From NCBI GenBank assembly GCA_024704765.1, contig JAKMXF010000304.1:168225-232224 (forward strand): DNA of 64,000 bases, in the 5' to 3' direction. Shown here piece after piece: positions 1 to 64,000 of the stretch. The stretch is from Oopsacas minuta (lineage: Eukaryota > Animalia > Porifera). Made by a program: the position numbers and the translations under genes. Within the stretch, counting starts at the first letter, position 1, and each line of letters begins with the position of its first letter. A model generated the notes under the pieces. The model was not told where the DNA came from and ran no database searches. It saw only the letters and a program-made list of their open reading frames with translations.

Positions 1-195
<195 letters not shown>

Positions 196-204
196 TAAGG
201 TAGT

Positions 205-423
205 AATGTTTCGTTCGGATTAGCGAAGTTTCTATTATATCTTACAGTACCATATCTGATTTGTAATACATATTACTTATATTTGTTCCTATAATTTTGA
301 GTTGCATAATGTTTATAATTCCCCATACAAATGTATTGCTTCACTAATCCGAACTAATTCGCTAATCGGAACAGATATTCCATGAATCGGAACACCTCTG
401 TTCGGATTAGCGAGGGTCTACTG
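205..423. mobile_element. One end of a pogo/Tigger-like (Tc1/mariner superfamily) non-autonomous element
   Basis: Ends ...GAGGGTCTACTG followed by TA (424-425), i.e. a CAGTAGACCCTC terminus on the minus strand. Internal repeated TTCGGATTAGCGA / CTAATCCGAA motifs. The other end was not found and is probably lost in the microsatellite. Confidence 0.6.
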
Positions 424-574
424 TATTATGATCAATGTGCAAGATCTCATGAGTATATTGTAAACCGATATGAAGAATCGATTGGAAATACATACGGTTA
501 TACCTTCATTCATTTTAGCGTAATTTCAAAGATGTAGGACTTTTAATGTTTATGATTTGATAATATATTTTTAG

Positions 575-1065
575 CACGCTTCGCTTGCTAGGTCGCGTGA
601 CAGCTTAGTGGCTCAGGTTAGCTAAGGTATTAAACAGGTACATTTTATGATCCTCTTGGTCGCTACCTTAGGGATATACTAGGCACTATGTACCTCTGTA
701 ATTTCAGTCGAAATTTGAATGTTTTATTAGCCATTGCCATCCAAATTCCATTTAATGGTATTCTGTGGTAGTACTGCAGCTCTTACGTGCCTTAGGTTAG
801 TAATCTAGGCCCTTTATGCCTCAAGTATTTAGAAATACTATAATTTTTCGAAATCAAGAAATTTTCATTTTTGTGTGCAGTTAATATGATATAATATTCC
901 CATGATGAGTTAGTTTTTGTTCAGAATCATGACGTTAGGACAATTGTCACATTGAAATGTAGCTGTGATTCAAATTTCAAACTTCCAAAATGTATATTGG
1001 CTGAGCAGTGGTTAATCATGTGATTTTTGAAATTCCAAAACAGTGACAATGACGTCATAATTTCG
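575..1065 (+). repeat. Dispersed repeat, copy A (homologous to 54858-55345)
   Basis: Colinear similarity by eye over about 490 bp, e.g. GCTTGCTAGGTCGC..GACAGCTTAGTG, GTATATTGGCT.A.CAGTGGTTAA, GTGA.AATGAC.TCATAA. Confidence 0.8.
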
Positions 1066-1971
1066 TCAGAAGAGTGAATTTTCGTCCAAGATTCGAAGAT
1101 TTCTGAGCCAGGCCGAAAATACCCCTGGGTCTCTTCAAGTTTCTTCTTTCAATTCTAGACGTACAACAATAATATACATATATGATATATATACTATAGT
1201 GCATCAGTTGCCCCATTTGTCTAAAAGCCACGTTGCTCACAATTTTCTACGTTATCTACGCTGTAGTGATTCATCATGGACAATTTCAATGATATCCATG
1301 AATATTTTGTTGCACTACAATATCTTTTTGTATTTCTGCTGGTTTTAGTGCTTTTTGACAGATGTTCGTCCAATTTTTAATGAAAAATGTAATGCGATCA
1401 TGTCTAGATTTCTGAAATTGCTCGCTGTTTTTCCGATATTGCATCTATTGATCAGGTTGCACAATTCAACCCGCCACTTTGTGAGGTGATCTTCCTTAGC
1501 CTGTTCACTTGTTTTCTTTGATGTATCCAACAGGATCTCTTTTATTATCCCGGTTACGGCTCTGTAATGTAACATCTAATTGAAACTCCGTAAAATAGTT
1601 CAATGGAATTCAGATACTACTTTTCATTATATAGTTTCTTGCTTATTCAATTGATATTTGGGTTATTTTGCGAAATTGGAGCTGGAGATGAATTTTGCGT
1701 TCATGTTTGCTCTGTTTGATCCTATTTCTGATATAGCAGGTTTTTATCAATTGGTAACCCTCAAAACTTATAGGTAAATACATTTTGATTTCTATCTCAA
1801 GGAGTTTATGGGATATCGCTTAGATGTTTATATTCATCCTAGATTAATCACATTCCATATACTTGCCAATTTCACGTTTGTAGCTCTTACCAATTCTTCA
1901 ATCACCTTTGACTAAACCATCGAGATTGAATTTATCAGATTTTCCAGTCGTCTATGCGAAACACGTGCCAT

Positions 1972-3960
1972 CCAAGCGCGGATCTAGTGGGGATAGGGGG
2001 ATATATCTCCCCACCAGACTTGATGATTCAATTATCCTGGAGTTATATTTCTTTTATCCTGACCAATTGTTCATAATCAGATATTTTCTCTCATTTTACT
2101 ATAAGAAATTACTCACATATTTCGTGTAATATAATGTCGCACCTGCATTAATTGAAAACTTATGGTAATTGACTTCCCCAATGTATAAGCTTTCGGTGGC
2201 GAGACATAATATCAGAGAAATTGCAATATAGTAGTGGTAACTTCAGTAATTTATATTACGGTTTGCACATTCTAGATTTCTATAGATTTATACTAATATG
2301 TTCTTTTCTTAATGGCGCATAAAAGGTCGAAGTTAACAGATTTCTTTCTGTCCAATCTATTTCTGCTAATACTGAAAGTGATAATTCAATTCGGATCCTT
2401 CAATTTCCAATCATGAGCATGCTTTATTTTCTCTGAACAATTATATAGACGTTTCTTTAAAAGAGAGTCTAATTGTTGTACAACTCGGTGCATATTTTGC
2501 TCGACCTTCATTTGTCTTTGATTCAAATCAACGATTTTACGATATTCCACATATCTACAGCTACAGGTATCTGGAGAATGATTGTATTTCAATCGTGCAA
2601 TAAAGCTATATAATGCGCAAAAATTGGAGCTATTAACTAACCATCGAATGCCTGATCATAATTTAAATACCCTTTTGGCGAGAAGATTATTGGTTCAACA
2701 TCCAAAGAACAAAGATAGGCATAAAGTGTATCTTATCTGCCTCACATCTAAGTGGTAAATACGATTGCTTCCAATATTCATTTATAATGGAAGGGGTTAT
2801 TATATTCCTTGTGCTATATTCTTTTCAATCGATGTTGAAAATGATAGGGGAAAGTTAACACAGTTAGGCTCATTAGTATTGAATCCTTTTCGGAGTTACC
2901 AAAAGATTCATAATAAGATAAAGGAGCATATCACGAAAGAGTATCATAATTTGGCACAAGAACATGCGGATTTTCTTATTTTTAATATGAGGAATTCTAC
3001 TAGTGTATCCAACTAATTTCTAACACACGGACTGAACTAGTGAAGGAAAATAGGGAACGACTTATTCCGATAATTAAGGCAATAATCTTTTGCGGAAGAT
3101 CGGGCATTTCTCTACGTGGCAATAGAGACGATGGCATTGTAGACTATGAAACTGATATATCAGTTAAATCTGGAAATTTTCGGGCATTGTTAGCACTCAG
3201 AGCTGATAGTAGCGATGTTTTATTGAAAAAACATTTAATAAATTGCAACAAGAATGCTACTTATATTTCAAAAACTATTCCAAACTATTAAATCGAATAT
3301 TGTGGTGAAGAAATATTAAAGGGCATTGCCTCAGAAGTTCACAAGTAGAACTTTTTCCACTATTAGCCGACGAAACTATTGATAGTTCTCATCAAAGACA
3401 GCTTTGTTTCTGTGTTCGATATTTAGGTGAGAATGTAAAAGAAGAATTTATATCATTCGATTTTATGGAATTTATAGATGCATTTCGATCTCTGAAGAAT
3501 TGATAACCAGAGTAAATTCCATTGGTTTGGACATTAGAAACTGTGTGGCATAATGTTATGATGGATGTTCAACTAGATGGCCATATATCTGCAGCTGCTA
3601 CACGAATTAGAGAACATGCTCCAATGACGATATATGTCCACTGCGCTAGCCAAAATTTGAAACTTGTCCTTATTGATACTTCAAAAATAACAGAAATTAA
3701 GCATATGTTCGACGTAGTTGATGGAACTATCAATTTTATTAATGACTCTGCAATAAGACGGAGTACCTTTAGGCAACACTTTATCTCATACTGTTCAACC
3801 AGATTCATCCAAAGGCATGATGCACTTATTAGATTTAGTCGAAAATTCATCTATCGTATTAGGAATGGAAAGATTACACAGGTCTACACTTTTTAGTTGT
3901 ATTGAGCTTGTCAACTGATATATACTTATTCTGTGTTGCTGATTCCGATTATTTAGTCAG
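1972..3960 (+). pseudogene. Decayed hAT transposase (THAP12/PRKRIR- or ZMYM1-like group) with a GC-rich hAT-type left end
   Basis: Fragments LIPIIKAIIFCGRSGISLRGNRDD, SGNFRALLALRA, KNATYISKT, LADET.D.SH.RQL, IYVHCASQNLKLV and CSTRFIQRHDA across several frames. Left end CAAGCGCGGATCTAGTGGGG at about 1972. Confidence 0.85.
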
Positions 3961-4189
3961 TTTCTCCCTAATACATCAAGTTATCTCACAATCCTATTAC
4001 TACATTTATAGAACAAAATTGGTTTCAACCCTTATATGTTAGATTGGATCAATTACATTTCTGAAAATATCTATATTTCATTCACTAAGAATAATGATAT
4101 AATTGTTACTAATATGAATGGAAGAATGTGATACTATAAACATGTAATATGAGCACATTCAATCTAAAAATTTTCTCTTGTTTGACTTT

Positions 4190-6035
4190 CTTGAATGTTA
4201 CTCGTTAGGACAATCTCTTTGGCACCAACAGTAATCTGCCATCATATGTGTGTCCCATCTTCCTTGATATCGCTGTTCCATCACTTTTATGTCTTGATGG
4301 AATTGTTCACCTTGTTCTTCACTCATATCACCCAGATTATCCGGAAATCTATCAAGATGGTCTCTCAAATAATGATTTTTAATACTCATATTATAGCCAA
4401 GAGCAGGATTGCTGTCGACTAACTCTGTGACTAGTTCTTTGTGATTGGATGCCTTTTTATTACCAAAGAAATTAGAAACGACATTAGAGAAGCCTGCCAC
4501 GCTCTCTTCTCTTCCTCATTCATTGAATCTTTGAAGCTGTTGTCCTTAAGTAACTTGCGAATCTGTGAACCTTCAAATATCCCTGCCTTTTTCTTGTCTT
4601 CATTGATTTCTGGGAAATAATTTCGGATATATTTGAAACAATATCTGTCTTTATCCAGTGCTTTGATGAATTGCTTCATTAAACCAAGCTTAGTGTGGAG
4701 AGGAGGAGAATTATTTTATTTGTATGTACCAGAAGGTTATTAATTACATTTTTGTCCCCAACTTTCAAACATTCTCTCGGAGGCCACTTTTCCCTTATCC
4801 AATGCTGGTTCCTATCTCTACTGTCCCAATAACAAAGAAAACAGGGGTACTTAGTGAAGCCAGATTGTTGTTTTAATAGAAAGTTGACCATTTTGAGATC
4901 AACACAGATGACCCAATCTTGTGCAGAGTAGTTAATAATCTCTAGTATCTCTTTCACATTATTGTACTCCCNNNNNNNNNNNNNNNNNNNNNNNNNNNNN
5001 NNNNNNNNNNNNNNNNNNNNNNNNNNNNNNNNNNNNNNNNNNNNNNNNNNNNNNNNNNNNNNNNNNNNNNNNNNNNNNNNNNNNNNNNNNNNNNNNNNNN
5101 NNNNNNNNNNNNNNNNNNNNNNNNNNNNNNNNNNNNNNNNNNNNNNNNNNNNNNNNNNNNNNNNNNNNNNNNNNNNNNNNNNNNNNNNNNNNNNNNNNNN
5201 NNNNNNNNNNNNNNNNNNNNNNNNNNNNNNNNNNNNNNNNNNNNNNNNNNNNNNNNNNNNNNNNNNNNNNNNNNNNNNNNNNNNNNNNNNNNNNNNNNNN
5301 NNNNNNNNNNNNNNNNNNNNNNNNNNNNNNNNNNNNNNNNNNNNNNNNNNNNNNNNNNNNNNNNNNNNNNNNNNNNNNNNNNNNNNNNNNNNNNNNNNNN
5401 NNNNNNNNNNNNNNNNNNNNNNNNNNNNNNNNNNNNNNNNNNNNNNNNNNNNNNNNNNNNNNNNNNNNNNNNNNNNNNNNNNNNNNNNNNNNNNNNNNNN
5501 NNNNNNNNNNNNNNNNNNNNNNNNNNNNNNNNNNNNNNNNNNNNNNNNNNNNNNNNNNNNNNNNNNNNNNNNNNNNNNNNNNNNNNNNNNNNNNNNNNNN
5601 NNNNNNNNNCATCACCATAGAGTCCGAGAAACTCTGTGATATTGGTACAGGTAGATCACTACAACGAGGGTCGAATAGCAGATTCTAAATTTGGGTAATT
5701 CAGTAGGTGCCTGTCACTCTTTTTGCAGCCCATAACCTTTACCATGCAGAAATAACAATCATCGAAATGATTTTTTGATTCTCTCCACATCATAGTTTTT
5801 CTGAAAGGAAGGTGTTTCTCTTTACCCTTACTCCAAGACCTCAATAATTCTACACAAGATTTACAGACCTTATGAGATGCCCAACTTTGTCTTGGTCGCC
5901 CAGCTTAACTTTGACATACGCATGGTAAGCTCTATTCACAAATTCAGTAATATTCTGCATCTGAGGTTTCGGAGTATCGAAACCACAAATATAACAAAAA
6001 ATGTCTGGAGAATTGAAACACTTTCTTTTCGACAT
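4190..6035 (-). pseudogene. Decayed Chapaev3-like DDE transposase (core motif order parallels Transib/RAG1), split by an assembly gap
   Basis: Frameshifted fragments CFNSPDIFCYICG, KLGDQDK, WRESKNHFDDCYFC, VDLKMVNFLL, GFTKYPCFLC, (PLH)IKLGLMKQFIKAL, NMSIKNHYL, EEQGEQFHQD, MMADYCW. The family name is from memory of these motifs. Confidence 0.75.
4972..5609. other. Assembly gap (638 N)
   Basis: Run of n. Confidence 1.
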
Positions 6036-7177
6036 ATCACCATAAAGAATACTAGACTAGTTAAAAACCAATAAGCAAATAAGACTATTTGAATATATAT
6101 ACTATGTACATAATGTTATTGTTGTAATATGAAATCATGATGGATCTTTGGCAAAAATCGAAATTTTTCTGAAAATGTAGCTATATTGTTGTGAAAAAAC
6201 CTGTTCTGATAAGTAAAACTGAATAGATATTCAGAATCAGCGCATCTAGATTAGTCTAAATCAGTAATCAATATATAAACAACTGCAATATAACATTTCT
6301 TGTAGGGCTGTGTTATCATTAAGTATCTTAACTGAAATTTGTGTACAAATATGCTATATCCCTGTACTTCTCTACAGTGCAACAAAAATGCGCAAAATCT
6401 TTGTATGGTTACCCATTAGCAGTAAGTATATGTTATGCTTGCCAACTGTCTCGATTGCCACAATCGTTTTTGATTTCCGAAGCAATATATTTAGCGAGAT
6501 ATTGACTTCTAAAACCTAATTGACACACAATGTACACTAACTTCCAGTTTTGTTTATCCAAGTCTAAGAGTCAGTATTGTTGTGAAATATAACGAGGATC
6601 CGGATTAAATAACCGAGCCAGTTGTACCTATCGACGGCCCTGCCTACACTCTTCCGAAAATTCGGGATGGGGCAAGACCCGACAAACTAGGCACTAAGAA
6701 ATGGTGACACCAAAACTAATCGAGCACACTTAACATATACGTTTGATCATTTTCTCTTCTACTATTATGTAAAATATTGTTCAGTGTTTTAATGCTCTGT
6801 CGGTGTATATAATGACAAAGGAGGTAGTTGATTTCAAACCATGCTTTTGTATGAATTGAAGGTGAATACATTTCTGTGTTGCTAAGAAAACCTGTTTGGA
6901 TTTGTTGAACTAGAACCCAGAACTATAAATGCTATGGCTCTCAAATTTACTCCAATAGTTTTGTAATAGTCAACTTCATATTCATTAATAATATATTTCA
7001 TTTGATTTCACTTGATATTTGATATATTTTGACATTTCTCATGTATTTTATGACTACCATCTATATAGCAAATGTTTAATATCTCAAAAAGTATTAACAA
7101 TAAGCAGATGAACTATATCATTAGTGTAAAGGAAGTCGACTATTACAATAATACCGGGAACAATTTTAGAGCCATAG

Positions 7178-8460
7178 CACAGTGGGAAAATAGGTGGAAG
7201 TTGAGATAATTTGACATCATTGATTATTTGGACCCCATCTTCATTATTTACTAGAAATCTAAACTTTGTGTAAGTGAGTCCTCAACTCATTGAGTTATGG
7301 TACATACTTAAGAGTGTAAAAAATCAATTTTCGGAAATGGTAACTTGTTGTTTCATAATCACTTCCGTGTTATTTTTATATCTTATTTTAGGTATGATTA
7401 ATAGCTTTGAACTTTAGTTCATTTTTATTCAAAATCTAGAGTCCCTATTGGAATTATAAGAGTTAGTTTTGATTTTCAAACCTTTCCAAAATATTGCCTG
7501 TAAATGAGTCGAAATATCAGTTTCGGACATGAGCGCGCCTTGCATTCAAGGTCCTCAGACTTATCTTAATCAGTAGTTACTACAAATTTATAGAAGGCTA
7601 AACATATTGCCGTTAATAATATGTTATTTCTAGACTCTCCCAAAGGTGCCCAAAATACAATTATTTGTCTGCAAATCACTTCTAAAAGTTTAGTAAATCG
7701 AATTTGAATATACAGTAGAATCTCGTTAATATGAACACGGTTAAGGAGTACCTCTGGATTAGAAGTACAATTTGTACGCTTTATCAGTCCCTTTCGATGC
7801 CTTTTCAATGTAAATTTTTTCGGACTATACGTACTACGAATATGGAATACGAAATTTGGTAGTCCCCTGGTGTACTTATTAACCAGAGTCTACTGACGTG
7901 TATTTGAATAATAAAGGCTAAATATGGATGATTTGGGAGTTATTTGTGTTAGAGTGAATATAGATTAGTTCTATTCATTTCAAAACCCTTTATCAAGCTG
8001 GCAATTCAAAATAGTGTCCTTGTGATCAATCCTGAAACTGTATGAGCACGTTTACAAACGATGAAAGCCAGCTGTATCTGCATTCATTGAAGTATTTTCC
8101 TGATGTTCTATTAGTTATTTTTGCCTTACCAATACATATTCTAATCTAACATCGTTATGATCTTCTTATAATACGAGAGCGTGAGGATATATCAGTGTAA
8201 ACTTGGATTTTTCGAAATGTCACCACATTATTTATTCATTTTGGTAACTAATAGGTTTCCAAAATTCATTTAATATCAAACCACAAACGTTAACCTTGTA
8301 CGTATCTATGAAATCGCAATAACTGAATGAAGGTATAATCGGCCTTAAATTTTGACTTTTCTAACCGATTTCTTTACATCGATTTACTATACCCACAATT
8401 CCAAACACTATGGTGGTACTTAAATGCCTATTTTCCCTAAAGTGCATGTTTTTTCCCACT
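7178..8460. mobile_element. Possible non-autonomous Transib-type element (heptamer left end, degenerate right end)
   Basis: Left end CACAGTGGGAAAATAGG at 7178. At 8424-8460, AAATGCCTATTTTCC...TTTTCCCACT resembles the right end of the 19557-22555 element (AAAATGCCTATTTCC...GCCACTGTG), but the terminal GTG is missing and there is no TSD. Confidence 0.4.
7713..7895. mobile_element. 183-bp Tc1/pogo-type MITE
   Basis: TIRs CAGTAGAATCTCGTTAAT and ATTAACCAGAGTCTACTG. TA on the left; the right TA is not preserved. Confidence 0.75.
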
Positions 8461-8924
8461 TTACATGGCATTCATAGTCTGAGTTATAGCTTAAATAAAC
8501 GGAAATACATTTGCTTAACAATAATGGAATGTGTTCACAATCCATTAAAATCAACCATCGTTTTAAAATATGCTATTTTCCTTTGTCGTTATATGGAACT
8601 TTCAGGCATTAAAACCACCGAAAACATGGTTTAAATACAGTTTATAGAGCAGAACTTTCGTTATAACAATAGCTCTTGTAAAACCACATCGTAAGAAATC
8701 ATATTTTAGACAATTGAATGTACACTTCGATATCATATATCCCTATATATCATTAGTACATACCTCAGGTCTAGAATATATATTTCTCGAGTTATGTGAC
8801 CAAAACACATTTGTGTTGGCCTTCTTGTTCTTGATATTTTGGCCTTTTTGGAGGTTGTATCGTATTACTTCTCTTAGAATGATAATTTATAATCTGAAGT
8901 ATAACGGGTAATATTTCCGCTACT

Positions 8925-9010
8925 CAGGGGCATAGATCCCGGGGGATCTGGAGATATATCCCTCACTTATAAGCTTGGAGGGGATGCTCTATGTAATCAT
9001 CTCCCTGCAT
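8925..9010 (+). mobile_element. Isolated hAT-type GC-rich element end
   Basis: CAGGGGCATAGATCCCGGGGGGATCTGGAGATATATCCC resembles the end at 1972-2010, which has GGGGGATATATCTCCCC. Confidence 0.45.
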
Positions 9011-11479
9011 TTTCACTTTTGAGATTTGCCTACATGATTTTTGCTCTTCAATCCTTTGAGTTCCAGCAGATTATCCTCTTGCTATATTCAAATTATAATG
9101 TTCTCGAGTATAATTTCAAAGATTTGTATCTGCATATAGTGAAAAGTCGAGTGCGTATGCGCATTCAATTTTTTACAGGCCTATCAGAATACTTATAATT
9201 TAACAAATTTTCTATGATTACCTAATATTTGGTCAAGGTTTTTAACTAAGGTTCGAATTCAATAATTAGCCTGTTTTGACTACTTATTGGACTAATTTGG
9301 GCTTACAACATTCAGTATAACTCAAATGACAAAGACCAATGCCCGCGCGATGTTATAAAGACATTGAATCGTTTTAGTGATGTAACAGGACAATATGTAT
9401 GCGTAGTTTTTACTTGGGCAGCTGGGCTATCAACTATGGGAAATAACTCATTTAAGCACTGTATTAATCAGAACTCACAAGTAATATGGAATATCCTATC
9501 TTGTTCTAACGGATTAAATGATTCAATTCCAGTTCAGGACCTAGAGGTGACTACAAGTTGGAAGGTAATCTATCACAGATCATTATAAAGTCCTTAATAA
9601 GAGTAATTTCTTGGGTCATACAGAAATCCCTTGGTGGGTAAGTTAGGAAATACGTTCATACCAACAGTCCAGCTTTTCATGAATCAAGTTTTCAAGTTTG
9701 AAATCACATAACAATAAACGTTTTGTGGATAGGACCCAAAAGTTTTAATTAAGCACTATTTATTTTTAGGAACATTACGTCTTTTGGGGGAAGTTTAACA
9801 TAAACCCAATCTGGTAGCCTGCACATATCCCATATCTGATGGTTACCAAAGGAAATTTTAAAAGGCCAAGTTAGTGCATACAGATGTTGCAATAGCGAAC
9901 CCACAGCATTGCCCGAGATTTAGCAGTCACGTGATAGATTTCCTCAACTTTCACGAGGAAGTGGTCCTACATCAAATGTAAATGATTCAATTTTTTCCTC
10001 ATCTAGAGACGAGACGTATTCTGGCAGTGTGGATGATGATGAAAATTACACTAATTGTGATATTTTACCTGAAGATGGGACTTTAATCCAACTCTAATGA
10101 TGATTTCTTACCTGTGCTGACAGGGAATCAAGATAGCAGGACCGATTTTAACCAGCCCATAACACTATTCAGCTCCGGCATCTTCTATCGCTATCCTAAG
10201 TGATGGCATGTGCCCTACCCTACAAGTAGAATTCCAGGCTATTCAGCCAAGTGTTAAGACCGACGTTTTGAACATTCTTTCAAACCCAAGTGCATTTATC
10301 ACAGGAATTTGCATCAACAGTTTCATGGTTGTCCTTATCTTAACGTATTCCTTAGCCAGTTCACTTTTTACACTCTCATATTATTAGGACCTAGTAAAGA
10401 TGAGCTATCCTACAACACTTGGATTGCAGGATACAATTTTAGCTAAAGTGAATCTTTTGACTCTATTTCTTCGTAATAACCATCTAAGTTTAGGCATCTC
10501 CTTTACAAATTATACATATTGTGTTTTATAGAATCGTCAATTTACAAAGGCCCCAAATAAAAGCATCCAGATCCATCACGATGAAAATCTGCATTGGGTC
10601 TGCTCAAGAATTACGACAGAAGGAATTCTCCTGTATGATTCCTACTACTTAGGTAAAACCACCGAAGAACTTTATATTCAAGTTGCCCTCCTGTATGCAC
10701 TAATCAATATGTGTTGAAAGTCATAGTAGTACCTAGCAACAACAATAACAACAACGAGGGAGCGCAGATTGCGGCATATTTGCAGCTGCTGTTTGTTTGG
10801 CGAAAGTGTCTGGCGAAGATCCAGGAAAGATTAGATTACGTCAGGCTAACATGAGGAAGCATTTGACAATGGCATCGAGTCTGAGTTTGCAACACCATTT
10901 CCAACAATACGACCAGCCAACGTTAATGCATTTCTTATGGGCACAATATTTATTGAATTCTGGTGTGTATGTAGGCTGCCAGAATTTGCTTTCGAGACAT
11001 GGTAAAATATCCTAAGTGTGAAAGGTGGTTCCACAAGCCTAGTGTAGGCCTACCAGACGACAAGAACACAGTGGCGAAAGTTAATTGTCCTATTTGCCCT
11101 TCCACCAGTTAAATAGCTAATTTTGTATTCACTTATACTATATAGTTATATGTAAGTCATAGGTATGTAGCATATACTTGCTTATTATTCATTCCTACTT
11201 ATATTGTAGCCAAATTATATCTAGTGGTTATATAATCTATTCCTTATAAAATTAAAACTCAATGATTTGTTTTGTTTGTCCAATTGGGGGTGGGAATGAC
11301 GTTTCTATTCGTTTCTATTTTCATAGAACGACGATGAGGAGGTAGATATCCCAATGTGTATTTCCTAGGATAGTTTCAAGGCAGTCAAACATATTTCTGT
11401 AGTTACTATTAGTCATACGGTCCAACAATTGTAATACACATAAATACTTAACTAGTTTCCGAGAGTATATAATTCTTTG

Positions 11480-13320
11480 CCCAAGTTATCCAGCATCTGT
11501 TGATTTAGCAGCTAAAAAGTAACGTGTATTGAAGAATACATTTTCTATCCTCATGTAGCTGATTTGAGTTGATATTCGACATAAAACTGAGAAAAGCTGT
11601 TCACAGACTTGAGAGTTGATCAACTTTACATCTTTTGTTTGGATAGATTTCATTGAGTATGGGCGGCTGCAACCCTGGATTGCACAGCGGAGTATGTCTA
11701 CTAAAAAGGTCACGTCCCGGAATAGAGCAGGAACTCTAAATTATACTTCCTGTCAAGCTAATTAAAATAAAATATGCGCAACATGTACATTTGTTAGGTT
11801 TTCGTGTCGTATATATGAACTTCAATACTCAGCAATAGTTCACACATCCTTACCTCATTAAACAAGTTGTATGTAAGTTACAAGCGTCATCATAAATGGT
11901 CATTTTGGGTGGTCTCTTGAAAATGCTTATCAACTTATTATAAACTACTGTAGTAGGTCCTCTTTCTCTTAGGATCTAAAATCCATAGCAGACTTAATGT
12001 TTGCATGTCATTACCAGCATTCCTGGAGAGAATCTACTATATTCAGGATAGATTTTGGAACATTTACCCGTGATTTCTTCCTTCTCTAGCTCGACATCAT
12101 AAAGTGGAATCCTATATAGATGGAAATCATTGTACAAGATGTTCTCTGAACTTCATGAATTTATCTAATAGTACTTACTTGTAAGTTATCGGCAATGCAG
12201 GGCAATAAATGAAATATGAGTTATCTGGATTTTCATATTCAACAAGTTGACGTGTTTGCTTTTAAATAAATTGTCTATATTTTTGTTAGAATCGCAGTGA
12301 AAAGGGGGACAAGTGTTTAGTGAATTGCTATGTGTCCTTCATCATTCTTACTGGATTGAAGTGAATCGAATATTTGTTTCACTGAATTCATCTTGACGTA
12401 TATTTGCTGTGGGTCATTTAGGGGAGATGTTCTCCCTTTGATAGCAGGACCAGATATTTTCGCTCTTGTTTAGTAAGTAATGAACATTGAAATATTCTTC
12501 ATATGACCGATGGTGAACTCAGCAAATTAACGGCCTCATTTACTCGGGAGAGTCCTTATGAACCATTCTATGCTCATCAATTTCTACACTGCTGTACGAT
12601 ATATAATTGAAGAACTCTTGACTACTGATACGATTTAACATTTCATTGAAACTGGCCACTGTTAGCCCGCTTGAACAATAATCCATTAACTTCTTGCATG
12701 TCGCAGAGTTTGAAATAAATATTCGATCGTGCATAGGGACGATGTGGAATTTTGATGGTCGTCTGTAGTATTGGAGATTTTAGGGATATGTTTCAATGTT
12801 CCCAATGTTATTACATCGAATACAACTACTTCTAGATTATCTTTGCAAATGTGGCAAGTAAAACATGTAATCTAATCGAGATTGACCATCCTCAAGTAGG
12901 CGTTCCAGCTGTGTTTCATAATATGATACTGATAACGTTGTATGTTTCCTCTTCTGTGTAAGACATTATTCTTAGCTCCATAAAAGGTTATAAAATAAAC
13001 TATTTCGGTATCCAAATACTGTAAATTAAGTTTACATTGACGGTTGCGTTATGGGAAACAAAACTATGAAAATAAAAGTTCAGGAAATGAACACCCTGGG
13101 ACTTTCTTATGTCCTTTGTAATAGAAGTAAAGTCTAACCTTAAATATCCATTTAGACAGTTTCTGGAGGAGGTCATAAATTCATTATACTCGTATAGTAG
13201 ATCGTAATGTACATAATAACGAATGTTTAGATTGAGCAGAAGTCTGGTATTATCTTCAAAATATGCTTTGCATGTGCATAGCCCTTCACATGTGGAATTG
13301 TGAACTTGCAAAAGTATTAC
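11480..13320 (-). pseudogene. KDZ (Kyakuja-Dileera-Zisupton) transposase relic with a retained intron
   Basis: Minus strand reads SRFSPGMLVMTCKH*VCYGF*...PPKMTIYDDACNLHTTCLMR, then a GT-AG intron (11736-11853), then VPALFRDVTFLVD...GCSRPYSM...INSQVCEQLFS. This is the KDZ core motif order. Cys-rich fragments lie upstream (CEGLCTC, 13000-13311). Confidence 0.75.
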
Positions 13321-13719
13321 TTCATAATTAAGTACATAAGTACACTACAGTACAATTATAAGATGAGAAATATAATTGCTAGAACCTACCTTCATGTTCA
13401 AGCAGTTGAGAAACTTTCCTAGCAGTATAGATAACAATCCCTTTCATCTCCAATGTCTTATTTTTGTTAATTAACCTGTGTCCATTTTTCACAAAATTCT
13501 CTTTCTTGAACTAGCATGCTCGATAGATTTAGATCTTCACATTTTTGTTTATATTGATTAACAAAAATCATACGTTCATTATAGGCGATTAGTATAAGGG
13601 GAGTAGATACAGTTAGATATGTGATTCCTTTCCTCAACCGTTAGTGTGTTTAAATTACATTTGTTTAGGAAAGATTTCAGAACAGATGATTTCCAATATT
13701 TACTCGAACACGTGTTACG

Positions 13720-14275
13720 CTGTTTGGGTCGCTTATAGGGCCTAACTCCCAAATCTTTTTTAAATAGCGATGAATGGTGTCTTTTGAGATAGGAGCATAC
13801 GTTCTGGTAATTTGTTTAGCAATACATCGCGTTGACTTGTGTCGTTTTCCAAGAGATTTTGCAATAATGATTTTGGACCGCCTTTTTAGCTTTTTGGACC
13901 TTCCAGCCTCCTTTGTATGTTGGAGGTCTTTTGAAGAATTATACCGTGCCAACCATCTTCGAACTGTTCGGATATCCTTTCCATGTTTGTTTGCTACATA
14001 GTTCTGAGTAGAACCTGCGAGTAACACACCGATACCACGATTTCTAATCTGTAATTTATCTCCATTGACATCCATATTGGGCAATGAATCAAGTCGGGTA
14101 AAGAGAACAAAATTTTTTAAAATATTTATAAAATTGCAGCTATAATACTTCGAGTTGAATAACAGTTATATTTCAATCCTTCGATCGCCATAACTAATGT
14201 CTATACTGTTTTAAGGTTCAGTTATTACATATTTTGTGCTATAGCGCAATAGGGCAATAATTTTGAAACACCCTG
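13720..14275 (-). mobile_element. 5-prime part of a Tc1-like element (HTH region only)
   Basis: Minus-strand terminus TA-CAGGGTGTTTCAAAATTATTGCCC at 14275. The ORF has HTH-type sequence (STQNYVANKHGKDIRTVRRWL...AGRSKKL) and is truncated before the DDE core. Confidence 0.8.
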
Positions 14276-16425
14276 TAGTAATAACAGTAGGGAACCTTTG
14301 GAATTCATATGTTTGATCTCACCCGAAGTCACTTATACTTGAAACCACTACAATACAACATTCATTTTTATACACACATACATTCCAATTGGCTAGTAAT
14401 AATTAATAATTATGTTTTGTGAATATCTTTACAGACTAAGTAGCTCTGCAAAATACTCGCAAACAGTCTAAATTTTGACTAAATAATTTCATCCCAGTGC
14501 CCATACGCACTCACTTTTCAATACCTCGAATCTGATATGTTATTCCCTATTTCTACTCTTTGAAATATATGCAAGAATCCGCATAGATGTGTACTTGTAA
14601 ATATTCTCTATCGTAGTTATTAATAATTCGCACTCGCAGAGGCTCTTCGAATAATTGTCACTATTTTTTTTTTAAATTCAGCATTATCATTTTCTTTGAT
14701 ACTACATTTCAATTTTGTCTCAGCGTATTTAACTATGCATGTTAAATCGAGACGATGGCAAACTGTATATATATAATCTAGATATGTTATACCAATAGGT
14801 TCTTTTACACTACCAAGTATGAACTATATTATACTATGATCTATTTTCTTAGCTGTTTTTATTATTGTCTTTCGAACTTCTTGATGAGTTCAGAAGATTA
14901 ATGAATTCATTTATGGCGTATTCATATTTGTCATATGTAGAATGGTGTTAGTTATAAATTCTCCTTCCCCCCAGAATAATTACGGATCTACTCCCCTGAC
15001 GATACTTATAGATTGTCATTACTTCACATTTATCAAAATCCCTAATAACTTGAAGGGCATACCTGGGAAGTAAACGAAACCTACTACACACTGAGAACAC
15101 AATCAAATCTCTAATGAAATGGTTATACATATTTAAGTCCCTGAAATCTCCCCAAGTGTTGTGTCATAGTACCGATTTCACTTTTCGTGCAGTTTTAGTT
15201 GCAGTCTCAGGTAGTATTTGTTTCTGTCCAAATATATTTTAATTGAATTTCTGCATCTTTTTGTACTAAGTTGAATTTATCACCTTGATTTGTAGAATGG
15301 TCAAAGTTGTAGCAAATTTCTACCAGATATTTTTCTAAATACTGGGTGACAACTAATTCATTCACACTTTGGAGATATATCTCGCCCCCAGTGCTTGTTG
15401 CGAAAATGGTAGCGATTGTTTTCTGCATATGTTATGCTGCGCTTATATTCATTATATTGCTCAAGCCAATGATTAGGTCTGTAATCGTGCATATCTATGT
15501 GTTGGAGGAATATAATATTAATTATCATCAATGAATTTGTTTGTTATTGAAATGCTTCGCATGATCAATATATCAAAATGAAAATTTCATTATTTGTCAC
15601 TATGTAACCTTTTTCAATTGTCACGATTGTATAATATGGGAACAAATAGCACATGGTGGAAATAATGATCAATTATCAACATAACAAGTAGAAATCAAGT
15701 GGAAGAGTTCTATAATTGACATTGTAATGTGTAGGATATAAACCTGAAACCAGAATAGTAATATGTTAAACAATATGAATTCATTACTGGTAAATATTGG
15801 AGATTGCCTAGTACTATTTCAATCGATATGTTATGTATATGAACACTTTAGGTATAAGTTTGCATTAATTTTATTGACTTAGATACTGAACTATAATCAT
15901 AATTGTAATCATTCGAATAGTTATAGTAATAGTAATCGCTTGAAAATACTAAGCGTAATCATAACCTCTTGAATCGTAATCACCTTAGGGTAATCAACCC
16001 AAATCTTTGAGGATACTCAAACCAAATTGCAAATCAAATCAATGTTGAAATATGAATTATATAGCGATCTAAAATGCACATTTCTTCCTATGCGTATATG
16101 CATTGTTTGATAGGATGTACATTAAACATCACTTCCCAACCTTTGGAGCTTCGTTGAGCAAATTACGCACTAGGACTAGGACAGATTCCAACATTTGATA
16201 ATTCGTAAGACAAATTTTCGAAAAACATGATTCTTCAAATTCCCACATTCTACAATTCGCTCGACAAATCCTAAATATTGTCAGGACATATTCCGAACTT
16301 TGAAATACAAGAATTCAGTTCTCCCGATAACTGTGCTGGGTAAGGGTAATAATTTTGGGTAATTCAATAATAATTTCGGAGCCACTAAGTACTAATTCGT
16401 TGTATTCATCATTTCTTTCTTTTAG

Positions 16426-16742
16426 TTGGAATTACTGGACTTATCAATTGAAAATTTGCGTTTAGATACTCACAGAGGTTGTAGAATTATTCATGGTGAA
16501 ATTGAGTTGCTTAGTAAATTTGTTAATGACATTGGGACGAATCTTATGAATCTACGCAATCAATTCCTAGAGCTTGAACCCAAATTACGAAATATAATGT
16601 CACTCGAGTTGGAAGTAATAGTTAATGAAGAAAAGTTTGTTAACACTGAGGGTTTACGTCTAGAAGAATCCCTTTTCAAATGTCAGCATATGAATAATAT
16701 TTTGATTGATTTGCGGAAGCTTAACAACACTCAAAGTTTTAA
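16426..16742 (+). CDS. Probable host-gene exon encoding a coiled coil, resembling the AIP3/Bud6 (KIAA1217/SRCIN1-type) domain
   Basis: Strong acceptor TTTCTTTCTTTTAG at 16425, open 105 codons, donor GTAAGT at 16743, then a 48-bp intron ending TTCTTTTCAG at 16790. LRNQFLELEPKLRNIMSLELEVIVNEEKFV..E..RL...L..C resembles remembered AIP3-domain sequence. Confidence 0.5.
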
Positions 16743-18399
16743 GTAAGTTTTTAATGATACATACATATCTTGTCTCATTCTTCTTTTCAGAAGTGTTTCC
16801 TGGACAAAACAGGTTCTATATTTTTCATTATCTATTAGCTATAGCACCTCCCAATACATTCCTACTAAGTATTCTACTGTAGTGGCTCAACCAGCCTGCA
16901 TTGACACTGTTGAGCGCCTCAGAACATTTATTTCTTTGTTTTGGGTAGTTTCAAAGTCCACTTTTGGACACATTTTGAGGCATAAAATATCAATAATGCC
17001 TGTATTAACTCGTATTTTAATGCGCTTTCATGATGATAAGTCGTTTGAGTGTTCGCTTGACAATTTTTGTGATATCTTTTCTCTAGCGATCGAGAAATCT
17101 TTCAGAAATGTGGCAACATTCCATTCTCAAATGTCCCAGCCCATCTACTTACCCTTGTTCGTCGCTACTAGTCTATCTTAATCTTTTTCGTTCTACAAAT
17201 ATTGACCTTTTATACGGCCTTATAATATCATTTGCTTTGTAGTTCCTTGCGCTCTGCTTATTTTCTTTATGTTTTTCACATCTTTCTTACATATACATGA
17301 TATTATCGTCTTTCTCATGAAACTATGGGAATTAGGCTAATGTCCCGACAATCTTTATCAAAAACTTAATTATTCCTACCCCAGTTGAATATAATTATGC
17401 TTTTTCTGTGAAATCCGGCTAAATTTGTGCCTATGTATCGTTAGAATGAAAATCCCAATTTTTGTCCTGGATAATTAGCCTAAGTGTTAATTTTAATTTT
17501 GATTGTTCGATTCCTATACGCTAGCTACAGAAATATATATCTCGTTCGTAAGGGGGTTGTCCAATTTCTATACATTTGTTTACCCTGTGCATTTTACAAG
17601 AACACACAAGCGACCGTTTGTTATAATGCACCTACAGTTTCATTTTACCGAAATTGGATAATCCTCTATTAGAACGAGATATACACTCCCTCGTCCGATT
17701 AACTCTTCGCAAAGATATCGTTGCCACTTTAGTTTCATAAACTGAAAATAAATTCATAAATTTCTTCATTAGAATGAGAAAAGGCAATTGTTCTTTCTTT
17801 TCTGACATATCCAAGTAATATTCAACATATTATCCCAATGCAACATTCGTGTCACCAGTTGTAGGGGGTTACAATACTTCTGGCTAGGCAGTCAATTTAT
17901 GTCGCTAGACATGCTGCGTATTTACTAGACTAACAAAATTATTCCAATATGAATCACTTAGGATATATTACATAGACTAATGGCGTGATATATTTATGGA
18001 CGATTTTTAATGCTTGTTTAGGGATTTTCTCTCACAAAACACACGATGACAATATGTATCTGTAAGAAATATGTGACATAAAATATTACTAGACTTGATG
18101 GTCGAACTGGCCAATCGTAATATAAGTCCATTTAAATCCCGCGAGTCTCTGATCAAAGATATCCATGTAAAATTCATTTACTTTTGAACTTTGGCTCCAA
18201 ATGTGTCCAAAGTGCACTTCTAAGTTGTAAATAATTAACATGTCGTACTTCAGTGAGTTGATCATGTACTTGTACTCTTCCCACTCCAAGAGCCATCTTG
18301 TGAAATGTTTCATAGGTTCTTCTGACTCCGGATCAATGTTAGCGAGTTATTGGGTGACCAATAGGTTCTGCTCCATAATTTATAACTTACCATAATGAA

Positions 18400-18875
18400 G
18401 AATTCCAACAAAATGGCGCACCTGCTCATGCTTCGAATGTCTCCCAAAGTTGGTCTCACCAAAATGTTCCAGATTTCATTTCAAAGGAGGAATGCCCCCC
18501 CCATCAAGTCCACATTTGAATCCAATGGACTGTTCAATCTGATCCATCTTGAAAACGAATGCCTGCGCTAAGTCCGAGAGAGTATCGAACCTTTAAAGAA
18601 ATCTTTGCTTCTTGAGTGGGCCCAAATTCCACAGGATACCCTACGAGCCGCTGTTAAGGCTTTCCCCCACGGTTCAAGAAGGTAGTCGATACAATGGCTG
18701 TTATTAGCAAATATGAAAAACTACTTCATCTTTGCAATCGTGTGGAACATTAATTATTAATCTATTTTCAAAATGTTGGAATACCAAATGATCTAAAGCT
18801 GTTTTGTTACAAAGTCTAAAAAATTGTTATGATAAGTTCCAATGGTTCTGAGTTATCGCACCGACGATGGATATC
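18400..18875 (+). pseudogene. C-terminal relic of a DD37D (maT)-like Tc1/mariner transposase plus right end
   Basis: FQQNGAPAH...DFISKEE(C)PP/SSPHLNPMD..I*SIL...LKKSLLLEWAQIPQDTLRAAV. About 37 residues lie between the second and third catalytic positions (one C-run frameshift). Confidence 0.75.
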
Positions 18876-19149
18876 CGATATCCATTATGGTCAAATCACG
18901 ATGGTCATTTATTATTTACATCCAACTTCTCATACCATTGTAATACAATTTGATATGATATCTCGCAAGGTTATTGCGCATCTCAAAATTGACGATGTTC
19001 AGGATTACTTCATGGTGGTAAGAGGTATCATATCAAAGTTTATTACAAGGGTATGAAATGCTGGGTGTATACTATACACTGGCTATCCTGATTTGGGCAT
19101 AATTTGCACGATTATAGAGTTATACTCAGATATTTGAAAAAATATGTGA

Positions 19150-19330
19150 CACCCATGGCCTGTGTGATAACTCAGGAACATACCAACTTTATTATGAAAA
19201 AATTTATATCTTTGTACAGAGACGGCTTTTGATCATTTGGCAGTTCAACATTTTCAACATAGATTAATTAATAATTAACGTTACACATAATTTCAAAGAT
19301 GGAGCAGTTTACAAATGTATTTGCCAATTA
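19150..19330 (-). repeat. Diverged inverted copy of the element end at 18700-18875
   Basis: TGTGATAACTCAGGAAC...GATCATTTGG..TTCAACATTTTCAACATAGATTAATTAA matches the reverse complement of 18740-18865. Confidence 0.65.
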
Positions 19331-19556
19331 CGCTAAGAAATGACGTCACTCCGATCTCAAAAGTTTCACAAATGTTGCTTTTATTTATTCTTCCATATCA
19401 ATAATACATATATTCTGGTGAAAATGTTCCAGTTTCTTATTATCGACGATTATAGAGTTTCCCATCGAATATTTCCACTTCCTTTTATCTATGGTCCTTT
19501 TAAAATGAACTCAGTGATCAGACTTTATCTTTAGTAGGCTATGAGTATGTACTATC

Positions 19557-22555
19557 CACAGTGGCACGGCATGTGGAAATAGTGAAAAAAATATAACCTC
19601 AAATTGCTTTATAGTGTTGATATTTGAATTCAGCACCCCCACAAACCTCGGAAAACATTTGACATCTCTACAATAGACTTTCCATTTAGCTCCTACGTCT
19701 ATTCCAATGAGAGCATAATTGAAATTCGAAAGATTGATTTATGGTTTCAATTTTCGGTCATGATGTAATTTTGAATAATATGGATTCTCCACATCAAATA
19801 ACTGCTATTTATAGTATACCAATCGAAAGCTCTTATGTTGCTGAATAATAAATCACGTTAATCTTGGCTCCAATGAACAGATGGAATTTACTATTCTCAT
19901 TTTAAACAAGCTTGTTCGTACAAGTGCAATAAATAGAAACACGTTTCATTAAAACTCTAGTACTTTTTTTGCCTTCACTTGCGGAACTTTCCATTGCACT
20001 TTCCTAATAGCTCTTTTCGTCCTCTACAAAATACACTTTAAATTATGGTGTCAGGAAGTGTCAACGATATTTTTTTTTGCGATTTTAAATATAATCCATT
20101 CACAATTATCTAATTTTTGGCCCATATAAATCATAAATAATTATTGTGGTTGTTTATTAGCACATTTTTCATTATGAATAACGAGGATGCATACACGTTC
20201 TTAACTGCACAAAAGAATAAAACAATCACTTCTCTCGCGTCCTCGTTTATTGTCCTCAATAATTTGGAAGAAACAGAGCATGATACAGTTCGGAGAAAAT
20301 TTTCGACCCTCAGAGAAGATAGGAGAGAATACCTGAAACGAGCCGATATAACTACTTGGAATGCGATACCTTTTCATACACCACTTAAACACCCGAGATT
20401 GAGTACAGGTTATCAATGCTCAGATGAAGTCATGGTGATAGGGAGTGTTTCTTCTAGCCAATCAACCTCTGTTTTCGAAGAAGATTTTAGTAAGCCCACC
20501 CGTAAGCCTCTGAGGGAATTATCAACTAAAGGTCTTCGCAGCCGATTGTCCTCCTTACTAACACATCTTGAAAAGGTTGCTGTACAAGAGAATGTTTCCA
20601 GTAAAGAACTATCCTGTTACCTGATGATGCTATGTTCACAGACTGAATACGACTTTACTACTACCAAGTTCTGTAAAGAAATTACTGCTAAGGGAAGCTT
20701 CGGTCCAGTCTGCAATAAATTAACCTGCGATAAAGCTGCGTTCTTGATGGATTCTTTAGAAATTGGAAATAAGAAATACATCGATTTAAGACGATTATTG
20801 CTTTCAGATGTCCAGCTTCCAGGTTACAATCGATTAGCTACCCATCGGTCTCAAATTTGCTTGACTAATGACATCTTTTCAGTTGATCGAGAACATCGGG
20901 TAGGCATTGCTGTATCTTACAAAAAGCTTCTGACTCATACAGTAAACAGAATATTGACTGCTTCTGCCAATGAAATTCCCAGCGCCAGCAGTCCTAAAAG
21001 GATACGAATTTCAGATGGACTTGACGGTTCTGGCTCTCACCGGGTTTATCAGCAAGCGACTCACCCCAATATTTCAACAAAAAGTTTTATTTTATTCGGG
21101 TTTAAGGTGATTTCCATATCCGACACCGATAACAAACTGATTTGGAAAAACCCTCTACCAAATTCTCCTTTCTCAATTAGACCCGTTGCGATACTAGCTC
21201 TACAGGAGAACGAAGACAATATTCGATATCTTATAGATACACTAATCAATAAGGAGTCCACAGAGATAACGGAAAAGGGTTTAGAACTAACAAACGTATT
21301 TTGTGAAGTTGAAATTCAACGTTCACAATTGGATGGCAAAATGGCTAAGATTATTAGTGGAGCTGGCGGTGCATGTTGCCAGTTCTGCACAGCGACATTC
21401 AAACAAATCCATGATCGGGATATCGTAAAAGACGGTTTTCCAATTAATCGATCCATCACAGACCTGAAAGTATTATTTGATGAAGTTAACGAAGAGGAGT
21501 TTCTATCATTATCTTCTGACAACAGATTCAACGTTACATACAGACCAATATCTGACTTAGAAATCATACCCAGTTCGCCTTTGCATGCATATCTCCGATG
21601 TTTTGGCTGGTTTTTACATCTAATTAGCCATTTGCACGCAGGAGTATTTAAGTGGTCACCAACTTCTAAGAGAGTCTCAGATGCTAAAACTTTCGTTACA
21701 AGTTTAATTAAAGACAATCTCAATATTATTATTGACATCCCTTCAACACAGGGTGGCACAACGACTACTGGTAATGTGGTAAGACGATGCTTGATAAGAA
21801 AGGATGACAACGATCAAGATTTCCTCTACTGGGTTTTGACAGTGATCCGTCTGAGTTCAAGTCCCACATAATTGAAATTCACACATGCCTAGGAGCAATC
21901 CTACGCGTCTATAATAGCAGCAGAAGAGTGGATACAGAAGAACTAGCGCTTGTTTGCAGTAATATCTACCAGTCAATTCTCTGTGCATTTCCTTGGGCTA
22001 ATGTTTCCCCGACGTTACACAAACTGTTAGCACATGCACCGGAAATCATCTCAACGTTTAATGATGGACATGGGCTAGAGAAGTTATCTGAAGAAGGACT
22101 AGAGGCTTCTAACAAATATATTCGGAGATACAGAGATCGTCTTGCTCGCAAGTTTTCATTTGAAGAAAATTTAAAGGATGTATTTGTTCGATTGATTTCT
22201 CACAGTGATCCCATGCTGTTAATGAATCGCAAGTTTTCTATTCCAAGGCCTCCATCTACCCAAGGACTTAGATGTAGCCAAGATATTTTAGTGAACACCC
22301 TTATTCGTGATAATGAAGATCATAATGCTGATTAAAAGTAGACCTCTCAATCGATTAATAGAAAATTTGGGGAATTTTCACACCTCAGATAGGTGACAAT
22401 GACGTCATAACTTTGTCACCTGAAGGGATAGAGAAAAAATGAGTATCCCATTCGATTCGTTGGGCTCGAAAACCTATATGACAATAATACATTTTGAGGA
22501 CCTATGTGCCATCAAAATGCCTATTTCCACATTCTGACCATTTCGTGCCACTGTG
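19557..22555 (+). mobile_element. Full-length Transib/RAG1-like DNA transposon (2999 bp)
   Basis: Ends CACAGTGGCACG and CGTGCCACTGTG. 5-bp flanks CTATC / CTATT (4 of 5 match, fitting a 5-bp TSD). One long RAG1-core-like ORF inside. Confidence 0.93.
20174..22335 (+). pseudogene. RAG1-core-like (Transib) transposase, about 720 aa after correcting one 1-bp deletion near 21847
   Basis: Catalytic D (GLDGSGSH, 21023-25), D (QLDGKM, 21332-34) and E (EEGLEASNKYIRRYR, 22102-04). Zn ligands CQFC and LHKLLAH; also SPLHAYLR and TGNVVRR. Frame 2 reads ..WVLTVI and frame 1 continues PSEFKSHIIEIH.. to the stop at 22335. Confidence 0.92.
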
Positions 22556-23723
22556 CTATTTGTATGACAAATGACTTGGCCATAAAGTTTGAGATTGATA
22601 TTTGTGAATATTTCCAAAATATATCATCTATGGTCACTATTACGTCTGTAAAACATGCTAACTTTATCATCACAAATCTTTGATGTTTTGTATGAAACCA
22701 CCATGAAATCCCATCATAAATTTTGGAATCGTAGATACAATTATGCAGACTTTTAATATTGACATCATTTCTTTAAAAACTACATCTCATTGTAATTCAT
22801 CTATCTATTACTTTGCAAGGAACATACTCATTAGTGATTAGGATTATTTACAGCTGAGCGATGCTTCTCAACAAGTAGTCGTCTACATCTTAGGGTATGT
22901 TTCTTTGAAGCTATCAGAACTAACCCACTGTTCTCTCTGTTTGGGCTCCTTGAACAACAATCTTATTTACTCTGAGTATGTTGGTGACTTATATAAGGGG
23001 GTTTGACTCTACCCTGTACTTCATTAAATTACTATATATTAAGTGCATTTTATTTGTTTGATGTTCGGAGAAAGAAATTAGAAGTTCAAATAAATCCTTG
23101 GAAATCTCTAGCACAGATACTACTCTGTATAGCAACAGTTGAATGAGATTCTCGCTTTGCTTGTGTAGATCACTAGAAAAGTCTAAAGTTTAGTACCAAT
23201 CATATTTCCAACATCTGCTTTAATAACTTAAGGAAACAGGTCTGTTAAACTCGGCGTAAGGACCAAGTTACTGCTTTCAAGTAAAAAAAACAGCGTAAAT
23301 GTCAAATGTGTCGCAACAGTATGCTATATAATTAGTATAACCAGTTTATTTCTTTTCATGTATCTCTCCTCATATCTATAAATGATACTTCTACTCACAC
23401 CTATTGTTGTTCTTAGTACTATATACTATATAAATATATTACCATATAAGTATATTATTGTTAGTTTATGCCATGTTATTGTGGTTAAATTTACTGAGAA
23501 CGCATTCTCAGAAAGATTTTTAGTGTTTCCGCCGTATGTGGAAACCTATTTACAGTTGAATTTGTAATCGTAACAACAATTCTTCACGATCAAACAGAAT
23601 ATAATCAATGGCCTGAAAAATAATTTGGCAATTCTTTGCTTTGCTAGCCGTGCATATAGTAAGCCGTGGACGTGTAGAGTCTCCTGTTGAGATTCTGAAA
23701 GTTGTAAATTCACAGATGTGTTA

Positions 23724-25492
23724 CAGTAAACCTCCAATTTGGGAACACTTTTTGGACTGCTGAAAAGTGTTCCTAATGTGGAGGTGTTCCTTGGTTTGCC
23801 TTTTGTGGCCTATCATTAACTTTATGAGGTGTATGAATGTTTGTTTGCAAACATGTGCAAGATATACTACTGTAAGAAATGAATTTTCATCAACTACTCA
23901 TATTTCATTTATTTTATTACTCATCTTTAGGGTAACACACGTCATTGAGTAGTACTTATGCATGTACTCGTTTGATGAATCTGTATTATTACATGTAATT
24001 AGTAGTTGAATTGGTTAAACTTTGAAAAGTCTGTGAGGCTTTTCTAAGACATGTGGCAAGGCTTTTCTATAATACGTCTATATAACACCCAGTACCGATG
24101 ATTGTACCTAGGGCATTAGGATTCTGAATCGCATATAACTTGAGCACCTATATAGCAGTGTTAATATCCCTGTCAGAAGGCACTGAATTGTGATAATTTG
24201 TTTTGTGGTAGATGGACCAAAGATTTGAACAAAATGTCATCTTCATACAAACAGTGGGGTGTGTATGGTTACGGGCCCAGGGTGCTAGACAAGCAAGATT
24301 CTAGATCTTCGAGTTCGATTTTGAAATTTCTTACATATCTGCAAAATTTCAAAACAATAGGATAAGATATGAGTTAGCCAATTGAGTTTACATATTCGTC
24401 TATCCATGGTCTATATGGCGCACAATTTTAAAATGGCCCCAAGGTACCGCTCTGTGGCATTACAATATTCCGAGATATCAATGTTCTCAAAAGGGTTCCA
24501 TATAGCTAAGATATGTTTACATGCCATGCTAGAGCTCGATTTTTGATTTCGCTCCTGCCATCGCAGATTTCAACCCACAATTGCCAGTTTGATAATTTTG
24601 AGCGCCCTTGTAAACTATGGACAGACAAAAATGCAAACCCCCGTAGCTCACTTAAATCTTATCTGATTGCTTGGAAATTTGATACAAGATGTGGGTAGGA
24701 AAGTTCTCTTAATCATGAGTCTAAGTAGAAGATCGAATTCAGCACCCTGGACCAGGGTTGGCAAGGTTAACCCACCCGCCGGTTTAAACCATGGTTTATA
24801 CCGAGTTAAACCTAATTTATGGTCAAACTGGTTATTACACTGTGCTAAACCTCATTTAATCGGGTAAACTACCAACTTGATTTGAGACTCTAATTTAGGA
24901 TTTCCTGACTATAATTTGATTAAATTGGAAACACAGTAAAACATTCAAAGTCTTCATAAATAAAGTTCTCTCCTCGTACAATTGACTTACAACCTAACGT
25001 TATTTATTAAGAATTTAGCATGATTCCAATTAATATATGCATAAAATCATATTAAAATTGAGTTTCCAAAAGGGGGGGAACTATACTTCTATAGTTTGAT
25101 TAACCCGGGTTAAACTCCAACCCTGCCTTGAACCCTAACATTACAATGGGAAATGGCTTCCTTTTCATAAATCATTTAATGATCAGTCGTGTGAAGAAAT
25201 AAGCAAACATTGCATCGATCACACTGACCTGTGACAAAATACAGCCCACTGACCGTTATGTTGAATCCCACGAATTATGATAATACTTATGTTCTTTAAT
25301 GGGCGGTCCATATGAATGTCTAAGTGATATTTGAGAGACAAAAGAGTGCTCCGTGTTCACTATAGGGAGCAGTTCCTTAATGGAAGGTAGGTATCAATCT
25401 TAAAGCGAAGGAGATAATCGTGTCTTAAATACAGTGTCCCCTTAACTGAGGTGTTCCTTAATCGGATGAGTTCCCTAATGGAGGTTTACTTG
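23724..25492. mobile_element. Pair of pogo/Tigger-type ends, possibly one non-autonomous element with a nested insertion
   Basis: TA-CAGTAAACCTCC at 23724 and GGAGGTTTACT(T)G at about 25480-25492, both with GTGTTCC(T)TAAT subterminal repeats. Confidence 0.5.
24753..25125. mobile_element. 373-bp hAT-type MITE
   Basis: TIRs CAGGGTTGG and CCAACCCTG, 8-bp flanks CCCTGGAC / CCTTGAAC (6 of 8 match), repeated GGTTAAAC subterminal motifs. Confidence 0.75.
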
Positions 25493-25539
25493 TTATGAAT
25501 AATCTCACCTCTTTGCATATTATTCAAAATCATGCTAGA

Positions 25540-26060
25540 GATTCGTTTAACTGGTAGTAAGGGGTAATCGAGTATCTAGATTTCAATTTTGACATTTTCA
25601 CACCTATATCTACTTGATTTTATCATATGATTAATACTATTTTACACCTTCTGGTCTATTTTTCTAATTATATTGCAGATTTCGTTAGAACTGCTAATTC
25701 AGGGGTAATCGAGCGTGTAGTTTCCAATTTAACATTTTTCAAATTTATGTCTACATTATTTATCATATTTTTACACAATTTTCTAATTTTTGAATTGATC
25801 ATAGGAATTTCGTTTCAGATGTAAGGTAATTGGAGGACAACTTTTCGGAAACTTATCCATTGGATTTAAGGATAGTACATGAAGTACATTAAGGGAAGAA
25901 TAATAATGAATATACTGAAATATTTATCAGATCCAGGAGCCCAAGGTCATTCGGGCCCATGCATTGCGGCATTTACACGAGGGGTCAGGTGAGCTGCCCC
26001 CCATAAATGTAACAAAAACAATTTACCTTAAGTGCACTAGCAGTCTCTTGACTGGACATT
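25540..26060 (+). repeat. Dispersed repeat, copy A (homologous to 55560-55990), with a GC-rich hairpin
   Basis: Shared TTCAAAATCATGCTAGAGATT, CTGAAATATTTATCAGATCCAGGAGCCCAA and GGGGTCAGG..AGC.TGCCCCCC. Contains an internal ~120-bp duplication. Confidence 0.8.
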
Positions 26061-29000
26061 TTATTCAAACCTCATTGCGAGTGAATTTCCTATTTTTGTA
26101 AACACACACAGGCCATAGACAAGAGAGGAATTGATGGGTTTTAACCCAATTTATTATACTATCAGTTTAATTCTTTAAGGCCAATATATAAGCCATATTT
26201 ATCACTCAAGTTCCCCGCATTTGAGCATCGAAACCCGCTGACTCTCGTTGGTAGCCGAAATCTCCTTATTTTTTAGTTACTCTCGTTGGTATCCGAAAAG
26301 CCCATTATTTCGGGGTCGAACTCTATTAATGCTAGCAAACTACCTCAATGTCATTTTTATACATGAAGAATACAGTCAAACGTTGATTAATGCTTATTCA
26401 TCAGGTTTTACGGGAATTTATAATGGTAATTTGGCAGCTACACAGGGCTAGCATAAAAATTTGGTAAGTTCGTTCATGTTTTTCAATTATATTCTTTGAT
26501 TTCTCAATTGCTGGACTAAGATTTGCCTTTCTCGGTTTATGCTTACCTAATCATATGATGCAAGCAAAATTCGTTCACTTACGCTGCTATGCCTATAAAC
26601 ACTATGTGTTTGCAACAGACATCAGAGGCTGCCTCTAGTATTCTTATGAATTTAATTTACAGTGAGTATTCCTACATATCGATCATTAAAACGACTCAAT
26701 AAAATTGTTATGGCGAGTCGCCACGTTATATTTATTTAGCAAACATGATTAGATGTTTATTCAATTGCCTTTTATCTAGTTTTGTGACATAGGAACAAAA
26801 TATCTTATGGGTCAATGCGTTATGTCATTTACTTGAGAACTTTGAGCTATTCCGCTTGGGTCTTACAACTTGTTCTTAAGTTAATTACATTCACACACAT
26901 GTCAAATTTCAAGTTGTTTAGGTGTAGCTCAAATATGTTGGGAATATTTTTCCTAGCAACGTGATGTCCTAGGAATGTTGTCACATTCCTAGGATGTTCG
27001 ACAACGTTAGGGCAGCAGAGTTTATTTATATAGATATCTACCTGGATTGTAATTTATACCACTATTTACTAGATCGTCCACTGCGACCTCTTAATTTATT
27101 CTAATTTTTGCAAATGTCTTGCAAAATCATAATTTCAGTGTCGTTATTTGTTGGAAATATATTTCACCTGTACACGTAATATTTAATGTGTAGGTCAAGG
27201 TATATGACCAAGTTATTTATGTTAAATTGATATGTATATTCTTCAATTTGAATAGTTTATTAACTAAGCCTCTATGAAATTTACAATTATGTAATTTAGG
27301 AATGGCTATAATCTATTTCTATTGAGTACGAACTCAATACATTGTGATAGGGAACATAATCAAGAGTGTGGAACTTTGTATGAGCCCCAGTTGATAGAAT
27401 TTTGAATATCCCAATCTTCAAGATATATATTTGTGCTATTCTATGTGAAACTTAGTTACTAGACTAAGTATTCCTATTTTACATGTTCTGATCAAATCAA
27501 ACCCGGTTTTATCCCTTAATCCACTTCTTAAAAATATCCTATACTCTACGAAATCATCTCTCAAATAACACGATGAAATCATGTTTTTGTAGGAAATATT
27601 TGAAAGTTGGAGGGTCATTTTTAGGTCTCAGTGGATAATCTAGTATAATTGTGTTGAACCATAAATAGAAAGGTCGGTGTGTATAAATAGACTCAGCTAG
27701 CTTAGCTGCGTCGAACAAGGTGACACTCGATTGGTTTTGGGTAAATTTTCAGGATGAAATGTTGGCACATTCCTGGATGATTCCTGCGATGCTAGTGAAA
27801 TAAATTCCTAACATACTCGAGTGATCACTTAAATGTGTGAATCTTTACGCTAATGACGAATATCGACATATAAATTGGATTAGAACCTACTGGAAATTAG
27901 GGAGGGTTTTTGATATTCAAATGTGTCTCACGCATGTCAAACTGATTTACAAATGTGCCAAAACCATTTTTCAAAATGGCACCAATTGTTATGGTATGTG
28001 GATGTAATGTTTCATTCTTTTATCAAAAGATGCACACTATCGTGAAATCTGGGAGCTCAACAGCTCTACTAATACACATGTCACGTACATGTCATTATAT
28101 GTATAAATTGAATTATCATTAGTCATGTATACTCCTCAGGGGAGGTGGATGTTAGTGTGACCCACTTTGGGCAAACCCACACTTAGAGCTAAGAATAATG
28201 CACCCGACTTTTGAAATTTTACGGCCTTGTTACATTATGGACCTTTTTCACAAATATTATAATCCAAATTCTAACAATTTTTCATATAATAATTCAAGTA
28301 AAATCTTAATCAAATTCTTAGAATTAAGTTTGTATTCACAAAAATCTATTTGGTATTTCTTTGAATTCTTCTTAGAGAATTACCAGAAATTCCGATAATA
28401 TTTCTCAATTTTATTAATTTTTCTAAGATTTCGAGCCAATGTTTACCAAAAATATTATGTGAGTTAGAGGGTTCACTTAAATAATGTTTTTTTTCATTAT
28501 TTTCATTATTTTTTTCACTCCCGATGGTATCTTAATGTTGCAATTCATATTCAAGACAAGATACCACATGCTATATGCATGCTGATTTAATAAATGACAA
28601 ATTCTTAAATGATTTCGCTAGTTCCATTTACGTATTCTATTGTCTGTTATGAATATTCAAATTATACAATTGAATGAATGCTATTTCAAGTTCTAATTAG
28701 TCATACTAAGATTAAGTAACTTTTTCTATGGTTATCAGTACCCCCCATTTACTTCTTAATATTGTTTGTTAATTAACTGACTTTCACGTTTGGTGATCCA
28801 TTGGTGATATCTAGGGGTTCTCGCGACAATAGTACACTTCACAATCTAGGATGTTTATTTTAGACTGGAGTATGAAGATGTCAGGCACAGAATTCACGTC
28901 TTAATTTGGCCCTCTAACAAACACTCGAATTGATTCCAAGATACAAACGAGGCTCAGGTTATGATGTTTTCTTACTAATGCATCCTCATCTGGAGTAAAT

Positions 29001-29202
29001 TCACTTTTAAATATGGCGGAGTATGTTTTTGTGTTGCCATTAATGATTTTAACCAGTTGAAACTCATAAACCTTCCCACTGCAACATATGCCTGTAGATT
29101 ACGGCAAAATAGCTCAGAATTCCATATCATACTAGTATTGATTATCTAAATCTAGGCCACGTTTTCGTTAAATTTCACTTCGGCTGCGTCATGCATCCCT
29201 AG

Positions 29203-32200
29203 TAGGCCGGATCGAGAAAAGTATAAATCGTCGGTTCAACTTCTACCTAAGGGAAAAGTTACCTTACCAATTTCTAGGAAAATGCGAGACTTATATTTGA
29301 AAAATATTTCGATTTGACCCTTACGGTTTTATATTTTGCTGTGTCACTTTCGCAAAATTGATTTTTATATTGTCCGAATTTTCAAATTCCTTTGACTTAG
29401 CCCCTTTATATATATTATTTGGGAAAAGTAAGTTGTATGTTTGCTGTTGAATGGTGTATTAATCGAATTTCTATGTCCAAGGATACTCAAGTTATCAAGA
29501 AATATTTTTGCATATTCTATCATACCCTAACAATATTACCAACCACCCCCCTTTTTTTCCGATTATTTGAAAATTCTATATTCTTAGTAAAACTAGCTAT
29601 ATAATCACCAAACTTAATATATTTCTTTATCTAGATCCAAATTCATCAATAGGTTACCACAAAGAAATTTTATCAACATTCCTTATCTCTTGTTCTTAAC
29701 TTAGTTACCATTTATCTAGCATGGATTTTATGGTCAATTATAGTATCTATATCAATGCTCGATCAAATATTCATTTTATTGAGTGATTATATTCCTAAAA
29801 TTTAATTATTTTTGAAATGGCAGAAAACACGCGTGGTAGAGTATTTCATCCTATTTTTGGTTATCCAGGACCCATTCCAGAAAATCAACTTCCCACAAAA
29901 CTAGATATATATAATCATTATGGGATGCTTAGAAATGAAGATTCTAAATCAACTAGAGAAGATATAGCGAAGGAATTAACTGAAGTATGAGTGTATATCT
30001 ATAATTTGGCTTCCATACCCACTATATCAGAGCTCAAAATAAAACAGTACATTATCTCTGATATTATTGAGAGAGCTAAATACTACGGGAAAAGTATCCA
30101 AAACAAGCAACAACCTAATCGTATACAGCCTATTATTTCCGAATTCAATGTCTTGTTCGATGTCTCAAGTTGCAAATGCCTAATTCAGGAAGGTAAATGT
30201 TTTTGCTCTCTCGATAAAAAGATACCACGTCGTGAGTGGCCATTTCTCTTTGATCAGCGAAACGCTCAAAATTATTTATATCCAGCTTGGATTGCATGAC
30301 AACCTCTAAAAATATTGTTAAACAAAAAAGAAAAGAGGCACAATATGAAAGAGAAAAAAGGGAAATGAAGAGATTACATGCAGTTCAACCTTCGCAAGAA
30401 TTTATAGAATGTGACTTTGAAGAGTTTGAATCTTTTGACTCGAGTACATCTAATACTCACAAGTATACACGTAATCATAATCAATTACGAAATTTAGCCA
30501 TAATGTGTGATAGATATCAAATTAGCGATCGGGCAGGTGCAGCTATGGCTAACGCAGTACTGCAGGATTACGGTATTATCACACAGGAAGAAGATAGTCA
30601 AATTATTGATAGAAACAAACTCCGTAGATCTAGATTCTCTGTGAGAAAGGAATTGGCTAATGAGGCTCATGAAACTATCAATGATATATCTGCAATATAT
30701 TTTGATAGCCGTAAAGATCAAACTCGAGTACTGGTAGAAAGAGAAGATGGACATTTGCATCAGGATACTGCAAATGAAGAACATTATACTGTCTTATCTG
30801 AACCGGGGAATCAGTATGTTACCCCCCATATAACACCAAGTTCTGGTAAAGCCAAAGATATAGCAACGGAATTGACTGATCTTTGCAGGGAGTGTAATTC
30901 AAATTTAATGGCGGTTGGAGCTGATGGAGCTCGTGTTAACACTGGAATCTACAATGGGTGTATTAGATTACTTGAACTAGAGTTCACAAAACCACTCCAT
31001 TAGTTTATTTGCCAATTACATGGTAATGAACTTCCATTGAGGCATCTCTTTCAAATAATAGATGGAAAAACCAGTGGACCCAATTCTTTTAAAGGAGTAA
31101 TTGGTAAAGAATTTAATTGCGATTTTAGTTGCAAACCAATTGCAGTGTATCATCCTTTGTGCGGTAAACTCAACTTATTGATTGCGATATTCTCAAGAAT
31201 TTAAATGAAGATCAGAAATATCTATATAATATCTGTCATGCAGTTCATATTAGTATTTGCTCATCTGAACTGGAATCGATGCAACCTGGTGGTACATTTC
31301 TACGATACATCCTACACCTGAATTATTCCGACTTGTCAATTTTATTGTCAATTATTATACACCAGTTTGGTTTGGAATCAAGAGTAACCCGATTTGCACA
31401 GATGGACCTAAAAATATGTATTTTGCGATATCTTTGCTGCGAGATTTATCGGAGTCTGACCAAGGAATAATTTGCGATGTGATACAGAGAAACTCATATT
31501 TTTGTCATCCAGAAAATCTCCTGTTATCGATGCTTGCAGATAATGATGAACAAATTAGGCAAAAGGCAGTGAAGACTATTTTAGATATCCGATTTAATAG
31601 TTCATCATTTAGACCGATTGAAATTCGCCCATTTAATCTTCCTTCAATAAGGTTCACTGCCGAAACATGTGGATATGATTGATTGGGAAACCATATTTAT
31701 CACAGAACCGCATTTTACAAGATATCTCTCAAAAGAAGTACTAATTAATTGTGTACGTGCTCCACTTGAAATTCCAGCATATCCATGCCATCACAAGCTG
31801 TTGGAAGAACTATTCAATTAGTCACCAAAAGTTCGTGTTCAGTGACAGGAGAAGATGCGAGACATAGATTAATTCTTTCAACCCTAACATCAAGAGAAGA
31901 AATGCCCGCATTTGAGCCAAAGAAAGATTATGGTTGTTAAATATACTTGCTATAACATAATTGAATCATATACTACGATAGATAAAAAGCTAGTAATTTT
32001 AAAATAATCGGGAAAAAGGGGGAGTGGGTAATAATATTAGGGTATGATAGAATATGCAAAAAAGATCTTGATACCTTGAGTATCCTTGGACATAGAAATT
32101 CGATTAATGCACCATTCAATAGCAAATATGCGACTTACTATTACCAATAATATATATAAAGGGGCTAAGTCAAAGGATTAAAATTCGGACAATATAAAAT

Positions 32201-32358
32201 CAATTTTGCGAAAGTAGCACAGCAAAAATATAGTACCGCAAGGGTCAAATCGTTTATTTTTCAAATTTAAGTCTCGCATTTCCTAGAAAATGGTGAAGGC
32301 AACTTTTCTCTTAGGTAGAAGTTGAACCGACGATTTATACTTTTCTCGATCCGGCCTA
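29203..32358 (+). mobile_element. Full-length hAT-superfamily element (hATm-like), 3156 bp
   Basis: TAGGCCGGATCGAG...CTCGATCCGGCCTA termini, imperfect TIRs of about 375 bp (29203-29577 vs 31995-32358), and a perfect 8-bp TSD ATCCCTAG (29195-29202, 32359-32366). Confidence 0.95.
29817..31940 (+). pseudogene. hATm-like transposase with several stops and frameshifts
   Basis: ENQLPTKLDIY, CDRYQISDRAGAAMANAVLQD, YFDSRKDQT, GADGARVNTG..NGCIRLLE, LH*FICQLHGNELPLRHLF, YFCHPENLLLSML. Confidence 0.88.
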
Positions 32359-32558
32359 ATCCCTAGTCCAATCTCCATAATCAGTAGTTAGGATTTTATA
32401 TTTTAGGGTATGCCTCCGGATGGTTCTACAAGTGAGTATATTTTAGGATATTGAAGACTGTCTTGTTCTTACATTTCCCCATTGAAATACGTTAGAGTAC
32501 TAGTCGGTTTTAATTTCACAATGTGATTAACAAACGATACATACTTTGAAAATGTTGA

Positions 32559-34450
32559 CACAATGGGTTATTTTGGGTAAATATTTCCGATAGGCTATAA
32601 CTTCAAGATTTTTTATTATTTTCTGCTGAATATTGGCTACTGGGGTTTTAACTGAAGACAAAAATTTGGCATGTCCTATTTTGAAACTGTGTTACCATTT
32701 GAAATTATGACGTGATATTTTATTTCCAAAAATATTCAAATTTATTTCGTTTTGTGTAATACATGACTATATAGAATATTCATAATAGTATCATGTCTCA
32801 ATAGCGAATACTAGTAACTAGGCAACGCATCAGTTACTGAAGATTCATATCCCAATCTAGTATGAAGCATAATATTGTGATTCGGATATGTCGTATAAGA
32901 ATGTGATATATTATGTCAACTACAAAATACATAAATATTTCAACCTAAATTAGTGTATGTCAAATTATTTCACAATGAATTATAGTCATACAAAGCTGTA
33001 AAATTGAACTTACAAATCATGAAGTAAGTGAAATCTGTGGATACTAAAAGGGCAATCGAAATTCGGAAGTAGACGTCAATTTGGCAAGTAGAATAATTGG
33101 AGAAAACCCGACTCACTATTACCAACATTCTCAAAATATATGAAGAACCACCATTTGAGGTGTACTCGGCTTAGATTAACAATAGCACGATCAGTCCGAA
33201 ACTAATCTTGAACAAATAGTTCTTAAGCGTCAGGACTATATTACAAGTACTGAAACTCCAGCCCAAAGTTAGCCAGTTGGTCTCTAATTCGTGATTTTCG
33301 TACAACTCAAATATACCTCCGTTCCAAATTTACCCATCAGTATCAAATCCAATTGGAGTAACAGTTAACTACATTAATCACATAGTAAATCTCTTCAGAC
33401 GTAGCTTCACACACTCTATACAATCTATCGAAGAACCCCTAATGTACCCCCTCAACTTTATGGTTGAACATGGTGTAGATGGGTCGGGAAGTCACAGTGT
33501 GTCTAATCTTAGATCTCAAACAGTTCGTGATCGTTCAAATTTTCTCTTGTTTATGGTTTCTCCTCTTGAATTGACAGATTGTCAAGGAAATTTTATCTGT
33601 TCTAATCAATACCCAAATTCTATATTCTCTGACCAGCCAATCGCATTGCTATCTCAAAAAAGAGACATTGAAAGTGTCACTACTCTAAAGAGTTTCCTGA
33701 ATCCAAAAATTGATGAACTCGTGTCAACTGGATTCGAGAATGAAAGTGGACTTGTGAATAATAATTGAGTTAAACATTATATCAACATAGTAACATTAGC
33801 CTGACATACCATATTAACCAAAAGTCTTGAATGGAATGTTAGTACTATTTTGGTTTTGCTGAACTTCGCTAAACAATTATTTATAGAATAGTTTTATTAT
33901 GTAGTCTATCATGCCTGTAATTTCCTGAATAGTGCGAGAAATTGTGAGAAACTTTTCTTCACGACAAAGTAGGTTCGGATTAGTCATGTTATATAACCTA
34001 TAATTATGCTGTATCATCACAAAGTCAAGTAGAGAAAATTAATGAAAATTCGCATAAATTAGGTTTGAACTGTAAAAGTAACATTACAACTACACCTAGT
34101 AAGGTTTTGATAGTATTTTGAAGGTTGAAATTATAATTATAAGAATTTAAGTTGTTTGCGCAAAAATATGGTTTCATAAGTCCCGAAAATTAACATACTT
34201 TGGTGTGACTTTAAGATAGTACAACAATCATGTAAGTTGATTCAGATGAAAAGCAATTGTAGATTTGGATGCGCCTACATATTTCTAATCATCCTCACTA
34301 TATTGACAAGATTTATATATGAAAATTTCCCCTACTGGAAGCGAATAGCCCACTGTGTGTTGACTCTATATACATATTGTGCGAGATGTTTTCAATTTGG
34401 AGATGTTGTCGAATCGCCAACATCTACCATGAGAGATGTTGGCCATTTAC
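32559..34450 (+). mobile_element. Second Transib/RAG1-like family, decayed copy with an intact left end
   Basis: Starts CACAATGGGTTATTTTGGG. Coding remnants LASWSLIRDFRTTQI and NPIGVTVNY...EHGVDGSGSH...NFLLFMVSPL...PNSIFSDQPIAL align with the 20174 transposase. An AT-rich interruption spans about 33800-34300. The right end was not found. Confidence 0.8.
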
Positions 34451-35039
34451 GATCTTTAACTGGAGTTGTTTATTATTGCAGTTTAGCGTTTACTAGTATA
34501 TGGCTTCTTATGCATAATAATGAGGTATTTCTTGAGAGCATCCAATACACTTGATCTGATATTAATATCACACGCAACTTCTTCCAATGTTGGCTAAATG
34601 TTTGACCATATTATATTCCGATCCATAGAAGTTAATTGCAAGGTATTTTTCTTTGATATCATTCTCCTTTGATAGCCAATAGCATACAGAATAATATTCC
34701 TTAAGCTTGATTTTGTAGAGAAATCACTTGATTCATGCTCACCCTTTCTGCAGAAATCTGATTGTTGTCTTAATAGAATCGATGTATAGGCTAATTTTCG
34801 TAATGAAATTGTGGATGGGACATGCATTTACTAATTGTAGATATTTGTAATCACCTCCCCATTCAGCACAAAGAGTTTCTACCTATTAAAAATAAGGGAC
34901 AATCTGTTTGATTTCACCTAACTGAATGTTGGGAAGACATCTAATCACATCTTTCTCTGCAGCACTAGGAGCCCTTGAAGAAATATTTTAGGTGACTTTT
35001 ACGAGGAGTAGGTTTGGATCTCAATCTGGATGATGCTAT

Positions 35040-38000
35040 CGTTTTCTCATAAATATTTTCCAGTTGGTATTGTATTTGGGATGACATCCAAAGGTAACGG
35101 GTGAGCACTAAAATTTTAGACGTATTTTATAGTTCACCATAACAACGAGATATTTACAAATTCATAAATCTTTGTTCACCAATGCATTATTTGTATATAG
35201 ATTTCAAATTCAAACCATTTTCGATTATTTTAGAACATACCACCTGGAGATGGATCATTTGAAAGTGACACAACGGCGACACATTATTGGACAATTTTTT
35301 CGTAAAAATTATGACCATGGGATTTCTTATACAGTTAAGCATTTTTTGGCGTTTGGAATCGCAAGATCTACTATCTACGACATCATTTCTACTATCAAGA
35401 ATAGAGGAACCCTAAACAGGAAGTTGGGTAGCGGTCGCAAGTCTGTCAGAATGCCCAAGAGGCTCCGGCGATCTCTCTTGTGCAAAATTAGTAATAAAGT
35501 AGAAGTCTCCACCAGCAAAATGGCTCGAAAATTCGATATCTCTCAATCATATGTCCGTAAGATTATCAAAGAGAATGGTGTTACATATCGTAAACGTAAG
35601 CGAGTCCCAGATAGCAAACCAGAACAAGAATTGAGGGCTAAGTCCAGGTGTCTAAAATTACGGAGAGACTTTTTTCTCCCATCAAGCATAACTCAAATTG
35701 TAATGGATGACGAATCGTATTTCGGACTAAAGGATGATAATATCAATGTCAATAAGGGTTATTATATTTCAGAATCTCTCTCAGCCAAGTCTCTGAATCC
35801 TAGAATCAGTTATATTCGTAAATCCAAGTACCCACCTAAACTTTAATTTGGTTAGCAATTTCCAAAGAAGGCATATCAGAGCCATACTTTTGTCCTCGGA
35901 ATCTTTCAATTACTGGCAAAATTTACCGAAATCAATGCATAAAAAAGCATCTAATTCCTTTCTTAGGAAAGTTTCATGATGAGGGTAAATATTACTTCTG
36001 GCCTGATCTAGCAAGTAGCCATTGTGCGAAAGATACGCTTAAACTTTTTGAAGATCTAAATATCCCATATATTCCAAAATCTGCTAACCCTCCTAATACA
36101 CCTCAATTAAGGCCAATTGAGGATTTCTGGGGTTATTTGAAATCCAAAGTTTATGAAGGTGGGTGGGAAGCTAAATCCTTCAGAATGTTGAAGCAAAGGA
36201 TTCGGAAATCAATCAGGCAAGTGGAATTTTCAATTGTCCATAGGCTATTTTCAAGTGTCAAGACGAATATCCGAAAATCTGCAGACAATGGCCCATTAGC
36301 AGCGATCCATTGAATTCTAACTAAATTAACATGTAATTTAACAAATATGATCGAATTATACAATACTCTGTTGATAATTGATACATGCTCAAACAAGATG
36401 AAATTTGTCTAATTTTTTAGTGCTCACCCGTTACGATAGTTTCCACGAACTTTACAAGGGGCAATGTTTCGTTGCACAATTGCACAATTCTCTCTACATA
36501 GACATATATTGTTTCCTACCTTGAGAAAGAAGATTAGCGGGACCATGCATCTTGATTTCTGTTGTAGGAATATCTTGAACACTCAAATAGGAAGAGTCTG
36601 TCCATTGTTCGATTTCACCCCTTGAAAAATTCCGTTGCAAAGTTCGGTTTTGGTTCCTATACGGAAGAATTGTTTGACTCTTTAGTTGTTCACCTAAAAT
36701 ATGACTTGGACCTAGCTTGCCTCTATCTATTCTAGAATAGGTACCCTTGTATAGTCTCCTATACTCAATGGAGGAAGCCTTAAAACAGCGTAGTAAGTAT
36801 TTTGTCCGCCTGAATCTTTTGTGTTCGTTGTACAGCAAGCTGGGTTTTATTTTGCTGAGAGGTGCTCGTACATTGCAATTTCATACAGAAGGCATGTTTA
36901 TGAGACTCTCCTCTTAGCGGTGACATGTGTTGGAGCAATAACTATGCCCAATTGATTACATATGTCACAGGACAGCCCATCTTCTCCAATCGAAAAGTTA
37001 CAAACTTGACATGATATATTATCAGAAAGCGTATATACACATGCTCGAAACTTTTCGCATCAATTTTCGTTTTGGTGTAATACTCAACTAATCCATTTCC
37101 ATTTGCCTCTTGATCCATTATAATAATTTCACTATCAGATTCTAGATTGCTCTCTACCTGACCATCAGGTTCATTATCCAACTGCGGATCTAATGAATTT
37201 AAATCTTCAATGCTCTCAATAGAATGGTGCAATTCTTCTGTGAGTTAAAATCATACAATCCTTTTAGTGCACATCTGTTCTATAGAATTCTGTAGCGACC
37301 ATTCTTTCATACGCTATGTACAGTAGTATTTTTATGTGTGATACATTTTCTAGTACACTACCCGAATTAGAGTTTTGGAAATTGCCAAGAAAACTTATGA
37401 GAACACTTTCTACGCGTTAGTTGGCACTCTCAACTGAGCCTTGCGATTGTGGGTGCCATGGCTTACCTTGAATGATTTTAGTTGTTGCTATAATCGATTT
37501 AGAGTAACTATCAAAATATAGTCGTCAAATTCATTCCCACGATCGCTTTGGAGGATTCACGGCGCATCCAGTGATAGAAAGCACTCGTAAGTGTATGAGC
37601 GACTTCTATGGTGCAAATTTCTTCAGCGTTCGTAACACTATTCATTTACAAAATTGATCTTGATAATTGAATATCCAATTATTTTCCCCATTTGAATTCG
37701 ATCTCATCTCGATGAGATCAACTTGCCCTCTTGCGCAAAATTCATTTGATAGTACTGGCTTGTCGCAATAGATTTTTCGAGATTTATTCATGATCCTAGA
37801 TTGATGTGCGGGGCTTTGTGAAAGAAAAATCTTCACCAATTCAATATTTATGAATTAATCCTGTTCTCTATTTTTAGGATGTTATGATTTGCATCTTCTA
37901 TTATCAACTTGCTCTCAACACCAATGAATTTGTGGAATATGGTTCCAAACGGAACTACTATAAGTGATCGGTTTGTGGTTTCCTCGAGTATGGCTCAATG

Positions 38001-38200
38001 TATCTTAACTCTTTCATGTTGTTTGATTCTATAAGATGGAAATTTTCCACTGTACCTTCATCTCGTTTTGTTTTATGGCCATAATCCATTTTGTCGATGA
38101 TTTTGCCATTTATTGCTTGGTCTATATGCGACATTGGGGATTTTTCATCTTCATCACAATCATTTCTTCGAATTTCCTTTTGTTATGATTTTCAGTCATT
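35040..38200 (-). pseudogene. SCAND3/KRBA2-type (Ginger2-like) integrase relic, interrupted by the DD37E element
   Basis: ARGQVDLIEM, WIFNYQD, ILQSDRGNEF, GKPWHPQSQGSVESAN, RIDRGKLGP, IGTK. The Cys-rich tail CNCATKHCPC..(insertion)..GCHPK is split at 35095/36433. Confidence 0.8.
35097..36431 (+). mobile_element. Full-length Tc1/mariner DD37E (TRT/ITmD37E-type) element, 1335 bp, one frameshift
   Basis: TIRs ACGGGTGAGCACTAAAA and TTTTAGTGCTCACCCGT, with TA on both sides. ORF 35259-36313 has a 1-bp shift near 35844. Motifs MDDESYF, FWPDLASSH and PQLRPIEDFW, with 37 residues counted between D and E. Confidence 0.93.
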
Positions 38201-38439
38201 TCAAACACGAGTTCGAAAAATATTATCGTATGTGTGATTGCTCTATCGTATGTGAATTTGAATACTATATTTGTAATTGCCTATATACGTATGTACAGTT
38301 GACACGATATCGCTGATATCTCCAGCTACGTTCAATGATTTAATAATATGTTAAAAGTATATATATATGTATATATATATATATATTACAGAAGCCATAT
38401 AATCACGCTAAACCGAAATAATAAATTAAGTCATACATT

Positions 38440-39462
38440 GTAAATCGCCACATCTCTTATTCGAGGTCTTGGCGATTCGACAACATTTACAAATTGATAA
38501 CAACTCGCACAACATCAATATGAATCTTATCCATGTGAGTTTGAAGTATCCGTTCATCTAGATGCAGGAAATGCCATTAAGTGAAATTTAGCTCTGTTTG
38601 AGGACGCAAAGGTGTGATGATATGTCTCAAGAGATTTACTATGTGATCAATGTAGTTAACTGTTACTCCAATTGGATTGGATACTGATGGGTAAATTTGG
38701 AACGGAGGTATATTTGAGTTGTACGAAAATCGCGAAATAGAGACCAACTGGCTAACTTTGGGCTGGAGTTTCAGTACTTGTAATATAGTCCTGACGCTTA
38801 AGAACTATTTGTTCAAGATTAGTTTCGGACTGATCGTGCTATTGTTTATATAAGCCGAGTACACCTCAAATGGTGGTTCTTCATATATTTTGAGAACGTT
38901 AGTTATAGTGAGTCGAGATTTCTCCAATTATTCTTTTTGCTAAATTGACATCTACTGTCGAATTTCGATTGCCCTGTTAAGTATTCAGAAATATTTCATT
39001 TGCATCATGAAGTGTGAGTGAAATTTACAGCTTGTTTGACTATAATTTATGTGAAATAATTTTATGTATACTAATTTAGGTTTAAATTATATTTATTTTT
39101 CAGTTACATAATATGTCACATTCCTATCCAACTTATCAGAATCACAATATTATGCTTCAGACAAGATTGGGATACAATTCTGTAATATATTATGCGCTGG
39201 CTAGTTCCAATTTTCGATCTTGAACAAGATACTATTATGAATATCCTATATAGTCGCGAATTTTAAGAAACAGAATAAATTTAAATATTTTTGGAAATTT
39301 AATGTATCGTCGTAATTTTCAAATGTAACTCATTCACGAAATCTGACATGCCTAGAAAATTGTCTGTAGTTAAAACCACAGTAGCCAAAAATTCAAGGAA
39401 TTATAATGAATATTGTTGAGGTTATAATCTATTGGAAATTTTACCCAAAATACTCAACTGTG
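38440..39462 (-). mobile_element. Inverted, internally deleted copy of the Transib-like family at 32559
   Basis: The reverse complement starts CACAGTTGAGTATTTTGGGTAAA. 38620-39460 is colinear with 32560-33400, and 38445-38500 matches 34390-34450. Confidence 0.85.
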
Positions 39463-41880
39463 GTTTTCTTTACTTTTGACAATAACCTTTGAAATGCATT
39501 TTTTGACATTATTCGCTAAATACCAAATACTTGCTAAGAATATTTATTTTCGCAGGATATCACTACCACCAAACTACAAGAAGTACCTACTTTGTTACAT
39601 AAATTAACTTCAGTTTCTAAATTTTAATTCGTTGACAAATCGACAAGAATCCCTGATGGTCCTTCTACTAACATCGGCATCAAATCTTTGCTAAATTCGA
39701 TGTTACTAATTATTGTCCAAATTCGAAAAACCCTCATTAGCATTGTCTTAGATTGACATTTCAATGACCAGATATCAATAAGCTCCAACAATTGAACTGA
39801 GATAGAGATAATTCATCAGTAACTAGGGGTTTCACAACAATTAGGGCATCATGACACATACGACATGGACCACCACATTTCTTCAAGTTCTGATGTTTTG
39901 AATAGCCAGCAATGAATGCTAAGGACTGAATAGTCAGACTATCACACTCAATGATTGAGAGGTCTATACCGTCAGAAACTGATCTTAATCATCCTCATTA
40001 CTATAGTCTGCTCTTTCGTTGTACATCACGAAACACATAAAATTCAGGTAATAACGCTGCTCCAATAAGTTATTATGATACTGAATATGTGTTTAATAAC
40101 AGGTTGTTGCATTATCTTCAATGATGGTCCGAAAAACAGTGTTCAAGTTTCGGGTTGTTCCAGTCTTTTCACAAATAGTTGGAGTTTGTAAATCGAAGTG
40201 ATTTCGAGATCAGTAAATATTATTAGCATGTATCAGGCACTGAATTACTTGATGAAGCCAATCCCAACCATCCATCCGTCCTAGCTTCTTCCCGCAAGTT
40301 TTGACTCTGCCCTAAGGAACCTAGAAAAGCTCCCAAAATGTATATTGGACCAACATGAGTCAATTACCTTTGAATCTACATTTGAATTCGGCTCTTTGGG
40401 TGATGTTATTATATACATCAAAATTTCTAGGAATAGGTACAATATTTCAATAGTTGTCTGATTAATGTGCCGCTTACCTGGTTGTGATATCTTCCTGTGG
40501 ATCGCAACTGTCAAGGAATGCAAGCTTATTAGTGGCAATCTTAATGTCAAGCTCAGCAATGAAGCCTCTCCTATTCTTCTTCCGAGGCTATATCGCTAAA
40601 CTGAAGGATCGAGGCTCGAATACTTAGCTGTATATCTTTACTTAACAAGTATATATATAAAACTTCATCGTGTTCATGAAAATATTTAGTAATCGAGTGT
40701 TTAGTAATACCCACATGAGATGAATAAGCATAGCGAAAAATCAGTGCGATTAGTGGAATCAGTGCTAAATATCTGAAAATTTCAAAACTAACTCTGTATT
40801 TATAAAAGAGATATATGTTGTTTGTGAATAATTCCATAATACTTGAAAATTTTGCTATACAGTATATTATCATGTAGTGTGTTCCTATAAGCATATAATA
40901 GAGCATTTGAATGTTTCGCGACATTACAAGTTTTCAACTATACTCCAATTTGCATAATATTGGTTCTGAACCTCTGCCGAAATTGTACCAGGTCGAAAGA
41001 TCGTAATCGAAAAGTCGAGTCTTAAATATGCCAACCAACACTGAAAGTAGCATGGGTTACTAAACTTCTCACACCTCTCTGCGAAGACATTTGTCGAAGT
41101 CCCAGTCTGCCAAATGCTACATTAAGGGTGAACGAAATCATCAAGATAGTGGGGAGTCAAATAGCATCTAGACCAGTGTTTGTCAGAAATGACCGCCCCG
41201 AAAACGGGTCCTAAATTTTGAAAAACCACTTATGCCCTTAGTCACCATATGTGACTTTACTCCTGGCCCATTTTTAACATGCAAGAGACTGATTTTCTAA
41301 TGAGATTTACTCTTTTATTACCGCTTTTTGTTGAATGTTCGGATTATAACCCTTTTATACTGGTTTCCTAATGTTAGACAGAGGTTTGTGGAATATCAAC
41401 TTAATGAACTGACATGTTTGTTTAGATAAGATATTATGATCAATGATCATACCTAATCAGCAGATAAAGGCAGAAAGGACCGAGTTTTTCCGGAAGAAAC
41501 TGGTTTCTTCAACCTGCCAAGGTCTTTTCTAGAAAAGAGCGGTTTTTCCGAACACTAATCTTGACCCTCAATAATATCTCAAAAAGATTTGGCGAATTTA
41601 ACTCAGGATATGCCTAGTCATGTTAATTTATGATACGAAATGATGGAGAAATTTGTGATAGTAATAAAAGTATCTGTCAAGTATTTCACTTGTTATAACA
41701 ATCTATAAATAATTGGACAGCACTTTTGTTCCACCCAATTTACTTTCTTAGATATATTTGTTCATTATTTATTATTGTTTCTAAGTGTTTATGGCAAAAG
41801 AAATTAAGCCCAGAATTCACCCCTTTATCAACGGAATGAGTTTGGACTAATTCCTACTTTCGAAGAGGGCTAAACTGGGC

Positions 41881-42435
41881 TTGAACTTATTCCTTTTGTC
41901 AAGAGCTTTAGCTTGTCATGAGATACCTGGAAAGTGGTTTACTATTCTTAACAACTATAAATCTTTCATCCCTTTTACTGTTTTATTTAGGGAGTTGAAT
42001 GTTATTGAGATAACTGTTGATCCATTTGATACCTCTAATATGCGTGAAGCATTGTTAAATGAGATAAGAAATACGAAAATTGATCATGCCGCCAGAGTAA
42101 AATCCATTGAAATGTCAAGAAAATTGTATTTTCGGAAGAAAGAATTTATTTATGACCCAATGAAGGCATTTACTAAGGATCTTCAAGTCCAGAGAACCTT
42201 TCTTAGGAAGACCAACAATCTGAGCGTGATAACCAATCGGAATAATGTAAATTATCACAAGTTGTTGGAAGATTATAAGAGGGAGAAATTTATTCGGCGA
42301 TCAAATAGGAAGTTGATCCCAAATTCCAATCCATCTTTCATAAGTAATATTGATAATGTGGGGTTTACTTCAACTGGACTCTCTCCAAATGTGATGTCTA
42401 GTGTAACCAATAGGTATGGCAACTATTTTATTTGA
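41881..42435 (+). other. 184-codon open frame of unknown function
   Basis: Long for this AT-rich context, with a TTG start and no clear motif. It may be a TE remnant; there is a weak resemblance to N-terminal regions of Penelope-like ORFs. Confidence 0.25.
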
Positions 42436-45400
42436 TCGTTTATTGATTTCAATACATTATATTTTGCCTCTACATTTCCTGATTGCTTATATTAACCATT
42501 GTTTTTAGTATTATTCCTACATATTGAAATGATTCAACTAAAGAAATACCCTTTTTGTACATTTTTAGTCTTGAATTTGGAGATGTTTAATCAGTCATTA
42601 TATGAGGATTTCATTAGTTTCGTTAAGAACTAAAGAAATTCTGTACACTGCTCAATAGCAAATTTGGTGCCTGGAGCTAGTATATTTTTCCAGGGATATC
42701 AACTACGCTGATTCCTAAAATCACCTCTGATTCTCTCAATCATCACTGTTTATCAAATATTGTGATTTGAATCCTTACACAAATTCTAATAATACCGGAA
42801 AACCGATACTATGCTTCTAGTAAGTATATATTTAACTATCTATTAAACCATATTCAAGTTTGTGACATCTGGTTAATTTACAGTGTTTGCTACGCAATTT
42901 GTCCTAAATATTCAAACTATTGGAATTTCCAATTTGTCTGAAATTGGCCCCACCTACAATAAGTCAATACTCAGCTTGAATGTCCTCATTCTTCTCACTG
43001 ACTCTTATCCACCATTCAATATCTATGTATCTAACGACTTAGAACCATACTCTTTCATACTTATCATCTATACAGAAGCATTTCTCAGAATCTATGAAAA
43101 TCATACCGAACATGTAATGACGTCATAGATTTACAATTTTATATATTCTGAATCTAGGTCGTATCCAAGGATAATATCAGCACTTTATGGCCAAGATAAT
43201 TTTATTATTCGCATCCTATAGAAATTGAAGCTCGTGAGTCAGAAATCCACAGATTGCCATCCAATATGATAATATTGTAGTATAAGTGAGGAAATAATGA
43301 TTTCCAATGATCTGACTAAAATGTTGAAACCACAGCAAATTTGCCATTTTACTGGACATCATCAATCTAAGAATTGTTTTCTTCATAACAAAATACAGAT
43401 GAACTATTAGAGGCTAATTGATAAATATATGCCATTGTGGGGAATATGGAGATTTCAGGTGGGCGTATACCTATTGTGAGTGGCAGCTTTGTGTCCGACA
43501 CCGTGGGAATTCAAAGGAGTTCGATATCGTACTGGTCATCGTTTAGCAAAATGAACCAAATGAAGTGTACTTCATGAAAAGAATTTGTAATGATAGCACA
43601 TATAGACATCAATTATATAATTCATGCAGACATAGTATGAATCTCTATATGTATTGCATAATATTGCAAAATTTCAAATAAAAATACCTAAAAGATCAAG
43701 AGCTGATAGAAAGAAACTGTTTATATTTTCGGAATAGTGACACTCGAAAACCTCTAAAGGAATCTACTTTGTCTAGGCACCTAATTCCTAATTATTCACT
43801 TTTTCGACATTTGATACTGCACACTAAGTTTATTTCCTCTACTATCAACCTACTATATCTCGAACACTGGGATAAATCAATAGTCGTGCTTGAATCTGTG
43901 TGCTAACAGGCAGTTGTTATAGGATAGTGTTCATAATCAAACCCATTAGTAACATTAGATGAAATACCAATTCGTTCGAGATATCGGGCATTGGAGATAC
44001 ATGATTTGCAATTCGAAACAACTTTATTGACTGCTTATCTGTCGAATATCTTATTCAAGCTCAAATATTGAGATCAGTAATGTTTATTTTTATGCAATAA
44101 TATACATCATTTATCCAAAATATATTTAAGGTATTCCTCAAAATATCAGAAATTCGTAATATTCAAGTTCGCACTTATGTAAACTAAACCGTCCAATTTA
44201 TGCATATATTCTTCTTCCACATGATCATTGCCTACATAATCTAGCCAAGGACTACTTCAATTCTTTGAAGGTTTTAGGCAATTCTATATCATGGATATCT
44301 TTTGGGCATTTGTCTCCAATATATGTATGTGATTCAGTCAGTTTTGTATATATCGGCCACCAAAGGGACTCGCCTAAAGAGTACAGGTTGGTAGAATTTT
44401 TGGGTTTCTTGGCCGCTAACTGGAATATAGAAGTAGTCTTATGGATGATTGTGAACCACTCAACAGGGTAGTTGTGCTTATTTTCAGGGTTGTTTATTCG
44501 ATTCTGTGCACTAGATGTCCTGCTATTAGCTTGTCTTTAGTTTGTTTTCCTCTTCCTTTGGTTTGTCCTTGATTTCTCATGAGTGCATGGACGTGTTCAT
44601 TAATCTTGTCCTCAAGTTAGCGGCATAGCCACGTCTTTGGTTATTGTAATCGCAGGTGGTACGTGGGGTTGTGCAGGTGATGCGAACAATGTTAAATTAT
44701 ATTAGGCTATTATGTGATTATTTGTCAGGTAACTCAAAAAAGAGATTATCATTCATAGACTATCCTAAATCTAAAGTCTACTACCTGATAAGATCCAGAA
44801 ATTCAATGTATTTAATATCCAGTACCATTTATTCAGTATCAGAAGATATTATCAAGGACTGGTCTCAACTATGAGCGCATTGCCACTCCATCATTCTGTT
44901 GAAGACGCGCATCATCTGAACTTGTTCAAACTGACGTATGCTGAATTAGTTAAATGGCACTGAATATTAAATGTATTTCATTTTTGTATGGTTTCAGGTA
45001 GTAGTGTTTAGACTTAGGACAATCCTATCAAATAACAAATTTCTTTCTTGAGTTACTTAACGAATAATTACTTAATAGCTAAATATACTTCAAGCTGCTC
45101 GCACTACTTTCGCACCCGGTAAAGAGACTTGGCAACTCCAGTGTCTGTTAGATAACATCATTGAAGCTGAAGAAACACGCTTAATAGCCTCAAAAATGCG
45201 CCCTGGAATTCGAGAATTCATGGTTGGGATGAGAAATTCATACTGAGAGAACTGTCAAAAACCTAAATAGTAAGTCCCAAGACCATGCAAGTAATTTCGG
45301 GAGAAATAGTTCTGAAGAATGTAATGGGATTTTGCTCAAAAATCCAAAAAAAATGGAAATATTTTGATGCTGTTCATCTCGCACATAAGCTCTAATCATC

Positions 45401-47144
45401 TTACACTTTCAACCTATGATAGCAATAGTTTGTAATCATCTTGTACACCTTTCAGCTCTATAACTATATGGTTGTGTATCTTTCCTAAATATTGTGCACA
45501 TTCGAAGCAATTTGTTTAGGCTCATTTTTTTTGGCCCATCCAGTATATGCTAAACTCTGTCATCAGTCTATTTTTGAGTGCGGTTAACGATACCTAAGCT
45601 AATACTTAGGTATCAATCTGATTGATTGGAATATTGTAAAAGTATATTGTGATTCCACTGCTTTTTGTCGACACAAGACATTAGTATATTATGAATTTCA
45701 CGGGTCTAGAGGTGGCTTTAATCACTTTATATCACAGGACTAGATGGATTTAGGGGTACACATAAGATTCGGAACATTGTGATAATTGGTAGATGAAATA
45801 TGGCAGATATTCTGTAGATATCAGACAGAGTAATTTTTGGCCACCCCTTTTTAGAAATCAACAATTTTCTTCAACTCTTCATTTATAATTATTGTATTCT
45901 AATTTTGTTACATTATTCAGCTAAATTGAATTGACCAATTTCTAGGCTAATGAAAACGATAATACCGATGATTTGACAAATATAACTGAATCGCTTTGTA
46001 TGACATCTAAACTTATACAAATTGGCTGAATAACCTCAATAAGTTTGAAAGCCCCATTTTGAAACAAAACCTCATGGATGAGACTGTCTACTAAATGAGG
46101 AATTCTTTCGCTAGAAAACTCGGATATGTGGTGCTATTAGCAACAACACTTGAAAGAAGATTTTAAGCTGAATTCCAGCGACCATCTGTCATCCTAGCCG
46201 TTTTCCGAGGGGGTCCACAATTTTGACAAAGCAATATCAAAGATGAGTACTGTCCAAAGAATCTCTATAGGAATTAATTCCGGATGTTAGCAGGCAATTC
46301 TATAGTACGAATCATCATTAACTTCTTATATGATTCAGAAACATTGGATTTGTGCATACTGGAGTTCCTTCCTGAAGCTTCCATCCATCAGGGTACAAAA
46401 GAGATGTTGTCTCAAGTAACACTTTATTGAGGGCATTACAATAGTACTATATAGAGTGAATATTATGTTTGAAAATCTTATCTAAGGTTGCTCAGCGGGC
46501 TGAAATTGTTTACCAAATGTGTACCTTAGGAATGTGCAGGGAATGTTCATTAAGGTTCATTTTCCTTTGTCAACCGCTGTGTTCTTCCCTTATGGAGCCA
46601 AATTGAGCTCTCATCTGTGAACTTTATATTATTCCATCGAATATTTACCTGTTTTGAGTCCATGCCACTCTCTTGAGCTCATTTACTGGAGTTATTCCAG
46701 GAAGCTCTGATTGCTTTTTGAAATCGCCTAAATTCTTTACCGTTTGCCTAATTATTTCATGGGAGACATGTACTCCCGCTCTAACTTGAATCGACTCTTC
46801 CTTGTCCTCAGAGATATTCTGGATTGTTCCTCAGCATCATATTTAGACTAACTTCATATTATTCCACCTACATTTTTATGAGTTAAAGACTCGTCGGATT
46901 ATAATTAAGCTCGCACATAATATAGGGACTTTAATGTAACTTGACAACGTTGAGCTATCTATTCACATGAATGTCCTCGGGTCTGAAGGTAGTTAGAAAT
47001 CTTTTCTCTCCGAATTTGTAGCATTAAGTATAATATGGAATCTAAATATAACATTTATTGATAAATTTCATAGAAGGTATCGAATATCAGAATATCCAGA
47101 GGTTACTAAGATATAAAAGATTTATAGTATCTGCTATAGAAATG

Positions 47145-48408
47145 CTTGGTGAGACACAAAAGTAATGAGACTCTATTTCTAGGTGATTATTTAGGAGAGT
47201 TTAATAAGTTACCATATTAGATTTATGAAACGTAATCCCACATACACTCAATCACAGACTTACAATTCCTATAAAATCTTTGAATTTCCAGTCGGAAACT
47301 TTCTGGCAGCAGCTGTCTCATGAAAGCAGCGTTTTCTCTTGGATTTCTTTTGCACTAGAATATTCATCTTGCCGTAGATGCTTATTAATGTCCTTGAAAC
47401 CTACCTATCGCACTGATTCCAGTCTGGACTGTATAGCGATTGTTTAATTAACATCATATCCCTCCTTGTAAGGTATTCCATTGTCGCTCTAGCAGTGGGG
47501 GGTCTAGCGTTGTCACATTGCCACCATAATCCACAAAGTTTTGTTGGATTTGAGTGAGGTTTACGCCATCGTTCTCCTGTGAATTGAATAAAGTCAGTAT
47601 ATACCTCTGCATTTATTGTCCCATTGGTGGTTTAATGCCTTCCGATTTGTCATTTGAGGTCGGACAACTCGAAACGCTTCTGGCTAGCAATGCTTTGTTC
47701 CCTGCCTTTATTAGATGAGGATCAAAGAACACCAAATTCTTGTCCTCAGTAGCCCAACACCTCAAGTTTGGCCATTGAGTATTTATAAATTATCTCGACG
47801 ATTTCTTGAGCACAGACCACTCTAGAGTCCATGTTAGCCTTAGAAAGCAGGTGTGGGGTCCAGACAGAGCAGACCTTTCTCAACCCCAGTACCTCAACTG
47901 AGATGCGTCTAATCGATTCTCTACTAATCTCAGTTGCATCAGCTAGTATTCGAACTGACTGTTTAGGTTCAGCTTCAATTGACGAATTTGATGAATAAGG
48001 ACGTCGTCTGTCGAGGAAGGAGGGCGGCCCACTTTGGGATCGTCCTTTAACGAAAGTCTCTCCTCATTAAACCTTTGATACCATCTAAATACAGTCGCTT
48101 GTGACAGGGATTCATCGAGTTTTGATTCCAGAAGTTGATCATGAATTCTGACGGGATTTTACCCCTCCTAAACTCGATAAATATGTGAGCCCTTAAATGT
48201 TCTTTGTCAAAATTCATCAACACTGCAGGAGTATATTCTCTATGAGCAAATATAGTGAATTACGAGAAAAGAAATGATAATAATTGTGTATAAACCGAAT
48301 TAGGCATAATATATGGTGTAGTATTAACAGTTATGTGGAGATGACATATATTATTGTGATTATGTTCAAGTTACACATCGAATCTCATTACTTATGTGTC
48401 TCACCAAG
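47145..48408 (-). mobile_element. Decayed full-length mariner (DD34D) element, 1264 bp
   Basis: TIRs CTTGGTGAGACACAAAAGTAATGAGA and TCTCATTACTTATGTGTCTCACCAAG, with TA on the right and TG on the left. Minus-strand remnants SQATVFRWYQRF, KVCSVWTPHLL and CDNARPPT...YSPDWNQCD (34 residues between the last two D). Confidence 0.9.
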
Positions 48409-49977
48409 TATATCTATCATTAGATAATTATTTCAACATATAGAAGGAGCATTATTTCTACTAAACAAGTATCTACGCGAAATATGGGTTTATATTAAAA
48501 GAATAAATACTGTAAATATTTTCTTGACAGGCTGTAGTTACAATCATATTACAAGTGAAAACATTGTATGTTTCCCATTTATCAAATCAATCTGATCGTT
48601 TTCGTTAGTTAGATTACTAAGAGTAGTTAAGCTAGGGTAAACATAGATGGGATTAAAGAAGAAACATTATGAAATTAATTAGTCACAAATATATTTAAAT
48701 AGACACACTTGAGATTCAAAAATACGACTAAGCGTACAAATTATGACAGAAGCATTTAGCGTAGGCTAAACGCGTTTAACCAAAAAAGGCATTTTGCCCT
48801 GTAACATCCCCATTTATAGCATATACAAAGCTTCAGACGTAATCCTTTTGATGCATTAGAATATGTAATGAGAAATTGGAATGTGACAATTTTTCATTGA
48901 CTAGGTAGGACAGAGATTGCCATCGAACTCTCTACAATAGCATTGGCGTCACGTTGGATACTTAAGGGGTCTGGTCCCCCAGGTTTAGAGGGGGAGACTT
49001 CTTTCTTTGCGAAATTTACATAAAGTTGGAGCTATTTCACCCTATTTATACCGCTAGCCCGCTTCGCTTACTAGGACGATAGGCGTAGGCGATAGGTGGT
49101 CATATATATATAACTTTGGTCCTTGGATTTAGCTAATTTTCTAAGTGTTGTAATGGTTCTGCGAACGCAAATACTTAGCAATACGTGTTACCAATTCAAG
49201 TATAGCGGGACTATATAACTGTATTATCTATGGGACATCTGAATTGCATTAAATTGTTATCTGATTTATAATAGAGCAGTGAGGTAGCGATGGTAAATTG
49301 ATCATGGTAATCCCTCTCAAGCATTTAAAATTTCTCATTAAGTACGATATATGGAATAATTTAAATTTTTGGAATGTCATGATAACGCAAGGATTCAATG
49401 AAGAGTTGGCATTTGGTAAATTAATGAAATCAGTACATTAGGCATTTTAGGGAAACCAGTGATTCCACCATATACTCTCTATAATGTAACTTGGTTGAGC
49501 AGTGGTAAATAAAGTGAATTTCCTCAAAACAATATGTGACACTTCCCAAATATCAAAATGTATTATAAGAGTATGGGAAGAATGTATCAATTTAGATCAA
49601 TTTCGCAAATATGGCATAATAAGTAAAATAAAAACTTTTTTCGAAATGTTGGCACATTTCAAAAATTTGTACTTTCTGTACTGACGAAATGTATTTATAC
49701 GATTACGTATTTTATGCAGTTGGCTCGCATTTGAATAAGTACAATTCATGTGTCTAGTACAACTGGATGTCAACATTCTAAAATATTAACATATATGCCG
49801 AGGTACAAGTGTCGCAAAAATTACATTCCACAAATACATTCAGTAACCGTTATGACTGTTAGAGTTCCAAATATGACTTCTTTTGCCATAACATATAGTT
49901 TCAATGTATAGCATTAACGGATTAGGGATATATTAATAAACATAAGCATAAAACACTCTTTTTGGCATAAACTAATT

Positions 49978-50630
49978 CAGTGGTTCCAAATAGGGGCATA
50001 CTGGACGGGCCAGTATCCAGGGGCATGAGCTGGGGGCGTTTAACTCCCCCTGGAGAGTTGTATGTTAATTTCTTCATTAACTTTTGTAGTTCTCAAGGTT
50101 GAAACCGCTCGAACTGTATATCAGTAATCATGAATAGCAGCCTAAGCGAATCCTGATAATAATCGGTTAGATTCAGCGAATACCACTGAAAATATTTCGT
50201 TTCAACCAACCAAATACCAAATACTGAGCTAATCTGTACAATTTAATGACAATTATAATTCTAGTGTGGTGTGTAAATTAGTTAATCCATTGATGCTATA
50301 AATTTTTTCTTCCTCGCTAAGCTCCCTCTTAGCATTATAGTTGCAACGATTTTAAATAACATTCATGTCTCTAGTACTCTGAATTAATTCGTGTGCAGTT
50401 GTACAAGATGCCAAAATTTCATTCCGTTAGTAACTTCGATCTCTAATACTAGGATATAATTTGAATTGAAGTATTTGAGATAACTACATCTCACACAGTC
50501 CTACATACTAGCACCTTCTTGCCAAGGCTCTGGCACGGGATCTATTGCAGTCTATGGTAGGGGATCGACAGATGTCTGAAAATGTTTAAATTTGGATGGG
50601 GTTACATGATGAACAAGGTTGGGAACCGTT
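49978..50630. mobile_element. Possible hAT (Charlie-type) non-autonomous element
   Basis: CAGTGGTTCCAAA at 49978 and AAGGTTGGGAACCGTTG near 50615-50630. No clear TSD. Confidence 0.35.
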
Positions 50631-51062
50631 GAGCTAATTGTAAAGTAAATTCGTGGATTCAAGAACTCATTAAATGTAAATATTTGAAAACATTAGAGAG
50701 TACACACACTAAATGTTCAAATGGTCAGGGGTGATCATTTTTTGCAGCCAGGTCAATTAATTATACACTAATTATATTCCTATTTTGAAAAGATTTTTAA
50801 TTGATACAGAATTTGAATACAATCAACAATGGATTAAATTTCATTACTTGTAATGTCATGTGAGTAAAATTATTTATTTATGAGAAGCTTTTGCTTTGTT
50901 CTAGTAAGTCTTTCACAGTTTTATACTAAATATCCTTTCTTCAGCGATTCAGTTCGACTCATGTAGTCCCTAAATTCATTCTCTCAAGAATTCAGCAATC
51001 TGAAGTCACCCCAAGTTTGAGAGTACAAAAGGGTATCCTTCAAGATGAAATCAATAAATTAT

Positions 51063-51600
51063 TCAAGCAACTCCAGCACAACAGACACAACTACAACCCT
51101 TGTGGAGAAGTCTTGTTTTATCAGGTGGCATAGGCGGAGGTATAAATTCCTCATCATCTTGATCTAACATAGCATATTCAACAGTATCGTCATCAAAGGA
51201 AACTTTCTTAGGCTTAGGTACTTCGAATTCTGTAGAATGCTCAACAGGACGAATCGTAGATTGAAGATTGGGATAACATATATTATTTTTGGTCTTAGAA
51301 GTGATTCCTTTTATATCAGTCAAATAGAAATAACAATCAGTATAATGATCTCTTGGTTCCCTCCATATCATGGGAATAGCAAATTGCATTGAAGTACATG
51401 AGCCATTTAGCCATTTACTAAGTCCTTTTGCACATTTTGAGCAACAAAAATGAGGTGCCCAAGGCTTATCTTGATCACCAATCTTGCAACCGAAATATTG
51501 CTCATATCCTTTGTGTACAAGGGGGAGACATGTCTCTCCGCTGAAATTTTGTATTAAATTCTCCACAAATATAACAGAAAGAATAGGTTGGGTTTGAACA
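51063..51600 (-). pseudogene. N-terminal fragment of a second Chapaev3-like transposase
   Basis: YFGCKIGDQDKPWAPHFCCSKC...PMIWREPRDHYTDCYF, homologous to 5659-6035. Confidence 0.75.
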
Positions 51601-52129
51601 TCGACGAGACATTATTGAAAAGAAATAAATACAAACACAATCAGATAATCTCCTCTTGAAAGAGCAAGTAATATTCTATATATTTTAAGAAAATTTGAAT
51701 TGTTAGACAATATATGCGGAAGGTATTAATACATATACAATTATACATTCTATAGAGATCTATGGAAAAATGATTTTGGAAATTTCTGAATTTTACAAAT
51801 CTCTGCCTGATAGAGAAAAACTGATTGGATATTTGGAATCAGGGTACTTGAATACATAAGAAACATTATCGTGTATTCCAGAAGCAAAAAATGATGAAAA
51901 TTTGTTGGACAGTGTAATTTATTGTTAGATAAATATTTCTAGTCAATGGTAATCCTATTGCTAATTGAAAAAAGAAGTAATTGATTGTTGCTTAAGTGAT
52001 CTTTCAGCATTTAGGTGAATTTTGTCAGCACATTCATCAAATCAGTTCTTTGGGCCATAAAATAATAATATAATCTAAATTATAACAAACCTAATCAAAT
52101 TTTTGATGAATATATTGACTTCAAAAAAA

Positions 52130-52275
52130 GATAATGGTCCGATTAACCGATGTTTTGGTCTGATTAACCGAAAAATGTTAAATATCAATCCTGGATTAGA
52201 TTCCCTCCAGGAGAAAATGGTCCGATTAACCGAATTGTCCGATTAACCAGTGGTCTGATTAACCGGAGTCGACTG
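52130..52275. mobile_element. pogo/Tigger-type element end with five subterminal repeats
   Basis: Five GTC(C/T)GATTAACC(G/A) units ending in GGAGTCGACTG. Confidence 0.6.
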
Positions 52276-54857
52276 TGTATACATATCCTATTCATTATAT
52301 CATTTTCATAGCAACAATTTTGTTGTTAGAATATTGACAAAAATAATTTCACTCTATATATATGATTTGAGGATTCAATTACATTGTGGTAAATTCTATT
52401 GCACTTTGATAATGGGATGTGGCATGATGTGATTGAATTACCCACGATTGGAAAAGTATAAATACCAACATCATACAGTCAAGGGACAAAAGTATTCGAC
52501 CACACAAATATATTGTCACAAATTGTATACTCTTTCTCGCTCCTATATATTGTGTAGTCTATATTCATAGCTGCAATCTAGTAATTTGCATAGAAGAACA
52601 TGTTTTTGAAGTATTTCAAAAAAATATTTTCGATTTATACTTTTTGAAGGTGTTAATTATTAATAATTATTAGATAATTCTTGATAATCAAAATATGTGG
52701 TAATTCAAAGCCTATTAAGAATCTATAATTTCTGACTTGATATTTGAATTGTACGTAGGCGAGTTACCCCAGATTGAAATAAGGTAATTCATGGTCGTAT
52801 TGTATGGAAATGGGGTATATCATAGATAAATGATTGAGATAGCCCTTTATGGACCTACTTTCCATTTTTATCCTTTGTCTAACAATCCAGCAGTTCTGAG
52901 GTACTAAAGTGAGGATTTATGGTCATTACGTAATTGTATCGTCATATTTGACACTTTCTTTACATCATTGAACCAAAGAAATACGTGTCCTGTACAAATA
53001 TATAGAGTTACAAAGATCTCTAACCATCAGCCTTTGTTGGCGTTGTAAAACGTCACTAAATTCGAGTATTATTGATGAATACAATTTGTTCTCTGATATT
53101 CTTTGTTCACCCAATGACGTAAGCCATTGGAACAACTAGAACAAATCACAAATATGCCACGATTTCCTGATCACCTAACTGACAATCAAAATATTGGCTA
53201 TATACCTTCTTGAGTTAATTTGCGATTATAGTCTTTGCGATATTAAACAAAATGAACCACAACCATAAACAAGCTGCCTGGTGAGTGTATACATAAACGA
53301 TGGATTCTGCGAATTAAGTAAAATTCAATTAAAGATAATCAAGAAAGCTATAAATTAGGAATCAATAGTATACTTATTCAAAAATCTACAAAGAGTTGTA
53401 AACCTTAATTCTTCGAACTTATTAAACTAGTAATTTATATAGAGAAATTTAGAAAGTTGTAAATATAGGAAATCTAGAATAATATAAACAAATGGAGAAG
53501 AGATTCGGAATCAGGACTGAAAAATGACACCTGAATCAACGTATATCATCTGTAATGAAAAATGGTTGTGACCTGTATATTTCCTGAAAATAGGGTTGGG
53601 AAAGTTGAAAAACCTTGTCATAAATTAATCGGAAATCGATTCCCCTATCAGTGATTATAGAAATGTATCTTAAAATCAATCCACCTAGGAAAACAACTTG
53701 GCAACTAATATAAATTTATTTGCGGTAGCATATTTTTGGGTTCAGATATTAGGACTTTTAGTTCAATTTTCAGGTCGACTCTAAACCGATCGATTAAAAT
53801 AACATGTACAGTCGAAATTGTTTTCTTGAACCCGGTTTTTCTCGATAAATTTCATTCTAAGTGTATTCATTTCCTTCTGGTTTTCTTACTATCTGTCTTT
53901 TTTCTTTACTCCCTTGGAAAGAAATCTAAAAGAAATATCGGTTACTATTCTACCACAATTGCATATATTATGGGGATTAGAATATGAGAATCAGATAGAA
54001 TATATGTCTTGACCTTAACCTACTAAAGATAAAGGCTAGCACTCAGTCAATTTTCACTAGAGATAGTATTTTGATCGGAAATTCTATAATCGTCAAAATA
54101 TCAAACTACATTTTCACCCGAATATATGTATTAATGATATGCAAGAATTCACAAAAGCCAGATTTGTGAAGATTTACAAATCAAAGTGACGTCGTCTACT
54201 AGTGTAATTGGTAAATATGTATAACAAATGTTCCATCTTTGAAACCAGTAGAACGTTAATCATTAATCTATGTTCAAAACCTTCAAATTCCAAATGATTT
54301 AAACCATTTCTGTGCCAAATGTAAACAAATTGACATGATAAAAGTTGGTATTTTCGGGCTGTCACACAGACCATGGATGTCATTTGTGCTTATTAATATC
54401 CTCATATAACACGATAATTGTTACGATGGTGTTCAATTCAACATAGCCAATATATAGTGTACATCTGACTTCCCATATCCTGGTAATACCTTTTGATATA
54501 ATATCTCTTCCCAATCTGACGTTATCATGAATATGCCCATATATGGTCATTTTTTAAGTTTGCGCAATAACTTTAGGGATATCAAATTATAATATTTTAC
54601 AAGGTTAGGGTTGGGTGTATACCATATATTAGCTATCCTTGTTTGACCATAAATTCTGCGATTATCCAGTTATAAGTGGATATTAACAAAATACGTGCAA
54701 TCCATTGTCTGTGCAAAACTCAGAAACGATGGAACTTTATCGTGACAATGTTCTGCATGGTTTAAAATATTGAGCATATTTGATGCATATTTACCAATTC
54801 TGCTAACAGATGCCCTGATTTCGCTTTGAAATTTTCAATAATGTGGCTTTTAAAATA

Positions 54858-55345
54858 CATTAGCGCACTACGCTTGCTAGGTCGCTACGCGACAGCTTAG
54901 TGCTCCAAGTTAGCTCAAGTATTAAACAGCAAAAATTTTTATTTTGTTATTGGTCGCTTCGCGGCAGAAAATACACAGCATTACTTCCTAGAATTCACAA
55001 CACATTAAAAATTTCGATTACCTTATCATGGTCCATCCAAGTTGCATTCAATAGCCTTCTGTAGTGACACTGTAGACGCTATCGCTTTTGGTCAGTAATC
55101 TCAGTACTTTATGACTCGAATATCCAGAAATTATGAATTTTTTCAATTTTTGAAGATTATGATTATAATGACGTAAAAATCTCGTGATAAGATACATTTG
55201 GTCAGAATTATAATGTCAGGACATTTGTCATATTGAATGTTACCTGTGCTTTAATTTCAAATTTCTATCAAGTATATTGGCTAATCAGTGGTTAACAATG
55301 TGATTTTTCGGCAATCAAAAAGGTGAAAATGACATCATAAATTCC
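54858..55345 (+). repeat. Dispersed repeat, copy B (homologous to 575-1065)
   Basis: Colinear similarity with 575-1065. Confidence 0.8.
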
Positions 55346-55559
55346 CCCAAGACTCGACGCTAACCTGAAGCACTAGGGTGTCGCTAGTTGGATATACACG
55401 TGGAACAAATGTTCCCCTTCAATATTCATGACCCTAAATGAATCCAGATTGCTGAGGTTTCTCCCTGGTTCGTTGAACAGATTCCAGGGGTAATTGTGTG
55501 CGGATAGTCTGATTTGGAGAATATACGAGATTTATCTAATGGGTACATTATTTTTTGCT

Positions 55560-55990
55560 TATTTTCAAAATCATGCTAGAGATTTCGTTTTAACTGCTAG
55601 TAAAGCTTAATCAAGTATGTAGATTCCAATTTTGACATTTTCAGATCTTTATCCAGATAATTTATCATATTATTTATCATATTTAACAACTTTGTGATAT
55701 TTTCAAAATCACTCTAGAGAATTCTTTTCTAAGTCTTAGACAGGGTTAATTTTAGGATAATTATTTGGACTTTCTTCCATAGGATTAGAGGATAGAACAT
55801 CAAGTACATTAGGGGACAAATCATATTGAATACAACTGAAATATTTATCAGATCCAGGAGCCCAAAATCAGTCAGGTCCGATGCATTATGGAATTTACAC
55901 GGGGCGGGGTCAGGGGAGCCTGCCCCCCCGAAAAGAACAAAAATCCATCACCCTGAGCTACACTTCTAGTCTGTCGGCTGGACATTTCTG
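55560..55990 (+). repeat. Dispersed repeat, copy B (homologous to 25540-26060)
   Basis: Colinear similarity with 25540-26060. Confidence 0.8.
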
Positions 55991-57812
55991 TTTAATCTTG
56001 CTTACGCACTCTCTTATGGCAAGTTGAATGGAGGGAGCTGGTCTTATCGATTTACACTTCCTCGGAGGTTGTACGTAATAGCTATCCACGTAGTTTAATA
56101 GTTCTGTTAGCTGTAGACAATATTATGTATGTATAAATTTTGTTTTTTGTACATATTACATAACATAATTTGGCATAGGGTACCAGTTTCAGGATCTCAC
56201 GAATGGATGGTGAGATTATATGTTTTCATCTTATGTTTTGATTAATGAAGTAAGTAATAGAGCTTTCACCTGATTTGCAGACTTCTTAACTTTGATGTCA
56301 GTATATCCACCACGAAATACCAACATTGGTTAGATATTATTCATTCAATGAAACTTTGAATGTGGAAGACAATTTTAGGAAATAATCGGACAGTTCAAGA
56401 AAGCATATAAGCCAATATATGTTTCTGATTATGTACTAAATTCAATGGAGATATTTAGCCAGTTCGAAGACTAAATTTTGTGCACTATTTATCATAATCC
56501 CAGGTCTAGAATTTAGATGACCTGAACTTTGGTATTCTAGAGACAAAAGATATTTTCTTTGTATATAATACAGTTTGTAGCTTCCTACTCATATGTACAC
56601 AGATTGGAAGCCAATATTCGATTATTGCAGACTTAGTGACGTAATGTCGTGATGACTTAACACATATTTGACCAGATATCTGAAATACCTAACATATCAG
56701 TTACTTTTCTTCAGGAGATGTGAATACCAATGATTAGAAACAGTCAAATAGACAAATAGCTGGTTATAAAATTAGGACAATATAGCACAATGGCACACCC
56801 CCGGAAATTGGTCAAAATTTCAATCCGATATTTAGTAACCATTTAAAGTTCATTGGAAAGAGAAATATCTAATTACTTGATATGTCTAAAATTGTTATGA
56901 TCCATCATTTAGTTTAGGAACAACTGGGATGTATATAAGCATTACAATTTCTTGCTCAGATATTATTCTTGAAAACCACAGATATTCATTATATCAATGA
57001 ACTTAAATTCCAGTATCTAAGCAACTAATACATTCCAAAGACTTCATTCCATCGCATTTTCGACTACTCTCTTATTATAGTGATTATATAAGCGGAGTTC
57101 AAATAATAAATCCTTAAAATAGCTCAAATATTTTGATAAATTTTTCCGTTGGATATTTCTGTCGTCACTCAACTTCGAAGTCCCATAACTTCATCTGTCG
57201 CGTTCTGTCAAGTTGTCTCCTGAGTTTATGATATAGCATTTTTAATTCTCTATAAAATACAACAATTTCCAGGTTCCCAAAAATTCGCACAAATATAGTT
57301 TCAATCACATGAACTTTTGAATTTATCTAATATTTTTAAAGATTCTCTTTTCAAAATTTATATTAATATTATGGTTGCTTAGCGATGTAATTAAAACGTG
57401 AAGTTATTCACAATTTTATGCTTGTGTTTACAAAATTCAGCTTGTAATTAATATAAATACATTTTCTCATCATGTATTTTTACAAAGATACCATTAAAAA
57501 ACCAACACTCTTCTACTGTGAGAAAGATGTTCGTCAAAAGTTCCTTAATTCTTAGATTTCAGAATGTATTTTATAAGCTTATAAAACAAACATGCATATA
57601 CGTATATATAATCTTACTTTTTGCCCTGTATTTACAATATTGTTAATAAATAATATATTAATTATCTAGAAAATGGAAAATCTTCAAGCTTTTCAGCTTT
57701 ATTGTGAGCATAAATTACTTAGCACTGTTGCGTAGGATTTTGACCCGCAATACAAAATCCTAATAGCATATCCATGGTGCGGGTCAAAATCCTACGATGT
57801 AATATATGCGTA

Positions 57813-58720
57813 NNNNNNNNNNNNNNNNNNNNNNNNNNNNNNNNNNNNNNNNNNNNNNNNNNNNNNNNNNNNNNNNNNNNNNNNNNNNNNNNNNNNNNNN
57901 NNNNNNNNNNNNNNNNNNNNNNNNNNNNNNNNNNNNNNNNNNNNNNNNNNNNNNNNNNNNNNNNNNNNNNNNNNNNNNNNNNNNNNNNNNNNNNNNNNNN
58001 NNNNNNNNNNNNNNNNNNNNNNNNNNNNNNNNNNNNNNNNNNNNNNNNNNNNNNNNNNNNNNNNNNNNNNNNNNNNNNNNNNNNNNNNNNNNNNNNNNNN
58101 NNNNNNNNNNNNNNNNNNNNNNNNNNNNNNNNNNNNNNNNNNNNNNNNNNNNNNNNNNNNNNNNNNNNNNNNNNNNNNNNNNNNNNNNNNNNNNNNNNNN
58201 NNNNNNNNNNNNNNNNNNNNNNNNNNNNNNNNNNNNNNNNNNNNNNNNNNNNNNNNNNNNNNNNNNNNNNNNNNNNNNNNNNNNNNNNNNNNNNNNNNNN
58301 NNNNNNNNNNNNNNNNNNNNNNNNNNNNNNNNNNNNNNNNNNNNNNNNNNNNNNNNNNNNNNNNNNNNNNNNNNNNNNNNNNNNNNNNNNNNNNNNNNNN
58401 NNNNNNNNNNNNNNNNNNNNNNNNNNNNNNNNNNNNNNNNNNNNNNNNNNNNNNNNNNNNNNNNNNNNNNNNNNNNNNNNNNNNNNNNNNNNNNNNNNNN
58501 NNNNNNNNNNNNNNNNNNNNNNNNNNNNNNNNNNNNNNNNNNNNNNNNNNNNNNNNNNNNNNNNNNNNNNNNNNNNNNNNNNNNNNNNNNNNNNNNNNNN
58601 NNNNNNNNNNNNNNNNNNNNNNNNNNNNNNNNNNNNNNNNNNNNNNNNNNNNNNNNNNNNNNNNNNNNNNNNNNNNNNNNNNNNNNNNNNNNNNNNNNNN
58701 NNNNNNNNNNNNNNNNNNNT
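57813..58720. other. Assembly gap (908 N)
   Basis: Run of n. Confidence 1.
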
Positions 58721-59416
58721 AACAAGCTTTAAGGAATATACCACTGAAATATGTTCATCTATTGGACAAGCGTAGACTATGCATTTGTTACGGAGTCTTG
58801 GTATAATGTTGATACACATATAGAGTTGAGGTGAAAACCGCGAGCCTCTGGCACGCTGCATACTCCTGGAAAACACTAGATTTCTATAAACAAAACAAGT
58901 CAGCTGCGGTGGCCTCCTCCTTCCCCTTACAGCCACCCCCTAACGCTAAACGTCTAACGTTAACCTCACCTTGTTTATTTGTGCAGTGTTGGAGCGAGTT
59001 TGATGTGATTGCGATCACACCAAATTCGATTCTAAGCTGCAACATAAACGAATACGTACAATAAATCGTAATTTAACAGACAGGCGAGGAGCTAACGGAC
59101 CCCGAACGGCCACAGACAAGGAGACATTAAAAAATAAAAATAGATAAGAAACTCGCTTGTATCTGATTCCATGCTGTATTTCGTCTCGGCGTAGACTCGT
59201 CAGTTGCGCTGCCTTTCTCGCAATATACTTAGATGGTAGAGTGATGATATTCGCCACTGGGGATGTGCTGTTGCAGGTCGCGTTTCCATTATCTGGGCTC
59301 ACCATGATAGGGATTGCGTTGCCTGAATAACCTCGGGCAGAGGTCCCCACAAGGTTCGATGTACCTTGCCTTTGAGCGCTTTCGAATGATGGAAAAGAGT
59401 CGTGAATCGCTAAGAA

Positions 59417-62400
59417 TTAGTCAGAAGAGTGCAAGAGGTAGAATACAGTATTGAGTGATCCGATGAAAGTGTCACAGTCCCAAAGTTGGATAATTGGTTC
59501 TCTCATTCCGTCATATTTATAGAATTGCCCGTTTTGGTAAAGGATTGAATAAAAGTGTCTATTACTCAATATGCTAAAGCCAGCAAGTTGGTAGTGAAGT
59601 GTCCGTTGGTTGTGACTGATGGTAAAGTGTTTGTCAATATCGCTTGCAAAAATGTCTGGCAATTCGGGTAGATGTCCGATTTCAATTGTTAGCATGACAG
59701 GTATTGACTTGAATTGACCAGATATCCTCTCTAAGACAGCAGTAGTTGATCCACAAGACTTGCATTTAATAGGAACGAGACTTCGATTAACAGATGATTC
59801 CAGGTTTGTAATAACGCCTCCTATATTACTAATCATGGATTGTGTCTCAAAGATATTGGTGCATTGGTGGCATTGGAAGATAGTGAAATATTTGTCGTTA
59901 CACAAATCTTCTGTTCGTAAATATTTGATGATGTTACCCTCTGATCCAAAGAAATCATAAGACCGTATCAATCCTGAGGAATCATAAATAACTTCAAGCC
60001 CAATTTTAGTAGCAACATATTCTCGAAGTTTCTCAAATTCACAATTAGCAGCCAATTGGAATATGTAGTGGAATTCAGCTTCAATATGTGTACTTCCGAT
60101 TAACTTCAGTGAGTCTATGATGGTTGCTTTATTCGAACTAAGAATAGCCAATATATTGTCGATAGAACAGGTGTTAGATTGCACGATGTTGTTATACTCT
60201 CCTCCCCATTTAGGATATGGGATAAGATCTGATGCATTTTGTATAGATTGTTCTGGTATTTCAATGATCTCATGAACTTGCTCAGTTGGGAATATTAACT
60301 CAATTATTACTGGTAATAGAACAGCAATCGGATAGTCAAGATCTCTTCGTGTCTCTTCAGGTATTTCAGTAGGATAGGAGGAACGATATTCTGCGTACCA
60401 ATTACCGGCTGATACAGCAAGTTTCTCCTTAATCTCAAAATTTAGTTCGTTGGGTGGATGGTAAGAATATAGTAAATTCAATGAAGTTAGAGATGCAGCT
60501 TTTGTAGCGAGTTTCTCATGTAGTTGGGTTAAGTATGTGTTATTGACAAGAGCTGATAGTATTCGAGGTTTCAATTGAAGTAGCTCAGAATCGATATTTT
60601 CATAGATTGAGTGTTGTTGCGGTGTTTCAAATGTTTCTTCCATGGTATCCAGGTTCAATATATCATCCAAAGAATCTAAATACAAATAAATATGTGAAAT
60701 GTAGGATTGCTATTACGTATTAATCGAATCAATACAGAACACAACTAGTTTATATGTACTTAATCATGGGCTGAGTCAATTAGTTATAGTTCAGTACAAT
60801 ATTGTCTCGCTAATATATTTACCGCTAGAAGGGAATTTGCAAGATCTTTTGGGCTTCTTTGATTTGCCTGTCTTCGTTCGAACCTGCCGTTTTTCGTTCA
60901 TGCGAGAATGATATTTTCTTGATAGATGGATAGGTAATTTTGTTGTTTTGCTATCTGGGTCTTTGCGAGCAATTAGGTGGCTTGGTTTAACTTCCTCTAT
61001 CGTATATGGTCCCAAATATTTCTTTGCATCTTTTGTTCCTGGGAGTCGCTTGGCTTTCTTTATATTATGTACAAGTACCTCATCTCCTTCCACAAATTCT
61101 GATCTAAAGTTTACACTATGATTATACAAAGAAAATAATGTGCCAATTACGTACAGTTTGTAATGATGCTAATTTTATAACTAAAAGTAAGTGTTTTGGA
61201 ATTTAAGAATTCATATAATTGAGGAAACAATAAATTAGTTCCGATTCAAGACTATTTCATATTTACCTGATTATACAACAGTCAGTGAATTTAATTTAAT
61301 TTTAGTAAGAGATGATGTATGAAATTCCAACATGTTACATCACAACAAGAATGTGTTTCGTTATTGCTTACCTGTTGTGTTTAACTTTGCTGTCATATGT
61401 TTTCTTTTGAACTTTCTGACCAGCCTTGATGTTTTCAATAGCAGTCATCCTGTCAGCTTTACGTGTGGAAGAAAGATTTTCTATCCATTCGTTATCAATT
61501 ATAGGAAAGTCAAATGGGCGTGGTTCGTTTGCATCTATTTGAATATTCTCATCTTCTGATACTTCTGCCTCTGAGATATCAGCTTCGGTTAGTAATCCGG
61601 GGTTAGTTGGAGAAGTGATAAGATTGAGAAGGTTAGATGAATCAAAGTCTCTCCCAAACATGAGATAGAAGGGTGTGTAGCTTGTAGAGATTTTGGTTTG
61701 AGTATTTGCTGCTAGTACTGCTGTCTGTAATTTCTCTGTCCATTCAGTGTCCCCATCAGATTGCATCTTGTTGATTTTTCTATTTGTAAAAAGTGTTAAA
61801 TTGATTCAAAGCTATCTAATTATAAACGACGTGTATTAAACGTATGTAAGGCTTAGAATAGGTATACATTTATATTTAGCATCAATACTCACGTTTTCAA
61901 TATTTTGTTGTGTGACTCAACAAGTCCGTTACTTTGTGGGTGGTATGCTGTGGTTCTTCTGGTGTTGATATTTATCTTCTTGTGAAATTCCTGAAATTCC
62001 TATTTTGAAAGTAAATAAGAGAACAATGACAATCTACTACGCGCATGTATTTAGTCTTGTACAACAATAGTAAGAAAGATAAAACGATTAATAAGGTATA
62101 TTTTCCTCCCGAAGTTAGTAGCATCAATTCGTAAATTCTTATTTATTAGTATTTAACATAAATTAAAATCCAATTTTCCACACGGTTTCTTAAATATGGC
62201 CATCAGGACGCATAATTTCCTACCAGGGTATATATTGAAGCAATGCGTTGACAATTGACAATGCAACTTGTTACGTACGTATATCCAATATAGTAAGTTG
62301 CATTGTGTATCAGGAATAATTTACTTGGTGTATTTACAATTACTAATCTCGAGTATGTAAAAATATGAGTTACCTTGCTTGAGAATTCTGTTCCCTGATC

Positions 62401-63726
62401 ATGTTGGAGGATGTTAGGCACACCGAATGAGAGATAAATTTCCTGTAAACAATCCAATATTTCTTTAGATGTTTTAGTCTTGAGTGGTCGGGCAATTACA
62501 AATTTACTCAGGTAGCACACGATGACAAGAATGTGCTGAAATCCAAGTACAGTGCGAGACATATTACATATGAGATCAATTCCACAATGACACCATGGTT
62601 CTTCAGGAGGAGGAATAGGTTGAAGCTCTCGTTGTGGCTGAGGAGGTAGAGCAGCAGAGGTTTGACAGTCATGGCAAGTTCGGATCTAGAACGGGAAATG
62701 ATTTAATTGTCAGTTTGCAGTCCAGTCTAATGTAATTTGCTACGTCCCAGATGTCCCACTAAATTAGCATTCCGTCCCGCTTTTTCTTCACTCAGGTTGG
62801 CAAATATGTTTATGTGAAATACTCCCACTACCTATCCCAATTACTAACTACCGCAAGGATCATTAGTTGTTAGATACATGATTGGTTGGTTGTACCGCAC
62901 AAATAGATTTCCATATGATAAAATTGTATACCGGTATACTAAATATCATCAGATCGCACAAATAAAGGTGTATACAGTAGAATAATTACAAGGTGAATAA
63001 CCTCAAACTATAAAATACATCCTGTTCTCAGACTTACCAACCCCTTTTGCAAATTTCCCTGGATTATCGTTGCTAAATCCCTGGATTTCAAAATTTGTAA
63101 TCCAGGTATCCCTGGAGGGTTGGTAAGTCTGTGTTCTCAGCCACATTTTCTTGGAAAATCATATATGAAAGAAATACGTAATTTAGTAACTCACGTAGGA
63201 TCCAACATCATTGTATATACCATTCCAATCATATTTGTTTCGGATTCCATCAATGGTAGTGTTGATTCCAGGATGAGTGACATTGTGATAGAATCCGATA
63301 ATGTTGTCAATTTCTGAGACTAGTGGAATCTCCAAGTATTTCACACAGCCATTCTTCTTTCTGAAAATCTACAAGAAAATTATTCTAGTTAAACGCAGAG
63401 GTTATAGGTAGCATTGAGGGGCAGAGGAGCCCCTAGCGTTTTCGCCCTTCTCATCTCCCTATTGTACGCAAATTTAATGAGGCATCTACATATCTGCCTC
63501 CTCGCAGATATGTAGTTACCTCAAGATTTCTAATTATGTCTTGGAAATATGTATAAATCAAAAATATCATTCAGGAATATACCTTCATTAGCTTATTCTC
63601 TTGAAAGTAAATCCCCTTGCACTTTCTGACAAAATTCTTCTTTCTGTAGCGATCACTCTTGATTTCTGGTGGGATAATATTCGTCTGGAGGTATCCACGA
63701 ATTGCTTCATGCTCTGTCGCATCCAT
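59417..63726 (-). CDS. Spliced Ginger transposase, 894 aa: HHCC zinc finger, DD35E integrase, GPY/F, unknown region, USP-like cysteine peptidase
   Basis: Exons 63726-63583, 63368-63195, 62685-62374, 61999-61893, 61779-61372, 61103-60823 and 60675-59417 sum to 2685 nt (894 codons plus TAA). All six introns are GT-AG and phases match (0,0,0,2,2,1). Motifs: YHNVTH..CHDC, GIDL (D 62575-77), HDQGTEF (D 62398-400), NGLVESHN (E 61916-18), TPFYLMFGR, YLGPYTI. Confidence 0.92.
59420..60230 (-). other. USP/peptidase C19-like domain within the last Ginger exon
   Basis: SNTCSIDNIL (Cys 60167-69), CHQC...CKSC zinc ribbon, IPVMLTIEI, YQLAGF, RHFYSIL (His 59555-57), FYKYDG (Asp 59510-12) and terminal TVFYLL, in the order of USP Cys and His boxes. 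Confidence 0.75.
63029..63131. mobile_element. 103-bp MITE in intron 2 of the Ginger transposase
   Basis: TIRs CAGACTTACCAACCC and GGGTTGGTAAGTCTG, with 6-bp direct repeat TGTTCT at 63023-28 and 63132-37. Confidence 0.85.
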
Positions 63727-64000
63727 AATGAAAAATGCCAAAAGTAAATATAAGTGTTTGATGTTGAAATCTAGAAACAAAGTAAAATGTTAGTGTGTGC
63801 ATTTAGGAAGTCACACATGTATAAATACGAATACTATATGACTAGGGATGAAATGTTGATATTACTTGATTTGCAATTGCTACTTGCGGGTCAAAATCCT
63901 ACGCGGGTCAAAATCCTACGCAACAGCACTCGTTCAATCGCAGACCAATTTATTTCAACTCATGGTTTTGATCGAGATGAGCAAAATTTCTTTGTCTGAA

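What the first reader, a model, noticed from the sequence alone, without database searches (positions are those of the whole stretch)
59417..63726. Intact Ginger transposase fused to a USP-fold deubiquitinase-like domain with a complete Cys-His-Asp triad
Seen: seven exons splice into an 894-aa ORF whose last ~270 aa carry NTCSIDN, two CxxC pairs, PVMLTIE, YQLAG, RHFYS, YKYDG and VFY in the order of USP (peptidase C19) boxes. Known: Ginger1 transposases were described with C-terminal OTU, Ulp1/C48 or PHD domains; I do not recall a USP-fold version. Inference: this element encodes its own ubiquitin or Ubl protease on the integrase. It might stabilise the transposase, strip H2A/H2B ubiquitin or SUMO-like marks at target or donor chromatin, or counter host silencing. 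It may define an undescribed Ginger subfamily.
Basis: partly seen in the sequence, partly recalled or inferred. Interest (0 to 1): 0.9.

Follow-up and report, generated by a model that had tools for sequence, protein, structure and literature searches.

The report
Sponge Ginger transposon with USP-fold protease
A young, expressed cut-and-paste "Ginger" transposon of a glass sponge encodes an integrase-type transposase whose tail is a ubiquitin-specific-protease (USP) fold, where described Ginger elements carry an OTU or Ulp1 protease; this is a new variant of a known design, not a new kind of system.

Summary
On the minus strand, seven GT-AG exons (63726..59417) give an intact 894-aa protein, and spliced contigs of an RNA-like public run support every intron. 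The N-terminal ~470 aa are a Gypsy-type integrase (H2C2, DD35E, GPY). The last ~270 aa have no Pfam or PDB sequence match. A confident AlphaFold model (pLDDT 88.9) matches only USP deubiquitinases in the PDB (Foldseek E~1e-8; Z 13.4-15.7 in the 50 entries listed, 402 chains at Z>=8). Cys645, His849 and Asp864 sit on the expected helix start and successive strands, and 80-86% of relatives keep them. Their 3-D distances could not be measured.

The gene lies in a real transposon: perfect 23-nt TIRs starting TGTTG, a 4-bp GCAC duplication, and an empty-site contig in a DNA-like run. The host is probably Oopsacas minuta, which holds many copies and a second family at 27% identity with the same fusion. 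The nearest integrase outside the family has an OTU-like tail, so the protease module was exchanged.

No paper found describes a Ginger-USP fusion; Repbase could not be checked. Activity and role are inferred. First-stage notes report the same fusion at 14 other places in this genome.

The parts
57722..57725 (.). Left copy of the 4-bp target-site duplication, GCAC
   Evidence: GCAC lies directly outside both TIRs. The empty-site contig in run X4 carries a single GCAC.
57726..57748 (+). Left terminal inverted repeat, 23 nt, beginning 5'-TGTTG (TGTNR pattern)
   Evidence: 100% complementary to 63903-63925. In the window the motif occurs only at the element's ends.
57778..57796 (.). Subterminal copy of the 19-nt motif TGCGGGTCAAAATCCTACG; a possible transposase-binding site (inferred)
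   Evidence: family D3 and pair I7. The motif is repeated twice at each end.
57815..58719 (.). Assembly gap (run of N) inside the element, so the true element length is uncertain
59417..60675 (-). Exon 7 (residues 476-894 plus stop): helical region followed by the USP-fold domain
   Evidence: The 60675/60823 joint is present in run X1. AF2 model.
59420..60232 (-). USP-fold cysteine-peptidase-like domain (about residues 624-894) with a four-Cys zinc-ribbon 'fingers' insert (C744, C747, C780, C783)
   Evidence: Foldseek and VIA-align matches to USPs cover model residues 148-416. Conservation of the Cys pairs.
60167..60169 (-). Codon of the putative catalytic Cys645 (in NTCSIDN)
   Evidence: First residue of helix 169-180 in the model. 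Cys in 63 of 73 family sequences.
59555..59557 (-). Codon of the putative catalytic His849 (in RHFYS)
   Evidence: First residue of strand 373-380. His in 38 of 45 family sequences.
59510..59512 (-). Codon of the putative third triad residue, Asp864 (in YKYDG)
   Evidence: Directly follows the next strand, 383-387. Asp in 32 of 40 family sequences.
60293..60622 (-). Four-helix region between integrase and USP fold (about residues 494-603); function unknown
   Evidence: DSSP of the model: helices 18-43, 50-61, 79-99 and 105-127, with high pLDDT. No Pfam hit.
60823..61103 (-). Exon 6: integrase C-terminal SH3-like part with the GPY motif (G413-P414-Y415) and a basic tail
   Evidence: The 61103/61372 joint has depth 3677 in X1. 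An alternative acceptor lies at 61115.
61372..61779 (-). Exon 5: end of the integrase core and an acidic linker
   Evidence: joint 61779/61893.
61893..61999 (-). Exon 4: carries catalytic Glu238 (LVESH)
   Evidence: Pfam rve_3.
62374..62685 (-). Exon 3: end of the H2C2 finger (C110, C113) and integrase core with Asp143 and Asp202 (DD35E)
   Evidence: Pfam rve, E 1.8e-6; joint 62685/63195.
63195..63368 (-). Exon 2: H2C2 zinc-binding domain (H76, H80)
   Evidence: Pfam Integrase_H2C2, 27.6 bits, above the cutoff.
63583..63726 (-). Exon 1: start codon and a YPYY-like N-terminal motif (Y12, P19/20, Y40, F41)
   Evidence: X1 loose ends at 63370 and 63583 read into each other's exon.
63885..63920 (.). 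Two tandem, overlapping copies of the 19-nt subterminal motif
   Evidence: family D3.
63903..63925 (-). Right terminal inverted repeat
63926..63929 (.). Right copy of the GCAC target-site duplication
   Evidence: The empty-site contig is the X4 loose end at 63925.

Best explanation
SHOWN: this is an autonomous Ginger1-type cut-and-paste DNA transposon, most likely of the glass sponge Oopsacas minuta. It spans 57726-63925, about 6.2 kb including an assembly gap. Its single seven-exon gene encodes an 894-aa transposase with three parts: a Gypsy-like integrase (YPYY-like motif, H2C2 finger, D143/D202/E238 with DD35E spacing, GPY motif), a helical linker, and a C-terminal domain with the fold of ubiquitin-specific proteases, including a zinc-ribbon fingers insert. 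The family is spliced and expressed. This copy looks recently inserted. The USP-like tail stands where published Ginger1 transposases carry an OTU or Ulp1 protease. INFERRED: the tail is an active Cys-His-Asp isopeptidase for ubiquitin or a ubiquitin-like modifier. It would be delivered in cis by the integrase to donor or target chromatin, or act on the transposase itself. There it would remove ubiquitin-type marks that lead to degradation of the transposase or that steer repair and silencing at the transposition site. This would be the same job presumed for the OTU and Ulp1 modules. The substrate is unknown.
For: Gene structure and intact ORF. Splicing of all six introns in the RNA-like run X1 only. 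An NCBI model, P0150 (LOD99_1838), has the same exon 5-6 and 6-7 junctions. Integrase domains. Element ends: perfect 23-nt TIRs beginning TGTTG and a GCAC TSD. In X4 a contig (59 loose letters, 30 shown) joins the left flank directly to the right flank with a single GCAC, which is an empty site. USP fold: AF2 pLDDT 88.9 and pTM 0.74. The top 50 Foldseek PDB hits are all USPs at E 2e-8 to 1e-6. VIA-align gives Z 13.4-15.7 for the 50 entries listed, over model residues about 148-416, with 402 chains at Z>=8. AFDB and ESM Atlas also return USP-type folds. Triad: C645 is at the first residue of the core helix, H849 at the first residue of a strand, and D864 after the next strand. This is the arrangement stated for papain-like peptidases in PMC10318531. 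Conservation is 86%, 84% and 80% in an alignment that includes decayed copies. The fusion is old and kept: L001 has the same architecture at 48-77% identity in the integrase and 53% in the tail. L002, on contig JAKMXF010000299.1 of assembly GCA_024704765.1, whose proteins NCBI names O. minuta, has it at 27% and 28%, with its own TIRs of about 190 bp. So the tail diverges about as slowly as the integrase. Module exchange: P0188 has an integrase 46% identical to ours but an OTU-like tail. It forms a clade with the window and L001 integrases at 100/99 support. Bao et al. 2010 describe Ginger1 with OTU or Ulp1 tails, 4-bp TSDs, TGTNR termini and introns.
Against: No sequence method links the tail to USPs. 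Pfam UCH, UCH_1 and Peptidase_C98 do not hit the window protein or eight relatives even at E<=1. Family profiles find no USP in the PDB. The assignment therefore rests on a predicted structure plus motif order. Triad distances in the model could not be measured because no coordinates are given. Activity, substrate and any effect on transposition are untested. The residue five positions before the Cys is Val, not the usual USP oxyanion Asn. Gln165 of the exon-7 peptide (Gln641 in the full protein) or Asn643 might serve instead (inference). The TIR is 23 nt, against 40-270 described for Ginger1. The one TSD seen is GCAC, not CCGG or CCGT. No Repbase Ginger1 reference sequence was available for a tree. 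Runs X1-X4 are of guessed kind and come from one sample. Spliced contigs may derive from other copies. The empty site rests on one contig.
Confidence: 0.75

Rival explanations
1. The tail has the USP fold but is a non-catalytic ubiquitin- or Ubl-binding module (a pseudo-protease). It would tether the transposase to ubiquitinated or SUMOylated chromatin or repair factors.
For: The sequence is so far from USPs that no Pfam or PDB profile detects it. The usual oxyanion Asn at position -5 is absent. Inactive USP-fold proteins are known (established knowledge). The nearest structural neighbour, C14orf28/DRIP1, has no shown activity.
Against: Cys, His and Asp are among the best-conserved columns, at 80-86% even with decayed copies, across lineages down to about 27% identity. 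A pure binding module would not need them.
Confidence: 0.13
2. The tail is a cis-acting processing protease. It would cut the 894-aa product, for example in the linker, to release the integrase from its tail, as viral papain-like and USP-like proteases process polyproteins.
For: Coronavirus PLpro is USP-like with fingers and both processes polyproteins and deubiquitinates (PMC10318531). A long acidic and basic linker plus a helical region separates the two modules.
Against: No ubiquitin-like LRGG-type site was looked for or noticed. The parallel OTU and Ulp1 tails in other Ginger1 elements point to Ub/Ubl deconjugation as the common function.
Confidence: 0.07
3. It is not a mobile element's gene but a domesticated host gene, or the fusion is an annotation or assembly artefact that joins two genes.
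For: Six introns are unusual for a transposon (Ginger1 was described with 0-4). An N gap lies inside the element.
Against: The element has perfect TIRs, a TSD and an empty-site contig. There are many copies at 83-98% identity in the same genome. Exon 6-7 joints appear in the RNA-like run and in none of the three runs with flat depth over the introns. The same architecture is present in L001 and L002.
Confidence: 0.03

Closest known systems
Ginger1 DNA transposons (Bao, Kapitonov & Jurka 2010, PMC2836005)
   Same: One transposase with a Gypsy-like integrase (YPYY-like motif, H2C2, DDE, GPY/F). Termini follow TGTNR, the TSD is 4 bp, and introns are GT-AG. A C-terminal papain-superfamily Ub/Ubl-protease module is present. 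A sister integrase in the same genome carries the canonical OTU-like tail.
   Different: The tail is a USP (C19-like) fold, not OTU (C85) or Ulp1 (C48). The gene has six introns (0-4 described) and the protein is 894 aa (500-800 described). The TIR is only 23 nt (40-270 described). The one TSD seen is GCAC, not CCGG or CCGT. The host is a sponge; the 2010 paper listed hydra, Aplysia, amphioxus and aphid.
USP / peptidase C19 deubiquitinases (e.g. USP30, USP35, USP46/12, USPL1, CYLD, USP18)
   Same: Same predicted fold over about 230 aligned residues, at Z 14-15.7. It has a fingers insert with two CxxC pairs. Cys is at the helix N-terminus, and His and Asp are on successive strands 15 residues apart. 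The motif order NTC ... YxLxG ... HF/Y ... YD ... FY follows the USP Cys and His boxes.
   Different: Identity in structural alignments is 9-16%. No Pfam UCH, UCH_1 or C98 hit was found. The loop between YxLxG and the catalytic His is shortened. No Asn sits at -5 from the Cys. Activity is unknown.
Vertebrate C14orf28 / DRIP1 (Q4W4Y0), an uncharacterised USP-like protein
   Same: It is the best structural match in AFDB Swiss-Prot (E 2.4e-12, TM 0.61 by hit, rmsd 5.2 over 307 columns) and in the ESM Atlas (TM 0.64, rmsd 3.9 over 260 residues). Ozhelvaci & Steczkiewicz 2023 classified it as a papain-like deubiquitinase domain.
   Different: It is a stand-alone 310-aa host protein without an integrase. 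Identity is 18%. Sequence homology was not tested here.
Other transposases with Ub/Ubl-protease tails: Ulp1 on MULEs, OTU on Helitrons, the Trichomonas transposase_11 + peptidase C19 protein, and the C-terminus of the Drosophila NOF-FB 120.7-kDa protein
   Same: The design principle is the same: a DDE or other transposase carrying a deubiquitinase-type or SUMO-protease-type domain. The predicted C-terminus of NOF (P16320, residues 731-1056) and that of a SWIM-domain protein match this model.
   Different: These belong to other transposase superfamilies. For NOF and the SWIM protein the USP-like tail is only a predicted-structure match here. I did not find it described in papers.

Membership tests
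Ginger1 DNA transposon | Transposase homologous to Gypsy integrase, with an H2C2 zinc finger and a DDE core | tested here: met
   Pfam Integrase_H2C2 (27.6 bits, cutoff 25.5) and rve/rve_3 on exons 2-4. The residues are H76, H80, C110, C113, D143, D202 and E238, with 35 residues between the second Asp and the Glu. The nearest outside relatives are Gypsy integrases at 25-33% identity.
Ginger1 DNA transposon | GPY/F motif; it distinguishes Ginger1 from Ginger2 | tested here: met
   KKYLGPYTIEEV, with G413-P414-Y415. The definition comes from PMC2836005.
Ginger1 DNA transposon | YPYY motif (Y/F-P-Y/F-Y/F) of about 40 aa just upstream of the zinc finger | tested here: inconclusive
   Y12, P19/P20, Y40 and F41 fit the pattern by eye. 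No reference alignment was available to place the columns.
Ginger1 DNA transposon | Terminal inverted repeats with TGTNR termini and no RT/RNase H | tested here: met
   The 23-nt perfect TIRs begin TGTTG. This is shorter than the 40-270 bp described. tblastn and the ORF list show only the one gene between the TIRs, apart from the N gap.
Ginger1 DNA transposon | 4-bp target-site duplication, CCGG or CCGT in Hydra | tested here: met
   A 4-bp duplication is present on both sides, and the empty-site contig has one copy. The sequence is GCAC, not CCGG or CCGT. One insertion gives no target preference.
Ginger1 DNA transposon | Integrase falls in the Ginger1 clade on a tree with reference Ginger1 sequences | not testable with these tools
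The indirect result is a 100/99-supported clade with an O. minuta integrase that carries an OTU-like tail, apart from RT-linked Gypsy integrases.
USP / peptidase C19 fold | Papain-like core with a fingers insert, matching solved USP structures | tested here: met
   AF2 pLDDT 88.9. The Foldseek top 50 are all USPs. VIA-align gives Z up to 15.7, with 402 chains at Z>=8. This rests on a predicted model only.
USP / peptidase C19 fold | Catalytic Cys at the N-terminus of the core helix, with His and Asp/Asn on the next two core strands | tested here: met
   C169, H373 and D388 of the exon-7 peptide lie at helix 169-180, strand 373-380 and after strand 383-387. The rule is stated in PMC10318531. Conservation is 86%, 84% and 80%.
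USP / peptidase C19 fold | Triad side chains within bonding distance in one cleft | not testable with these tools
   The tool returns no model coordinates.
USP / peptidase C19 family (Pfam UCH PF00443 / UCH_1 / Peptidase_C98) | Significant sequence match to the family profile | tested here: not met
   There is no hit at E<=1 for the window protein or for eight relatives. Family profiles find no USP in the PDB. I therefore file it as USP-fold or USP-like, not as a member of Pfam UCH.
USP / peptidase C19 family | Isopeptidase activity on ubiquitin or a Ubl | not testable with these tools
   This needs biochemistry.

The most novel reading that the evidence does not exclude
The USP-like tail belongs to a widespread, so far unnamed clade of transposon-borne USP-fold domains. 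The same predicted fold appears at the C-termini of SWIM/MULE-like proteins, of Drosophila NOF-FB and of large uncharacterised cnidarian and aphid proteins. On this reading the vertebrate orphan gene C14orf28/DRIP1, the closest structural neighbour in two libraries, is a domesticated descendant, as GIN1 is of a Ginger1 integrase. The same Ginger1 integrase lineage would then have recruited three different Ub/Ubl-protease folds (OTU, Ulp1, USP). That would mean deubiquitination or deSUMOylation is mechanistically required for integrase-type cut-and-paste transposition.
Probability: 0.18. Interest if true: 0.75.

Novelty: new variant of a known kind. Interest (0 to 1): 0.55.

Why it matters
Ginger1 elements were known to carry either an OTU or a Ulp1 protease, and nobody has shown what these do. 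A third, structurally unrelated class of ubiquitin-type protease now appears on the same integrase backbone. A sister lineage in the same genome carries an OTU-like tail. This is natural domain-swap evidence that what is selected is the activity (removing ubiquitin-like marks), not a particular domain. The sponge element is intact, spliced, expressed and apparently polymorphic. It is therefore a usable starting point for testing why integrase-type transposases need such an enzyme: transposase stability, chromatin or repair signalling, or escape from silencing. It also gives a lead on the origin of the uncharacterised human protein C14orf28/DRIP1. It remains a variant of a described architecture, not a new kind of system.

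Tried and rejected
- Pfam scans of every exon, and of eight relatives of the tail, gave no UCH/USP hit.
- Profile searches of the PDB sequences with 23- and 147-sequence family alignments gave only chance hits.
- Residue-level equivalence with USP catalytic residues could not be obtained. No USP sequences were available as references for hhalign, and no model coordinates are given.
- Word-indexed homologue searches of the tail found only O. minuta proteins and unnamed ENA/Logan fragments. Cluster look-ups gave no names. The taxonomic range outside O. minuta is therefore unknown.
- An Atlas search that excluded UCH families gave nothing useful, only a weak MULE cluster at 0.67.
- The TSD of the second family (L002) could not be read cleanly: GCGT against GCCG as a 4-mer, or GGCGT against GCCGT as a 5-mer. 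I left it unresolved.
- dN/dS was considered and dropped. Within-family copies diverge neutrally after insertion, and between-family pairs (53% or 27% aa identity) are saturated at silent sites.
- The host-gene and artefact readings were rejected on TIRs, TSD, empty site, copy number and RNA joints.
- Literature searches for Ginger or other transposases with USP/C19 domains found only the Trichomonas remark in Bao 2010.
Full report
**Observation**

The minus strand of 59417-63726 carries seven open segments joined by canonical GT-AG introns. With the exon-6 acceptor at 61103 the product is 894 aa with no internal stop. A second in-frame acceptor 12 nt upstream, at 61115, would give 898 aa. Pfam places Integrase_H2C2 on exon 2 and rve/rve_3 on exons 3-4. 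Together these give H76, H80, C110, C113 and D143, D202, E238 with DD35E spacing, and there is a GPY motif at 413-415. Exon 7 (418 aa) has no Pfam match.

**Transcription and splicing**

Four public runs of one sample hold the stretch. In run X1 depth collapses over the introns, for example 290-550 against 10,000-40,000 in exons. X1 also has joints at 60675/60823, 61103/61372, 61779/61893, about 61996/62373 and 62685/63195. All have minus-strand GT..AG ends except the fourth, which was laid imprecisely with three extra letters. Loose ends at 63370 and 63583 read into each other's exon. The other three runs are flat over the introns and lack these joints, so the joints reflect RNA splicing and not processed DNA copies.

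The NCBI protein P0150 (LOD99_1838, Oopsacas minuta, 98% identical over 60% of the exon-7 query) has the same exon 5-6 and 6-7 junctions. Two caveats apply: the kind of each run is guessed, and the contigs may come from other copies of the family.

**It is a transposon, and a young one**

- Perfect 23-nt inverted repeats lie at 57726-57748 and 63903-63925 and begin 5'-TGTTG.
- They are flanked on both sides by GCAC.
- A 19-nt subterminal motif occurs twice at each end and nowhere else in the window.
- In run X4 one contig joins the left flank (30 of its 59 loose letters are shown, with one mismatch to 57691-57720) directly to position 63925 onward. That gives one GCAC and then the right flank, which is a precise empty site.
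- An N gap (57815-58719) lies inside the element, so its length of about 6.2 kb is approximate.

The organism is inferred from NCBI names. Five O. minuta proteins match exon 7 at 83-98% identity, and a sixth (LOD99_1948) matches only its first 13%. First-stage notes report the same fusion at 14 other places in this genome. These notes are unchecked leads, but they fit the protein hits.

**The tail is a USP fold**

An exhaustive HMMER search found 146 relatives, nearly all of them exon-sized fragments. With these as the alignment, AlphaFold2 gave pLDDT 88.9 and pTM 0.74. The structure searches gave:

| Library | Result |
|---|---|
| Foldseek vs PDB | Top 50 hits are all USPs (USP46, 12, 18, 1, 35, 36, 30, 21, 2, 14, Ubp8, USPL1), probability 1.00, E 2e-8 to 1e-6 |
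| VIA-align vs PDB | Z 13.4-15.7 for the 50 entries listed, about 210-240 aligned residues, model residues about 148-416; 402 chains at Z>=8 |
| AFDB Swiss-Prot | Best match C14orf28/DRIP1, TM 0.61 by hit, 18% identity |
| ESM Atlas | Best match the C14orf28 cluster, TM 0.64, rmsd 3.9 A over 260 residues |
| Language-model features | USP/UCH clusters |

C14orf28/DRIP1 was recently classified as a papain-like deubiquitinase domain (PMC10318531). USPs of cells and of giant viruses follow it in both libraries.

**Triad**

[quoted passage not shown] The His and a polar residue sit on the next two core strands (PMC10318531). The model follows this rule:

| Residue | Position in exon-7 peptide | Place in the model | Conservation |
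|---|---|---|---|
| C645 | 169 | First residue of helix 169-180 | Cys in 63/73 |
| H849 | 373 | First residue of strand 373-380 | His in 38/45 |
| D864 | 388 | Follows strand 383-387 | Asp in 32/40 |

The four fingers cysteines are kept in 48-60 of 64-69 sequences, although the alignment includes decayed copies. I could not measure distances because coordinates are not returned. No sequence profile links the family to USPs. I therefore call it USP-fold or USP-like, not a member of Pfam UCH.

**The fusion is old and conserved, and the protease module was exchanged**

Locus L001, from an ENA assembly, has the integrase exons followed by the tail. Identity is 48-77% in the integrase and 53% in the tail.

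Locus L002 lies on contig JAKMXF010000299.1 of assembly GCA_024704765.1, whose LOD99 proteins NCBI names O. minuta. It holds a compact second family. A 459-aa integrase ORF is followed 84 nt later by a 388-aa tail ORF, between TIRs of about 190 bp that start TGTTTT. Identity to the window protein is 27% in the integrase and 28% in the tail. So the tail diverges about as slowly as the integrase.

The closest integrase outside the family is O. minuta P0188, at 46% identity. It ends in an OTU-like domain: a weak Pfam OTU hit, 77 of 100 Atlas feature hits to OTU clusters, and otubain/OTU structure neighbours. On a maximum-likelihood tree of the integrase core, the window, L001 and P0188 form a clade with 100/99 support, apart from RT-linked Gypsy integrases. 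L002 sits on a long, unresolved branch. At least one exchange between USP-like and OTU tails therefore happened within this lineage. The direction is unknown.

**Comparison with what is known**

Bao, Kapitonov and Jurka (2010, PMC2836005) define Ginger1 by these features:

- a Gypsy-like integrase with YPYY, H2C2, DDE and GPY/F motifs;
- TGTNR termini;
- TIRs of 40-270 bp;
- 4-bp CCGG or CCGT TSDs;
- 0-4 introns;
- an OTU or Ulp1 (sometimes also PHD) tail.

They mention a peptidase C19 domain only on an unrelated Trichomonas transposase. The element here meets the integrase, terminus and 4-bp TSD criteria. It differs in:

- tail fold;
- intron number (six);
- TIR length (23 nt);
- the sequence of the one TSD seen (GCAC);
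- host phylum.

No paper in the searchable library describes a Ginger-USP fusion. Repbase and Dfam could not be consulted. The same predicted fold also appears at the C-termini of the Drosophila NOF-FB protein and of a SWIM-domain protein. This suggests that USP-like tails on transposases are more common than reported.

**Mechanism**

The architecture, expression, mobility signature, fold and residue conservation are shown. The rest is inferred. The tail is probably an active Cys-His-Asp isopeptidase for ubiquitin or a Ubl, brought to the transposition site by the integrase. There it would protect the transposase from ubiquitin-dependent turnover, or edit ubiquitin or SUMO marks that control repair or silencing. 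This is the role presumed for the OTU and Ulp1 tails. I put about 0.9 on the identity (Ginger1-type element with a USP-fold tail) and about 0.55-0.6 on catalytic activity. The overall figure is 0.75. The rivals are a non-catalytic Ub/Ubl-binding module (0.13), a self-processing protease (0.07), and a host gene or artefact (0.03).

**Verdict**

It is a new variant of a known kind. Its interest is moderate to good because it is a natural protease-module swap in an apparently active element, and because of the structural link to C14orf28/DRIP1.

Noticed in passing
window 59143-59386: A short stretch just downstream of the stop codon behaves as a separate high-copy repeat. Contig depth peaks there (88,490 in X4). 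Many contigs break off into unrelated sequence at 59250 and 59386. It may be a small element nested in the 3' part of the Ginger. It has no second copy in this window.
   Followed up: partly
window 61103 / 61115: Two in-frame acceptors lie 12 nt apart for exon 6. RNA-like contigs and the NCBI models use 61103. A minor joint at 61815/61893 also suggests an alternative exon-5 start.
   Followed up: partly
window 63029-63131 and 63478-63523: There is a perfect 15-nt inverted repeat with a 73-nt spacer inside intron 2, and a 20-nt near-palindrome inside intron 1 (pairs I25 and I12). They could be hairpins or tiny MITE-like inserts. Their nature is unknown.
   Followed up: no
L002:6200-9650 (assembly GCA_024704765.1, contig JAKMXF010000299.1): This is a second, compact Ginger family with the same integrase + USP-like design at about 27% identity and TIRs of about 190 bp. 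The integrase and tail ORFs are in different frames, 84 nt apart, so there is a short intron or a frameshift. The TSD could not be read cleanly.
   Followed up: partly
protein P0188 (LOD99_3154, O. minuta): This is a Ginger1-type integrase, 46% identical to the window's, with an OTU-like tail. It is the canonical architecture, in the same genome.
   Followed up: partly
protein P0189 (O. minuta, annotated 'PEP-CTERM domain protein'): This annotated protein joins NHL repeats and a beta-propeller to an 89%-identical copy of this integrase. It is probably a chimeric gene model caused by a Ginger insertion next to or within a host gene.
   Followed up: no
AFDB P16320 (Drosophila NOF-FB 120.7-kDa protein, residues 731-1056) and A0A814FZU2 (SWIM-type protein, residues 592-861): The predicted C-termini of these transposon-type proteins match the USP-like model (E 7e-8 and 2e-12). 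USP-fold tails may therefore be common on MULE-like transposases. I found no paper saying so.
   Followed up: no
window 19552-22560: Other first-stage notes place a RAG1-like transposon in this window, and another just beyond its end. I did not examine them.
   Followed up: no
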